NCBI GenBank assembly: GCA_964389655.1
Contig: CAYMED010000018.1
Span: 1-58,721, forward strand
DNA: 58,721 nucleotides
Source: an uncultured Candidatus Poseidoniales archaeon
GTDB lineage: Archaea > Thermoplasmatota > Poseidoniia > Poseidoniales > CAYMED01
Direction: 5' to 3'
The notes below the pieces were generated by a model. The model ran no database searches, was not told the DNA's origin, and saw only the letters and a program-made list of their open reading frames with translations. A program made the translations under genes and the position numbers. Shown in pieces: positions 1 through 58,721 of this stretch. Position 1 is the stretch's first letter, and each line of letters begins with the position of its first letter.

Positions 1-1
1 T

Positions 2-427
2 AACAAAGATGGTTACATTGATCTGACCGAACTTAGAGTATTGGTTGGGGAATTAGCAGCACCCAGCCCCCCACCTACCGCCCCTTCTTCTCCCGTGGAG
101 TGGGTTAAAGAAGCATGGGCTACTGAAAAGTCAATGCTCTCTACGGCTTTACCTTGGCTGCCATTTTTGGAAGGACAACCAGCAAATAGAGCTGTCATGA
201 TTGGCAGTTCACTAGGCGTCCTTGGCTTGCTGTTTAATGCCATGTTTGGTTTGGCAAGAGAAGTCGAGGGAGGTGCTCGTGATCACGCAGTTGACCTTAC
301 TGCTCTCTTGTTCGGAGTGGGGGATGTAAATGCTGTACGGGCGCCCAATCTAGATCCCATCAGTTTCTGTTTGATCGTGCTCCTATCCCTCACATTTTGG
401 TTCACACAGCCAGATGATGAGTCTTAA
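2..427 (+). CDS. 5'-truncated membrane protein with an EF-hand-like Ca-binding loop
   Basis: The frame is open from position 2 and reads NKDGYIDLTELRVLV (EF-hand loop consensus xNxDGxIxxxE) before the listed ORF; hydrophobic TM-like segments follow. Confidence 0.6.
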   Translation, partial: NKDGYIDLTELRVLVGELAAPSPPPTAPSSPVEWVKEAWATEKSMLSTALPWLPFLEGQPANRAVMIGSSLGVLGLLFNAMFGLAREVEGGARDHAVDLTALLFGVGDVNAVRAPNLDPISFCLIVLLSLTFWFTQPDDES

Positions 428-503
428 ATTCCGCTTTGGGTGGAAATATGGCCTAGTTGCGGCGCTGCCGCATTGAATAATACTGTGAGGCCCATGGCGC
501 CGC

Positions 504-971
504 ATGGGTGCGGGAGGTGATGTACCCCCGGTTCGCCTCGATGCCGCCCTGATGCTTCTAGGTGGTTCTGGGATCTTGATCTCGGTCCTGTTGATGTTTT
601 GGACCCCTTCTTTCCAGGCCCCAACTGAACCGGGTGTTTGGGTCGAAGTGACTTCTTCAGTAATTAGTTCGGATGATGGAGTTATCATTACTGCTGTGGG
701 CAATGGCTCTGTCGACATTGCTCTCACTTCAAACCCATTGGATGTACCTTCCGATTATGCTTCTTTGACTGCCGATGGAGAACTAAGGTTGGAAGCCTCG
801 GATGATGGCCGATGGCACGTTTTAGCACGGGGTGAGGCGCCTGAGTTATCCATTTTAATTGAGGTTGACCGGCACGGTCTCGATCGGCCTCTTATCTCTA
901 CTTTCTTTTCTGCAATTCTGTTGGCCTGGGGCATATGGCTTAGATATCAAGAATCCTCTTTGGACAACTGA
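504..971 (+). CDS. Hypothetical membrane protein (N- and C-terminal TM helices)
   Basis: 155-aa ORF with two hydrophobic helices flanking a beta-rich domain. Confidence 0.6.
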   Translation: MGAGGDVPPVRLDAALMLLGGSGILISVLLMFWTPSFQAPTEPGVWVEVTSSVISSDDGVIITAVGNGSVDIALTSNPLDVPSDYASLTADGELRLEASDDGRWHVLARGEAPELSILIEVDRHGLDRPLISTFFSAILLAWGIWLRYQESSLDN

Positions 972-2389
972 TCGGGGGATTTGAGAGTAACTATTTTTCC
1001 TCCGTCCTCGACGACGAGTTGGAATTTCTCATCAATTTGGAGAACTCTGAGGTCCGAACTCCACCACGCCATTGCCTCACATGCGGCATGTCGCAAGTAG
1101 CTCACGCTTATTGGTGGCCTGATTTCTTCGAGCCAAGAAGAAAGTGATGCGTCAAGGGTTGATGCAAAATCATCAACGCAAAGATTGAGTCCGAGATCAG
1201 TTGTACTGCCTGCACCTTTTGGGGCTATAGATAGGTTCACTCCGATCCCAAGTGCACAAATTGTGTTGTCCCCGCGCGATCGGGCTTCGACAAGAATTCC
1301 AGCAGCTTTTTGTCCATGGATGAGGACGTCATTTGGCCACTTCAACGTAATGTAGGGATTCCCTCGCATGGCACTTGCGGATAAAATTGATAGTGGCTTT
1401 CCTAGGTGCGATGCGAGTGCATCGATGACTGCAAGTCCGGCACTGATTTGTAGCCGTCCAATCTCAGTCTGAGTTTTAGGGCCCGTAATTAACCAACTAC
1501 CAGCGAATGCCCCTTTTTCAGTCGACCATCGCCTGCTCATTCTCCCTTTCCCCTTTGTTTGCACATCTGCTCGCAAGAGTCGTCCGATTTCCCCGCCCTC
1601 TTCGAGGAGTTGCGAATTGGTAGACTCTACTGATTCAGTGTAATCAATCGCTCTTCCGGACCATGGCTTCCAAATCCTCACGGCTCGAACCGTATCTGAT
1701 CCAAGAGCAGCCTCGGTGATGGGGCGTAGGGCCCAACCGGAAGAAAGTAGAGTAGCAAGTTCAAGTTCGGTATTAGGTGTCAATGCCACGAGCAAAATGA
1801 CTGCGCCATGTCTCCTCAACCATTCGTGGCCTTCCACTTGTATTCTCAACAAATCCAGCATGCCGGATGCGCGCGTAAACCCGGCCTCTTCAATTGGCCC
1901 GAGTTGATCATCCATTGGTTCAAGGTATGGTGTGTTCCAAAGTATCACGTCGAACTGCCTTCCAAAATCGTGGGTTGGTTGCAGGATATCCATCTCAAGG
2001 ACTTCGCACTTTTTGCTCAAGTCAAGCCTATCCACAAGTGCCCTTGCGGCAGCTACTGCGAATGGGTTTACGTCGACTGCAGTGACTTCCCAACCCATTG
2101 CGGCTGCTCTCGCAGCAAGTACTCCAGACCCCGTTCCGATTTCTAGCATCGTGCCCATTTTTCTTCCATGTAATTCTCTTATCATTGCAGCTTCAGCGAG
2201 GCGTGTATCTTCCCTTGGTGGGTAGACAGATGGCGGGATTTCTAACTGAATTCGACCAAAGGGGGGGATGTCCCAAAATATCTCCGCGTCTGCATTTCGT
2301 AAACTCATCGTCATTTCGACCTCTCTTTCGATGCGATTATTTTCGACAAACGGGGGACTAGAACCCTTTTCATCTTCTTTTTCTGACAC
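947..2389 (-). CDS. Fusion of a HemK2/PrmC-like SAM methyltransferase and a biotin--protein ligase (BirA/BPL catalytic domain)
   Basis: N-half: VYPPREDT, LEIGTGSG, WNTPY (NPPY-like). C-half: STN, QTKGKGRMSRRW, LKWPNDV, KAAGIL, GIGVN. Confidence 0.85.
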   Translation of the reverse strand: MSEKEDEKGSSPPFVENNRIEREVEMTMSLRNADAEIFWDIPPFGRIQLEIPPSVYPPREDTRLAEAAMIRELHGRKMGTMLEIGTGSGVLAARAAAMGWEVTAVDVNPFAVAAARALVDRLDLSKKCEVLEMDILQPTHDFGRQFDVILWNTPYLEPMDDQLGPIEEAGFTRASGMLDLLRIQVEGHEWLRRHGAVILLVALTPNTELELATLLSSGWALRPITEAALGSDTVRAVRIWKPWSGRAIDYTESVESTNSQLLEEGGEIGRLLRADVQTKGKGRMSRRWSTEKGAFAGSWLITGPKTQTEIGRLQISAGLAVIDALASHLGKPLSILSASAMRGNPYITLKWPNDVLIHGQKAAGILVEARSRGDNTICALGIGVNLSIAPKGAGSTTDLGLNLCVDDFASTLDASLSSWLEEIRPPISVSYLRHAACEAMAWWSSDLRVLQIDEKFQLVVEDGGKIVTLKSPDQLSKEDS

Positions 2390-2449
2390 GAATCATCCCC
2401 GAAACCATTATGATTATTCCTCAAGTCGCCCGCCTTGCCCTCGCTCCAA

Positions 2450-2523
2450 GGGCCTGTAGCTTAGGTAGGTAGAGCATCCGGCTTTTAACCGGACGGTCGC
2501 GGGTTCGAATCCCGTCGGGCCCG
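2450..2523 (+). tRNA. tRNA-Lys(TTT)
   Basis: GGGCCTG/CGGGCCC acceptor stem, TCCGG-CTTTTAA-CCGGA anticodon arm, GGTTCGAATCC T-arm. Confidence 0.95.
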
Positions 2524-2567
2524 CCTGCCTGAGGTGCGGTTTGGAGAGGGGGAACGGGGGCGACACA

Positions 2568-3143
2568 TTGGCAGTAAGAAGTGCGACGAAACGACGTCTT
2601 ATACAAGCAGGCATCCCTGATGTTCAGGCTCATGCTTTGGCAGATGAACGAAATATGGATGGCATACGACAACTGACTGTTGAAGAGATCAGCAAAGTCC
2701 TCAAAAAGAAGATTGATTCAACAGATGTTGCTCTTGTCCTGCGCGTCTTGCGCGATCTCGGTGGAAGCCGAAAGCGCAGCATGCCTCGTGAGCGAATCTC
2801 CATTCATGGTGAGACTAAAGATGAGTCTCGCCCAAGATTCAATGTTCTCAATCACATGTTGGTCCCACATCATGAATTAGTCCCAAGTGAGGATGAAGAA
2901 GCAGTTCTAGATCCATGGGGCCTTTTGATGGAGCAGCCAGATGGTAGTCATCGCTTGGCAAAGGAACTTCTCCCAATGATCCTAATCAAGGATCCCGTCG
3001 TTCAGGCGATCAAGGAAGTTGCTGAAAATGAGGATGCAACTCTTCCGGCAGGTTGGATGACAAATAGGGTTCTTCGAGTAGTTCGGAAGAGTCCACAGGC
3101 AGGGCAAACGGTTGCTTATCGCCTCATTGTGGAAGGAGGATGA
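2568..3143 (+). CDS. rpoH: RNA polymerase subunit H (Rpo5) with an N-terminal extension
   Basis: FNVLNHMLVPHHEL...LPMILIKDPVV...VVRKSPQAGQTVAYRLIV; first gene of the RNAP operon; TTG start at 2568 inferred from alignment with the RpoA'' N-terminus. Confidence 0.9.
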   Translation: MAVRSATKRRLIQAGIPDVQAHALADERNMDGIRQLTVEEISKVLKKKIDSTDVALVLRVLRDLGGSRKRSMPRERISIHGETKDESRPRFNVLNHMLVPHHELVPSEDEEAVLDPWGLLMEQPDGSHRLAKELLPMILIKDPVVQAIKEVAENEDATLPAGWMTNRVLRVVRKSPQAGQTVAYRLIVEGG

Positions 3144-3147
3144 TAGT

Positions 3148-6100
3148 ATGCAGGATGTAATTAGGGCATTTTTCAAACAACGTGGATTGGTCAATCACCA
3201 AATTGCTTCTTATGACGACTGTATACCGACAACAGATCGTCGCAATAGTCGCATGGAGAAAATTGCGAGAAACATCCGGATTGGGTCTGAAGAAGAGCAC
3301 GATAAAGATGAAGGTGGCTTCATCCGATTGGACGTCATCGATCAAGAAATAATTGTGCGACTGAAGAATGTGCAACTTGGTGCACCGATGATTCGTGAAG
3401 CGAATGGTGCTGAGCATGATGCTACTCCAATGGAATGCCGTCTTCGTAAATTGACTTACGCAAGTCCAGTCCGACTTGATTTCACTCTTCAACGAGATGG
3501 GGAATTCCAGCCGGCTGAAAAGGGCGTTATTGTTGGGCAGCTGCCAATCATGGTGCGGAGCCAGCGATGCAATTTACATGCAGACCACATTGCCTCTGAC
3601 CGAGCTTTGAACCTAGAGGCCTCTGAAGAGGACCGCAGGCATTACGATGAGTTGCTTTCTAAGCGAGGAGAAGATCCCTTGGACCCAGGTGGTTATTTCA
3701 TCATTAACGGGACAGAGCGTGTTTTGATTTCATCAGAAGACCTCGCTCCCAATCGAGTCACTATTGAGAAAAATAAGCGTTATTCAAAGGAAACTGAGGT
3801 TGCAAAGATTTTCAGCCAAAAAGATGGTTTTCGAGCCCCCCTAAATGTCGAGAAGCGACGAGATGGAATGCTCATGGTTAAGATTAGTGCCGCAGGCGGT
3901 ACTGCCATTCCAGTGGTGCTCTTAATGAAAGCACTGGGGATGGAAAAAGATCAAGATATTTTCAAAGCAGCAGCTACTGATGATAGCTCATTCAAGTACA
4001 TCGTTGCAAACATCAATGATGTGAAGGAGAACAAAGAGTACGATGTTGAAACTCAAGAAGAGGCTTTGCTTTGGTTAGAGAAGCGGTTTGCAGCTGGACA
4101 GCAGAAAGAATACAGAGAAATGAAAGTTAATCAGTTGCTTGACCGTAACCTCTTGCCTCATCTTGGCGACCAACTTCGAGACCGCCACAAGAAAGCGATT
4201 TTTCTTGGGAGAATTGTTCGGCAAGTGCTTGATATGGCCTTGTCTGGAAAGCAAGCAAATGACAAAGACCACTACGCAAACAAGCGAGTTCGTCTTGCAG
4301 GTGACCTCATTGAGGATTTATTCCGAATTAGTCTTCAAAATTTGGCTAGAGATTTGAAATATCAACTTGAGCGACACCACAATCGAAAGCGAGAACTCAA
4401 AATCACCTCATGCTTGCGGCCTGATGTTCTTACCTCGAAAGTGATGCATGCTTTAGCCACAGGAAATTGGGTTAATTCTAGAAGTGGTGTGTCACAACTT
4501 CTAGATCGTACATCTTACATTTCTGCTCTATCACATCTTCGTCGAGTTACAAGTCCGCTAGTACGGAGTCAGCCTCATTTTGAAGCCCGAGACCTTCACC
4601 CCACACAATGGGGACGCTTGTGCCCAAATGAGACCCCAGAAGGTCAGAACTGTGGGCTGGTCAAGAATGCTGCACTGATGGTTGATATTTCCGAAGAAGT
4701 GCATCCTGCAGAAGTATGTAGCCTTCTCGATGAGTTGGATGTCTATCCAATCGAAGGCTGGATGGAAGGTGCGCGCGTCCATGTTAATGGAGATATCTAT
4801 GGCCTGCATAAGTCCCCTAAATTGCTGGTTACGCAATTCAAGAACGCTCGACGAAGAGGAATCATCCGTTCGGAGATATCAATTCGATTTGATGAGCCGA
4901 ATCTAGATATTTTCATCAACACCGACAGGGGTCGAATACTGCGTCCACTTCTAGTCTTACAGGACGGCAGCATTCGTATCACAAAAGCAGTTATTGATGG
5001 ATTACGGAATAACGAAATTAGATTTTCAGACCTAGTTCACCAAGGATTTGTTGAATGGGTGGATGCAGAGGAAGAAGAAGACTTACATATTGCTCCAAGG
5101 CCATTTGATTTGCCAGATAGGGTTTATGTCAATATTAGTGGTAAGAAACCAAAAATCGTCTCCGCCAAGAAAGTTGATGATCCAGGTGTCCATGCATTTA
5201 GCCTCGCCCCACGTCTAGTTGATTGGCTGAATGTGGGCGAGTTTGAAGCTAAGAAGGCTCGTCTTCGTGCCAATTTGAAGGCTCCTAATGGCAAGGAATT
5301 TCAAGTGGACTTTGATGCTCCTTTGGCATATTTAGAAACAGCTGAAGGGGGTTCGTATACCCATGTTGAGATCGATCCTCAATTAATATTGGGAGTTTGT
5401 GCAAGTCTTGTTCCTTATCCCGAGCATAACTCAACGCCGCGAGTCACCGGTGGAACAGCCATGGTTAAGCAAAGCCTTGGGCTGCCATCATCCAACATTC
5501 GTCTACGTCCGGATACTCGGAGTCACGTTCTCCATTACCCGCAGCGACCACTGCTTGAAACACAAGCAATGGAATATACCAATTTCCTCCGTCGCCCGGG
5601 TGGTCAAAATTACATTGTTGCGATTGCTTCTCACCATGGATACAATATGCAGGATGCTCTAATTCTGAATCAAGCTAGCATTGATCGCGGCCTTGGTAGA
5701 AGCACGTTTGTGCGTACCTACAATGCTGAACGCCGTCGCTTCCCCGGCGGTCAGGTCGAAGAAATTGAAGTTCCAGGGACCGGCGATTCTGAAATTAAGG
5801 GCCTGAAAGATACTGACCGATATCGGCATCTAGAACCAGATGGTCTCCCATCTCCTGAAGAATATCTTGAAGGCGGTCAAGTGTTGGTTGGAAAAACTAG
5901 CCCTCCGCGTTTCCTTGAAGAAACAGTGCAGGGAGGTGCCTTTCTCCAAGCACAAGAGCGCCGTGAATCAAGCATGCTTATTCGGCATGGTGAGAAAGGG
6001 CATGTTGACAATGTATTCATCACTGAGAGTCTTGATTCAGGTCGGCTTGTTCGAGTGATGGTACGCTCCCATAGAATTCCCGAACTTGGTGACAAATTTG

Positions 6101-6825
6101 CAAGTCGGCATGGGCAGAAAGGAGTTGTTGGACGCCTTGTTGCGCCTGAAGATATGCCATTTACAGTCGACGGTGTAGTCCCTGATTTGATCATGAATCC
6201 ACATGCAGTTCCTTCGAGAATGACCGTTGCACACGTCATGGAAATGATTGGTGGAAAAGTGGGGTCGATGGAAGGTCGAACAATTGACGGCACTGCATTT
6301 GGCGGCGAAAAAGAAAATGCTCTTCGCGAGGGCTTGCTAAGGTCTGGTTTTTCTCATACGGGTAGAGAACGAATGATCGATGGGGAAACGGGACATGAAT
6401 ATCCGGCGGACATCTATGTAGGTGCGATCTATTACCAAAAATTGCATCACATGGTTAGTGGGAAAATGCACGCAAGGAGTCGCGGGCGTGTGCAGATACT
6501 TACCCGACAACCAACTGAAGGGCGCGCCCGCCAAGGAGGCCTTCGATTCGGTGAGATGGAAAGAGATTGCTTAATCGCACATGGTGCATCGATGGTGATC
6601 AAAGATCGCCTTCTTGATGAGTCAGATGGAATTGACATGTATGTTTGTTCCCAATCTGGTCATATTTCTTGGTATGATCCAAGACTTGGAAATTTTGTAA
6701 GCCCGATTCATGGGATTGGTGCCGAAGTTCACAAAGTGCAGACATCTTATGCATTCAAACTGTTGCTGGATGAAATGAAAGCGCTTGGCGTGGCCATGCG
6801 CCTTGAAGTGGAGGACCGTAAATGA
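3148..6825 (+). CDS. rpoB: RNA polymerase subunit B (unsplit)
   Basis: GGYFIINGTERV, ETPEGQNCGLVKN, GDKFASRHGQKG, GGLRFGEMERD; GGAGGA SD before ATG 3148. Confidence 0.98.
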   Translation: MQDVIRAFFKQRGLVNHQIASYDDCIPTTDRRNSRMEKIARNIRIGSEEEHDKDEGGFIRLDVIDQEIIVRLKNVQLGAPMIREANGAEHDATPMECRLRKLTYASPVRLDFTLQRDGEFQPAEKGVIVGQLPIMVRSQRCNLHADHIASDRALNLEASEEDRRHYDELLSKRGEDPLDPGGYFIINGTERVLISSEDLAPNRVTIEKNKRYSKETEVAKIFSQKDGFRAPLNVEKRRDGMLMVKISAAGGTAIPVVLLMKALGMEKDQDIFKAAATDDSSFKYIVANINDVKENKEYDVETQEEALLWLEKRFAAGQQKEYREMKVNQLLDRNLLPHLGDQLRDRHKKAIFLGRIVRQVLDMALSGKQANDKDHYANKRVRLAGDLIEDLFRISLQNLARDLKYQLERHHNRKRELKITSCLRPDVLTSKVMHALATGNWVNSRSGVSQLLDRTSYISALSHLRRVTSPLVRSQPHFEARDLHPTQWGRLCPNETPEGQNCGLVKNAALMVDISEEVHPAEVCSLLDELDVYPIEGWMEGARVHVNGDIYGLHKSPKLLVTQFKNARRRGIIRSEISIRFDEPNLDIFINTDRGRILRPLLVLQDGSIRITKAVIDGLRNNEIRFSDLVHQGFVEWVDAEEEEDLHIAPRPFDLPDRVYVNISGKKPKIVSAKKVDDPGVHAFSLAPRLVDWLNVGEFEAKKARLRANLKAPNGKEFQVDFDAPLAYLETAEGGSYTHVEIDPQLILGVCASLVPYPEHNSTPRVTGGTAMVKQSLGLPSSNIRLRPDTRSHVLHYPQRPLLETQAMEYTNFLRRPGGQNYIVAIASHHGYNMQDALILNQASIDRGLGRSTFVRTYNAERRRFPGGQVEEIEVPGTGDSEIKGLKDTDRYRHLEPDGLPSPEEYLEGGQVLVGKTSPPRFLEETVQGGAFLQAQERRESSMLIRHGEKGHVDNVFITESLDSGRLVRVMVRSHRIPELGDKFASRHGQKGVVGRLVAPEDMPFTVDGVVPDLIMNPHAVPSRMTVAHVMEMIGGKVGSMEGRTIDGTAFGGEKENALREGLLRSGFSHTGRERMIDGETGHEYPADIYVGAIYYQKLHHMVSGKMHARSRGRVQILTRQPTEGRARQGGLRFGEMERDCLIAHGASMVIKDRLLDESDGIDMYVCSQSGHISWYDPRLGNFVSPIHGIGAEVHKVQTSYAFKLLLDEMKALGVAMRLEVEDRK

Positions 6826-9800
6826 GATTCAACGAGACAACTATGATCCCTAAGCGGATTGCGAGCATTTTGTTTACTCTGATGGATCCTTCTGAGATTC
6901 GACAAATGAGTTCAGTTGAAATCAAGACCGCTGACACCTACAAGGATGATGGCCACCCTTATCGGCAGGGCTTGATGGACCCACACATGGGTGTTATTGA
7001 GCCAGGCCTCATATGCCCGACGGACAATAACAAATATGACCGTAGTCCTGGCCATTTTGGCCATATTAATCTTGAATTGCCAGTGATCCATATTGGATTT
7101 ACGAACCTCATTCGCACATGCCTCAAAACCACTTGCAATACTTGTAGCCGTGTTCTTCTACACGAAGCACCAGGCACTCACCCAAGTAACCCAGAGATGT
7201 CAGAACAAGATTATTACCGAACAAAGATCATCGACAACATTCTCAAGCACGGTGTCCGTTCTACAGAATATAAGAAAATCATCAAGGAGATTGAGAAGAA
7301 GGGCAGTGATGCAAGCCGCCGACAATGCATGCATTGTGGTGCGGAGCAAGGAAAAATTGTTCTCGATAAACCAAACACGTTTAAGCAGGATTTTAGCGAT
7401 AAAAAGGCAGGGTCTCAGCGCTCAGAGAGCAAACTCAATCCTAGGGATATTCGCGAATGGCTCGAACAAATTCCCGATGTAGACCTTATATTTTTGGGGA
7501 TTGAATTCAAAGTAAGCCGGCCAGAGTGGACGATTCTCAAGGTTCTTCCAGTACCTCCCATCACGGTTAGGCCTTCAATTACGTTAGATAGTGGCGATCG
7601 ATCAGAGGATGATCTCACGCACAAATTGGTTGATGTGCTAAGAATTAATCAGAGACTCAGGGAAAATCGAGATACCGGTGCACCACAACTGATTGTTGAA
7701 GATCTATGGGAACTCCTTCAATATCACATTACAACCTATTTTGACAACCAAACCAGTGGGATTCCTCCTGCTAGACATCGCTCAGGCAGGCCTCTCAAAA
7801 CCTTGACACAGCGCCTCAAAGGTAAAGAGGGTCGCTTCAGAAATAATCTCTCCGGAAAGCGAGTTAATTTTTGTGCACGTACTGTAATTTCTCCCGATCC
7901 TTACCTTTCAATCAATGAAGTTGGCGTACCGGTTGATGCTGCAAAGGAATTAACCGTCCCAATACGTGTTACTACTCGTAACCGTGAACAACTTCGGCAG
8001 ATGATCTTACGAGGTCCAAATGTACACCCTGGTGTGAATTATGTTGTACGGGGCAATTCCTTTCGAGTTCGGATAACAGATCGGACAAAGTATATTTGGT
8101 CTGGGTTTCGATGTCTTAACCCTGAATGTAGTGCTGGCGACCCAATTCGCGGTGAAGCCTACAATGGTCGGCGGCCTGATTTGAATGCAGTTATGCCTGC
8201 TCCAAATTTCTTGCCAGGTCTTGCGATTCGGAGATTAACTAGGCAAATGGCAGATGGTTCTGAAGAAGCAGTCTACGAGGTTGATGAAGATCGAACTCTT
8301 GCTAATTTGCGTGGTGAAGATGTTGAAGGCCGAATGCTTGATCGTAATGACCCGAATGCAGTTTTGCACTGGCGCTGGGTTCACGACCAAGAATATCCCG
8401 ATGACCCTTATCAGGATGATCTCCAGTTTGCCTGTCCACACTGTGGCTCGGAAGGGCACGATGAATTTGGACGCGAGGAACGGACTCGTGTCGAGGACCG
8501 TCTAGCAACAGTTGATCTGAAAGGTGACCCCAAGCCGGGGATGATTGTTGAACGCCACTTAATTGATGGCGATGTGGTAATATTCAATCGCCAACCATCG
8601 CTACATAGGATGTCTATGATGGTTCATGAGGTTCGTGTTATGGAAGGCAAGACATTCCGCTTCAACCTCGCCGTATGTACACCCTACAATGCTGATTTTG
8701 ATGGTGATGAGATGAATCTTCATGTGATACAGGGCGAGGAAGCTAGGGCTGAAGCAAAGATTCTCATGAGAGTTCAAGAGCACATTCTTTCGCCTCGTTA
8801 TGGGGGCAATGTGATTGGTGGAATCCATGACCACATAACGGGTGCATATCTCTTGTCGAAGGCCAACCCCCTCGTTCCACATGACACTGCCTTGCAATTG
8901 CTCTCTGCGATTGAGTATACTGGTGAATTGCCTGTAGAAACAGAAGAAGGGGGTGTCAAAGGATATCGGGGTTTAGACCTCCTCAATTTGATCATGCCAC
9001 CTGAAAGTCAGGATAGCCGCGTGCGTTTAGATTATCAGAGCCGTTCAGGGGATGCTGTCAAAGTGAGAGAAGGTGCAGTTCTCAGTGGTACGATTGACAA
9101 AAGAGGGATCGGTGCAGAAGATGGACGTATTCTTGATGCTGTCCTGCAAAACTGCGGATCTTCAACAGGTGCAGTATTCTTGGATAAATTGACGAGATTA
9201 ACAATCTCGGTTTGCACCTCACTCGGGTTTACTACTGGGATTGACGATGAGGACCTTCCTCTTGCAGCATTAGATGAAATCCAGAATGCGAATAAAGAAG
9301 CCCGCGCTGAAGTTAATAGTTTACTGGACAAATTTGGCGATAAGGGTGCGAATTATGAAGCACGTGCTGGGCGCACAGTTTCAGAAACTCTTGAAGAAGA
9401 CATCATGGCGATCTTGGATCGGACGAAATCAGTTACTGGAGAGGTTGCAAAGCGATATCTCGGTGAAGATAATTCTGCAGTTATCATGGCAACAAGTGGC
9501 GCTCGCGGCAGCATGGATAACCTTTCTATGATGGCGGGCTCTATTGGGCAGGCTAAAGTGCGTGGACAGCGCCTTGCAAGGGGGTACCAAGACCGTGTAC
9601 TTTCACACTTTGATCGCGGAAGAAAAGGTGCCGCTGAAAAGGGTTTCATATCCTCTTCCTTCAAGCGGGGCCTAGAACCTACGGAGTTCTTCATGCTGTC
9701 AGTATCTGGCCGAGAGAGTCTTGTTGATACAGCAGTTCGTACTAGTAAGAGTGGTTACATGCAACGTCGTCTCATCAATGCTCTTGATGATCTTAAAGTT

Positions 9801-9953
9801 CAGGATGATGGGCATTCATCAGTTCGGAATACTGCTAATAAAATCATACAATTTGAATATGGTGAAGACGGGATCGATCCTACTCGTAGCGTGCACGGTG
9901 ATCCGATCGATATAGATGCAGTCGTTGCTCAAGCTCTAGGAGGTGATTCCTGA
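6822..9953 (+). CDS. rpoA1: RNA polymerase subunit A' with a ~145-aa insertion
   Basis: [25 protein letters not shown], catalytic [22 protein letters not shown]. Confidence 0.98.
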
Positions 9954-11497
9954 TGGTTGTCAAGTCTGCAACGAAAAAGAAGCTCATGGATATGGGAGTT
10001 CCTGACTATTTTGCCCATAAATTGGCAGAGGATCGTAAATGGGATGATGTAAGGATTCTCGAGCCTGGCGAGATTGCACAAATTTGCGGTATCGACTCCA
10101 AAGCTGCCGGTGATGTTCATCAGGTCATCCAAAGTCAGGGAAAATCAGCAGAGAAAGAAGCAGGATCTACCAAGAAACTCGTCCGGCGTCGCCGCCGTAC
10201 ATCAGTAACTCGACGGGCCACGCAAAATCCAATCGAAGCATATGATGCAGAATTGAAGTTAAAGGGGTTTGAAGAAGAACATTGTGATGATCCACTATAT
10301 GGGAAGTTACGTGAGGCTGATTCTGCAAGAGATGGCCCCCCCCTCCCTCAGAAAGTTATCAGTGATCTTGTTGGGGGAATTCGTCGAATTCGGCCCAAGG
10401 CCCGGGGGACAAAAGCGCAAATTGATGCCATTCTATCTGAAGCCCACCATGCATTTGATCGTGCACGAATTGATCCATATGAGGCTGCGGGAATTATCAC
10501 AGCGCAGTCAGTTGGGGAACCAGGGACTCAGATGACAATGCGGACGTTCCACTATGCTGGTGTTGCAACAGTCAATGTTACTCAAGGGCTTCCAAGAATT
10601 ATTGAAATTGTTGATGCTCGTAAAGCTCCTTCTACGCCAACAATGCGAATTTACCTAGAAGAACCACACAATATGGATCCAGATGTAGCTAAAAAATTAG
10701 CTCCTCAACTTGAGGTTACAACAACCCAAATGATCGCAAATATTGATACCGTAGTCGCGCAAAGATTCATCCGCGTGAAAATGATACCTTCAGAACTCAA
10801 GAAACGTGGCATGGATGGTCGTTATGTGAGAGAGAAACTTGAAGCATCTTTGCGAATATACATTGAACCAGATAATGAGTCGAAACCAAAGCAGCTGACG
10901 ATTATCCCGGGTAGAAAGAATTCTGATGATGTAGATAACAATGCATCCTATACTGACCTTCTCCAGTTGGAGGAGAAATTGCGGGATATCCGCCTCAAGG
11001 GTATTCCTGGTATCGAGCGTGCACAAGTGAATCCCGATGAGCGAACTGGTGAATACTTCATCTCTACAATCGGCTCAAATCTTTCCCGAGTCAGCGAGAT
11101 TGAAGGAGTGAATAGGGCTAGAACATATACAAATAATATCATTGAGATTGAGCAATTTTTGGGTATTGAAGCGGCACGCCAAGCAATCATCAATGAGATT
11201 GAACTGACCCTCCATGGTGCCGGTTTGAATGTCGATTCACGGCATTTGCTCCTTGTTTCTGATGTCATGACAAGTGAGGCAGAGGTGCGCGCAATTGGAC
11301 GACATGGCGTAAGTGGTACAAAGCACAGTATTTTAGCACGTGCAGCTTTCGAAATCACTGTAAACCACTTACTCAAAGCAGCAGTAGTTGGCGAGCGTGA
11401 TGCGCTTTCAGGAGTTGCGGAAAACATCATTGTTGGGCAGCCAATATCACTAGGAACGGGAAGTGTTGATCTATACTATATTCCGGATGAGGCATAG
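9953..11497 (+). CDS. rpoA2: RNA polymerase subunit A'' with an N-terminal extension
   Basis: [52 protein letters not shown]. Confidence 0.97.
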
Positions 11498-11507
11498 GTG
11501 AATTAGC

Positions 11508-11804
11508 ATGGATATCATCAAAGAACTTCGAACAGCATCGGGAAATGGCACTCTTCTTTATGGCCAAAGACAGACTGAAAATGGCTGTGCCGATGGTGAT
11601 GTGTCCCTAGTTCTCGTAGCGGCAAATTGCCCTGAATCATATGTTGACCATCTCAAAGCATCGCATCCCGATGTGATTATACATCAAGTTGGGATTGTAA
11701 ACCGGGACCTTGGCCTCGCCTGTGGAAAACCATTTGCAGTTTCTACAGTCGGTATTATTGATCCGGGAATTAGCGACCTCCTTCAATTAGAAGCGAACAT
11801 CTGA
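11508..11804 (+). CDS. rpl30e: 50S ribosomal protein L30e
   Basis: L7Ae/L30e-family pattern (LVLVAANCP...LGLACGKPFAVS...IDPGISD); conserved position after rpoA''. Confidence 0.9.
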   Translation: MDIIKELRTASGNGTLLYGQRQTENGCADGDVSLVLVAANCPESYVDHLKASHPDVIIHQVGIVNRDLGLACGKPFAVSTVGIIDPGISDLLQLEANI

Positions 11805-11829
11805 TCCCTTAGACCCTGCTCGAATCCCG

Positions 11830-12801
11830 ATGAGGGGTGAAATTTGTGCCCTGCTTGCTTGGGGCGGTGCATTTCAAGCAGATGGAATCTCTCAAATCTC
11901 AGGAATTGCCTCACGTCTAGGTGTAATCCGTGCAGATCCTTGGCTAGCTGATAAATGCAAATTGACAGATGCAACAGTTTGGATTGTCGAAGATGACCGG
12001 CGCCCTTGGAACCGACTTGAGCATGAACGATGGGTCGTCGATGCTGGCCCGGGTCGCCATCTTATCGTGTCAGTTGGCTCTATTGATTCGGGACTCGAAT
12101 CGTTGTTGCCTCCTCACATTAAATTTCTAAATCGCAGTCAATCTATGGCGCTCTTAGGTGAAGCTATAGTTGTTGGGTTCCGTCCCAATGACCCCTCAAC
12201 TCATCTCTCTTCAGAAGCGGTGATTGGCCAACAGAAACCGAAGAGTACTGTTTTTTCAACAAAAGGCGGGAGTGATCGAAATTTTGACACGCCGCTCTCG
12301 CTGAAACCGCTTGTTGACATAGACCAGTTACTTGCTTCTATGGGACACGGTAACGTAACTCCAAAACCTTGTCTTCTGATAGCGCGTGCTTGGAGGGTGA
12401 GGGGTACCCTTCAGGGCCCGATATCTGTCGAAGATATTGATGGCTTGCTTCTCGATTCAGGTCCCAGCCGCCCCCTATTGGTCATCGACACCTCATCCCT
12501 CCTAGAATGGATTCCAAAACTTGACCGTTTATCCATCTCTAATTTGCGGGGGGAAATGGAGTTGAGAGCTGAACTTCCCAATTTCTTCGATGACCGCCGC
12601 ACTCACGATGACAGACTTGAGGATGGAATCCGGGCACGTGTTTTGCGGTGGTGGAGGTTTGATTCCGATTCAGCACGCCTTGATCCGATAGATGCTCTTG
12701 TACCTGCGTGGGTGGTTGATGTCCCAAATAAGGGGTTGAATGTGATTAATGGTCTCGATGGGCGTAGATTTCCTAGCATCCTCAGCTCAGGACTTCACTG
12801 A
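11830..12801 (+). CDS. Hypothetical protein
   Basis: 323-aa ORF filling the gap after rpl30e; no KH motifs, so not NusA. Confidence 0.6.
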   Translation: MRGEICALLAWGGAFQADGISQISGIASRLGVIRADPWLADKCKLTDATVWIVEDDRRPWNRLEHERWVVDAGPGRHLIVSVGSIDSGLESLLPPHIKFLNRSQSMALLGEAIVVGFRPNDPSTHLSSEAVIGQQKPKSTVFSTKGGSDRNFDTPLSLKPLVDIDQLLASMGHGNVTPKPCLLIARAWRVRGTLQGPISVEDIDGLLLDSGPSRPLLVIDTSSLLEWIPKLDRLSISNLRGEMELRAELPNFFDDRRTHDDRLEDGIRARVLRWWRFDSDSARLDPIDALVPAWVVDVPNKGLNVINGLDGRRFPSILSSGLH

Positions 12802-13945
12802 GTCGGTCTGCTTCTGCAGCACGGCGGAGTTCCAATGCCACTCGCCTGCCACTTGACATTGGACGCCGCCAAAGTGAATTTCCATATGGGTGTCCCCAAT
12901 TCATGTGGGCATTTGTCCCACCGCCTACCCGGGGTGCGACATCATAAATCACAAAATTCATGTCCTGATCAACACATGTCTGCAGACAGAACGGACCGAT
13001 TATCCCATTTTCATATATTTTAGCAGATATGTCTATGAATTTTTCTCCAAGATCAAATGCTCGTTCTAGAAGTGATTCACGTAACGTGGCAATATCATGT
13101 CCTACAACCGTCATCTCCGGTAATTTCTGGTGTTCGGATAGTGCAAGTTGCTGCGCTGCTGGCAGCCGAACATGCCCATCCAGGCTTGATTCAAATCGCC
13201 AATCAACTCCGAGTAACTCTAGTCTTGGCCCATCGTCATTTAGGGGGCTATGGAAGAAATCAAGATTGAATACGGGTCCTATGATGTACTTCTCCATGCG
13301 AGCATGTGCAAGGTCATCTTCTGTAATTATCCCGTTTGCGATCATGCTCTCGGACTTCTCATAATATTCATCGGCAGTGCTACAAGTGAAAAATCCTCTT
13401 TCCAGTGGCTTCTGTGCATGGTGTAACTTGACAATTGTTAGGTCTTCAATATCGCCGGGGTCATTTATTTTTGGAGGGGTCGGTAGCCCTCCTTTTTCGA
13501 GCAAATCGTAGTAGTCCCCTGCTTCTCCTCGGTCCTCAATACGTAACATTGGTCTAGAACCAAATATAGGTATTCGAAAATCATCCTCTATGGAGTGTAG
13601 GGGTAAGTAACTGGTGAATGAACGATTAGGGATGAAAATCACGTTCCTGCGGCGCATTTGCTCTTGAAAATCATTCGCTAAAATGTCGGAAAAGGAATTT
13701 ACTACCACTGTTTTATCGACCATCCCTCGGTGAACACGTCCTGAACCCGATCGCATTGAGGCAAAATAGTGCGAATAGGTTCTTTCCCTTCCGCGTTGTG
13801 CATATGCAACAGTTGGAAAACCCTCTTCGATGGCCCCATCACATATGTCGAGTGCCGAATGACTTGCTATGGTTCCAACACGCAACTTGAGGCGGTCATA
13901 GCGCGCTAGAATGTCTCGGATATCTTCTGAATCCATCATTTTCAT
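12782..13945 (-). CDS. purP: PurP-family ATP-grasp enzyme (FAICAR synthetase-like)
   Basis: GTIASHSALDI, PNRSF, IIGPFCLQT, DVAPRVGGGTN, MSSGRRVALE; exact start Met uncertain (13936-13945). Confidence 0.9.
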   Translation of the reverse strand: MKMMDSEDIRDILARYDRLKLRVGTIASHSALDICDGAIEEGFPTVAYAQRGRERTYSHYFASMRSGSGRVHRGMVDKTVVVNSFSDILANDFQEQMRRRNVIFIPNRSFTSYLPLHSIEDDFRIPIFGSRPMLRIEDRGEAGDYYDLLEKGGLPTPPKINDPGDIEDLTIVKLHHAQKPLERGFFTCSTADEYYEKSESMIANGIITEDDLAHARMEKYIIGPVFNLDFFHSPLNDDGPRLELLGVDWRFESSLDGHVRLPAAQQLALSEHQKLPEMTVVGHDIATLRESLLERAFDLGEKFIDISAKIYENGIIGPFCLQTCVDQDMNFVIYDVAPRVGGGTNAHMNWGHPYGNSLWRRPMSSGRRVALELRRAAEADRLSEVLS

Positions 13946-13949
13946 TCCT

Positions 13950-14822
13950 CTAGTCCTGATGGCGTTGCAAGGCAAGTAATTCTTCAGTATCTACAGTTTC
14001 ACCAGACATGAGGCGTTCCATGATTTCATCCACTTCACGACGCTCTTGTTTTCTGACCTCGTCACTTGCTTCATGTTCATCTCGATGGTCAATCACGCGA
14101 ATCATGTCCTGAATCGAGTGGAGAGACCTGATACTCATGACATATGCACGATGATTTCTATCCGCTTCTCTTTTGGCAGTCAATAGTCGACGCTGTGCAT
14201 CATCGGCTTCGGCGCGTAATTTGTCCACTTCAGCATGGATTCGCAGCATCAAATCATGAGCCGATTGGGCCAAATCAGCAGCCTCAGTGACTTTTTGATG
14301 TGCGATTTCTTGCAAATCCATGGCTGCGCGAAGGCTTTCCCTAGCACCTCCAAGTTCGGTGTTTGAATTCTCTTCCCTACTTCTTTCTCGCAGCCGACGT
14401 GACAATTCTTGGATTCGTTCCATCACACGTCGTTCATTTTTTCCAGTATGTAGACCGCGCTCAAATTCTCGTTCAAGCCGTTCTAATTCGCGCTTCATAT
14501 GGTGCACACTTTCTTTTCGCTCACCGACCTCAACGCCTTGTTTTCGGAGATCATCAATATTCGTTTTAGCCTCCCGAACTTTTTCATTGCACTCTGCTCT
14601 TGCTTCCTTTGCAGTGCGGACTTTATCATTCTCTCCATCACGTATGTCTCTCTGATTACGGGCTTCTTGCAAAAGTTCAGCCACTTGTGCGTTGAACTCG
14701 TTTCGAACACCCATGTGCGATTTTACTTGGCCATTGAATTCATCACGCCGCTCGCGATAATCAGTTGCCTTACGATTGGCCATACCACGTCGATCTTCCA
14801 AGAACTTGGCCAGTGAATCCAT
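13950..14822 (-). CDS. Archaeal coiled-coil protein (COG1340-like), paralog 1
   Basis: Long charged heptad helices with RDEFN/RNEFN/RDGEN repeats; C-terminus EIMERLMSGETVDTEELLALQ matches the COG1340 tail. Confidence 0.8.
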   Translation of the reverse strand: MDSLAKFLEDRRGMANRKATDYRERRDEFNGQVKSHMGVRNEFNAQVAELLQEARNQRDIRDGENDKVRTAKEARAECNEKVREAKTNIDDLRKQGVEVGERKESVHHMKRELERLEREFERGLHTGKNERRVMERIQELSRRLRERSREENSNTELGGARESLRAAMDLQEIAHQKVTEAADLAQSAHDLMLRIHAEVDKLRAEADDAQRRLLTAKREADRNHRAYVMSIRSLHSIQDMIRVIDHRDEHEASDEVRKQERREVDEIMERLMSGETVDTEELLALQRHQD

Positions 14823-14871
14823 GGTGTGCGACCCCTACTGCTGAATAACCAAAAATCGAGTGGCAGGCCTC

Positions 14872-14878
14872 TATTTAA
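14872..14878 (-). promoter_or_regulatory. Putative archaeal TATA box (TTAAATA) for the coiled-coil/purP unit
   Basis: TTAAATA on the minus strand ~50 nt upstream of ATG 14822, in a divergent intergenic region. Confidence 0.35.
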
Positions 14879-14952
14879 TGTCCCCTACGGGCAATGATGT
14901 CTCTTTACCACCTGCGTCAGCAAGCAAGGGTTATCCGTTCCCCCCCTAGTGC

Positions 14953-15648
14953 GTGGCTGATTACATGCTTCGTTCATCGATTCCCGGTCTTGATCGCGTA
15001 CTTGGCGCTGAGCCTAGCCCACCCTATATCACCCTCGTTACTGGCCCCCCCGGCGCAATGAAATCTACTCTATGTCTTACCGCAATTGGTAACCATCTTC
15101 GGCAAACTGGGCGGTTTGGGCTGTATTGCACAGTGGAGGAGTCTGTTGAGAGTTTACTCAGATCAACAGAATCACTTGGCATGGTTCTTCCTTCTAATAT
15201 GCAAATTACTGATTTTACTGAATTGCGCAATGACAATGCTGATATGGATTATCTCAAATTTACACAACGTATGGTTGAGCATTTTAAATCAGAACAAGGT
15301 GAGAACTTCACCACATTTGTTCTCGACTCTCTAGGTGCAATATACTCGCTTACTGATGTCAATTCAGATATGCGCAAGCGGATGTTTGCTTTCTTTGCCT
15401 TTCTTCGCCGGATGAACCTAAACACAATGATCATCACAGAGAGACATATTGGGGATCGCGCTGAATTAAAAGGAAATGAAGGGTTTCTCGCGGATGGGAT
15501 CTTGTCGATGGGAATCGACCGAAGAGGTGGCCGCTTAGTTCGCACTCTGCAGGTCGAGAAAATGCGACATATAGCGCATTCAATGGACAAAATGTCAATT
15601 GAACCATCCCCTCAAGGATTGACTGTAATGGGTCCAATTTTCGATTGA
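14953..15648 (+). CDS. KaiC/RAD55-like RecA-superfamily ATPase (single domain)
   Basis: SIPGLD, Walker A GPPGAMKS, TVEES, Walker B FVLDS, FLADGIL, VEKMR. Confidence 0.9.
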   Translation: MADYMLRSSIPGLDRVLGAEPSPPYITLVTGPPGAMKSTLCLTAIGNHLRQTGRFGLYCTVEESVESLLRSTESLGMVLPSNMQITDFTELRNDNADMDYLKFTQRMVEHFKSEQGENFTTFVLDSLGAIYSLTDVNSDMRKRMFAFFAFLRRMNLNTMIITERHIGDRAELKGNEGFLADGILSMGIDRRGGRLVRTLQVEKMRHIAHSMDKMSIEPSPQGLTVMGPIFD

Positions 15649-16460
15649 GAAGGGAATTTATGAACCCACCACCAAGCAGGGGCGGAAATAGCCAACACAG
15701 CAAATAACCACGCGGTGACTGTGCCTTGAAATAGCCCTAGGTATGGATATGTCCACATTACGAAAACAGCGTATGCGGCTACTGAGGAGGATCCTAATAT
15801 CATGGGCCCTATTGCACCTATTGGAACAGCCTGATGCTGACTGATTGAAAGACTCACCATTGTTGTAAGAAATATGGCAGGGAATATTGAGATAATACCC
15901 GCAGTTATTGGGTATCCCATGCTCCCAACCCAGACACAGCAGGAGATGGCAATACCTGCTATACTACCTCGTGCCAAAAGAACTCGTAACTTCACAGTGT
16001 TTGTGCCAATTGGTGAGGGATGTGAATTCTTGCTTGAGACTAACCCTGTGAATACCAACGCAAATGGACCAGTGAGTGCTACTTCCATCTCGTTCAGCAT
16101 TTCAAATGCGAAAGCATGGAGGATCCACACCACACATATGGCGCCAAGGATCCATGCTGAAAGACTCACTGAAATTGCTCTTATGAGATTTGATTTTCCG
16201 TTTCTCGTTGTCTGAAGTGCCACGTGTTTCCATACAAGAAGAAATATCGCATTCACTAATATCCCAGCAGGTATTGCAGCCATCGCCCTTTGAAATACAG
16301 GACCTCCTGATATGAGGTATAAACCGACTGCTGCTGGAATGATTGTTGTAGGTACAGTCCCAAGGATCCCTCCTCTTCGCCCCCCAAAACGCTCAATGGC
16401 TACAGTAATACCTATGGCGGCTAATGCCGCAGTTAGCCCGCTTACAATGATCAAGTTCAT
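15612..16460 (-). CDS. Polytopic membrane protein with an internal duplication (DUF3147-like)
   Basis: About 8 TM segments; GGILGTVPTT and AGIISIFPAI are two related halves. Confidence 0.7.
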   Translation of the reverse strand: MNLIIVSGLTAALAAIGITVAIERFGGRRGGILGTVPTTIIPAAVGLYLISGGPVFQRAMAAIPAGILVNAIFLLVWKHVALQTTRNGKSNLIRAISVSLSAWILGAICVVWILHAFAFEMLNEMEVALTGPFALVFTGLVSSKNSHPSPIGTNTVKLRVLLARGSIAGIAISCCVWVGSMGYPITAGIISIFPAIFLTTMVSLSISQHQAVPIGAIGPMILGSSSVAAYAVFVMWTYPYLGLFQGTVTAWLFAVLAISAPAWWWVHKFPSQSKIGPITVNP

Positions 16461-16801
16461 GCAGCCTCTCCAAAGAGGCGACTTATCCGCTCTGCAGCAT
16501 CAAGAGCGCACAATCGGATCTCTCCTATGTTTGACTTGGAGGCGCATAAGATTGTAAGTGTAGAGGAGATCCCTACTCGGGCACAGACAATTGCTCCATC
16601 TTTTCCCCTCAGTACAATGAGAATGGGCGGATCCGAAGCAGAAGGGTCACCGAGGATTTCATGGGATGTTGCAGCAATCCCTTCTACCTCTTCGGGGGGG
16701 AACTCCCCAAAAATATTCCTAATCAGCCCTTCTTGGTCTGTGATGAGGGTCGCTATGATCCCATCAACAGCGGCAAGGTCTTGTAGAAGCCGCTCAATCA
16801 C
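16457..16801 (-). CDS. Roadblock/LC7 (MglB-like) domain protein
   Basis: LQDLAAVDGIIATLITDQEGL...EGIAA...LTILC...NIGEIR; probable GTG start at 16801, right after the GNAT stop. Confidence 0.8.
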   Translation of the reverse strand: MIERLLQDLAAVDGIIATLITDQEGLIRNIFGEFPPEEVEGIAATSHEILGDPSASDPPILIVLRGKDGAIVCARVGISSTLTILCASKSNIGEIRLCALDAAERISRLFGEAA

Positions 16802-16802
16802 G

Positions 16803-17342
16803 TCACTGGCTATGGGATAAATCCCATGAATTATTCGGAAGAGATGTGCTGGGCTGGTGCATTTCGATTGGATCCTCTTTGATCTCACCTTCCATTAGCA
16901 ATCCATCTGAACGAGAATAATACCCGTGAAGTCGCCCAATGACCTCCATCCCTCGGCGGGCATAGAACTGTATCGCTTTAGAATTGTCATTGTGTACCTC
17001 TAATTGGAGCTTCGAAAATCCTGTCTCAAGTAGTTTCTCAGCCATTCGTTTCCATCCAGATGCACCTAGACCAATTCCCCTGTATTCCTCATTTATCGCG
17101 AAAACGACCAGCCTGGCTCGCGCTTTGTTAACTGGTGTAACCCAAAGCAACCCTAGCAGTTCTCCAGATAAACCATGCATCCAAAGACTTCCCGCATTAG
17201 ATGCTGCGGGAATTTTGCGAAGACTCCGCACTTCGTAGATTTCTCCTGTGCTTTGAGCAATTAGGCTCCGACAATTTTTGAGTGCGTTTTCATCGATCGT
17301 AGAAGGCAATGGGGAGGGGGTCCAGAGTAAGTTACTATGCAT
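16803..17342 (-). CDS. GNAT acetyltransferase (RimI-like)
   Basis: FAINEEYRGIGLG, LEVHNDNSKAIQFYARRG, GYY. Confidence 0.85.
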   Translation of the reverse strand: MHSNLLWTPSPLPSTIDENALKNCRSLIAQSTGEIYEVRSLRKIPAASNAGSLWMHGLSGELLGLLWVTPVNKARARLVVFAINEEYRGIGLGASGWKRMAEKLLETGFSKLQLEVHNDNSKAIQFYARRGMEVIGRLHGYYSRSDGLLMEGEIKEDPIEMHQPSTSLPNNSWDLSHSQ

Positions 17343-17344
17343 AC

Positions 17345-18361
17345 TTATCTTTCCAAATCAGAATCCCTTCTCCCTGAATTTCCCTCAGCACGGCCCACTC
17401 TCCCCCTCCCGCGCAATGCACCCGTTGATCGCCTGCGTGGTGGGGGCGCTGGTGTACTTCTTTTTGCAGGAGACAGGGTCTCAGATTTTCCAGTTGGCAT
17501 TCGTTTAGCGTTAACCAATTTCGTTAATTCCTCAAAATCTAAAGTCTTACCAGCAGCCATTCGTTCTTGCAGTGCATCTAATTCTCTGTCATTCCGGCGT
17601 GAATATTGATGAGTCTTCCCTGTTGTACGGTCAAGGATTCGCAAATATGCTTTAAGCCGGCCAATTTCTCTTCTGAGTGCCTTCCCATCTTTATGCATCG
17701 TGTTGATCTCGCCTTTCATTTGGTCGATTTTATGGTTTAGTGATCGGACACCTTTCCAACTGACATCATCCTTTTGGAGTATTTCACTACTCTCGATTTT
17801 AAGTGCCTCTTCATTCTCAATCTCTTCAGTCAGGACAGATATTCGACTTCTCGCATCACGTATCACTTGAAACAACCTTACAATTTCTGAGTGAGCTCGA
17901 TCTCCCACTTCTTTGTGTCTTCGTTCAGCCTTGAGCCGCAACAAATCACTGAGTATGCCAATTTCATCCTTGAGAGAAACCGGCTCATTATCTCCTTGCC
18001 TACACAAGACATCTTCAAGCATCTGTATCCGCTCATCCAAACGTGGTATCGGTAAGGGGACAAGCGCATTAACGCGATCACGAACTTTTTTTGCTCCTCC
18101 TAATTGCGCACGCGCTAATCTGATTTCCTTTCGCATTTGGCCCAGTTCTGCACTCGATGGATCAGTGTTACGCAAAGTAGTTCGTGCTTCTTTCGCCCTA
18201 TTGATCGTTTTTCTTCGTTCCTGCTCTCTTTCACGACGGTGCGTACCAAGGCTTGCGTTCTGCTTTTCAAGATCGGATAACTTTGCTTCTATTGTGCCTC
18301 GACCCTGATCGCGTAAATCACCGAAAAGGTCACTTTTGCCTTTTTCTTGACCCAAATTCAC
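17345..18361 (-). CDS. Archaeal coiled-coil protein (COG1340-like), paralog 2, with a basic Pro-rich tail
   Basis: RDRVN; C-terminal ALQERMAAGKTLDFEELTKL resembles the paralog 1 tail. Confidence 0.75.
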   Translation of the reverse strand: MNLGQEKGKSDLFGDLRDQGRGTIEAKLSDLEKQNASLGTHRREREQERRKTINRAKEARTTLRNTDPSSAELGQMRKEIRLARAQLGGAKKVRDRVNALVPLPIPRLDERIQMLEDVLCRQGDNEPVSLKDEIGILSDLLRLKAERRHKEVGDRAHSEIVRLFQVIRDARSRISVLTEEIENEEALKIESSEILQKDDVSWKGVRSLNHKIDQMKGEINTMHKDGKALRREIGRLKAYLRILDRTTGKTHQYSRRNDRELDALQERMAAGKTLDFEELTKLVNAKRMPTGKSETLSPAKRSTPAPPPRRRSTGALRGRGRVGRAEGNSGRRDSDLER

Positions 18362-19128
18362 TCCTCCTCGGATACCAACATCTCTTCGACAATTCCTGTA
18401 AATTCTCTTATCCCTAAAAAGATCTCATTTTCATCATTTAGTCCCTGTTCAAGGGCGGAGGTCCAATATTCTAATGCATCTGGGCTGTTTCTTCGAATGG
18501 CTAGTAGTCGTGCATGTAGTTGCCTATTTCTCTCCAATTCAGCAGTCAGATTCCTCATTTCCTGATGGAATGGCTCAGATGACTTGGCTAGGGCAACCAT
18601 TTGTTCATGCAATGCCTGGGCTGTTTCATGCGCATTTCTGAGTTTTTCATGCTCATTACTCAGTGTTTTGTGTTCAGGGTGTTTCTTGTTTCGCTCATTA
18701 ACCCACTCCTCGTGACGATGGATAAGGTCGCGCATTTCTTTGAACAAAGTTCGCTCACGGTCTCGTGAAAGACTCTTTGTCTCAATTGTTGATTCAATAC
18801 GGACCAATTCTTTCTCAAGCCGATCTCTTGCCCAACGCGGATCTGGGTGCACAATTCCACCTTCTTCGGCTCTTTCCCTCACCTCTCGAATGGTAGCAGC
18901 AGCAGTTCTCGCTTCAGCATGGTTTGCGTTTCTTTCATTTTTCAGCCGAGCAACTTCAGAATTGATTCGGTCTCTTTGCACAGCAGCAGCTTCATGACGG
19001 GGAACTAGAACACCCAAGCGGTCTTCAGTTTGCACTAATCTCTCGTCCAAAGTTGCGAGGCTAGAGCGATGACGCTCGATGATGAGCCTAATCAGCCCTT
19101 CGGCCTCTGCGATCTCAATTGCTGCCAA
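18358..19128 (-). CDS. Archaeal coiled-coil protein (COG1340-like), paralog 3
   Basis: QRDRINSEVARLKNERN; hinge IETKSLSRDRERTLFKEMRDL; 4-nt overlap with the next gene. Confidence 0.75.
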   Translation of the reverse strand: MAAIEIAEAEGLIRLIIERHRSSLATLDERLVQTEDRLGVLVPRHEAAAVQRDRINSEVARLKNERNANHAEARTAAATIREVRERAEEGGIVHPDPRWARDRLEKELVRIESTIETKSLSRDRERTLFKEMRDLIHRHEEWVNERNKKHPEHKTLSNEHEKLRNAHETAQALHEQMVALAKSSEPFHQEMRNLTAELERNRQLHARLLAIRRNSPDALEYWTSALEQGLNDENEIFLGIREFTGIVEEMLVSEEE

Positions 19129-19220
19129 GTAATCCGGCGCCCTCCATAATATGTGGTAATGCTTGCGGCGACCTTGTTTGAGCCGATGGCGTCAAAGAGG
19201 CCTAAAGAGAGCGAGGGCTA

Positions 19221-21791
19221 GTGCTGGCAAAAGTTTCGCAGTGCGAGCCACAACGCCGCGCCCGCTCACCCTATCTCATATGTGGGTTTATTTTCGCCTC
19301 AGTCGCCTTGCTTCCACTTCCCGTCTCGGCAGATTATCCGTTCGATCTCCCTCTCTCTGAAATTATAGTCTCTGGTCAGAATGGTATTGGCCCGGGGGAA
19401 GTAAATGTCAGTGTGAGGGTTGACCACCTTTCGGGTTCGCAGTTGTGGGTTAATTTGCACGCACGCCTAGAAAATTCAGAGGGGGTAGTCTTCTGGACTC
19501 AATCCTCAAACCTTACGGTCCTCCAAAATTCAAATCTCCGTGTCAATTTATCACTTGGAGTCGTCCCAACAGGCATTCACCAATTCAGGCTTTCTCTATC
19601 GAATCATTCTGACCCGAATGCTTCTTCCATTGGTGATTCCATTAGTCGAGTCGTTCCAATTCACAGGTTGTTTCCAGCAGATGCAAAAATTCTCGATATT
19701 GACCGCTGGAAAATTGAATGGAGGGATCATGCCAATGGGTCTACTTCTCCAAATGCAACACCGACTGAAGGGGAGATTGGTATTATTGCACCAAGATTGA
19801 TCAACCTTGGTGAAGTTTCCACTAACATCTCTTGGAATGTGTCTCTGTTCAATGATGATCGTTGGTGGAATGACTCTGGAATTCTCTATTTGAGTGGCGG
19901 GGAAGCAAATCTGACATCGTCACTTCAGTCAGATGAGTTAATTGAAGGGCCCCTGATTGCAAACGTATCTATTGCTGGGTCTGCCGTCCCGAATGGTTCA
20001 GCAAATTTACTTCGTTCATGGGTTGTATCACCCCGTCCTAGCCCTATTCTCAATCTTACTGCAAATTGGGTGAACCTCTCAGAGGACGAACCCAAAATGT
20101 TCGTTGAAATTGAGAATTCAGGTGCTGTTAGCTGGAATGGGACGCTGTCATGTGGAACCCCTGATTTCGAATCATTTAGGGGTTTTATCTCCATCGCTGA
20201 CAATTCGATCTTCAATATCTCTGTTGAGAGTTATGGTCGAGCAGGGCGCTGGACTTGTTCTATCGAATCGAACATTTCCATTTCTTCATCTTCCGTCCTC
20301 AATACAACCCTCGATCTCCAACGTCCTTCAGCAATATGGGAATTGATGAGTGAACCTAGAATTAGTGATGGCTCGCGTCATGCTGGTGATTCACTTGCGG
20401 TCAGGGCTATTGTACGAAACAATGGTACACTTGCTGGCTCCATCCATCTTGAGATCAAAGTGGGGCTAACTGTTGTCTCGTCAGGACCCTCCCTTCGATT
20501 GGGAGCAAATGAAGAAGGTCTTATTGAGTCATTCTTCGTAATAGCAGGGGAAGGTTCTCAATCGTTCACTTGGGCTCTTGTGGCATCTGATGGTTGGATC
20601 AATGGTTCTCGAACAGGAGCAATTGCATATGTGGCTGAACCTCTTCAGAAGTTATCACTTTTGTCAGTTGATGTGAGTCGAACTGCCCAAGGTGGTTCTT
20701 ATGTCCAAATTTCGCTTAATCTTTCCGAGGGTGCTAGCCGAAGTATTGACCTCAAAGTTGGATTATTGGATGGAAGTTATCTCGTTAATGAAGCGCTTCT
20801 TCTATCCCCTGGTCATTCATTACTCATCTATGACCTTACCGCGCCATCTTCTAAAACAACATTGCGCGTATTTGTCTCTCCTGTTGGCTGGGGTGCATCC
20901 AATTTGAGTAATTCATCTCATTTGTCTACAGATGCCGTGCTTACAGCGATTGGTTCTGAACTCGTGATGAGTGCTGGATTAAGTGATACCACAGCGATTG
21001 CATCATCGGGCCAAGTCCTAGGGCTTTCGGTTACCTTAAGGAATGATGGAAGCGCTCCATCCCCTTCGGGCCGTCTTGTGATTACGCGAGATGTAGACGG
21101 GTTTCGATTAGCCGAAGTTGAGACCCCGTTATTAGATCCGGGCGCTTCGAAAATAATCGAATTTAATTTGGCACCATGGCCGGATAATCAGGGACACGTC
21201 GCAACAGTTCGCTGGACCGTCGATGAAACTGTTGTAGCAAGCTCTTCAGTTGCATTTATTTCTGCGCAATCCAGCGATGCAGAAGTTTCGGGAATGGTTC
21301 AAGGAAGCGCTATTGGAGCATTAGGTGCGATCGTCTTGTTGGCCGTGATCCGTATTGCAATGGCTGCAAGGTCGTCGAATTCGGATTCGCTGATTCTTTC
21401 TTCAGAAAGAAAAATGACCAGTGATGAACGCATAGAAATATCCTGTCCCGAATGTCCTCAAAGGCTTCGTGTACCTAGTGATTATTCAGGCCGTGTTCGT
21501 TGTGCTGCATGCGGCGAAGTATTTCCTGTGGAACTCAATGTGACTACGCTTTCTGAGGTGAATGAGGATGATGTTGATAATACGGATGATCTCCAAGATG
21601 AATCCCCTCCTGATATGTTGCGAGAAGATATCTCATCCTCTAAAGATACTTTGGAATCAGTATCCAGTAAGCATGATGTTGTCCGTTGTCCTACTTGCCA
21701 GCAAGCCCTTCGTGTTCCGATTGATCGTCGGCCAGTGACTGCGCGCTGTCCCAAGTGTGAAACCCGATTTCAGGCAACATACGAGCGGTGA
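19221..21791 (+). CDS. Surface protein: signal peptide, CARDB/Ig-like repeats, TM helix, two cytoplasmic zinc ribbons
   Basis: Repeated x(R/E/I)NxG CARDB-like strands; TM near the C-terminus; CPEC..CAAC and CPTC..CPKC motifs. Confidence 0.8.
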   Translation: MLAKVSQCEPQRRARSPYLICGFIFASVALLPLPVSADYPFDLPLSEIIVSGQNGIGPGEVNVSVRVDHLSGSQLWVNLHARLENSEGVVFWTQSSNLTVLQNSNLRVNLSLGVVPTGIHQFRLSLSNHSDPNASSIGDSISRVVPIHRLFPADAKILDIDRWKIEWRDHANGSTSPNATPTEGEIGIIAPRLINLGEVSTNISWNVSLFNDDRWWNDSGILYLSGGEANLTSSLQSDELIEGPLIANVSIAGSAVPNGSANLLRSWVVSPRPSPILNLTANWVNLSEDEPKMFVEIENSGAVSWNGTLSCGTPDFESFRGFISIADNSIFNISVESYGRAGRWTCSIESNISISSSSVLNTTLDLQRPSAIWELMSEPRISDGSRHAGDSLAVRAIVRNNGTLAGSIHLEIKVGLTVVSSGPSLRLGANEEGLIESFFVIAGEGSQSFTWALVASDGWINGSRTGAIAYVAEPLQKLSLLSVDVSRTAQGGSYVQISLNLSEGASRSIDLKVGLLDGSYLVNEALLLSPGHSLLIYDLTAPSSKTTLRVFVSPVGWGASNLSNSSHLSTDAVLTAIGSELVMSAGLSDTTAIASSGQVLGLSVTLRNDGSAPSPSGRLVITRDVDGFRLAEVETPLLDPGASKIIEFNLAPWPDNQGHVATVRWTVDETVVASSSVAFISAQSSDAEVSGMVQGSAIGALGAIVLLAVIRIAMAARSSNSDSLILSSERKMTSDERIEISCPECPQRLRVPSDYSGRVRCAACGEVFPVELNVTTLSEVNEDDVDNTDDLQDESPPDMLREDISSSKDTLESVSSKHDVVRCPTCQQALRVPIDRRPVTARCPKCETRFQATYER

Positions 21792-21836
21792 CTTGATGGA
21801 TGTGAATCGGCTGCAATAATTTTGAGGAGGGAAAGG

Positions 21837-23318
21837 ATGAGCAAAGCGCCAGATTTGGATTCGGGGGATGTTGAAGTCCCTCCACTCGATGAAGTCCTCA
21901 ATAAGTCTGATAATTTGGATGACAGTTTAGAGTCAGCCATTGATGCTGAGGTATCCCAGCAGGCTGCTGAAGATGATCGGACATTATTGGCTAAAATTCT
22001 TGATTTAGGGGAACACGCTGCGCGCATCGAGAATACCCTTGCAGGACTTGAATCTCGCCTCCATACGTCAGGCCTTCGCACAAGTCAGTGGCTTCCAGTT
22101 CTAATCCTCCTCGTTGAGATTGTGCTTTTGTCCACTAGAGGTGGTGATCCACCTTGGTGGTCCGATGGACTAGGGTCTGTAATAGGGATGCAACTGTCAT
22201 CAGCTATGCTGGGTTTGGGAGTAGTTTTTCTGATCGCACTTATTGTACTTGACCTACTCGCAGCCTCTCGCCGTTTTCTCGGTTTGGTTGCACTTGGCGA
22301 TCTGAGTCGCCGTCGTGATGGTGGCCTTTCCCCAAGGGATGATATTTCATGGCCTGCCTGCTGGGCAAATGCCCTTTTGGATACAAAACATCGAGCATCA
22401 TTAGCCGCATTAACTCTGATTGCATCTGTATGGCATGCAACCGCATTATCGGGTGGCAGTGCTTATGGGCAAAGTGGCGTCTCCATTGCGTTTGTACTTT
22501 GTTTCATGATGCTCCGTCTCAGTCTTGATATTGGGCGAGCCTCACCCATGTGGTCGACTCAAGCCACCCTAGGTCTTGTTCAATTACACAGGCCTGTATC
22601 CCATCCACTTACCACATACACACCCAATCTTGTAGCTTTAGAAAATACATGCGATCCATTTACTGCTCGCAGTTTTGCGACTTGGCGAAAACGAATGCAG
22701 AAAGCCGGTCTAAAGAATGATGAGAAAATTGAAACAATTCTCGATGCTATCGTCGATCATGTTCTTGGCCAAGATGATGACGAAGACCTTTCGGCGTGTG
22801 TTAAGTCAGTAGCCGGCAAGGATGTGAATCCATTTAGCGCAGATGATATGACCGAGCGGATGTTTGAAATCCTCGTGGATGAGATTAGGATAAACCATCC
22901 TGGTCTTTTTGCTATACGCCGTAATCACTCGGGTGAAATGAGTGCGGATATGCGCATTGGTGACCGTGGCCTAGCCCACATATTTGCAAGAGTATCTAAG
23001 GGTGCAGTTCCAAAAGGTGAGTTAGAAGTTTCAGCGAGTGGTTCATTGTCTACGACAATTTCACTTGGTGATTGCAGCAAGGAAACTTGGTTGTGGATTG
23101 ACATCGATTCGATAGAGTCAAGGCAAATGCATACAACGCTTCGGCTGACAGATGCCAAAGGAAATCCCCGAGTTGTGCAAAGTTTGCGCGCCACGCCCTC
23201 GTCTGCCTTTACGCGTGTGACTCGCCGTCGTCTTTCGGCACTTCTTACTGGTTCTGCACTGGCAATTCCGTTGATCCTCGGTTTTGCAGCATTTTCAGTT
23301 TGGATCCGGACGCTGTAA
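21837..23318 (+). CDS. Hypothetical membrane protein (acidic N-terminus, ~4 TM, soluble domain, C-terminal TM)
   Basis: Long ORF co-oriented with its neighbours; hydrophobic segments; start MSKAP inferred. Confidence 0.7.
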   Translation: MSKAPDLDSGDVEVPPLDEVLNKSDNLDDSLESAIDAEVSQQAAEDDRTLLAKILDLGEHAARIENTLAGLESRLHTSGLRTSQWLPVLILLVEIVLLSTRGGDPPWWSDGLGSVIGMQLSSAMLGLGVVFLIALIVLDLLAASRRFLGLVALGDLSRRRDGGLSPRDDISWPACWANALLDTKHRASLAALTLIASVWHATALSGGSAYGQSGVSIAFVLCFMMLRLSLDIGRASPMWSTQATLGLVQLHRPVSHPLTTYTPNLVALENTCDPFTARSFATWRKRMQKAGLKNDEKIETILDAIVDHVLGQDDDEDLSACVKSVAGKDVNPFSADDMTERMFEILVDEIRINHPGLFAIRRNHSGEMSADMRIGDRGLAHIFARVSKGAVPKGELEVSASGSLSTTISLGDCSKETWLWIDIDSIESRQMHTTLRLTDAKGNPRVVQSLRATPSSAFTRVTRRRLSALLTGSALAIPLILGFAAFSVWIRTL

Positions 23319-23383
23319 TTTCGCGCGTGGTTGATTAATGGATTGGCAGGATTCAAACGGAAGAGGTTTGTCGCGCAGAATCG

Positions 23384-24397
23384 ATGTCAGGCGATGACTT
23401 GAGTGACCCGAGTGCTTTACGAGAGCAACTCACTAACATGGAAGCTCGTATTTCCCGCATACGTGAGGTGAGGGACGCTCACAATTTGAGTGCTAGAAGG
23501 GCAGCGGAGCAGCGAGATTCAGTTCAGGGTCAAAACAAGGATTTGCGTGAGCGAATCAACGAGCGCATCGAGGTGCGGGATGAGATTCGTGCGCGAATAC
23601 AGGCGCATAAAAACCGCCGAGATGCGATTCAAGAACAAGTGAGGGCACTTATTCAACAATCACGGAAAGGCCGTTCAAATCAGCGTGATGCGAAATCAGT
23701 TCGGGTTCAATTCAATGATGCTAGGGCAGAAGTTGATCGTCGGACCAAGCGAATTGAAACAAGTGGCGCACTCACCCTTGAAGATGAGAAAAAAGAACTC
23801 GAAATAATTCGAAGATTGATGGTGAAAATATCCGACTTAGAGCCATTGGTTAAGGAGCAGGAACGGCTTGATGTTGATTTGGATGATATTGAAGGATCAA
23901 TACAAGAACTCAGAGCACGGGCAGATGAGGAGCACCAGTCAATGGTCGAAGCGGTTGATGAGGTCAAGATTGTCTCCAAAGAATTGGATGAGATGTTTTC
24001 TGAACGCTCATTTCTCAAAGCAGAGGGGGATAGGCATCATGCCTCCTTTGTTTCATCCCGTGAGAAAGCCGATGAGGTCCACCAGAAAATCAAAGATATC
24101 ATCGATGAAGTTACCAAGGTCAAGGATCAATTACAAGCACTCCGTTCTGAAGCTCGCGGATGGATGGACCAGCATAATGCAAGCGTCCGAGAAGAAATGC
24201 AGGATGGATCCGATTCAGATGAAATTGCGGATGAACTTGCAATGCTCTTGGAATCAACAGGGCAATTGTCTTTGGGTGGCGTCCTTTCTTCTGATCCGGG
24301 AAGGCGCTCAGATCCTCCAATCCGTGAAGTTACTAAGAAAAATAAGAAAAGCAGAATCGAGCCACAAAGAAGACGTCGAATGTCTGGTGGTTCTTGA
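23384..24397 (+). CDS. Archaeal coiled-coil protein (COG1340-like), paralog 4
   Basis: VRDAHN..QRDSVQ..RDEIR..RDAIQ repeats; hinge RIETSGALTLEDEKKELEIIRRL; basic tail. Confidence 0.75.
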   Translation: MSGDDLSDPSALREQLTNMEARISRIREVRDAHNLSARRAAEQRDSVQGQNKDLRERINERIEVRDEIRARIQAHKNRRDAIQEQVRALIQQSRKGRSNQRDAKSVRVQFNDARAEVDRRTKRIETSGALTLEDEKKELEIIRRLMVKISDLEPLVKEQERLDVDLDDIEGSIQELRARADEEHQSMVEAVDEVKIVSKELDEMFSERSFLKAEGDRHHASFVSSREKADEVHQKIKDIIDEVTKVKDQLQALRSEARGWMDQHNASVREEMQDGSDSDEIADELAMLLESTGQLSLGGVLSSDPGRRSDPPIREVTKKNKKSRIEPQRRRRMSGGS

Positions 24398-25419
24398 ACA
24401 TGCAAGCGATCATTATGGCAGGAGGGCGAGGGGAGCGCCTTCGCCCGCTCACAGATGACCGTCCTAAGCCCCTTGTTGAGGTGTTTGACCGACCTGTCAT
24501 CGACCACGTTGCAGCAATGCTTTCTCATTGTGGCGTCAGTAGCGTCGCTTTGACAACTCATTATGGGGCTGAAATGCTGATTGAGCATGCGAGAGGATGG
24601 AGCCATAGATTTGGGTTTGATGAGGTCAAAATTAGTAGGGAAAAAACACCCATGGGTACAGCGGGAGGAGTAGCCATGTTACACGAGTGGATAGAAGGGC
24701 CAGTGATCATTGCAAGTGGGGACAATTTATGCTCATTCGATATATCTCCCCTTGTTGAAGCCCATAATCGAAGTGGCGCTTCAACTTCAATGGCACTTTG
24801 GCACGTGTTAGATACGCGAGAATTTGGCATTGTTGGTCTTTCGAAAATGTCTGGGGAGTTGGTTGATGAATCGCTTGAGCAAGGTTATATTTCCAAATTT
24901 GCAGAAAAACCTGCTCCTGAAGAGTCCTTCTCAAATTTGATTAATGCAGGGATTTACCTTTTGGAGCCAGATGTTGTTGCAGCGATACCGGAGGGCGAGA
25001 AATACGATTTCTCCCGGGACCTATTTCCTCTTCTTCTTCAGAAAGGTGTTCCGATGTGGGCCATGTCTCTTCCAGGGATCTGGTATGATGTGGGGCGTCC
25101 GAGTGAGTTGATTCAGTCACAAGTTGATGTCGCGCTTGGTAATGCTCAATTGCCCACACCAGATGCATTAGATGGTGTATTTAGTGAGGGGAATTGGATC
25201 TCGAATACTGCCCGAGTTGAAGGTGACGCCATCTTAGAAGGAGCCGTTTTGCATGCTAAATCGTTCATTGGTGCTGGTGCGAAGGTCACGCGGAGCGTTG
25301 TCATGCGGGGTGCTCATGTCCAAGCAAACGCCGTGTTGGAAGATGCATTAATCGTACCCGAGCATGCACTCCTTGAGGGACACACATTTTCTAGAGGTGT
25401 GTGTCATGATCGCAGTTAA
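24394..25419 (+). CDS. NDP-sugar pyrophosphorylase (mannose-1-phosphate guanylyltransferase-like)
   Basis: AIIMAGGRGERLRPLT..PKPL, MGTAG, FAEKP, INAGIY, WYDVG, C-terminal hexapeptide repeats. Confidence 0.9.
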   Translation: MNMQAIIMAGGRGERLRPLTDDRPKPLVEVFDRPVIDHVAAMLSHCGVSSVALTTHYGAEMLIEHARGWSHRFGFDEVKISREKTPMGTAGGVAMLHEWIEGPVIIASGDNLCSFDISPLVEAHNRSGASTSMALWHVLDTREFGIVGLSKMSGELVDESLEQGYISKFAEKPAPEESFSNLINAGIYLLEPDVVAAIPEGEKYDFSRDLFPLLLQKGVPMWAMSLPGIWYDVGRPSELIQSQVDVALGNAQLPTPDALDGVFSEGNWISNTARVEGDAILEGAVLHAKSFIGAGAKVTRSVVMRGAHVQANAVLEDALIVPEHALLEGHTFSRGVCHDRS

Positions 25420-25472
25420 TTGACTGGTGTCTGGCACCATTTCTACAGGCCATTTTTGACATTATTGGGGGC

Positions 25473-26192
25473 CTACGGTTTAGGTTTCAACTCCGAGTCG
25501 ACAGCACCTCTGCGATCAAAGACAAAACATTCTCCGTCCCAGTGTGACCCCCCTGCTTTCTCAAAGTAGCCCAAAATACCCCCACCTAATTGTCGAACAT
25601 CTTTGAAGCCCTCGTTGATCATGACTGCACTGGCCTTCTCACATCGTATACCACCTGTGCAGAACATCACCAATGTTTTGTTTTTGTCGAGATTTGAATT
25701 TTTCACAGCTTCGGGGAACCCTCTAAATGTGCTCAGATTTAAACCGACTGCATTTTCAAACGTCCCAATGCACATCTCGTAATCGTTGCGTGTATCAAGA
25801 ATTGTGATGTCCCGGGAATCATCTAACCATTGTTTGAATTCTGCAGGCGTAATCACATCTCCGGTGAATTTCGCTGGCTTGATCTCTTTCATTCCCATGG
25901 ATATAATCTCTTTTTTGAGGCGAACTTTCATGCGCTCGAAGGAAATTGTTGAACTGTAAGATATTCTCAGAGGGATATCCACAAATCGGATATCTTGTTT
26001 GAGGTATGCTAGAAAGCAATCAATACCTGATTGCTCCCCACAAAGAGAAAAATTGATGCCTTCCGTGCTCAATAATATGGTGCCATGGAGCCGATTTTCT
26101 CGACAAACATCTCGAAAAGGCTGCTGCAGTTCATCTCGATCGGGCATCTCCACAAAGCGATAGCCTGTTATGTTGACAAATTCTCTCGTCAT
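25473..26192 (-). CDS. trhO: TrhO/YceA (UPF0176) rhodanese-domain protein, putative tRNA U34 hydroxylase
   Basis: GTILLSTEGIN, KVRLKKEII, LDTRNDYE..GTF, FCTGGIRCEKA, LGGGILGY, GECFVFDRR. Confidence 0.8.
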   Translation of the reverse strand: MTREFVNITGYRFVEMPDRDELQQPFRDVCRENRLHGTILLSTEGINFSLCGEQSGIDCFLAYLKQDIRFVDIPLRISYSSTISFERMKVRLKKEIISMGMKEIKPAKFTGDVITPAEFKQWLDDSRDITILDTRNDYEMCIGTFENAVGLNLSTFRGFPEAVKNSNLDKNKTLVMFCTGGIRCEKASAVMINEGFKDVRQLGGGILGYFEKAGGSHWDGECFVFDRRGAVDSELKPKP

Positions 26193-26372
26193 ACTAACTC
26201 CCTTTCGTCACGACTACAAGATTAAGCACATTCATATCAATGTGTAGTTATGGCCTACTTCTCATCATGTGAATGCTCAATTTGGCTGAGATGTCCGAAC
26301 CATTCTGGCTAATAGATGGTGTTGCTGTTATTTTGGAATATTGATATACTAGTCTCTAGGCGCCCGACCAAT

Positions 26373-26618
26373 ATGCACGGTATGCCTAGAATCTGGCAAG
26401 AACGCGAGGCCCTACGGGAAGCCGTAGAAATCAGGGAGATGTTAGATGATGCTAGGGCACGCCTCCGTGGATGGAAAGACACCTATGACCTTGCTCGCGC
26501 AACGGGGGACCGATCGGTGATGAAAGAGGCGGCTCGCAACTTCAAGGCGTTGCAAGGAGTTGAGAAGACTTTACGCTGGGTGTTAGGGTTAGAGGGTGTA
26601 GCGCACCCGCTTGATTAA
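26373..26618 (+). CDS. Small hypothetical helical protein
   Basis: ORF with protein-like composition ending RNFKALQGVEKTLRWVLG..HPL; start uncertain (26373 or 26382). Confidence 0.6.
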   Translation: MHGMPRIWQEREALREAVEIREMLDDARARLRGWKDTYDLARATGDRSVMKEAARNFKALQGVEKTLRWVLGLEGVAHPLD

Positions 26619-27611
26619 TCACCATCCGCGTCGTTCTAGGCGTTCATGTTCTGGGATTTCTTCTAATTCAATTCCCCTCATGGCAGCACCTGCGTCGCGA
26701 CATGCTTCAGTTACAATTGCAGGGTCATCAAAAGCATGAGCTGCCCGTACGATTGCTTCGGCGGTTTCGGCAGGAGTTTCAGATTTGAAAATACCGGATC
26801 CTACGAACACACCATCCATCCCATGTTGCATCATGAGTGCAGCATCTGCCGGGGTGGCGATTCCCCCCGCACTAAATGTAACCACAGGTAACCGTTTCAA
26901 GGTGCGAATTTCAGAAAGTGTATCTCGAATGGCGGATGTGAGATCGTTTATAGGCCCAAAAGGAGTATTTGCGGTTCCTGACCTTAGTTCAGTATCCAAT
27001 TGTTGAGCAATTTTTTGGTATGGTGTGGCAATTAGATCTGATATTGCTTCTAGGTCGGATGATTCATCAACAATTGCTGCGATTCCCTCGTTTAGCAAAT
27101 GCGCGTGGGTTACTGCTGCGACGATGTTTCCAGTTCCTGCCTCACCCTTTGTTCGAATCATCGCTGCTCCTTCAGTAACCCGTCTAACTGCTTCGGATAC
27201 CGATGTGGCACCACATACAAAAGGAACTTCAAAGGATTCTTTATGGATATGAAAATAGGGGTCAGCAGGGGTTAGGACTTCTGATTCATCAATCATGTCA
27301 ACGCCCAAGTGCTCTAATATTCGTGCTTCTGAATTATGCCCGATCCGAGCTTTTGCCATAACGGGGATCGAAGAGATCTCAATTATTTCTTGGATGAGGT
27401 CTGGATGGGACATGCGCGCCACGCCACCATCTGCTCGTATATCTGCGGGTACGCGTTCAAGGGCCATTACTGCAACTGCACCAGCCTCTTCCGCGATTTC
27501 AGCCTGCTCAGCATTAACCACGTCCATGATGACGCCCCCTTGCTGCATGCGCGCAAATCCTCGCTTGACGAGGTCGGACCCTCGGCGCATCGTGGTGAGG
27601 TCTAATTGCAT
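26619..27611 (-). CDS. pdxS: Pyridoxal 5'-phosphate synthase subunit PdxS
   Basis: [56 protein letters not shown]. Confidence 0.97.
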
Positions 27612-27664
27612 GCTTCCGACGGGGGGCGGTTCCCGCGCGTTGATGATCTCTTCGCTCTATACTC

Positions 27665-27937
27665 TCAAGCTAGAACCGGTGAGTCTCCCGTTGCGATCTC
27701 CAAATTTGGTGCCTCGTCTGCGTTTCTCTCGATCCAGTCAAATTCGTTGTCAGGAACATCCATATCGGCAAATATTGCCTCTACCGGGCATTCAGGCACA
27801 CACGCTTGACAATCAATACATTCATCAGGGTCTATGACAAGATAGGTTTCTGCTTCACGAAATGCCTCAACAGGGCACACAGCTACACATTCTTGGTATT
27901 TGCAATCGACACAAGTACTTACCACCACATGAGTCAT
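27665..27937 (-). CDS. fdxA: 7Fe dicluster ferredoxin (FdxA type)
   Basis: CVDCKYQECVAVCPV and CIDCQACVPECPVEAI. Confidence 0.9.
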   Translation of the reverse strand: MTHVVVSTCVDCKYQECVAVCPVEAFREAETYLVIDPDECIDCQACVPECPVEAIFADMDVPDNEFDWIERNADEAPNLEIATGDSPVLA

Positions 27938-27964
27938 TGTTTCTGTTAAGAGGTGCCTCCTTTT

Positions 27965-28453
27965 TCAATCATGCCCATTTACAATTACCGAATTGAGAGG
28001 TTTTTCAGGCCATCCCATGCGCTCTGCCCTTTCGATTGCAGCTTCTATCAAAGCCAGTCCTATTTCGACGGGATCCTCATTTGAGTGTACTCTCAACTTG
28101 GCCCGTATTTTGATAATTGACCCACTTTTGAGTGAAAGGGCAACTTGTCCCCTAACAAGTGCGTCAAGAGAGAGGCGCACATGGAGTACTCGATTTTTAT
28201 CAATTTTCGTTTGCAGAGTTTTAGATATTTGCGAAAGCACTTTTGGACCTAGCCGGGCGAGGGCCTGACGCGCCATCCCAGATCGCATTAGACGGATTTC
28301 GTATACTTGCATGTCTGCGCCATGATGCGATCTCTGTCGGTACGATTGGATCGGCTCCAAATCATCGATTAGCCACTTCATTGCGGAATTAATTGCTTCA
28401 ATATCATCCACGGCAGATGCATGTAATGCATAGGTGATTGAGTGTATTGGCAC
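27965..28453 (-). CDS. Archaeal RNA-binding protein (COG1325-like)
   Basis: HASAVDD..I, SHHG, LHVRL, IKIRAK; GTG start at 28453 avoids overlap with rps3Ae. Confidence 0.6.
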   Translation of the reverse strand: MPIHSITYALHASAVDDIEAINSAMKWLIDDLEPIQSYRQRSHHGADMQVYEIRLMRSGMARQALARLGPKVLSQISKTLQTKIDKNRVLHVRLSLDALVRGQVALSLKSGSIIKIRAKLRVHSNEDPVEIGLALIEAAIERAERMGWPEKPLNSVIVNGHD

Positions 28454-28548
28454 GCTTCTTCTTCGCGTGGTGGCTCGGTTCTGTTCATATACCCGTGGGG
28501 GGTCGCCCGCTCCGCGAGCAGGAGAGCCCCTGCAGGTGTGTCCCAATA

Positions 28549-29553
28549 ATGGCAACGCGATCACAGAACCAACGTGCAGTCGCACGCCGCCAAAAGGACA
28601 AGTGGAAGGCCAAGCGTTGGTTTACGATTCGCGCACCTCGAAATCCATGGAATTATCAGTCCATCGGAGAGACACTTGCGGAATCTGAAGAGCAACTCAT
28701 TGGGCGCGTATATGAGATCACTCAGCAAGAATTTGATGGTGACTTTAGCAAACTGCACGTGAAATTGCGATTTAGGATCTCTGAGACAATCGGAAGTGAC
28801 GCCATTACTCTATTCATGGGGCACGAGATTCTCAAAGATCATGTGCGGCGGCAAATTCGCAGGCACAGGACAAAAATCGATAATGTAATTGATGTGATTA
28901 CCAATGACGGCTTCCTTGTCCGTCTGAAGCCCCTATTGATCACAGACCGACGTATTCAGGCCAGTTTACAGCAGGCAATTCGCCATAATATGGCCACTAT
29001 GCTATCTACGGCAGCAGCTGGAATGGATTTTTCTGACCTGCAGAAGTCCCTCTTGGATGGTTCGTTAGAGAATCGGATCCGGGATTCGATCAAAGATCTC
29101 TACCGCTGTCGAACAGTTATGATTCGTCGAAGCCAACTTCTTCAGACAGGAGTGGAGCAAGACGATGGTCCGACTCTTGACGAAATTGTCGAAGAAGAGC
29201 GACGGCGACAGGCAGAAATCGATGCCCGCAAAAAGGCAGTACTTGAAGCAGCCATGGAGGATGATGCCGGTCAGAAAGAGGATGACGTATCCACTTCTTT
29301 TGCAGCAGCCGAAGCGCTTCAGGGAATGACAGAAACAGACGATAATGTGGACCAGGCGGATGAATCAGGAGATTCCACTCCTCTAGAGGCTTCAGATGGT
29401 GAAGTCGATGTGGGTACCGAACCCGATGAATTTAGTGCTGTTGATGTGGATTATGCTTCAATGACGGTTGTGCAATTGAAAGAACTTCTCAAGGCAGCAG
29501 GAAAACCCGTGTCTGGGAAAAAGTCAGAACTTATAGCACGACTAAACGAGTGA
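28549..29553 (+). CDS. rps3ae: 30S ribosomal protein S3Ae with an acidic linker and a C-terminal SAP-like domain
   Basis: KDKWKAKRWFTIRAP, IGET, LIGRVYE, KLRFRI, TKID; tail MTVVQLKELLKAAGKPVSGKKSELIARL. Confidence 0.93.
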   Translation: MATRSQNQRAVARRQKDKWKAKRWFTIRAPRNPWNYQSIGETLAESEEQLIGRVYEITQQEFDGDFSKLHVKLRFRISETIGSDAITLFMGHEILKDHVRRQIRRHRTKIDNVIDVITNDGFLVRLKPLLITDRRIQASLQQAIRHNMATMLSTAAAGMDFSDLQKSLLDGSLENRIRDSIKDLYRCRTVMIRRSQLLQTGVEQDDGPTLDEIVEEERRRQAEIDARKKAVLEAAMEDDAGQKEDDVSTSFAAAEALQGMTETDDNVDQADESGDSTPLEASDGEVDVGTEPDEFSAVDVDYASMTVVQLKELLKAAGKPVSGKKSELIARLNE

Positions 29554-29562
29554 ATTGCACTC

Positions 29563-29910
29563 CTAACCTGTTATTTGGTTATTTTCATCGACATGAATGA
29601 TCGTTGGCCGGTGATTCTCGATTTCCTCTGTTTTAACTGCCTCATATGTTACCAAAATGACGAGATCCCCCGGATGTATGTGATGGGCTGCCGCTCCGTT
29701 GATTTGAATGACCCCTGATCCTGCTTCTCCCTCAATTGCATATGTTTCAAGGCGCGCTCCATTCGTAACATCTAGAATTCCAACAAGTTCGTATTGGGCG
29801 ATCCCGGCATGGCGCATGAGTTCCCCATCAATGGTAATAGAACCTACATAATCCACATCGGCCTGAGTGACTGTGGCGCGATGAATTTTGGAGCGCAGCA
29901 TCCAACGCAT
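29563..29910 (-). CDS. panD: Aspartate 1-decarboxylase (pyruvoyl-dependent)
   Basis: [20 protein letters not shown] cleavage site, [14 protein letters not shown]. Confidence 0.95.
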
Positions 29911-30005
29911 GGTATGTTCGTCCTGTCCGAGGGCCTCCCAATATCTAGCCATTGCGAATCATCCGCGCGGTAAAGGCCATCAGCAATGTGGCACTAGGGT
30001 CTCTG

Positions 30006-30779
30006 ATGAGGCGCCTAGGTGTGATCACGGGCACAGGCATGAAATCCCTCTTGGAACCAAGTTCCTTAGCAGAAGCCGGGCATGGGACGTGGGTGAAGAC
30101 AGAAGTTGAAGTCGATACGCAGTGGGGGACTGTTCCTCTCTGTGTATTAGAGGGTCCTGGAGGGGTTTTGGTTACTCTGCACCGCCACCATGGGCCCAAT
30201 GGTCTTACAACACCTCCGCACTCAATTAAGCATCGAGCGCACATTCAAGCACTCAAATCAGCAGGTGTTGAAGGAATATTTTCCACATACTCGGTTGGCA
30301 CACTCACTGGAGAGGCCCCTCCAGGCTCTGTGATACTTCCAACTCAGATTCTCAACATGACTGGCCGTGTTTGGACGTTCCATGATGACGATGCCCATCA
30401 TGCAGACCTCACACATCCATTTTCTCCCTCCATGATTGACCGTGTCCATTCTTTACTCGAGTCTGAGCAACCGCATGTTCGTGTGCACGGGCATGTGCTG
30501 GCAACGACCAATGGACCTCAGTTTGAATCACCAGCAGAAGTCAATGCGCTTGAAATATTGCAAGCGACCCTTGTTGGAATGACAGCCTCTCCCGAAGTTT
30601 GTTTGGCGGCAGAAGCAGAACTGCCTATCCTCGGCGTTTGCTTATCCTCTAATTGGGCAGCAGGGCGCCACCCAAGTGGTTCTGAGCAATATATTGAGCA
30701 CGATGCGGTCGAGGAACTTGCAACACGAATGGCATCTTTGGTTCTTCCATCTCTTCTTTGCCTTCTCTCGGATGGTTGA
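30006..30779 (+). CDS. MTAP-family purine nucleoside phosphorylase
   Basis: LGVITGTG, TQWG, RHHG..PPH, GPQFESPAE, VGMT..PE, SNWAAG. Confidence 0.85.
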   Translation: MRRLGVITGTGMKSLLEPSSLAEAGHGTWVKTEVEVDTQWGTVPLCVLEGPGGVLVTLHRHHGPNGLTTPPHSIKHRAHIQALKSAGVEGIFSTYSVGTLTGEAPPGSVILPTQILNMTGRVWTFHDDDAHHADLTHPFSPSMIDRVHSLLESEQPHVRVHGHVLATTNGPQFESPAEVNALEILQATLVGMTASPEVCLAAEAELPILGVCLSSNWAAGRHPSGSEQYIEHDAVEELATRMASLVLPSLLCLLSDG

Positions 30780-31200
30780 AAATCTCGCGCAAAGTCGAGA
30801 TATCATGCAAAGCAAATCTCCTCTTGACGTGGGTGCGTGGATCGAGGTTCATGCAGGGCGCGGCAGCCCTTCAAATTCAGATGGTTCGTTTCTTACGATG
30901 ATGGGCCGTGTCGCAGAATTTCACGCAAAGCACGACTTTGCCTCAAATAATGGGCATGACATGGGCTACCGCCTTGCTTTGACCCTCGAGGAGTTGGGTG
31001 AATTTTCAGCAGCAATTACCAAGGGACGCCCGATTGAAGAGGTAAAGGATGAACTTGCGGATGTACTGATTTTGATCCTCGGTCACGCTCTTGCTCTTGA
31101 GATTGATTTGGAAAGTTCTTTCCATGATAAGATGACCCGTATATTGCAGCGACCATCCAAAATTGGGCGGCTCGGGGTGCGAGTTACAGAAACGGGATGA
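30772..31200 (+). CDS. MazG-like NTP pyrophosphohydrolase
   Basis: LEELGE...VKDELADVLI all-alpha NTP-PPase motif; start uncertain. Confidence 0.85.
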   Translation: MVENLAQSRDIMQSKSPLDVGAWIEVHAGRGSPSNSDGSFLTMMGRVAEFHAKHDFASNNGHDMGYRLALTLEELGEFSAAITKGRPIEEVKDELADVLILILGHALALEIDLESSFHDKMTRILQRPSKIGRLGVRVTETG

Positions 31201-31206
31201 GATTTC

Positions 31207-31869
31207 ATGGATGCGTGTGCTATTGACCCAAACTCATGCGCTTATGTGCATGCAGTCCGATGCGAGATGGGGTGGTGGAACGCCTCATTTCTGCACCACG
31301 GAGAGAATATTGAGCAACGAACTTGGATTGTGAATCACCCTGGATCCAATGAGATGTTGTTAGAAGAATGGCAGGCATTTAAGGCGGCTTGCGGGGACCT
31401 AGAGGTCGTCCTTGCATGTGTCGAGGACGAAAAAGGGGTTCCGATTACATCTGAATCCAGCCTCAACCTTGGGATTCTGACGGTCAATCTGGCGTCGATT
31501 TTACAAGATGATTTTGCAACTCTAGGTGAATGGCTTGCGGGACCAGATGCTCCCTCGGAATTGCGTGATGCTCATTGGCTAATGCCCCCTGGAGTTGGAA
31601 ACCGACAACCGGTTTCCGTTCGGGAATTGTCTGCAGTATCTGCTGGGGGGCGCCTAGATTACTGGCGTGGTTTGTATTCATTTGAAGCGAATCAGCTGCG
31701 GCGTATAGGCCATGCGGCAGACGTTGCAGCTTTGCACATTCTGCATATGGATGCCCGACGTGCGGGGGGTTGTGCCCCCATGCGCAATTCAGGGCCTGAA
31801 TCGAATGTTTCTCGTGATGGACGACGGCGTTTCAATCCAACGCGTGGGCGCCGTGGTGGCTCAGCATGA
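31207..31869 (+). CDS. Hypothetical protein
   Basis: 220-aa ORF tightly packed after mazG; weak resemblance to an RNase H-like exonuclease lacking its acidic catalytic residues. Confidence 0.55.
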   Translation: MDACAIDPNSCAYVHAVRCEMGWWNASFLHHGENIEQRTWIVNHPGSNEMLLEEWQAFKAACGDLEVVLACVEDEKGVPITSESSLNLGILTVNLASILQDDFATLGEWLAGPDAPSELRDAHWLMPPGVGNRQPVSVRELSAVSAGGRLDYWRGLYSFEANQLRRIGHAADVAALHILHMDARRAGGCAPMRNSGPESNVSRDGRRRFNPTRGRRGGSA

Positions 31870-32382
31870 TCACTCCAAACGGACAAGCGTTCGAAAAATG
31901 AGATCGTAAGAGTTGTCCGAATCAGCTTGTAAATGGGTCCTGGCGATCTCATTCCAATACGTTTCATCTAGCAATGGAAAAAATACATCTCCTTCAATCT
32001 CGGCATCGACTTCAGTTAACTCAATTTGGCTTGCAGACTCCAACATTGACTTGTACACGCCTGCCCCCCCTATGACCATGAGGGGACCTCGCATTTCTCC
32101 AGTCTGAATTGATATTAATGCTAGTTCCAGTGCCTCCGATATTGACCTAGCGTGAACTGCGCCCTCGGAAATGGATGCAATTGAACGGCTCAAAACAATA
32201 TTTAATCGATCAGGGAGTGACTTTCCTATTGATTCATGTGTGCGCCTTCCCATCAGGATTGGGTGTCCAACCGTTACATGCTTGAAATGTGCGAGGTCAG
32301 CAGGTAATTTCCAAGGAAGACCTCCTTTCAAGCCTATAACTCCATTTTTGGAGCGGGCCACAACGAGGCAAATTTCGATGAT
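31870..32382 (-). CDS. folA: Dihydrofolate reductase (start codon non-canonical or uncertain)
   Basis: NGVIG..LPW.LPADL..FK..T, MGRRT.ES, LPDR.NIV, IGGA, GDVFFP; conserved first strand IEICLVVA lies upstream of the GTG at 32361. Confidence 0.92.
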   Translation of the reverse strand: MIEICLVVARSKNGVIGLKGGLPWKLPADLAHFKHVTVGHPILMGRRTHESIGKSLPDRLNIVLSRSIASISEGAVHARSISEALELALISIQTGEMRGPLMVIGGAGVYKSMLESASQIELTEVDAEIEGDVFFPLLDETYWNEIARTHLQADSDNSYDLIFRTLVRLE

Positions 32383-32394
32383 ATCCCCTTCCTC

Positions 32395-33189
32395 TCAGAT
32401 GGCAACAGGCGCCGCAATTCGGGGGTGTGGGTCGTAGTTTGAAATGACTACGTCATCAATTGTGAATTCATCAATGCAATTAATTTCTGAGTTGAGAGTT
32501 ATCTGGGGAAGTGGGCGCGGTTCTCGGACTAGTTGTAGCCTCGCCTGCTCAATGTGGTTTTCATAGAGATGAACATCTCCAAAAGTATGGATGAATTCAC
32601 CAACTTCCAAATTACAAATTTGCGCCATCATTTGTGTTAAGAGTGCATAGGATGCGATATTGAAAGGTACGCCGAGAAATATATCTCCAGATCGCTGATA
32701 TAATTGAGAAGATAATCGGCCATCTTGTACATAAAATTGGAACATTGTGTGGCACGGCATCAAAGCCATCTCCTTGAGGTCAGCCACATTCCAAGCACTT
32801 ACGAGAATGCGCCTAGATGTTGGATCATTGCAGATAAGGTCAATAGCCAGTTCCAATTGATCAATTAATCGCCCATCTGGACAGCGCCACGCGCGCCATT
32901 GCCTGCCGTAAATCGGACCTAATTCCCCATCGTCATCTGCCCATTCATTCCAAATGCGTACACCAACTTCTTGGAGTTGCTGCGCATTTGTGTCCCCTGA
33001 TATGAACCAAAGTAGTTCATGAATGACCGATGGTGCATGTATCTTCTTTGTTGTAAGGAGCGGAAAACCCTCTTTTAGGTCAAAGCGAAGCTGATGTCCG
33101 AAAATCGATCTAGTACCAGTTCCTGTCCGATCACTTCGCGGCACGCCCGTATCAAGCACAAGTTGGAGCAGATCGAGATAGTTACGCAT
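32395..33189 (-). CDS. thyA: Thymidylate synthase (bacterial-type ThyA)
   Basis: DRTGTGT, FPLLTTK, ELLWF, MALMPCH, YQRSGD.FLGVPFN, C-terminal APVAI. Confidence 0.97.
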
Positions 33190-33302
33190 GGTGATTCTGT
33201 TCTAGGGGGTCCGAGACACTCCATCAAGATGCACTATCCCTAGCGAGAATTGAGTGGACTAAGAAAGATCACTTTTTATTGCCTAGCGCACACCTATTGC
33301 AT

Positions 33303-33737
33303 ATGGACGAGAGTATCCTGAGTGACCAACCACAACCAGATGGCATTGCCAATGCCCTAAATATTGAATATCTTGAATTTGGAAAGGGAAAATGCCTCAT
33401 TTCAGTGCTTGTGGGGCCACTGCATACGAATATGGGGGGCGTGGCACACGGGGCTCTTTTTAGCACCCTTCTAGACAAATCACTGGGGGGTTCCCTTATC
33501 TCTACACTTCGGAAGGAAGAATGGTGTGCTACGGCACAATTGTCGATTTCATTCATTGACTCTGCCCAAGTTGGGACGAGGTTATTTTCACGGGGGGTAG
33601 TCGTTAGAAAAGGGAGAGCTGTTGCTCATCTCTCGGGTGAAGTAGTTGATGATTCAGAACATGTTTATGCGACAGCAACAGGAACATGGGCAATATTTTC
33701 ACAGAGGCCTAGTCATTATCCCACTAATGAATCATAA
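33303..33737 (+). CDS. PaaI-family (hotdog) thioesterase
   Basis: HTNMGGVAHGALFSTLLD, T..LSISF, VVRKGR, ATATGT. Confidence 0.88.
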   Translation: MDESILSDQPQPDGIANALNIEYLEFGKGKCLISVLVGPLHTNMGGVAHGALFSTLLDKSLGGSLISTLRKEEWCATAQLSISFIDSAQVGTRLFSRGVVVRKGRAVAHLSGEVVDDSEHVYATATGTWAIFSQRPSHYPTNES

Positions 33738-33765
33738 AATTGGATTTAGCTGACTGATTTGGTTT

Positions 33766-34458
33766 TCAAGGGGCACCCAACTGGGAAATTTTTCCGAGCA
33801 GTGTGTCTGTAAATGCACGTAAATCAGTTCGTTTGGCCCGGCTTTGCTGCAAATTACCGTGATTGTCGGCCCAATGGATTGGCTTTCCAACTCTAATGCG
33901 AACCCCGTTCCATATCCTCGGTATTCGATGCACAGCAGGCGTCATCACTTCTCTTGTGCCGATCAGGGCTACTGGAAACACAGGTGTGGTTGGGTATCTC
34001 GCCGCAAGGCGAGCAACACCTGTTTTTCCGGATTGGAGGAATGGTCCCTTCGCTTTTCGACTTCGCGTACCCTCTGGAAATATACCAAGTGCGCGCCCAC
34101 TTGAAAGAACATCACAAGCTCGGCCCAATGCATCCATTGCCCCAGTTTCGCGTTCGGTCTGAATTTGCCCACTCATTGCCATCACGTGCTTGACAATCGG
34201 CGTTCGAAAGTGCTCATCTTTGGCTAGGAAGTACAACTGTCTTCTCGCCGCGAGGATCAAATAGATGGGGTCCACATGGCTGAGATGGTTTGCGGCTAAG
34301 ATCAGAGAACCAGTTCTTGGAATATTTCTAACACCTTCAAGGCGTAGTGGTAAAGTACATCTCACAAAAGGTGCAAGAGTCCACAATAGTGTGCTATAGG
34401 TGGTGGTACTTGGAAGTGGCTTGCCACTAGGGAGTGGCAATTCAACCTGAGTAACCAT
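33766..34458 (-). CDS. plsC: Lysophospholipid acyltransferase (PlsC family)
   Basis: ANHLSHVD (HX4D), FLAK, IFPEGTRS, KTG.ARLA. Confidence 0.9.
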   Translation of the reverse strand: MVTQVELPLPSGKPLPSTTTYSTLLWTLAPFVRCTLPLRLEGVRNIPRTGSLILAANHLSHVDPIYLILAARRQLYFLAKDEHFRTPIVKHVMAMSGQIQTERETGAMDALGRACDVLSSGRALGIFPEGTRSRKAKGPFLQSGKTGVARLAARYPTTPVFPVALIGTREVMTPAVHRIPRIWNGVRIRVGKPIHWADNHGNLQQSRAKRTDLRAFTDTLLGKISQLGAP

Positions 34459-34506
34459 AAACGTCCTATGGGACTCTCCTCCTTTTAATTTACACGAGGC
34501 GATGCC

Positions 34507-35673
34507 TTGAGATGCCTTTGCTTCTCGCCCCCTGTGGCCGCCGTAGGGTGTCGCTCAGCATCGAGGGTGCTGCTTGCTCTTTTGTTCCTCCTTCTAGCAC
34601 CAATTATTTCTTCTGCAGAAATGATCCTTGAGGATGATCCTTGGCTCGCCAATGTGATTGGTCCAGAGCGTCTGGTTTTGGGTGATGAATTTGGATGCCA
34701 TGGAATCCCTAACAAGGATGTTCGCAATGATTTCACTGTAATCGATGAATGCAAACATTACCTCAATTCACAAACCAGCGCCTCTAGGTGGGGGGTTACC
34801 CCCTTATCCTTCGGAATTTCAGGGGCCGATGTGGGCGTAGATCTGCAAATGGCCCTTCACAATTCCGGGTTTAGGGTGGTTGGTGGTCATGAATTAACGG
34901 GTGAGATTCAATCACTTTGGTCCTTTGTGCGTAGTGGGGGTAGTTTAGAGAAAAATATTGCTTCGATCGACCTAATTGAGGCTGAGGTTCAGGATCACAG
35001 TTATGCAAATATGTATTGGCAAGCCGAAATTGAGTCACTTAACGTTCGTCAAGACAAGGACGTTTTATCATGGATTGAGTCAGAACCATTTTGGTTTACC
35101 ACCTGGGGCGAGTATTTCTCATCCATGCATCAAGCCGAAGTTGTGCAAAGCGATCTGAATGCGTTGATTCTGAGGGGAAGTGAGCCAAGCGATGGTGGCT
35201 GGAATGTACCTGGTACTACACACCTGAGCGTGAGTGGTTGCAACATCACTGAGGTCGTGCGCATTGACGGCATCCCTTTTCCCGAATTTACTGAAAAATC
35301 GCGCCACTTAGAGGTGGGGTACCGAATTCAAGATTCAAGAAATGCCCTTCTTACAATTCCAATGGGCGTTGACGTCAGGATCACGTTTGATCAAGATGCT
35401 AGCAGCTTTAGCGTGAAAAACTCCACCTTTAATGGCCTCACCCCATTTATGGTCATGGGATATCACACTACCGACCTCTTTGAGTGGAGTTCACCTTTCC
35501 AAGACTCCCCCCTCCGATTCACTTGGCTTATCGAACCGCGAATTGGGGATGCTACAACTCCATTCTTGCCGATACTCGCTACAACGATCCTTTTGGGTAC
35601 TCTATCTGGTTTTGCTGTCCTGATACGCAGGGACCGTTCTGTTCAATTGGAAAGAAGAATGGAATCCGAATGA
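34507..35673 (+). CDS. Exported protein with a C-terminal membrane anchor
   Basis: Signal-peptide-like N-terminus; C-terminal TPFLP + TM helix + RR. Confidence 0.7.
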   Translation: MRCLCFSPPVAAVGCRSASRVLLALLFLLLAPIISSAEMILEDDPWLANVIGPERLVLGDEFGCHGIPNKDVRNDFTVIDECKHYLNSQTSASRWGVTPLSFGISGADVGVDLQMALHNSGFRVVGGHELTGEIQSLWSFVRSGGSLEKNIASIDLIEAEVQDHSYANMYWQAEIESLNVRQDKDVLSWIESEPFWFTTWGEYFSSMHQAEVVQSDLNALILRGSEPSDGGWNVPGTTHLSVSGCNITEVVRIDGIPFPEFTEKSRHLEVGYRIQDSRNALLTIPMGVDVRITFDQDASSFSVKNSTFNGLTPFMVMGYHTTDLFEWSSPFQDSPLRFTWLIEPRIGDATTPFLPILATTILLGTLSGFAVLIRRDRSVQLERRMESE

Positions 35674-35728
35674 ATGGCCTTCATTCTAGGTGATCCTCAA
35701 AGGGTGGATGCCCTTCGTCTAGGCTACG

Positions 35729-37120
35729 ATGGCGCCTGAAGATGATGAGGTCATGATTGATCCGTGGTCCTCAAACCAATCTACTGATTATGCTCGGATC
35801 CGTGACCAGTTTGGCTTGCAAAGTCTCTCTCTTGCACGAATACGTGATCCCTCGATGCTGCACCGTCGAGGTATCATCTTTGCCCATCGCGATCTTGATG
35901 TTATTCTTGACACCCTTGATGCTGGTAAACCATGTGGCGTTCTTACAGGCCTTATGCCTTCTGGAAAAATGCACCTTGGGCATTCCTTGGTGATTGAACA
36001 ACTTCGTTGGTTCCAATCACAAGGTGCTGACGTTACAATTGCTGTTGCAGATCTTGAGGCTCTTGCCACCCGGGGTATAAGTCTCGAGGAAGGACGCCGG
36101 GTTGCTATTGATGAATACATTTGTAACTATGTTGCATTGGGGCTTGATCCTGAGAAAACGAGTGTTTATTTTCAGTCACGCAGACCCATCGTACAACGAC
36201 TTGGGTTTCAGTTGGGAAAGAAAACCAATTTATCCGCATTAGAGTCCATTTACGGTTTTAATGGAAGTTCCAATCTTGCACACGTGCAGGCTCCTCTTAT
36301 TCAGGCAGGAGACATTCTACACCCTATGCTCGATGCGTATGGTGGGCTCCGTCCGATTGTAGTTCCCGTGGGTGTAGACCAAGACCCACACATACGCTTG
36401 ACGCGAGATCTTGCTCAAGCTACAAATTGGTTTAACGTCCGTGAACGCAGAGGTGGTGGATTGGTTGTCGGTTTTTCAGTCCAAGAAGAAAACAGGAAGG
36501 CATTGGGCGTGGGGCAGGATGGGCGTGTTGATATGGAACGTCGACGAGAAGTGTTTGGCGCGCTTGCGGATGCTTTGCAAAAGGATGGATGGGCAGATAT
36601 CAGGACGAATCCAAAACATGGCGTGTTGGAAATCCCTGCGGCAACATCTGCCGATCGAGGATCAATCCGATTATTATTGCTCAGAGAAGAGCGAGCAATG
36701 GGTGGTTTGGGATTGATGCCTCCATCTTCCACTTACCACCGTTTTGCGGTTGGTTTAACTGGGGATAAGATGTCCTCTTCAAAACCAGAAACCACCATAT
36801 TCCTCGATGATGACAATGATACGGTGAAAAAGCGCATCAATAATGCATTCAGCGGAGGACGTGCAAGTTTGACTGAGCACCGCAAACATGGAGGCGATCC
36901 CGAAATTGATGTGGCTTTCCAATATCTAAATACATTCTTCGAGCCGAATGACCAGATTATTGCTGAGACTGCCGCATCTTACCGCAAGGGGACACTTCTT
37001 ACCGGTGAACTCAAGAAACAGTGTATTGATGCTGCGGTATCATGGCTAGGGAACATTCGAGCACGTCGCGAGTCGCTTTCAGATGAAGTAGAACGACTCT
37101 TGGCACATGACGGCTCATGA
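35729..37120 (+). CDS. trpS: Tryptophan--tRNA ligase (archaeal type)
   Basis: IDPW, GLMPSGKMHLGH, PVGVDQDPH, KMSSS, AFSGGR. Confidence 0.96.
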   Translation: MAPEDDEVMIDPWSSNQSTDYARIRDQFGLQSLSLARIRDPSMLHRRGIIFAHRDLDVILDTLDAGKPCGVLTGLMPSGKMHLGHSLVIEQLRWFQSQGADVTIAVADLEALATRGISLEEGRRVAIDEYICNYVALGLDPEKTSVYFQSRRPIVQRLGFQLGKKTNLSALESIYGFNGSSNLAHVQAPLIQAGDILHPMLDAYGGLRPIVVPVGVDQDPHIRLTRDLAQATNWFNVRERRGGGLVVGFSVQEENRKALGVGQDGRVDMERRREVFGALADALQKDGWADIRTNPKHGVLEIPAATSADRGSIRLLLLREERAMGGLGLMPPSSTYHRFAVGLTGDKMSSSKPETTIFLDDDNDTVKKRINNAFSGGRASLTEHRKHGGDPEIDVAFQYLNTFFEPNDQIIAETAASYRKGTLLTGELKKQCIDAAVSWLGNIRARRESLSDEVERLLAHDGS

Positions 37121-37723
37121 TGTATACTTGCTCAAATCAATGCGAATGGCTTGCACAAGCAGTTCGATTTCGGCATCGGTTAGCGCTCTCTGGATTGCGT
37201 CAGGATGGGCAATGCTGCTGTGTCCTGTCGGGTCGAGGAGTTCGATTTTGAGTGGATCACTTGTCGATCTTTCAAGGCTGATGATCTCTTGCAATCTATC
37301 TTCAATATGCGATAGCACCTTTATGTCTGAATCACGATGACCTCCTTCTAAGTCGCGTTTGAGGATATGCACTGTGTCAAGGAAACGACTGAGGAGACCT
37401 TCAACATTGGTTATGGTACCCGGATTATGGGATCCTGGAAGAACTTCGAGATCAAGTTCAGGGATTTGGATGGTTGACGAAGAGCCCCGTACAACGCGCG
37501 CGGTCAAGTGATCTGGTGTTGCAATTTGAAGGGTGATGCACACTGGATCCGACGCATCAGGTGGGATGAAATCGGTTTGCCTCCATCCACAACTATCACA
37601 TTCAAGTGAAATTTGGGTGTGTTCACCTATATATGGAATCTCGCGAACATCAGCATGCATCCATAGGTCTAATTCATGACATATTGGGCATGGCGTGGAC
37701 AATTTCTGGCGAGTCATATTCAA
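37115..37723 (-). CDS. ZPR1-related zinc finger protein
   Basis: CPIC...IPY.G...CDSCGWR, RVVR..SS.I.IPEL, TNVEG, DPTGHS. Confidence 0.9.
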   Translation of the reverse strand: MNMTRQKLSTPCPICHELDLWMHADVREIPYIGEHTQISLECDSCGWRQTDFIPPDASDPVCITLQIATPDHLTARVVRGSSSTIQIPELDLEVLPGSHNPGTITNVEGLLSRFLDTVHILKRDLEGGHRDSDIKVLSHIEDRLQEIISLERSTSDPLKIELLDPTGHSSIAHPDAIQRALTDAEIELLVQAIRIDLSKYTS

Positions 37724-38136
37724 GCACCAGCAAGTCCCTCTGATGCTTCTATTCCTTCTGGTAATAGGAGCAGACGCGAGTCCCCAATTTGAAGCACCTG
37801 CCCGCCGAGATCACCAACCACAAATTCCATCAGTCTTTCAACAGCTGCAACTAATTCCGTTCGCCGTTCCATCACTTTAGCCATTTCGACAATGGCAACA
37901 TCTCCGTCTGCAACCCAGTTCATCAATTCGCTGATGCCGCTTAACCCGTGCAAATGGCACCGATGGACGACAACTTCCTCCGAATTAACTGAAACCGGGG
38001 GTTCTGGATGTCGCTTCCCCAAATCGTGATATAGCGTCCTAGTAGGAACTTCAATCCGCTCCGATGGCTTGCGATTTCCACGGATTTCGATCCATTGTGG
38101 TGCGCGTTCATCCTCGTCAGGGGCCTCGGCTCTCAT
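37720..38136 (-). CDS. sepF: Cell division protein SepF (archaeal)
   Basis: V..GDVAIV...L..AVERL...GGQV..IG...LLLLP; adjacent to ZPR1. Confidence 0.75.
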   Translation of the reverse strand: MRAEAPDEDERAPQWIEIRGNRKPSERIEVPTRTLYHDLGKRHPEPPVSVNSEEVVVHRCHLHGLSGISELMNWVADGDVAIVEMAKVMERRTELVAAVERLMEFVVGDLGGQVLQIGDSRLLLLPEGIEASEGLAGA

Positions 38137-38170
38137 CCTTGCTCAGAAAGTGCTACGTTTCCTGCCATCA

Positions 38171-38177
38171 TTTATAG
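38171..38177 (+). promoter_or_regulatory. Putative TATA box (TTTATAG) for psmB
   Basis: AT-rich box ~37 nt upstream of the psmB start, in a divergent intergenic region. Confidence 0.35.
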
Positions 38178-38213
38178 ATGGCCGGCAAGCCGTGGTGATA
38201 ACATCCACTCGGA

Positions 38214-38861
38214 GTGAATCGCTTGAACACAGATCTCGACATGAAACCTGATGTTGTCAAGACAGGGACCTCTACGATTGGAATAACGCACAAACATGGG
38301 GTCATCATTGGAGCAGATCACCGTGCCACAATGGGTCATTTTGTCGCCAACAAAAACGTGCAGAAATTGTTTCAAATTTCCGATAATATCGCACTAACAA
38401 CTGCAGGTTTAGTCGGTCATGCTCAACGATTAGCTCGGACACTTTCAGCAGAAGTTGCCCTCTTTGAATTGAAACGAGGGCGGAAAATGCCAGTTGAAGC
38501 AGCATCCACGATGATGGCAAACCTTCTCTCAAACCGCCCTCATTGGGTGCAATTGCTCATTGGAGGATGGGATGAAAGAGGCAATGGGCAAGTGTTCAGT
38601 ATTGATGCAGCAGGTGGCTCAATTCCGGATGCATACTGTGCCACTGGCTCTGGATCACCGTACATGTATGGTGTCTTGGAAGATGGCTTTTCAGATGGGA
38701 TGACTGAAAATCAGGCTCTAAATCTTGCTGCTAGGGCATTGCGCGCTTCTGCAGGTCGTGATGCCGCAAGTGGTGATGGCATGGATCTCTGTTCAATTAC
38801 CTCAAAGGGATTCCGTATGCTAACCCGCGAAGAAACTGATGGCATCGTCAATAATCTCTGA
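38214..38861 (+). CDS. psmB: Proteasome beta subunit
   Basis: Propeptide then KTG/TSTIG, ADHRAT, TGSGS, RDAASG. Confidence 0.95.
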   Translation: MNRLNTDLDMKPDVVKTGTSTIGITHKHGVIIGADHRATMGHFVANKNVQKLFQISDNIALTTAGLVGHAQRLARTLSAEVALFELKRGRKMPVEAASTMMANLLSNRPHWVQLLIGGWDERGNGQVFSIDAAGGSIPDAYCATGSGSPYMYGVLEDGFSDGMTENQALNLAARALRASAGRDAASGDGMDLCSITSKGFRMLTREETDGIVNNL

Positions 38862-38933
38862 AGTAATACTTGTCTCGACTCTGCATTGTGCGGTGGTCTT
38901 CCTCTCCTTTGCAGGCGTCGGGAAAAGATGTGA

Positions 38934-40835
38934 TTGAAAATGAATGCTCGACTCTCACTGCCAGAAGTAAAGGAGAAGATATCTGAATTAGTCCCCAAGG
39001 GGATTGCATATGAAGTGGGTTTGGAAGGGGCGACTATCGCTATAAACACAATGGATCCCTCTGCTTTTGGAGGTGGCCAAGGCCTTACAGGGAAAATTGC
39101 CAAAGCAATTCGCCGGCGTGTTATGATTCGCCCCCATAATGATCTGTTGTCTTCGGAAGAAGATGCGCGCACTGTGATTGAGGCGCTGATTCCAGAAGAA
39201 GCAGGTGTTGAGGACATCTTCTTTGATGCCTGCATGCGAGAAGTCCTCGTTTTGTGCACCGATCCGGGTACGGCAGTGGGTAAAAAAGGATCAATCCGTC
39301 GCGAAATCAACGACAAGATTGGTTGGTCTGTGAAGATTGAGCGTGTTCCCCCCTTGAATTCAAAAACCGTTAGAGATGTGATCAAATACCGTATCGCAAA
39401 TTCTGATTCAAGGCGTTCGTTACTTGAGCGCTTTGGGCGCTCAATCTTTCGCCCCCAACGTCCGGGAACTCCTTGGGCTCGGATCACAGCCCTTGGCTCT
39501 TATCGAGAAGTGGGAAGGGCGTGCCACTTGATCACTACGAATGAGAGTCGTGTGATCGTAGATGTGGGCGTCAATATTGCTTCGGATACGGATCCTATGC
39601 CCTATTTCAATGCCCCAGAAGTATTGCCACTTGAGACAATCGATGCTGTTGTCCTTACGCATGCACACCTCGATCATGCAGGGATGTTACCTGTGATGTT
39701 CAAATATGGGTATGACGGTCCTGTGTTTTGCACCCCCCCTACTCGTGATTTGATGATGCTTCTTCAGTCGGACTACCTCAAGGTTTCAACAGCAGAAGGG
39801 AAAAGACCTCATTATGAGATGGAGCACATTCGAAAGGCGATCCTGAATACAATTGATGTTGATTGGGGGATGACGACCGATGTGGCGCCGGATGTGAAAT
39901 TGACTTTTCATAATGCAGGCCATATCCTTGGTTCCTCGTCTTGCCATTTCCACTTGGGCGAGGGGAAGCATAACATTGTATTCAGCGGTGATTCAAAGTT
40001 TGAGAAATCCTGGCTTTTTGATGCTGCGGATGTCCGTTTCCCCCGTGTGGAAACCCTCGTAATCGAATCCACTTATGGGGCGCCAGGCGATTTTCAACCA
40101 TCGCGCCTTGAAGCAACACAGGAATTGCAGGATACGGTCGTGCGAACGCTGAAACGTGGCGGCAAAGTGATGTTTCCCGTCTTTGCAGTTGGCCGCAGCC
40201 AAGAAGTGATGATTGCGATTGATGAATTATTTCGTTCAGGTGAAATCCCTACTACATCTGTTTGGCTTGATGGCATGATTCAAGAAGCCACTGCGATCCA
40301 CGCAAACCATCCGCGCTATCTTACATCTTCCTTGCGACGTTCGATATTACAGGCAGACGACACTAATCCATTTACCAGTCCATGGTTTAAGTCAGTCGAT
40401 GGTTGGGAACAACGGCAGAATATCATTTTGGATCCCTCGCCCTCAATTGTCTTGGCTACTTCGGGCATGCTCAATGGTGGTCCAATCATGGACTATGTTA
40501 AAAATTGGGCCTCGGATGAACGAAATACACTCTGTTTTGTTGGCTATCAGGCTGAAGGGACTCTAGGTCGCAGAATGCAAAAGGGATTTGCAGAACTCCC
40601 AATGCGGGAAGAGGGTCAGGTAGTTCGTGTTCCAATTTCATGCGAGGTCCTGACGATTGATGGATTTTCGGGGCACAGCGATCGCCGCCAACTGATCGAC
40701 TTTGTTGCTCCTCGGACAGTCATTTGTCACCATGGTGATGTGAAGAAATGCAATGAACTCGGCCAATCGCTTAAGTCAAAATTCAAAGTTAGGACTCATG
40801 CCCCGAGAAATCTTGAGACTGTTAGGCTATACTGA
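38934..40835 (+). CDS. fttA: Beta-CASP ribonuclease aCPSF1 / transcription termination factor FttA
   Basis: N-terminal KH domains, EVGR, THAHLDH, AGHILGS, ESTYG, AVGRSQE, GFSGHSD; conserved linkage to psmB. Confidence 0.95.
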   Translation: MKMNARLSLPEVKEKISELVPKGIAYEVGLEGATIAINTMDPSAFGGGQGLTGKIAKAIRRRVMIRPHNDLLSSEEDARTVIEALIPEEAGVEDIFFDACMREVLVLCTDPGTAVGKKGSIRREINDKIGWSVKIERVPPLNSKTVRDVIKYRIANSDSRRSLLERFGRSIFRPQRPGTPWARITALGSYREVGRACHLITTNESRVIVDVGVNIASDTDPMPYFNAPEVLPLETIDAVVLTHAHLDHAGMLPVMFKYGYDGPVFCTPPTRDLMMLLQSDYLKVSTAEGKRPHYEMEHIRKAILNTIDVDWGMTTDVAPDVKLTFHNAGHILGSSSCHFHLGEGKHNIVFSGDSKFEKSWLFDAADVRFPRVETLVIESTYGAPGDFQPSRLEATQELQDTVVRTLKRGGKVMFPVFAVGRSQEVMIAIDELFRSGEIPTTSVWLDGMIQEATAIHANHPRYLTSSLRRSILQADDTNPFTSPWFKSVDGWEQRQNIILDPSPSIVLATSGMLNGGPIMDYVKNWASDERNTLCFVGYQAEGTLGRRMQKGFAELPMREEGQVVRVPISCEVLTIDGFSGHSDRRQLIDFVAPRTVICHHGDVKKCNELGQSLKSKFKVRTHAPRNLETVRLY

Positions 40836-40848
40836 TGTGGCCGTCTTG

Positions 40849-41136
40849 CTAGAGAGGTGGTTCCCAGCCCTCATCTAGAGGGTCAGGTAATCCAGTGGGG
40901 AGAATCCCCCTGCTGGAGGTCACAAATTTGTTCTTTGCAGTGGTGGTAGGTCGGAGTGGCATCCCCTTGTATTCGCGAGTAGATGTTCGAGTGATTCGGA
41001 GAACTAGGGCGGCAGCAAGAATTGCGAGTAAGCCAGCAGCAGCAGCAGATACGTCGAGGGATCCCCCGCCACTGGCATAAATGACCATCATTCCAATCGC
41101 TGCCACAGAGAATGCGGCCACAATTTCCCGCTTCAT
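40849..41136 (-). CDS. Small 2-TM membrane protein
   Basis: MKREIVAAFSVAAIG...; two hydrophobic helices; C-terminus LPDPLDEGWEPPL. Confidence 0.55.
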   Translation of the reverse strand: MKREIVAAFSVAAIGMMVIYASGGGSLDVSAAAAGLLAILAAALVLRITRTSTREYKGMPLRPTTTAKNKFVTSSRGILPTGLPDPLDEGWEPPL

Positions 41137-41179
41137 GGGTGTCTGAGTGGGAACGTCTTGATGAACCCGAAGGATAGTT

Positions 41180-41857
41180 GTGCACGTAATGCCAAGCAAT
41201 GACGTAGAGCCGCCGACGCCATCCACTGGGCCTTCAAGGACAGGCGGCTGGTTGATGACTAGTGTTGCACCTTGGGGCGAAAATCGAGAAGATGCCTTCG
41301 ATCAATCACTTGTGGAGATGGGACTAGGCGACACTCGCATGATCCGAGTGGAGGGGGCAATGCTTCCAATGGGCTTCGTCCCCCAACCAGCGCGAGCCTT
41401 AGGGATGGGTTCTCTTGTGGAGTGTCACCTTGCGGTTGGCGAAACGTGGGATGGGGGGAGTGCTTGTGCCGGTGTAGCCTATGCGCTCGCGGTGTCCCCC
41501 GAGGGCGATGAATGCGCTATCGTGTCGACAATCTCAACCAAGGTAGACGCAGATGAGACGGAGATATTGCTTCGCCATGCTCTCAGGCGGAGGATGGCTA
41601 GCCGTGATCTTGAACTTCGCGAAGGAGGGAATAGTTATGATGTTGCAGTTGATGAAGTTACAGCAGGCCCTGAGCATCATGGTGTCGTGATTGCAGGTTT
41701 AATTCTCCCTCAGACATTTGACTTTCAACCCGTAGGTGCTGTAGGGCGTGTTCGAGAAATTACAGCATCAGATGATGATGACCATGCCCCGGGTCCACGT
41801 CGTTTAGCGGGCACTCGAGAAACGAGTGAAAAAAGTGGGGTGCGCTTTGATCTATGA
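41180..41857 (+). CDS. Pyruvoyl-dependent arginine decarboxylase (PdaD)-like protein, probably inactive
   Basis: AFDQSLVEMGLGDTRMIRVEGAMLP aligns with the PdaD consensus AFDxAL..AGI.N.NL..VSSILP, but SS is replaced by EG. Confidence 0.65.
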   Translation: MHVMPSNDVEPPTPSTGPSRTGGWLMTSVAPWGENREDAFDQSLVEMGLGDTRMIRVEGAMLPMGFVPQPARALGMGSLVECHLAVGETWDGGSACAGVAYALAVSPEGDECAIVSTISTKVDADETEILLRHALRRRMASRDLELREGGNSYDVAVDEVTAGPEHHGVVIAGLILPQTFDFQPVGAVGRVREITASDDDDHAPGPRRLAGTRETSEKSGVRFDL

Positions 41858-41866
41858 GGGAATTCG

Positions 41867-42301
41867 GTGCATGAGATTATTTTGTGCGTGATCTGTGCCC
41901 GCCATCATGGGCGACATGTGCACTCAAAATCCTCCACTTGTCCTTTGTGCGGAAATGTACTCAAGGACCCTGTCCTTGTTGTTGAACTCATTGAAGATGC
42001 TCGTGAACTTTCCGCCCGAGTCGGTGAGCTGAACCTCCCGCCTGCTTTGAGGGGCCTGTTCCCTGATGCCCTGCCACACACACCTCAATCGGCGCGAAGT
42101 TTGAGGCAGGATATTGACCGGGCAAGACACCTTTTGTTTGAAATTGGGGGGGATGGCCATCCTTTTGGAAGCGAAGATGTGAAGTTGGCCCTAGATGCAG
42201 AGGACCTAGATATTGATGCAAATGAATTGATAGAAGAGGCAGAGGCGTCTGGCATCCTGCTACGATCGTCCCCTAGCAAATGGATATGGCTTCTCAATTA
42301 G
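41867..42301 (+). CDS. Zinc-ribbon protein with a helical C-terminal domain
   Basis: CVIC...CPLCG; GAGG SD upstream of the GTG. Confidence 0.6.
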   Translation: MHEIILCVICARHHGRHVHSKSSTCPLCGNVLKDPVLVVELIEDARELSARVGELNLPPALRGLFPDALPHTPQSARSLRQDIDRARHLLFEIGGDGHPFGSEDVKLALDAEDLDIDANELIEEAEASGILLRSSPSKWIWLLN

Positions 42302-42341
42302 GGGCAAGCATCTTGTGGGGAATACCCTCCGGGGGGGTTTA

Positions 42342-42419
42342 GGGCCTGTGGGTTAGTCTGGTCTATGCTAGATGCTTTGGGAGCATTTGACCCTGGTTCG
42401 AATCCAGGCAGGCCCACCA
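42342..42419 (+). tRNA. tRNA-Pro(TGG), CCA encoded
   Basis: GGGCCTG/CAGGCCC acceptor stem, GATGC-TTTGGGA-GCATT anticodon arm, GGTTCGAATCC, ACCA end. Confidence 0.93.
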
Positions 42420-42478
42420 CTTCGATGTGGGAGCACAATCTAGATGGGGTCTATCTCGTGCGCTGAGTTGGCGGTTCA

Positions 42479-43123
42479 ATGTCGAATGGTTCCTCCCCCC
42501 CTTTAGCGGGAAAAATACGGGAATCCGAGGGTGTGCCTGCAGATGCGCGACTCCCTACTGCACATGGTGAATTCCGAATTCGAGTGTTCCATGAACTTTC
42601 CTCAGGGCTTGATCATGTCGCACTAACATTGGGTGATATGAAGGGCCCAGATCCGGTTCTTGTCCGAGTCCATTCTGAATGTCTCACGGGGGATGCTTTC
42701 GGTAGTCTCCGCTGTGATTGTGGCCCTCAACTCGATGCAGCGCTGAAGCGCATCAAAGATGTAGGGTGGGGCTGCCTGATTTATTTGCGGCAAGAGGGGC
42801 GTGGAATTGGCCTGCATGCGAAGATTCAGGCGTATAATCTTCAGGATCAAGGGGCGGATACACTAGACGCTAATCTGATGCTAGGCCATCCTGCAGATGG
42901 GCGAAATTACAAGATTGCTGCAGAAATTCTGCAGGGGTTAGGCGTTGAACGTGTTTGTCTTCTAACAAATAACCCTGACAAAGTAGTCCAGATACAAAAT
43001 TTCAGTATCGAAGTCGTCGAAAGGATGCCTCTAATTGCGGGGGTTGGTGAAATGAATCGAGAATACCTAGGGACCAAAGTTGAGCGTATGGGCCATGAGA
43101 TCGATGAAGAGAAATTGGAATGA
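42479..43123 (+). CDS. ribA: GTP cyclohydrolase II
   Basis: LPT.HG.F, VRVHSECLTGD.FGSLRCDCG.QL, QEGRGIG, LLTNNP.K. Confidence 0.96.
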   Translation: MSNGSSPPLAGKIRESEGVPADARLPTAHGEFRIRVFHELSSGLDHVALTLGDMKGPDPVLVRVHSECLTGDAFGSLRCDCGPQLDAALKRIKDVGWGCLIYLRQEGRGIGLHAKIQAYNLQDQGADTLDANLMLGHPADGRNYKIAAEILQGLGVERVCLLTNNPDKVVQIQNFSIEVVERMPLIAGVGEMNREYLGTKVERMGHEIDEEKLE

Positions 43124-43206
43124 CTCACGTGCGCTTCTCCCTATTGGCTCTGCGTCATCCCTTGACTCCTAGCCCTTAGTGTTCGCACGAAGAGTTCATC
43201 GGGCAA

Positions 43207-44130
43207 GTGCACCGGGCCTGTAATGTGGCAGCAGCATCAGGGGGGGATTCGGCTCCCTCGGCAGGGCCAATGTTCACGATGCTCCTATTTCTTGTGATGA
43301 TGCTAGTTCTAATGTCAAATCCAGGGTTACGTGGGGCTCTTGCGGGTTATGCAGATCCCGTCCTTTCCCCTATTTTACCCAAAAAGACGAGCCTCGTCTT
43401 GACTGTTATGGGGCTTGGAACTGCATCGATTTTGATGAATACGATTCTTCGGCACCTATTCATTGACCCAATTACGCAGGCACATATGGCACATCGGCAG
43501 GGGCAAATGCGCAAGATGCTCCAGCGTGCGCAAATGGCGCGGGATCATCCGAGGGTAGAGCAAGCTCGCGAGATTCAGCAGAAAATCATGCCAGAGCAAT
43601 TAGAGATGCAGGCAGCGGCAATGCGTCCCATGCTGTTTACTTTTGTATTAATCATAGCGATATTTAGTTGGGCAGCAGATGTTGTGGAGAACTATAGGGT
43701 GGATTATGTAAGTCTACCTTGGACGACTGAATGGAATCTTGAAGACCGCTTCCTCCTTTTTCCAGCATGGATCTGCTTGTACATTGTCATGTCAGCTCCA
43801 TTGGGGAGGGTTGTTGACCGACACCTCAAGTTAATTCGCCTGAAAAATCATCCCGTCGTGGTCAAGGGTGTTCCATTGGCCGAGCCCATTTTGGCAACGT
43901 TGTCTCCAGACCTTGAGGGGCCTCGGCGCAGGTCTTCATCGACTGGGAGGCGACGGTCCAATGCTGGGCGAAAACGGAAGGTATCTAAGGCAGATCCTCC
44001 GGCCCAAAAATCCCCTACTGCAGAACTCATTGCTGATGCGTCATGTCCCAAATGCAATGCGAAAAGAGTTCATCGGATAGATAGAAAGCGCCGTGTATGC
44101 GAGATCTGCATTCATGCTTGGGGGTCGTAA
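43207..44130 (+). CDS. DUF106 / EMC3-TMCO1 (Oxa1 superfamily) membrane insertase with a basic, zinc-ribbon tail
   Basis: TM-coiled coil-TM architecture, MRPMLFT..II.IF.W, W..LY; conserved position before cmk; start uncertain. Confidence 0.8.
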   Translation: MHRACNVAAASGGDSAPSAGPMFTMLLFLVMMLVLMSNPGLRGALAGYADPVLSPILPKKTSLVLTVMGLGTASILMNTILRHLFIDPITQAHMAHRQGQMRKMLQRAQMARDHPRVEQAREIQQKIMPEQLEMQAAAMRPMLFTFVLIIAIFSWAADVVENYRVDYVSLPWTTEWNLEDRFLLFPAWICLYIVMSAPLGRVVDRHLKLIRLKNHPVVVKGVPLAEPILATLSPDLEGPRRRSSSTGRRRSNAGRKRKVSKADPPAQKSPTAELIADASCPKCNAKRVHRIDRKRRVCEICIHAWGS

Positions 44131-44131
44131 T

Positions 44132-44671
44132 GTGATTCGTATGACGATTAGTGGAATGGCGGGTAGTGGGACAAGCACAGTTGCAGAAGCGGTTTCTAAG
44201 AGGAAAGGCTGGCGACACCTAAACGGAGGGAGCGTATTTCGCGAAGAAGCAAGACGGCGGAATCTTGATCTTGAATCCTTCACAAAACTTTGTGCAGAAG
44301 ACCTCTCAATTGACAGGGCTTTAGATGCTCGGCTAAAAGAAGCACTTCTTGATCCAGAGGGCCCCGAAATTGTGGAAAGCCGCCTTGCTGGGTGGTGGGC
44401 TTTTCAGGAATCTCTCGATTGTATTCGCCTGCATCTGACAATTGATCTTGAAGTGCGGGCTCAGCGAATTGCAGGGCGTGAATATCTGAGCATTTCAGAT
44501 GCTGCTAGCAAAGCACTGGCCAGGGATCAGGCAGACAGCCATCGCCTTGGTGAATTATATGGCATTGAAATCGTGGATGATGCCCCCTATACCCACACTA
44601 TCGATACCAGTTTTCGTGATGCTACTTCAATTGTTGATGAAGTAATTGGTTTGCTGGGTGGTGATTTGTGA
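44132..44671 (+). CDS. cmk: Cytidylate kinase (archaeal)
   Basis: ISGMAGSGTST, G.VFR..A, IDR.LD, ESRLAGW, R..RI..RE, YGI, IDT. Confidence 0.9.
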   Translation: MIRMTISGMAGSGTSTVAEAVSKRKGWRHLNGGSVFREEARRRNLDLESFTKLCAEDLSIDRALDARLKEALLDPEGPEIVESRLAGWWAFQESLDCIRLHLTIDLEVRAQRIAGREYLSISDAASKALARDQADSHRLGELYGIEIVDDAPYTHTIDTSFRDATSIVDEVIGLLGGDL

Positions 44672-45558
44672 GCATGTCCCTCCTTTCTTCAGATCAGGAA
44701 GATGGTTTTATCGTATTGGATAAGCAATTAGGGCCAACATCGCACCAAATCACTGCTTGGGCTAGAGATTGTCTGGGCCTTGATCGATTGGGGCATGGTG
44801 GGACGCTTGACCCTGAAGCGAGTGGTGTCCTTCTTCTCTTACTTGGGAAGGCGATGAAACTGACTCGTGTTGTCCTTTCCCATTCGAAAACATATGTGGC
44901 AGTGCTGCGTTTTGCAGGTGATCCAAGTTCACAACTCGATGCAGTCGTAGGGCGCCTAAACGGCCGCATCTACAATACTCCTCCTCGTGTGTCTGCCGTC
45001 AGAGTGCAGGTACGAACACGGATGATCTCTTCTATGCGCGTAATCGAGTCTGATGGCCGGATGGCCCTCCTTGAGATTTCTGCGGAATCTGGAACGTATG
45101 TCCGCACGATCGCGCGAGATCTTGGCCTTATGCTCGGCATGAGATGTGATCTGGTTGAGTTAAGGCGAACCCGTTCAGGACAGTGGTCGGACCGCTCAGC
45201 CGTTACACTTGCCGACATTGCAGATGCAGTTTCCGCTGCCAAGGCAGGTGACTCAAGGGGCCTCGGGCGTATCATCCACCCTTTGGATCGCCTTCTCGAT
45301 GCAATGCCTGCAGCAGTTTTGCGGCCTACCGCTGCAGCCACCGTTGCTTGTGGAGCCCCACTAATGAGGCCTGGCCTTTTGGCCTCAGAAATTGAATGCG
45401 CAGTTGGTTCGGATGTCGCAATGTGTCTATCCGATGGTACAGTCGTTGGGATAGGTGAATGGCTAGTGGAACCAGAACGCCTTGAGCGCATCGCGAGAGG
45501 GCCCGTGATCCAGCCCAGAATTATCCTCATTGATCCCGAAACAATTCGGTCTGAATGA
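44668..45558 (+). CDS. cbf5: H/ACA RNA-guided pseudouridine synthase Cbf5 (with PUA domain)
   Basis: LDK..GPTSHQ, GHGGTLDP, PP..SAV, SGTYVR, ELRRTRSG, GAPL..PG. Confidence 0.92.
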   Translation: MSMSLLSSDQEDGFIVLDKQLGPTSHQITAWARDCLGLDRLGHGGTLDPEASGVLLLLLGKAMKLTRVVLSHSKTYVAVLRFAGDPSSQLDAVVGRLNGRIYNTPPRVSAVRVQVRTRMISSMRVIESDGRMALLEISAESGTYVRTIARDLGLMLGMRCDLVELRRTRSGQWSDRSAVTLADIADAVSAAKAGDSRGLGRIIHPLDRLLDAMPAAVLRPTAAATVACGAPLMRPGLLASEIECAVGSDVAMCLSDGTVVGIGEWLVEPERLERIARGPVIQPRIILIDPETIRSE

Positions 45559-45569
45559 GGGTAAATTTC

Positions 45570-45632
45570 TCACTCCCCGTATTCTTCGTATTCCCATTCA
45601 TCTGTGACTAATCTAATCTTCAGGACTCCCAT
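45570..45632 (-). CDS. Candidate 20-aa small protein MGVLKIRLVTDEWEYEEYGE
   Basis: ATG..TGA in the intergenic gap, preceded by an SD-like GGGTG and two GC-rich hairpins. Confidence 0.35.
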   Translation of the reverse strand: MGVLKIRLVTDEWEYEEYGE

Positions 45633-45720
45633 CGTCTCACACCCGCCCTCCGCAGAAGGCGACGCCCCATTTGCGGGGGTACTTTAGTCTTTGATGCTGG
45701 TTTTGCAGACTTTAGCCCAT

Positions 45721-48105
45721 TTATCGTATTTTACGAATTTTGCCGGGGCCAAATAATATCAGCCCGATGGCAACTAGAATCACAATTCCTGCTCCACTTC
45801 CCAATAGAGTCGTGCTATGCTCTTCAAGAGCGGAAACAGACCTCTCCCCACTTGCGGAACCAGTACTCACCCCATGGTCTATTTTGACCACTATTTTTTC
45901 TTCGTTGTTCACTTCACTTGTTTCGGCGATGCGTTCAGTCTCGTCAATGAGAATCTTAATTTCGACCGCATCTGAATTTGAAAGCGGTGCCCATGTCCAT
46001 TCTATTTTCTCTTCTCTTCCTGGTTCAAGGCCCAAGATTGGTTCTGATTCACGATCAATTCCGTCGATAAACAGAGTTACACTGAATGCAGTAGCAAATG
46101 CTCTCCCCTCGTTTTTGATCAGAGCAGAGATCTTGACTGGTTCGCCATATGTAATCACCTGACCATTTGTAGGGGTCATTTCTTTGACCACAAGATCTGG
46201 ACGAATTGTACACTCAACAATGAATGTGATGGTCTCTGAAGTTGTCCCATCTGAAACACTAATCGTGATGGGGTATGTTCCAGCAGCTGTAGGGCTAATG
46301 GTCACTAGTCCAACACGCGATACTGATACCCAGTCCGTATCCGAACTGATGACAAGGGTGCTACTTGACGTGTCGGGATCAGTGAAAGAGATGTTTGCTG
46401 TGAATACATCATCAGCCTCAATGTAAATGCGATTTGGGAGGCCTGTGCGATCAATGCTTGGCCTGTCATCTTTTGGATCGATATGTAGTGTGAATGACCA
46501 ATAAATGGTGTTTGATGCATCATCCGTCACTCCGATATTTATTCTTGTGTCGCCCCATCTATCATGGGCAGGGGTTAGATGAATCCGCCCATTTTTCTCT
46601 ATTGCTGATGCGAGATTTTGGTTCTCTATACTTGCTGAGACGACTAGGTCTTCTTGATCGGTACGGTCGTCTGAACATCCGGCAATGATGTTGACGACGT
46701 ATGTGGGGTCATCTTCGTCCATCGTGATGTCGGATGTTCTACTACAAACAGGATCCAAATCAATGCTTACATTGTATCCTTCGCTTAATTCCACAGAATT
46801 GACCGCCAGTGAGAATGATTCTTCTGCCCCCTGATCTGCCCACTGTATGCGGACGCGAATCTCTAGATTTGCCCCCTGCTTCAGGTGCTCATGAGTAGAT
46901 CCGCTGAGTTCAAAATTTCCACTGGAAAGAGCCGTTTGAGCAATGATCTCTCCATCAATTTTGAGTGCAATGCTACTTGAATTTGAATCGAGGCCTGCAA
47001 GTTCACCTGTGATCACTCCTTTGGCTGATAATACTGTGTCATTGATGTCTATACGCACTGCTTCTAAACACCCGTTTTCCACTTCAATACGGATTTTCAA
47101 ATCATCGGTTTCATTGATCCTCCCATCTAGTGGCAAGATTTGCCATTGAGTTACTTCTCCATTTTCGGTTGGTATACCCCAATATGCTGTTATGTTTCCG
47201 GAGTGGGGTGTTGAAACATGGGTTGCCCGTTGCTGAGCCGGAATCTCAATGGTCTCAGATGTCCATGTGCCATTACTTGGTGAGGTGGTGCTTAGTCCAC
47301 AAGGCGCCATATCAAGTCCCTGTCGTGTTCCAGATGTCAGGCCAATATCGAACCAAGGTTGCATGGGTAGATCTAGGGTGTGTCGGGCTTGGATGATTTC
47401 AAAGCCATTTGACAGGCGTTGCACATCTACTTCTATGCCCACAGCATCCAGATATATTGAGGAGTCATCTTTTCCACCCGTGGCGTGGTAGTCTACTTCG
47501 ATTGACAAATCTGCTATTGTCGTGCCAGACCATCCATATTGGTCTGTTAAATTAATTCTCCACCAGGGTTCAAGCATTGCATTCAATGGTGTGTCGGAAT
47601 GAAACCATGTATGGATTAAATCCCTCGATCCATTTCCCCACTTGGTATATAATCGAACTTCATCATCATTGAGTTGTTGTGGGATCTCGGCGGCTATGAG
47701 CAATGTTACTGAAATAATTGGAGATGTGCCAACAACTGATTCACTAAATCCTCCAACCTCGATCACAGGCCCATCACTGGTTGAAGATGCGCCATCCGGT
47801 GCTCCAGTAGAAAGAGGGTGTGCGCTGATGTTATCCGATGCCCATATCTGCTTTTTTACGCTATTCAAGGGCCTTTGATGGGATAACATGAGGTTACCGT
47901 TAGTAATCTCGGACGATGTATATTCAAGAGGGCCTCCAAATCCATGCATGCCATCAATGGTCCATTCTGAAGCATCCCCAAAGTCACCTTCTGGAAGCAT
48001 TTCTACTGCAGATATGCTTAGTACGGTGTCGGAACTGACCTGTAGCAAGGGGCAGACTAAGCACCCTACCAGAAGCGCGACTAGACCCGCATCCTTGCGC
48101 CTCAT
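45721..48105 (-). CDS. Large surface protein with cadherin/Ig-like repeats, a CARDB domain and a C-terminal TM anchor
   Basis: Signal peptide MRRKDAGLVALL; MDEDD..DxxP cadherin-like repeats; PDLVV..IKNEG..E..E.NN CARDB; TM followed by KIRKIR. Confidence 0.82.
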   Translation of the reverse strand: MRRKDAGLVALLVGCLVCPLLQVSSDTVLSISAVEMLPEGDFGDASEWTIDGMHGFGGPLEYTSSEITNGNLMLSHQRPLNSVKKQIWASDNISAHPLSTGAPDGASSTSDGPVIEVGGFSESVVGTSPIISVTLLIAAEIPQQLNDDEVRLYTKWGNGSRDLIHTWFHSDTPLNAMLEPWWRINLTDQYGWSGTTIADLSIEVDYHATGGKDDSSIYLDAVGIEVDVQRLSNGFEIIQARHTLDLPMQPWFDIGLTSGTRQGLDMAPCGLSTTSPSNGTWTSETIEIPAQQRATHVSTPHSGNITAYWGIPTENGEVTQWQILPLDGRINETDDLKIRIEVENGCLEAVRIDINDTVLSAKGVITGELAGLDSNSSSIALKIDGEIIAQTALSSGNFELSGSTHEHLKQGANLEIRVRIQWADQGAEESFSLAVNSVELSEGYNVSIDLDPVCSRTSDITMDEDDPTYVVNIIAGCSDDRTDQEDLVVSASIENQNLASAIEKNGRIHLTPAHDRWGDTRINIGVTDDASNTIYWSFTLHIDPKDDRPSIDRTGLPNRIYIEADDVFTANISFTDPDTSSSTLVISSDTDWVSVSRVGLVTISPTAAGTYPITISVSDGTTSETITFIVECTIRPDLVVKEMTPTNGQVITYGEPVKISALIKNEGRAFATAFSVTLFIDGIDRESEPILGLEPGREEKIEWTWAPLSNSDAVEIKILIDETERIAETSEVNNEEKIVVKIDHGVSTGSASGERSVSALEEHSTTLLGSGAGIVILVAIGLILFGPGKIRKIR

Positions 48106-48205
48106 ATGTGTCGAGGCAGTCAGGTTGTCCTTCAAGCAAGCGGTGCCGTGAGCGTGATTCTTTTCTTCGTTCGATTGAAATAGCGTTGCAGGATGGGCCA
48201 TTTAC

Positions 48206-48283
48206 GGCTGTGGTAGTGTAGTTGGTTAACATACCAGATTGTGGATCTGGTGATCCCGGGTTCAAGTCCCGGTCACGGCCCCA
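48206..48283 (+). tRNA. tRNA-His(GTG), with G-1 and CCA encoded
   Basis: G + GCTGTGG/TCACGGC acceptor stem, C discriminator, CCAGA-TTGTGGA-TCTGG anticodon arm, GGTTCAAGTCC. Confidence 0.95.
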
Positions 48284-48292
48284 TTTGGCCCA

Positions 48293-48547
48293 TTAACCCC
48301 CGGTTCCAGGCCAGTGTATGTGGATGCACCATCCACGTGTTCTCTGTTCGACCTCTAAGATCCGGCCACCTTCCCGATGCAATAGTGCGGGTACGTCATG
48401 AAGTGCTTCCGGGTCGTCGACTAGAAGATGAATTATTGCACCCTTACTAAGCGCCCTCATTGTTCGCCTAGTTTCAGCAACCGGGACCGGGCAGCGAGTG
48501 CCTAACACGTCGACCTCGAATACTTCTGTGTCGATTGGCACTCTCAC
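48293..48547 (-). CDS. tusA: TusA-family sulfur carrier
   Basis: VDVLGTRCPVPV, LVDDP.A..DVP. Confidence 0.88.
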   Translation of the reverse strand: MRVPIDTEVFEVDVLGTRCPVPVAETRRTMRALSKGAIIHLLVDDPEALHDVPALLHREGGRILEVEQRTRGWCIHIHWPGTGG

Positions 48548-48612
48548 GTGGGTCCGAGGGGATGGGTTCTTTCAGGATGTGGGTGGGTCGCCTCTTTGGT
48601 GAGGGTAGGTAG

Positions 48613-49560
48613 ATGGCCTTGACTCCGGCGGAGCAGGATTTATCTTGGTCCGAAGTAGCACGGCTTTCAACGAGATATCTGAAAATACCCGCAGTTCTCC
48701 TTTTGGTCGAGATCATCTATCGTTTGCTCACTTTACCCCGGAATACGCTGGCTTGGTTACAAGTTGCTGAGGCACATTTATGGCATTGGGGGAATTTGCT
48801 CTTTTATGGTCCAAATTCGTCAGAATTAGCGCAGCACCGTGGGTGGACAACACGAGTTACTCTCGTCAATCCTGCTTTCCCATCTGAATCAGTCAATCGA
48901 ATTCCACTCTATGTTTCGGATGAATGTGCGGGTGTTCATGAGATCGTATTTTTTGCAGCACTAGTTGCACTCACGGATGGGGTATCTAGCCGAGTCAAGA
49001 GGCGCACGATTTACTGGATGTCAGGCCTTCTTATGTTTCTCAATATGGTCCGTCTTCTTGTTCTCTACCCCATCGCAGTAGCGGGCTGTACCGAATTGCC
49101 AGGTGACCCTAATTGCATATTGCCTATGGAGCAGTTCCATCGTTTTGTCTATGCACAAGGCACTCTAATTCTGCTGGTTGGTATCTGGCTTGTATGGTTC
49201 ATCGCAACTGGTGCTGGCCAAGGGGCCGTTGATTTGTTGCAGGAACCGCCTTCTAGTCGCGCCGTTTTTGTCCGAAGAAAACCTCTTCCAACTTGGTCGA
49301 TTTGCCTTCTATTGCTTTCGGCAGTGCTGTTGGCATGGTCTGCTCAAGGCGTGTATTTGGACGAGGAAGCGGCAAATTTCCAAGCCGAAGCAGATGCCTG
49401 CCTTGAGCGAGCAGAACTATCTCCTAATTGTGCCGAAGTCGAACGGGCGGCAAAAGATGTAGGATGGCGTGCGGCTTCATTAACTGCCATCAGCATTGGT
49501 CTAGTGCCACTTGCCCTCTATCGCTATCATTCTCCAGTTGGGGTGAATGAAGAGGAATAG
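48613..49560 (+). CDS. Exosortase/archaeosortase-family protein with an extra C-terminal TM hairpin
   Basis: VSDECAG (catalytic Cys), NMVRL (Arg), FH (His) in a multi-TM protein. Confidence 0.8.
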   Translation: MALTPAEQDLSWSEVARLSTRYLKIPAVLLLVEIIYRLLTLPRNTLAWLQVAEAHLWHWGNLLFYGPNSSELAQHRGWTTRVTLVNPAFPSESVNRIPLYVSDECAGVHEIVFFAALVALTDGVSSRVKRRTIYWMSGLLMFLNMVRLLVLYPIAVAGCTELPGDPNCILPMEQFHRFVYAQGTLILLVGIWLVWFIATGAGQGAVDLLQEPPSSRAVFVRRKPLPTWSICLLLLSAVLLAWSAQGVYLDEEAANFQAEADACLERAELSPNCAEVERAAKDVGWRAASLTAISIGLVPLALYRYHSPVGVNEEE

Positions 49561-49564
49561 ATGG

Positions 49565-51013
49565 TTACGCAATGTCCCATGCTATGTGGAGTCCCAATTG
49601 TTGTCCTAGAAGGTTTTTGTTCTGTGTTGATTCAATTGCCCAACGAACGACATCTCTATGAATGCCAATTGTAGTCGTATGTGCATCTTGCGTGATAATA
49701 TCGCCAATCGAAATTTCCTCAACCTTCGCGGTTTTTCGGATATAATCTGCGAGATTTCTTATGCTAGCGCCATGCGAGGTTCCGACATTCACTCTTACGG
49801 GTATCATGCCAAAACAATCTGAGATTTCGTCCAAGTCTTCGCGATGAGGGATTACATCATCGCCGGTTGTTTCAGGCACTTTGGTTTGTGAAATTTCTAT
49901 GCCCAAGGTACGCGCGATTGCATCAACATCCCTAAGGTCCTCTCTAGTTGCGATGATCCAAGCGATGCCCTTCTTTGTCATCCGAGCGGTTCTTCCGATC
50001 CGATGTACGTGTGTTTCGGGTTCATTTGCAGGGTGAAAGTTGATGACGACTCCGATGTCTTCGATGTCCAAACCCCTTGCTGCAACATCTGTTGCAACCA
50101 ATATTCTAGGTTTTCCATCACGAAACCCTGTGAGAACTTTCTCTCGGACCGCTTGGCTCATGTCTCCATGAAGTGCGGCTGAACTGATGCCAGCACGTTT
50201 TAGGCGTTCTACTGTTGCGTCAACTGCCCGCTTGGTGTTAGAGAATACGATTGTACGCCGCTTTTCGTGGTCACTTTGCAGAATTCTTGAAAGAGCCCAA
50301 GTACGGTTACGTGCACTGGTAAGTACAAGGTGTTGTTCGACATCGGGTAACTCAATTTCAACGTCGTCGGAAAGGAACTGATCGGGCGTACGCATAATTT
50401 TTGATGCCACTTCAAGAACTTCAAGGGGGAATGTGGCGCTGAAAAGCATTGTTTGGCGAATGGCATTGGTTGATGAGATGATGCGTTCGACATCGGGTAA
50501 AAAGCCCATGTCTAACATTCGATCGGCTTCGTCAAGAACAACACGAATGATACTGCCTAATCTTAGAAAACCGCGTTCTTCGAGGTCAATTGCCCTACCT
50601 GGCGTGGCAACTACGATATCTATCCCCTTCTCCAATGATCGTGCTTGCCCATCAATGCCTGCACCCCCATATACTGCTAGAACTGATGGCCCCTTTTCTC
50701 CTGAAATTTGGCTAATTTCATTTGCCACTTGGATAGCCAATTCCCTCGTGGGAGTCAAAACAAGACTTGTCGGTTCATCATTCGTTTCGGTCTTAGCGAT
50801 GAGTGGTATGCCAAAACCTCCTGTTTTACCGCTACCCGTACGTGCTTGAGCAACAATATCGTTGCCTAGGAGTGCAGAAGGTATGGCATCTGCCTGTACT
50901 CGAGTCGGTTTTTCCCATCCCATTTCAGATAAATTTTCAATCAAGTCGTGGGGTATCCCGAGTTCAGCAAAGGAGTCCTCTGTGAGGATTGATCGGATAG
51001 GGCCCTCGGCCAC
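49565..51013 (-). CDS. DEAD-box RNA helicase with a DbpA-like C-terminal domain
   Basis: Q motif, ARTGSGKT, PTRELA, TPGR, LDEAD, FSAT, LHGD, TDVAARGLD, HRIGRTAR; GAGG SD before GTG 51013. Confidence 0.95.
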   Translation of the reverse strand: MAEGPIRSILTEDSFAELGIPHDLIENLSEMGWEKPTRVQADAIPSALLGNDIVAQARTGSGKTGGFGIPLIAKTETNDEPTSLVLTPTRELAIQVANEISQISGEKGPSVLAVYGGAGIDGQARSLEKGIDIVVATPGRAIDLEERGFLRLGSIIRVVLDEADRMLDMGFLPDVERIISSTNAIRQTMLFSATFPLEVLEVASKIMRTPDQFLSDDVEIELPDVEQHLVLTSARNRTWALSRILQSDHEKRRTIVFSNTKRAVDATVERLKRAGISSAALHGDMSQAVREKVLTGFRDGKPRILVATDVAARGLDIEDIGVVINFHPANEPETHVHRIGRTARMTKKGIAWIIATREDLRDVDAIARTLGIEISQTKVPETTGDDVIPHREDLDEISDCFGMIPVRVNVGTSHGASIRNLADYIRKTAKVEEISIGDIITQDAHTTTIGIHRDVVRWAIESTQNKNLLGQQLGLHIAWDIA

Positions 51014-51023
51014 ATTGATCGCC

Positions 51024-51242
51024 TCAGAATCCCTCTGCTTCGCGGATCTCTTGCTGAAGTTGCCCAAGCCAGTACTTACGGGCATTTTCACGGTTTTGTA
51101 GGCGACGAACTTGAAGCAGATGTTGCATCATTGTCTGTCGAAACTTCAGAGCCTTGGTTCGATTGATGCCCTTTGGAGTCCGACCTTCCCATAGGTCGTC
51201 GAACTGCTTCTCCTTGTCGTCGAAGGGGATCTCTTTGCTCAT
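51024..51242 (-). CDS. Small hypothetical protein (72 aa) overlapping the HEAT gene's 3' end
   Basis: MSKEIPFDDKEKQFDDLWEG...KYWLGQLQQEIREAEGF; globular-looking composition; AAGGT SD; stop falls just before the helicase SD. Confidence 0.65.
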   Translation of the reverse strand: MSKEIPFDDKEKQFDDLWEGRTPKGINRTKALKFRQTMMQHLLQVRRLQNRENARKYWLGQLQQEIREAEGF

Positions 51243-52494
51243 AGTCGACCTTCTGCTCGACCCGGGTAGTCGGTTTGAAGGTATCGAATTTATCATGCAA
51301 CGATCTCTTTTGGTCGAACTCACCTGAGTGGTCATCACTTCCTACTGGTTCTTCAGGCTCTTCAGCAGGCGGCATGTCGAGCGGTGCTAGGCCCAAATTG
51401 CGTTCCCTTTCATCCCCCTCTATCTCGCGATCCTTCGCGATTTCAAGAAGCATTTCGACGATTTCAGGCTCTTTCTCATTGCTTAGAAGTTCGTGAGCGA
51501 AGAGGCGCCCATCTTCGGTCCCGAAGGCTCTGCCAATTGAGCCAATTGCAGTTTTTCTTAATCCTGCATTTGGATGGGTGCATGCGCGCATCAGGAGGGC
51601 GCGTGCCCGGCCCGGTGAAGTCACATCAAACCGAACTAGAGCGCGTGAAATAGCTGAAACAACCCTTGGCTCATCATCGTTTATCGAGCGTTCACAAAGC
51701 AACAGGGCAATATCAGGCGCAGAATTTGCCAACCGAACAATGACGGGTGCGACTCTTCCGCGAACTTCTGCATCTTCATCTTCAAGTGCCCATGCAATAA
51801 CATCCCAAGCAGCCCCACTACGATGCCCATGAATTTTTACTAGGAGGGATGCGAGCGAACGCCGTGGTTTAGGGTCCTCTTCTCTGAGAATCTCATCAGC
51901 ATGTTCGAGGAAGACCTCTGGCCAATCTTGAATCAGAAGTTCAAGTCCTGCCCAAGCTGCTTTCCGCATCGTCTCGGAATCAGATCTTAGTGCTCTTTTC
52001 ATGGTCTCAGCAGCACCAGAGGGGTGTGATCTGATCAATTGGCGGAGAGTTTCAGCAGCCTGTTTTCTAACTATTTCGTGATCGTCTTCAAGCCTGACAT
52101 CAAGGGCAATTGCGAGCCCATCAAATACGCGCGCAGCACAAACCGGCAATGCGCGCAAAGAAGATAGTCTAATGTCGACATCAGGATCATCGATTGACTC
52201 AACAAGGATCTTGTTGGCGACATTTGCCATATTTCCGGTTAGTCTTGAAAGTGCCCTCACTCCGTGTTTCCGTTCCATTATGTATGGCTCTTCATTGTAA
52301 TGAACTGTGAAGGGCTGTAACTTTCCTGATGCTAAGGGCGCTATTTTGTCATATGGTATGGACATCCATGGACCAATATCGGGTTCTTTGAGTGTGGCAC
52401 GCCTCTGTCTTCTCCGGCCCGAATGAAGTGGTTTTCCTGTCCGGGGGTGTCGGACAACGTATGGCTCGTCCACGGCCGCGGCATGCTGGGTCAA
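51088..52494 (-). CDS. HEAT-repeat protein
   Basis: Repeated L.D.D..VR..A..AL units (DPDVDIR, DDHEIVR, DEDAEVR, DDEPRVV). Confidence 0.85.
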   Translation of the reverse strand: MTQHAAAVDEPYVVRHPRTGKPLHSGRRRQRRATLKEPDIGPWMSIPYDKIAPLASGKLQPFTVHYNEEPYIMERKHGVRALSRLTGNMANVANKILVESIDDPDVDIRLSSLRALPVCAARVFDGLAIALDVRLEDDHEIVRKQAAETLRQLIRSHPSGAAETMKRALRSDSETMRKAAWAGLELLIQDWPEVFLEHADEILREEDPKPRRSLASLLVKIHGHRSGAAWDVIAWALEDEDAEVRGRVAPVIVRLANSAPDIALLLCERSINDDEPRVVSAISRALVRFDVTSPGRARALLMRACTHPNAGLRKTAIGSIGRAFGTEDGRLFAHELLSNEKEPEIVEMLLEIAKDREIEGDERERNLGLAPLDMPPAEEPEEPVGSDDHSGEFDQKRSLHDKFDTFKPTTRVEQKVDYEQRDPLRRQGEAVRRPMGRSDSKGHQSNQGSEVSTDNDATSASSSSPTKP

Positions 52495-52556
52495 CTACAT
52501 CACCTCTTTGGCTTGCTGTTTTTTTGACGAACTCACCGCTAATTCACCCTCACTAG

Positions 52557-52638
52557 TGCGGGGGGCTGGATTTGAACCTGCAAACTCCTTGAGACTAGGA
52601 TCTGAACCTAGAGCCTTGACCAAGTTGGGCGACCCCGC
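52557..52638 (-). tRNA. tRNA-Leu(CAG), with acceptor- and T-stem imperfections
   Basis: Minus strand: GCGGGG TC GCCC..TGGTCAAGGC, CTAGG-TTCAGAT-CCTAG, variable arm CTC-AAG-GAG, GGTTCAAATCC, CCCCCGCA. Confidence 0.85.
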
Positions 52639-52795
52639 TGCGATTGATCGGAGATTCCTAGTGTGATGAAACTTCGCGCTAATCAATTCTTAGGTGGCCA
52701 TTGTGCCACATATTCCTCCTCTTCTGAAGTGAACATCGCTTCAGGTTCTGGAGCATGACTAGGTACCACCGGAAATATCTCTAATTTGCTAACGC

Positions 52796-53248
52796 TCACT
52801 TGCCGCTGCGAACCCCGATAATGACTCCAACAAGCCCAAGGAAACATACCCCTTCGGAGAACATTGTAAATGCGAATTCCCTTGTCTCGATTGTAGGATA
52901 TTTCTCCAGAGTGATATCGTGACTTGAAGAAACGGTGAATTCGCCAGTTGAATTCGGTTGAACATAACCCAGGTAGATCTTGTCATCCCTATTCTGGCAT
53001 GCCACTTTGAACTGATCTCCATTTCCATCATTAACAGTTACGTTGACTCCTGAGCAATGTTCCGGTGCTTCGGAATTGCTGTCGCTTTCTGTGAGAAAAA
53101 CAGAGTAGTTCTGGCCTTCATCAAGGTTCACATTCCCTTTTTTCCCTACGAACGTGTGCTCAAGGAGCACGCTGAAATATGCGGCTGAAAGAAGCCCTCC
53201 TAGCATCAAGATGCCGGAAATGACCGTGATGGCGTTGATTCTCGCCAT
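52796..53248 (-). CDS. Hypothetical membrane protein (TM-beta domain-TM)
   Basis: MARINAITVISGILMLGG..., C-terminal TM; start inferred. Confidence 0.6.
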   Translation of the reverse strand: MARINAITVISGILMLGGLLSAAYFSVLLEHTFVGKKGNVNLDEGQNYSVFLTESDSNSEAPEHCSGVNVTVNDGNGDQFKVACQNRDDKIYLGYVQPNSTGEFTVSSSHDITLEKYPTIETREFAFTMFSEGVCFLGLVGVIIGVRSGK

Positions 53249-53551
53249 TACATATCGCACATATGAGTCACATTTGTGCTTGACGGAAAGAAAATCGCAT
53301 TCATGCTGCAACGTGATGGCTGACTTGGCGGATCTTTTGGAGACTCTACCCGAGGCACTGAGTCAAAATGACGGGGGTGGGCCGTTTCCTTACCCACAAG
53401 ATACCGTCCCCAACACGTACCCAACACCGCACCTCAACCGTACCTATTGGAAATGTTACCGGGGTTGTACCGCCGGTACCCATGCAACCGCATACGATAC
53501 AGAGGGCCCCCCTTGCGATTTTTTCAATAATAATGGGCATATACCACTAAC

Positions 53552-54553
53552 ATGACAGGGGGTTTTCCAGCGATTCAAGATGCAGAGAGAAAAACCACAG
53601 GATGGGTAATACGTTGGTTTTTTATCTGGGCAATAATCATTAATGGATACTTGTATTTCTGTTATTTATACGCATATTCAATAAGTGACTTTTGCTTTTT
53701 CCCACTAGGGTTTATGTTGCTGATTTTTATTCCTTTTGCAATATTAGGTGATGTTTACATATTTTGGAATACTGTTTTGACTGTTCTCGGGGTTAGAATT
53801 TGCGTCCAAAATAAAGTGGGACAACTGGAGGATGGGAGGGCAGTTAACAGAGTATCATTTATTGGGAAAAAAGGTTCAATTCATACAGTTGGTTTAGATG
53901 ATGGAAATGAAGGCCAGCAGATGATTTTTCTTTTCATCGCTATTGCACTTGGATTTGGAGGAATTGCATTGGCAATTATCCAAGTGATATTTGAAGAATT
54001 GGATATAACAACAAATACCTATTCACTAGTTATTTTTGTCGCCTCGATACTTTTTGGTGGGATTTATGTATATTTCTTAACTAGCGAAGGTTTTTCTTTA
54101 AAGGCCGAAACAAAATTTGAGGGTTCAGTTTTCACTGTTGGAATAATAGGGGCAACTATTCTTGCTTTCCTCGCCATACAATCTATTGTGAAATTTATCG
54201 TACTTCAAATCGTAAATAGCATTGAAGGATATATTATGTTTGTTTCAATTCTTCCGATAGTTATTATCAGCATAGTAATAATTATATGGCGTAATAGGAT
54301 TTTTTATTCAGTAATAGACATGTGGATCGATGTTCTTGAAGGTAATATGAAGGCCCGCTCGGGTGAATCAAAAAATCGTTTTCGACGGCTATTTACAGCA
54401 ATAAAAAACAGAAACAAGATCTCGGATTTTCATCCTAAATCCTCCCAACCTACTGTAGTCCAGCAATGGACAGATGAAGCAGGTCATACTTGGAGAACAA
54501 TGGACGATGGAACTACCATGTGGTGGAATGGAACAGATTGGCAGCTAGCCTGA
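53552..54553 (+). CDS. AT-rich polytopic membrane protein with a C-terminal Trp-rich mini-domain
   Basis: About 6 TM; tail QQWTDEAGHTWRTMDDGTTMWWNGTDWQ. Confidence 0.75.
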   Translation: MTGGFPAIQDAERKTTGWVIRWFFIWAIIINGYLYFCYLYAYSISDFCFFPLGFMLLIFIPFAILGDVYIFWNTVLTVLGVRICVQNKVGQLEDGRAVNRVSFIGKKGSIHTVGLDDGNEGQQMIFLFIAIALGFGGIALAIIQVIFEELDITTNTYSLVIFVASILFGGIYVYFLTSEGFSLKAETKFEGSVFTVGIIGATILAFLAIQSIVKFIVLQIVNSIEGYIMFVSILPIVIISIVIIIWRNRIFYSVIDMWIDVLEGNMKARSGESKNRFRRLFTAIKNRNKISDFHPKSSQPTVVQQWTDEAGHTWRTMDDGTTMWWNGTDWQLA

Positions 54554-54780
54554 GCATCCTACGCAGAAGGCTATAGCAGTGACTAAGGTGGGAAAAAATC
54601 TGAGTATGAAATAATCGAATATGGATAGTTCGTATGGGTATATCCGAATACCCTTTCGAATAGAATATCTGTTTTCATGGGCTTTGCGTGGGCCATTCTA
54701 GACGCTACCGACGCGTGTAATTCTCATGCAAGGGTGTACAGAGGTTTGCAGCAAGTAGGAGTTAAACTACAAGAACTCAA

Positions 54781-55080
54781 TCATCGTCTTTTTTTGCTGT
54801 TTTTGACTTCCACCCTACCGGAAAGTAAGAAAAAAATGCTACTACCGCCAAGGATTGTTGAAAGAATTTCTACAGCATTAATGTGGGATCTTAATTCTTC
54901 GCAATTACCATCCCAATCAAGGAATGTTTCCATAATTTCTCCGCAAAATGTGTCATGTTTTTCTTGAAGTTCTCTGGATTCGGAATGACCGCCTATTGCG
55001 CCTAAAATTAAGAATAAACCGATCACCATCTTCAGATATCCTTTGACTTGCCCCACAAAATCAACCCAATACTTTAGCAA
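54781..55080 (-). CDS. Small 2-TM protein with a Cys-pair loop
   Basis: TM, helix, C-x13-C, helix, TM, basic tail. Confidence 0.5.
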   Translation of the reverse strand: MLKYWVDFVGQVKGYLKMVIGLFLILGAIGGHSESRELQEKHDTFCGEIMETFLDWDGNCEELRSHINAVEILSTILGGSSIFFLLSGRVEVKNSKKRR

Positions 55081-55272
55081 AGTTAACTTATCCTAAGAAT
55101 TGTTGAACTCAAGAATCTAACAGAACACCCTCAATTTTTGAACAAACTTTCACACCGTCTCTTGTGGGTTGATACAGACAACCGACACATCATTTCCACG
55201 AAATCACTCACTTCTTCTATTCATTTAACTGAATTTAGATATGCTTAAGCCATTGGAAAAAGTCGCTTTTCC

Positions 55273-55776
55273 GTGGCTGGAAGAAGCAAGCGGGTTGATC
55301 CGCCGAAAATGCCCAAGGCTAAACGTCGTTCATATGGTGTCGATTGGATCGAAATTATGGTAGGCGTGTTACTCTCTGTATCGCTAGTCACTTTGATCCT
55401 CTTGGCGGTTGATTTCCAGTCATTAATCCTGAAGGAGATCTCTCCCAATTCCGTTGCATTGTGGGGACTCATTGGATTAATAGTTGGATGTGGCGTTGTG
55501 ATTTTCAAATTTGATAGGGCCGCTATAAAGCGTGAAGCTGAAGAATACAAGATCAGGATGGATAATTACACATCTTGGAGAGATGATAAACGCGAAAATG
55601 CGCGCTTGGAATTAGAGATCCAGCGTATGCAAGTTGAGCAAGGGATTGCTCCGGGGCAGAGTATCATTGCAATCCCACCGGGTGAACAAGCAATCGTTGT
55701 TAGCGCAGGTACTGAAGAAAAAAAGGTAGAAGATAGCGCGAATGATGATTCTACAAGTAGCGATTCTGATGAATGA
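55273..55776 (+). CDS. Hypothetical 2-TM protein with a coiled-coil/acidic tail
   Basis: 167-aa ORF with two hydrophobic helices. Confidence 0.6.
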   Translation: MAGRSKRVDPPKMPKAKRRSYGVDWIEIMVGVLLSVSLVTLILLAVDFQSLILKEISPNSVALWGLIGLIVGCGVVIFKFDRAAIKREAEEYKIRMDNYTSWRDDKRENARLELEIQRMQVEQGIAPGQSIIAIPPGEQAIVVSAGTEEKKVEDSANDDSTSSDSDE

Positions 55777-55923
55777 AAATTATTCACAGTACGGATGATG
55801 CATAAATGGTGCAAAAGTGCTGCAATCTGAAACTTCGTTTATCGCTCACTGCACGAAAATTTAGGCGTTTCCGCACATTTAATTATATAGCGACCATGGC
55901 ATCGTTGACTGATTGCCATGCAG

Positions 55924-56499
55924 ATGTCTCCATTCGAGTTCATCACCATCTTCGGTTCGTTGATAGTCGGTTTGGCTCTCACGCATATTTTCTGTGCAGT
56001 GTCTGATCTGTACGAGATTCGCAAGCGGGTCAAGACTTACTGGCTCAACTCGCTTTGGGTGGTCACTGTAACCATGTGGTCTATTTTCACATGGTGGGGA
56101 CTCTGGGAACTTTCCCTTGAAATGAAGTCGTGGCATTATTCTCAATACTGGTTCCTTGTCATGAATCTATCATCCATTTATTTCTTCACAACTCTAGTAT
56201 TACCAAAAGCAACAGACGAAGGGGATATCGACTTGGAAAACCACTACTATTCGGTTCACCGGGCATTTTTCTCGATTGTAGCATTCTCTCTCTTTACCAC
56301 AGTTGCAGTCAATTACTCACTATTCGGAAAACCGATGATTTCTGATATGACAATCATGCCATTCATTGTAGGGTGTGCTGCAGTAGGTGCTGCAATCACC
56401 GACTCCAAAAAATACCATAAGTTCATTGGAATCTTCATGTTCTTGATGTTCATAGCATTCCAACTGCTTGACAACACTGTGATCGAGTACACCCCTTGA
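55924..56499 (+). CDS. Hypothetical polytopic membrane protein
   Basis: MSPFEFITIFGSLIVGLAL..WW..W..P...DL..HYY; about 6 TM. Confidence 0.7.
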   Translation: MSPFEFITIFGSLIVGLALTHIFCAVSDLYEIRKRVKTYWLNSLWVVTVTMWSIFTWWGLWELSLEMKSWHYSQYWFLVMNLSSIYFFTTLVLPKATDEGDIDLENHYYSVHRAFFSIVAFSLFTTVAVNYSLFGKPMISDMTIMPFIVGCAAVGAAITDSKKYHKFIGIFMFLMFIAFQLLDNTVIEYTP

Positions 56500-56583
56500 A
56501 CCATTCAATAAATCTCAATGGGCACTGGCTGAAGCACGGGCGTTTCAGAGAGCTCCCATCCGAACGGAGCAGAAACCCTTCGT

Positions 56584-56994
56584 TTAGTCACTAAATCGAT
56601 TAAATGATGCTTCGTTCAAGCTAACGTTTTTCCTAACAGCCAAGAAAACTTTAATCACAAAAAATATGATCGGTATGATTGTAAATGAACTGATAAATAT
56701 GAGAATTCCCACAGCATAAGGAATTTCCCAGAACCCCTCAAAGAAGGGTAAAATACTTGCAGAAATTGCAGATGTCAATGTGATCACCACGACTGCAATG
56801 AGTGATAATTTCCTGTGGAAGACCTCATCCAGAATGTTCTGTATAAGATAAGGCCAATTCACTTTTGGATCAGTATCATGACCTCGCGTTTCAAGACCTT
56901 TTGCTTGGGTGCTGATTTCTTCCCAATTAATGTCTATATTTCCCTCGGAATAAGATATTAAGCAATGTTGAACGAAACCAGAGAAATTTGGCAT
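56584..56994 (-). CDS. Hypothetical membrane protein (possibly a fragment)
   Basis: 136-aa ORF with two C-terminal TM helices; AT-rich. Confidence 0.45.
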   Translation of the reverse strand: MPNFSGFVQHCLISYSEGNIDINWEEISTQAKGLETRGHDTDPKVNWPYLIQNILDEVFHRKLSLIAVVVITLTSAISASILPFFEGFWEIPYAVGILIFISSFTIIPIIFFVIKVFLAVRKNVSLNEASFNRFSD

Positions 56995-57218
56995 TTCTTT
57001 CGTAATGATGTTCAGACTTTCATCAATTAAAATGGTCTTGTTTCATTTTTCAATCCCCAGTAACAGTGTACTGGCCGAGACATATAAACTCCAAATCTGA
57101 AAAATTAGAGCTTGAAGAGAAATAAGACTCTACCACTGTTGTCAACCCTAGCGCAAACCTCCGTGACACCGCCCTGAAAGGCGTGGGAACCAAATAGCCC
57201 AACAACTCTCGAAGGAAC

Positions 57219-58589
57219 GTGAAGACGATAGGCGAATATTATGCTGAGGCGTTCACTGCAGAGGAACAATTTGGCATTGGCATGGTGTCAAATTGGCTCA
57301 GCCTGATTGTTTTTTTGTGGTTAGTAAGTCTTGCATTTCTGATAATTCGTGCTAATCCAAAAGCCAACGAAAATCGTTTCATGGCTTTACTAATCACTTG
57401 TGAAGGATTCAAGGCGGCTTTCCATATGAAGAACATCACTCCAGGTGGACACGATTGGTGGTTTATTGATCAATATCTTTGGAATTTCAATACCACATTT
57501 TTCATTTCAGCACACGTTTGTTCGGTATTGATGTATATCTGTTTTCCAATCTATTATCGTGTTAATCAACTTTCATTTCTATACAAACCGGTCTTCCAAA
57601 GGCATGCGTGGTATGTCATACCTCTATTGACGATGATGTTCATGATCATTGCAACAGATCTCTGGGTGTACGAACATTATGCATGGATTGTCTGTTCAGA
57701 AGTGGGCGCACAACCTGAGGTTATTTCACAATGGGGAGCAACCTTAACTCCATCAATGCAGGAGGCGGTTGATTCAGTCGGAAATTGTCCAGTCATTGGC
57801 GAATGGGCAATCGAAAAGACACCAGTATTCGGCTTCTTTATGGTAGCCCTCTCTCCATTCATATCAATCATAGCACTGATTGTCATGCGAACTTCAATGA
57901 AGCAATACAAGAATGAAGAAAATTCTGCTTCAAGCAATAGTCTGACTTCTCGATCTCTGTATATCGGATTCCTCGGTAAGGTCATTGGCTCCATGATATT
58001 CTTCATCACTCTCTTCGTCATCATCCCGGCATTAAATGGTGGAACTCTACCAAATCTCGGAGATAGCATCATCAATGAATTAGAAAACCCCAGAGAATTA
58101 AAGGTAGTTTTGACAAAGTATGCTTGGATACTTACAGGCCTCATGATTCCGATACCTTTTGCATTTGAGGGTATGATGTTCGCTCATGCATCGCTAAAAG
58201 ATACTGTTCTTGGTATTGATTCAAAGCTTAGACGCACATTTCGCAACTCTATTTTCACCGGTATAGGAGCAGTATTATTCCTAGTTGGAAGTGAAGTTAT
58301 GGAATCTTTCCTTGGGTATGGAGCAATTGGGGGAATCTTGCTAGGGGCAGGAATCTTGGTTATTCGTAAACCAATCGTTTCTACTATAGATCGATTCAGC
58401 AATAAGATTCTACCCTCGGCATACAGTGATTCTGAAATCGCATACATACAAGCCTATTCTGCAGCAGGCGCAGATGGAGTAATCACCGAGGCCGAACGAA
58501 GGGTTTTGGCTGCTACCGCCAGTGCTCTGAATATCTCAGCAGAGAAAGCAACAGAACTCGAACAAGCCTTTGATTCTGAAGAAGAGTAA
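57219..58589 (+). CDS. Multi-TM (~9) receptor-like protein with a C-terminal TerB/DjlA-like helical motif
   Basis: First helix ends IIRANPK..ENRF (HisKA_7TM-like start); extracellular Cys pair; tail AADGVITEAERRVL..LNIS. Confidence 0.75.
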   Translation: MKTIGEYYAEAFTAEEQFGIGMVSNWLSLIVFLWLVSLAFLIIRANPKANENRFMALLITCEGFKAAFHMKNITPGGHDWWFIDQYLWNFNTTFFISAHVCSVLMYICFPIYYRVNQLSFLYKPVFQRHAWYVIPLLTMMFMIIATDLWVYEHYAWIVCSEVGAQPEVISQWGATLTPSMQEAVDSVGNCPVIGEWAIEKTPVFGFFMVALSPFISIIALIVMRTSMKQYKNEENSASSNSLTSRSLYIGFLGKVIGSMIFFITLFVIIPALNGGTLPNLGDSIINELENPRELKVVLTKYAWILTGLMIPIPFAFEGMMFAHASLKDTVLGIDSKLRRTFRNSIFTGIGAVLFLVGSEVMESFLGYGAIGGILLGAGILVIRKPIVSTIDRFSNKILPSAYSDSEIAYIQAYSAAGADGVITEAERRVLAATASALNISAEKATELEQAFDSEEE

Positions 58590-58721
58590 GGTTCTATCAG
58601 TAATGTCCACAATTGCCAACTCAGCATGTAATCTGCTGCTGAAACTCCTACGGAGGGTTTACTCAGCAATCCTTTGATTTGAGAATCGGTCATCTAATCT
58701 GACTGAAGATCTGTACCTCGA

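Follow-up and report, generated by a model that had tools for sequence, protein, structure and literature searches.

Four clustered DUF7121 (COG1340) paralogs and a surface glycoprotein in a Poseidoniales archaeon: a candidate membrane-proximal scaffold

Introduction

A 2005 survey described COG1340 as an archaeal group that is highly conserved and has no known function (PMC1322226). In the window analyzed here, a stretch of 58,721 nt from an uncultured Candidatus Poseidoniales archaeon, four coiled-coil genes of this type (CC1 to CC4) lie together with genes for a surface protein, a KaiC-like ATPase, a Roadblock/LC7-type protein and a GNAT acetyltransferase. The locus raises the question of whether these genes form one system and, if so, which of the neighbors belong to it. 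An earlier note on this DNA had envisioned a coiled-coil filament or scaffold, tethered to the membrane and regulated by the ATPase, the Roadblock protein and acetylation.

Results

The cluster (Table 1) adjoins an RNA polymerase/L30e operon and is arranged as a divergon. One arm consists of CC3-CC2, followed here by the GNAT, Roadblock and 8-TM genes; the other comprises the surface glycoprotein, a 498-aa membrane protein, CC4 and a sugar nucleotidyltransferase. Open reading frames were found where the earlier note had placed the four coiled-coil genes (at 13950, 17345, 18358 and 23384), and the tight head-to-tail packing that it described is real: the five genes of the first arm are joined by 4-nt overlaps (CC3/CC2, with junction sequence GAGGAGGAGTGA, and Roadblock/8-TM) or by gaps of 2 nt (CC2/GNAT) and 1 nt (GNAT/Roadblock, if the Roadblock gene starts with the GTG at 16801). 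The longest Roadblock ORF reaches 16888 and would overlap the GNAT gene by 86 nt; the GTG at 16801 was taken as the likely start, from alignment and DNA, because it agrees with the N-termini of relatives. CC4 and the NTP-transferase gene overlap by 4 nt, and the KaiC-like gene does converge on the 8-TM gene, with an overlap of 37 nt. The window's version of the locus carries the KaiC, Roadblock and 8-TM genes; the DtxR regulator and nucleotidyltransferase fusion described below are missing from it.

Table 1. Features of the coiled-coil cluster, in window coordinates
Feature	Position	Strand	Size or match
CC1, DUF7121/COG1340 protein, predicted helical hairpin, acidic C-terminal cap	13950..14822	-	290 aa; Pfam PF23435 7.8e-23
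KaiC-like single-domain ATPase, divergent from CC1	14953..15648	+	Pfam PF06745 7e-27
8-TM membrane protein, weak DUF3147-like, final gene of five-gene operon	15612..16460	-	
Roadblock/LC7-type small protein	16457..16801	-	115 aa; family profile vs solved Roadblock proteins
GNAT acetyltransferase, RimI/Ard1 type	16803..17342	-	Pfam PF00583 4e-13
CC2, most diverged paralog, shared cap then basic RG-rich tail	17345..18361	-	338 aa
CC3, short paralog, opening gene of operon	18358..19128	-	256 aa; CC1 HMM 3e-9
Divergent intergenic region between CC3 and surface-protein operons	19129..19220		
Surface glycoprotein, TM ~700-722, cytoplasmic double zinc-ribbon tail	19221..21791	+	
Membrane protein	21822..23318	+	498 aa; no Pfam/NCBIfam match
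CC4, phylum-wide second DUF7121 type, basic tail	23384..24397	+	337 aa; hhalign to CC1 98.8%
Sugar-nucleotide NTP-transferase with LbH domain	24394..25419	+	Pfam PF00483 2e-37

Direct similarity among the four coiled-coil proteins is low (24% over 254 aa for CC1-CC4), and CC1 and CC2 align only in the C-terminal cap that the earlier note had seen in two of them (24 aa, 50%; conserved SG-x-(T/L) in CC1). Their kinship emerged from family HMMs built from orthologues only and run over the complete set of 5993 ORFs in the genome. The CC1 HMM found CC4 (7.5e-12) and CC3 (3e-9) and no other match at E<=10; the CC3 and CC4 HMMs matched the other paralogs at about 1e-5, and the CC2 HMM matched only itself. 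Profile-profile comparison by hhalign gave probabilities of 98.8% for CC1-CC4, 97.9% for CC1-CC3 and 96.6% for CC3-CC4, reversed-profile controls scoring 3% or less. CC2 reached 96-97% with CC4 over ~280 collinear columns and 68-83% with CC1 but only ~6% with CC3, and is therefore tied to the family via CC4. By these profile criteria the postulated homology is confirmed: CC1-CC4 are true paralogs of Pfam DUF7121 (COG1340), and the relationship is specific, beyond coiled-coil bias. The RD..N repeats reported as common to all four fared less well, being enriched in CC4 (5 copies, P=0.002), marginal in CC1 (3, P=0.08) and unenriched in CC2 and CC3; R26, D27 and N30 are invariant among CC1 orthologues.

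Of 121 genomes taken from the whole phylum, 117 contain DUF7121, a pan-archaeal family, and source names confirm the JGI label "uncharacterized coiled-coil DUF342 family protein" (COG1340). CC1 resembles the family in score (81.8 bits, cut-off 29), in length (~290-300 aa) and in its hairpin; it is the canonical copy. The CC4 HMM was the best scorer for 22 of 22 second copies drawn from genomes throughout the phylum. CC4 belongs to an old, phylum-wide second paralog type; CC2 and CC3 are Poseidoniales-specific. The locus departs from the rest of the family in that most genomes have one to three dispersed copies whereas here four are clustered, in that Pfam misses three of them (CC4, 15.8 bits; CC2 and CC3, no hit) and in that two have gained basic tails. 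These tails, on CC2 and CC4, are basic order-wide (12-15 K/R among the final 45 residues). In a sister family, CC2 is fused to an N-terminal Cid1-type nucleotidyltransferase (PF22600 1e-29, PAP_assoc); PF22600 was not found anywhere in the present genome, and the fusion is therefore a single-lineage event.

The AF2 model of CC1 is confident (pLDDT 86) and predicts a long antiparallel helical hairpin whose arms are helices H2-97 and H155-272 and whose tip (106-153) is a small pair of helices. Loop 122-127 (GLHTGK), which had been read as a central hinge, sits at that tip. Such long two-helix rods are shared with SMC arms, chemoreceptor cytoplasmic domains, EnvC, PspA/Vipp1 and HP0958 (VIA Z 10-13 over 120-250 residues), but the window proteins lack an ATPase head, a hinge, HAMP and a signalling tip. 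Foldseek ranked SMC and MCP segments high, with no match at E<0.001; the fold is generic, and structure searches returned no relative above the helical background. Snf7 and PspA signals were looked for in Pfam and were absent.

The surface glycoprotein consists of a signal peptide, a sequon-rich, Ig/CARDB-like ectodomain of ~690 aa, a transmembrane segment and two CxxC...CxxC ribbons separated by an acidic linker. The earlier description of a CARDB-TM-double zinc ribbon protein was thus right for the membrane segment and the ribbons; Pfam detects CARDB in 12 of 19 orthologues and not in the window protein. The ribbon tail is its most conserved section: the cysteines are invariant in the 19 orthologues, and mean column identity over the whole protein is only 30%. 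The 498-aa protein, for which Pfam and NCBIfam gave no match, has an acidic N-terminus, ~4 TMs, a ~230-aa soluble domain and one more TM at the C-terminus. An iterated HMM found orthologues in 16 of 20 relatives' loci, and a paralog lies on contig C11.

In every one of the 20 relatives examined, which span 14 genera and two other families and are not independent samples, all four coiled-coil genes and the CARDB/TM/double-zinc-ribbon protein occur together. The linkage foreseen in the earlier note thus holds order-wide for a core of the four paralogs, the surface protein and the 498-aa protein. It does not extend to the whole cluster: of the 20, 13 have Roadblock near it, 10 have GNAT, 7 have KaiC and none has the 8-TM gene. 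Flanks are rearranged around the core: purP and KaiC are variably present, L034 and L038 have the KaiC-CC1-purP block in inverted orientation, and L048 has an insertion of three genes. Streamlined genomes (1.3-1.6 Mb) retain exactly the core. The CC4-NTP-transferase pair is also seen in sister-family loci and in a distant family (L074). A DtxR gene lies within the operon in 19 of the 20 loci; the divergent intergenic region of streamlined relatives contains the palindrome AAAGGTCAC-TAY-GTGACCTTG, of which that of the window has a single half-site, GCGACCTTG. Conserved synteny also spans clearly unrelated housekeeping genes (purP, PdxS, rpoA'', L30e), which makes linkage weak evidence when taken by itself.

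Outside the order, three further families have a CC4-type copy directly 3' of, and co-oriented with, a homologous CARDB/Ig protein of 754-1037 aa, at protein identities of 24-28%; in a fourth, a PKD/Ig protein occupies that position. Zinc ribbons are absent from these outside surface proteins, and docking through the tail therefore cannot be a general mechanism. Elsewhere in the phylum, no neighbor recurs beside the canonical copy.

The regulatory roles that had been assigned to the ATPase, the Roadblock protein and the acetyltransferase are not supported by the comparison in the form proposed. The ATPase (Pfam KaiC, 94.7 bits) shares the catalytic EE pair and Walker B Asp of archaeal single-domain KaiC-like proteins (PH0186, PH0284, ArlH-like) but falls under every NCBIfam subfamily cut-off, and its Walker A, kept in orthologues, is GPPG[AS]MK[ST] in place of GxxGxGK[ST], with M for G before Lys. 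Its gene is divergent from CC1 wherever present. No orthologue was found in five streamlined genomes retaining the core or in five others with Roadblock, the latter having only paralogs at 31% identity. The Roadblock protein, co-operonic with CC2 in its 13 loci, is genuine: the window sequence by itself misses the Pfam cut-off (18.9 against 23 bits), but a 10-sequence family profile gives full-length matches to the group that includes MglB, MglC, LAMTOR2 and archaeal Robl (7f8m 5.9e-11, 9jue 8e-8, MglC 1e-4). No Ras/MglA-type GTPase partner was found in this genome. The same five streamlined genomes yielded no Roadblock orthologue, and neither protein is therefore a core regulator. The GNAT may be a housekeeping enzyme, because it is the genome's best rimI-like locus (RimI/Ard1-type N-terminal acetyltransferase) and its nearest solved relative is Thermoplasma volcanium ARD1 (4pv6, 1e-10). 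The 8-TM gene gave no tblastn or HMM match in the 20 loci and was seen in this lineage only. Like the KaiC-like ATPase and GNAT genes, it is one of the neighbors that vary between lineages and lie outside the core machine.

Discussion

We tentatively favor the idea, at slightly under even odds (roughly 0.45), that the DUF7121 paralogs make up a membrane-proximal heteromeric scaffold coupled to the surface protein. The four would assemble into a rod or lattice on the cytoplasmic side of the membrane, anchored by the glycoprotein's invariant double zinc-ribbon tail, by the basic tails that CC2 and CC4 carry, or by both; these basic tails would lie opposite acidic stretches on the cytoplasmic side of both membrane proteins. 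One could envision such a scaffold linking the cell-surface protein with the cell interior, for envelope organization or as a transmembrane relay. In this lineage, Roadblock might provide an added docking platform.

The main rival is an RNA-linked role, which we consider doubtful. The hairpins would bind or organize RNA or RNP, possibly at the membrane, as is reported for the eukaryotic coiled-coil protein Bfr1. The basic RG tails of CC2 and CC4 would touch RNA, with the membrane genes as clients under shared regulation or as simple neighbors. The Cid1-type domain on the sister family's CC2 and the order-wide basic tails fit this picture, although the fusion is confined to one lineage and such tails are equally able to bind membranes or acidic proteins. 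The adjoining RNA polymerase/L30e operon fits as well, but the canonical copy elsewhere is not next to an RNAP operon, save for one L7Ae-family neighbor in L058. A further hint comes from the ESM Atlas, where, with DUF7121 excluded, the clusters nearest to CC1 (0.86-0.87) and CC4 (0.89-0.90) are eukaryotic, Bfr1 and PPI1-like, and share 176-193 language-model features with them; scores below 0.9 are leads only, in feature space, with neither alignment nor E-value. Both Bfr1 and the plant proton-pump-interactor PPI1 are coiled-coil proteins associated with membranes or the ER, and Bfr1 also binds mRNPs. Our literature search returned no paper linking the Bfr1/PPI1 families to archaea.

It is unlikely, in our view, that there is no joint system at all and that tandem or segmental duplicates, each doing the same housekeeping job as single-copy DUF7121, are kept near unrelated genes by low regional rearrangement. 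Such an origin would agree with the presence of purP, PdxS, the NTP-transferase and RNAP/ribosomal genes in the conserved block, with accessory genes that differ between lineages and with a canonical copy that stands alone elsewhere. However, the core persists through inversions and insertions that alter its flanks, its genes are joined by translational overlaps, an operator-like palindrome and a DtxR gene accompany it in relatives, and the pairing of a CC4-type copy with a CARDB protein survives at low identity in other families. Most improbable is the polarity, division or shape module of the earlier note, in which KaiC and Roadblock switch a coiled-coil filament that the GNAT acetylates. 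The Roadblock gene's place beside CC2 and the constant orientation of KaiC relative to CC1 speak for it; against it stand the core-keeping genomes in which neither orthologue was found, the Roadblock-bearing ones in which no KaiC orthologue was found, the failure to find a Ras-type GTPase in the genome, the resemblance of the GNAT to a general Ard1/RimI enzyme and the non-canonical Walker A.

Returning to the scaffold at the membrane, what is new in the present study is the recurrence of a CC4-type copy just downstream of a large CARDB surface protein in three families beyond the order.

Results

As contig C18, the window comes from a genome (2.1 Mb, 93% complete) that falls in another, third family of the Poseidoniales, for which the genomes compared include a single genus. 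Its four coiled-coil genes, CC1 to CC4, are confirmed to form one cluster. CC1 adjoins purP; CC3 and CC2 lie in a five-gene minus-strand operon, and CC4 in a plus-strand operon with the surface-protein gene, from which the CC3-led operon is separated by a divergent intergenic region of 92 bp (see table). The near-zero spacing that the earlier note had reported within the unit running from CC3 to the 8-TM gene held on re-measurement: the junctions are CC3/CC2, -4 nt; CC2/GNAT, +2; GNAT/Roadblock, +1 (presuming that Roadblock starts at the GTG at 16801, in line with the N-termini of relatives); and Roadblock/8-TM, -4. The CC4/NTP-transferase junction is likewise -4. The KaiC-like gene does converge on the operon, as had been claimed, and overlaps the 8-TM gene by 37 nt.

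Some features of the neighborhood deserve mention in their own right. The longest purP ORF shares 26 nt with the 3' end of CC1 on the same strand, which reflects either co-transcription or a later purP start. Downstream (3') of rpoA''-L30e, a 323-aa ORF lacking any Pfam or NCBIfam match occupies the usual place of NusA and is kept there in 14 of the 20 loci of relatives. In the 8-TM protein, a DUF3147-like 4-TM unit seems to have been duplicated internally (weak Pfam match, E 1e-3). For the 498-aa membrane protein, an AF2 model from 15 sequences reached a pLDDT of 52, too low for structure search; a paralog of this protein is encoded elsewhere in the genome (HMM E 1.5e-51).

Coordinates of the features discussed (window positions unless a contig, C, of the same genome or a locus, L, of another genome is named)
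Feature	Position	Strand	Context
323-aa ORF	11830-12801	+	3' of rpoA''-L30e
purP, longest ORF	12782-13975	-	adjoins CC1
purP/CC1 shared stretch	13950-13975	-	3' end of CC1
CC1	13950-14822	-	
KaiC-like ATPase (predicted)	14953-15648	+	
8-TM gene	15612-16460	-	five-gene minus-strand operon
Roadblock	16457-16801	-	five-gene minus-strand operon
GNAT	16803-17342	-	five-gene minus-strand operon
CC2	17345-18361	-	five-gene minus-strand operon
CC3	18358-19128	-	five-gene minus-strand operon
CC3 end motif	18358-18375	-	
Palindrome half-site	about 19165-19175		
Surface protein	19221-21791	+	plus-strand operon
498-aa membrane protein	21822-23318	+	plus-strand operon
CC4	23384-24397	+	plus-strand operon
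NTP-transferase	24394-25419	+	plus-strand operon
DtxR homologue	C9:66560-67249		outside the cluster
Paralog of 498-aa protein	C11:35840-37504		
KaiC paralog	C1:156060-156836		Met-type Walker A
CC2-nucleotidyltransferase fusion	L045:8476-10665		sister family
CC2-nucleotidyltransferase fusion	L046:3252-5369		sister family
CARDB surface protein	L071:2188-5091		outside the order, upstream of CC4-type copy
CARDB surface protein	L084:8435-11338		outside the order, upstream of CC4-type copy
CARDB surface protein	L087:3056-6166		outside the order, upstream of CC4-type copy
CARDB surface protein	L089:4780-7671		outside the order, upstream of CC4-type copy
CARDB surface protein	L088:8902-11163		outside the order, upstream of CC4-type copy

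Among the four paralogs, only CC1 clears the Pfam gathering threshold (29 bits) of DUF7121 (PF23435), with 81.8 bits over model positions 37-303 of 307; CC4 scores 15.8 bits, and CC2 and CC3 give no match to this model. Because pairwise similarity is weak, we built alignments from orthologues only (20 relatives). Against the 5993 stop-to-stop ORFs of the genome, the CC1 HMM retrieved CC4 (7.5e-12) and CC3 (3e-9), with no further match at E≤10; SMC and Rad50 went unmatched. The CC3 and CC4 HMMs each matched the other two at about 1e-5, and the CC2 HMM matched only itself. Profile-profile comparison by hhalign gave probabilities of 96-99% for CC1-CC3, CC1-CC4, CC3-CC4 and CC2-CC4; the CC2-CC4 alignment spans about 280 collinear columns. 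CC2 reached 68-83% with CC1 and about 6% with CC3, and a control with reversed profiles, which preserves composition and heptad periodicity, stayed at ≤3% throughout. The homology of the four genes, which the earlier note had put forward, is thus upheld: they are paralogs, with CC2 joined via CC4. Since CC2, CC3 and CC4 are tied to DUF7121 only by the family HMMs and hhalign, they are best described as diverged paralogs that fall outside Pfam's own rule of membership. The RD..N repeats proposed as a signature common to all four were rejected for CC2 and CC3. Homologues of CC1 near its length are only MGII orthologues, at ≤48% identity, with no informative names besides 'DUF342/DUF7121'; a search for longer or fused forms, rated as weak evidence, found none. 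The literature held nothing on DUF7121 by name, and a 2005 survey mentions COG1340 only as being of unknown function (PMC1322226).

Synteny was examined in 20 loci that represent 14 genera in two other families of the order. CC1, CC2, CC3, the surface protein and CC4 occur together in all 20, a count that, like those that follow, overstates independence, the relatives being kin. Linkage is thus conserved in relatives. Like the homology of the four proteins by HMM, this was a point on which the earlier note had staked its proposal, and neither outcome counts against it. The core persists through inversions and insertions that altered its flanks. The 498-aa protein is present in 16 loci and the 8-TM gene in none. 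The idea that KaiC, Roadblock and acetylation are core regulators is unsupported: Roadblock is found in 13 loci, GNAT in 10 and the KaiC orthologue in 7, and searches of five streamlined genomes that retain the core (91-97% complete) turned up no Roadblock, for which our profile A2 was used, and no KaiC orthologue. Five sister-family genomes with Roadblock have KaiC paralogs only, at 31% identity.

Downstream of the surface-protein gene, 19 of the 20 loci encode a 216-aa DtxR-type regulator (PF01325/PF02742). In the window, by contrast, no DtxR gene lies inside the cluster, the homologue being on another contig. The CC3/surface-protein intergenic region of the streamlined relatives L037, L039, L040, L042 and L043 carries a perfect palindrome, AAAGGTCAC-TAY-GTGACCTTG, and the DtxR gene of streamlined relatives with the palindrome is part of the operon; in the window, just one half-site is present. 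With a half-site only and the DtxR homologue on contig C9, a DtxR operator in the window is not convincing. The sister family also differs in CC2, which there measures 690-730 aa and bears a fused N-terminal nucleotidyltransferase of the Cid1/MTPAP type (PF22600 plus PAP_assoc) at the two loci tabulated and at four others; no Cid1-type nucleotidyltransferase was found anywhere in the window's genome.

An AF2 model of CC1 (19 orthologues, pLDDT 86) predicts that helix 155-272 packs antiparallel on helix 2-97, with a tip of two small helices (106-121 and 128-153) and a short cap helix at the C-terminal end. The central 'hinge' GLHTGK, noticed earlier in the sequence, falls at the loop of the two-helix tip. 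Invariant polar residues lie on helix 1 (R26, D27, N30, R40, R61, N65) and on helix 2 (H175, Q186, H189, D221, H224). Structure searches with this model (Foldseek, VIA-wide) returned generic helical hairpins with no stand-out match, and the CC1 profile found nothing below E 0.07 among PDB sequences. As to ESCRT-III/PspA/Vipp1, there is no Pfam signal for Snf7 or PspA_IM30, and the PspA, Vipp1 and Snf7 structures score Z of about 10-11 against CC1 among many unrelated helical hairpins. The tails differ between paralogs: those of CC2 and CC4 are basic order-wide (12-15 K/R among the last 45 residues), and the CC1 C-terminus is an acidic cap. Almost all CC3 orthologues of the order (L033-L052) terminate in GGEEE; since its codons (GGAGGAGGAG) resemble a GGAGG/Shine-Dalgarno site for the overlapping CC2 start, the conservation of this 'motif' may be that of an RNA signal.

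The surface protein combines a sequon-rich ectodomain, one TM segment and two zinc ribbons, whose eight cysteines (742/745/761/764 and 823/826/843/846) are invariant in a protein that is only 30% conserved as a whole. The ribbons contain two CxxC...CxxC motifs of the MJ0042 type (PF13717/PF13719) and score 24-26 bits, just under the Pfam cut-offs of 29-30. A CARDB domain (PF07705) is recognized in 12 of 19 orthologues, at 1.5e-9 in the best case, and the window protein has no match to it at E≤0.01. The Roadblock protein does not reach the PF03259 threshold (18.9 bits, E 1.3e-3; gathering threshold 23), and three orthologues give no match to this model; its assignment to Roadblock/LC7 was nonetheless vindicated by profile A2, which matches the solved structures 7f8m (5.9e-11, profile positions 13-117 of 119), 9jue (7.9e-8) and MglC (1e-4). 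A search of the 93%-complete genome with PF00071 for a partner GTPase of the Ras/MglA type gave no match. The GNAT (PF00583, 50 bits, above threshold) is the most RimI/Ard1-like gene of the genome, scoring 47.8 bits against TIGR01575 rimI (cut-off 86.4), with Thermoplasma ARD1 (4pv6, 1e-10) as best PDB match; it is plausibly a housekeeping enzyme. The KaiC-like protein (PF06745, 94.7 bits; cut-off 26.6) has the catalytic EE and Walker B, and its Walker A reads GPPG[AS]MK[ST], with Met for the canonical Gly before Lys in all seven orthologues. The same Met-type Walker A is seen in one KaiC paralog of the genome, and in a third paralog, encoded on C8, the motif takes the canonical form GCGKT.

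Of 121 genomes sampled across the phylum, 117 carry DUF7121, usually in 1-3 copies; Haloferax, Sulfolobus and Methanosarcina likewise have matches to the Pfam model. When 'second' copies were fetched from the phylum, the CC4 HMM was the best scorer for 22 of 22. These two observations identify CC1 as the canonical copy, with CC4 belonging to an old second paralog type; CC2 and CC3 arose within the order. No gene recurs next to the canonical copy in the 20 loci compared across the phylum. In three families outside the order (four genomes of one, a single genome of each of the others), the gene directly 5' of the CC4-type copy, in the same orientation, encodes a homologous CARDB/Ig protein of 754-1037 aa with a signal peptide and TM segments; in a fourth family a PKD/Ig protein stands in its place. 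Identity among the CARDB/Ig proteins is 24-64% along most of the sequence, except that the alignment of the 754-aa protein is confined to its C-terminal portion (22-29% identity across about 80 to 310 residues). Their CARDB domain is C-terminal, a long hydrophobic segment (about 38 aa) is present, and, unlike the Poseidoniales protein, they carry no zinc ribbons. The HMM of the Poseidoniales protein matches two of them (3.6e-7 and 1.5e-5). The pairing of the CC4-type gene with the NTP-transferase recurs in a distant family.

Discussion

The reading that best fits these data, which we hold tentatively and at a probability of roughly 0.45, is a membrane-proximal assembly in which the four rods would be coupled to the surface protein. 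Its main rival is an RNA-linked role of the cluster. The nucleotidyltransferase fused to CC2 in the sister family, the RG tails, and an ESM-Atlas lead in which eukaryotic Bfr1 and PPI1-like proteins are nearest to CC1 and CC4 all speak for such a role, which we consider possible but doubtful; the literature holds nothing tying Bfr1 or PPI1 to archaea. The cluster might also be explained by purely inherited synteny. This view stays viable because purP, PdxS and RNAP genes occupy the same conserved block, and we regard it as unlikely.

A more speculative proposal, to which we give long odds, is that DUF7121/COG1340 might correspond in archaea to the coiled-coil proteins Bfr1/PPI1 of eukaryotes, as a membrane-proximal scaffold tying mRNPs or translating ribosomes to the membrane. 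The expansion in Poseidoniales would then be a four-subunit machine for the surface glycoprotein, docked via the zinc-ribbon tail and coupled to RNA 3'-tailing in one lineage. If true, this would reconcile the membrane and RNA contexts.

DUF7121/COG1340 is among the most widely conserved archaeal proteins still without a function. Poseidoniales, among the most abundant planktonic archaea, are uncultured, so that their cell biology has to be approached mainly through gene context. The order-wide four-paralog cluster supplies concrete, testable partners for DUF7121, as does the pairing of a CARDB protein with a CC4-type gene in other Thermoplasmatota. By revealing KaiC, Roadblock, GNAT, the 8-TM gene and the DtxR regulator to be dispensable neighbors, the window narrows the core to four rods and two membrane proteins.
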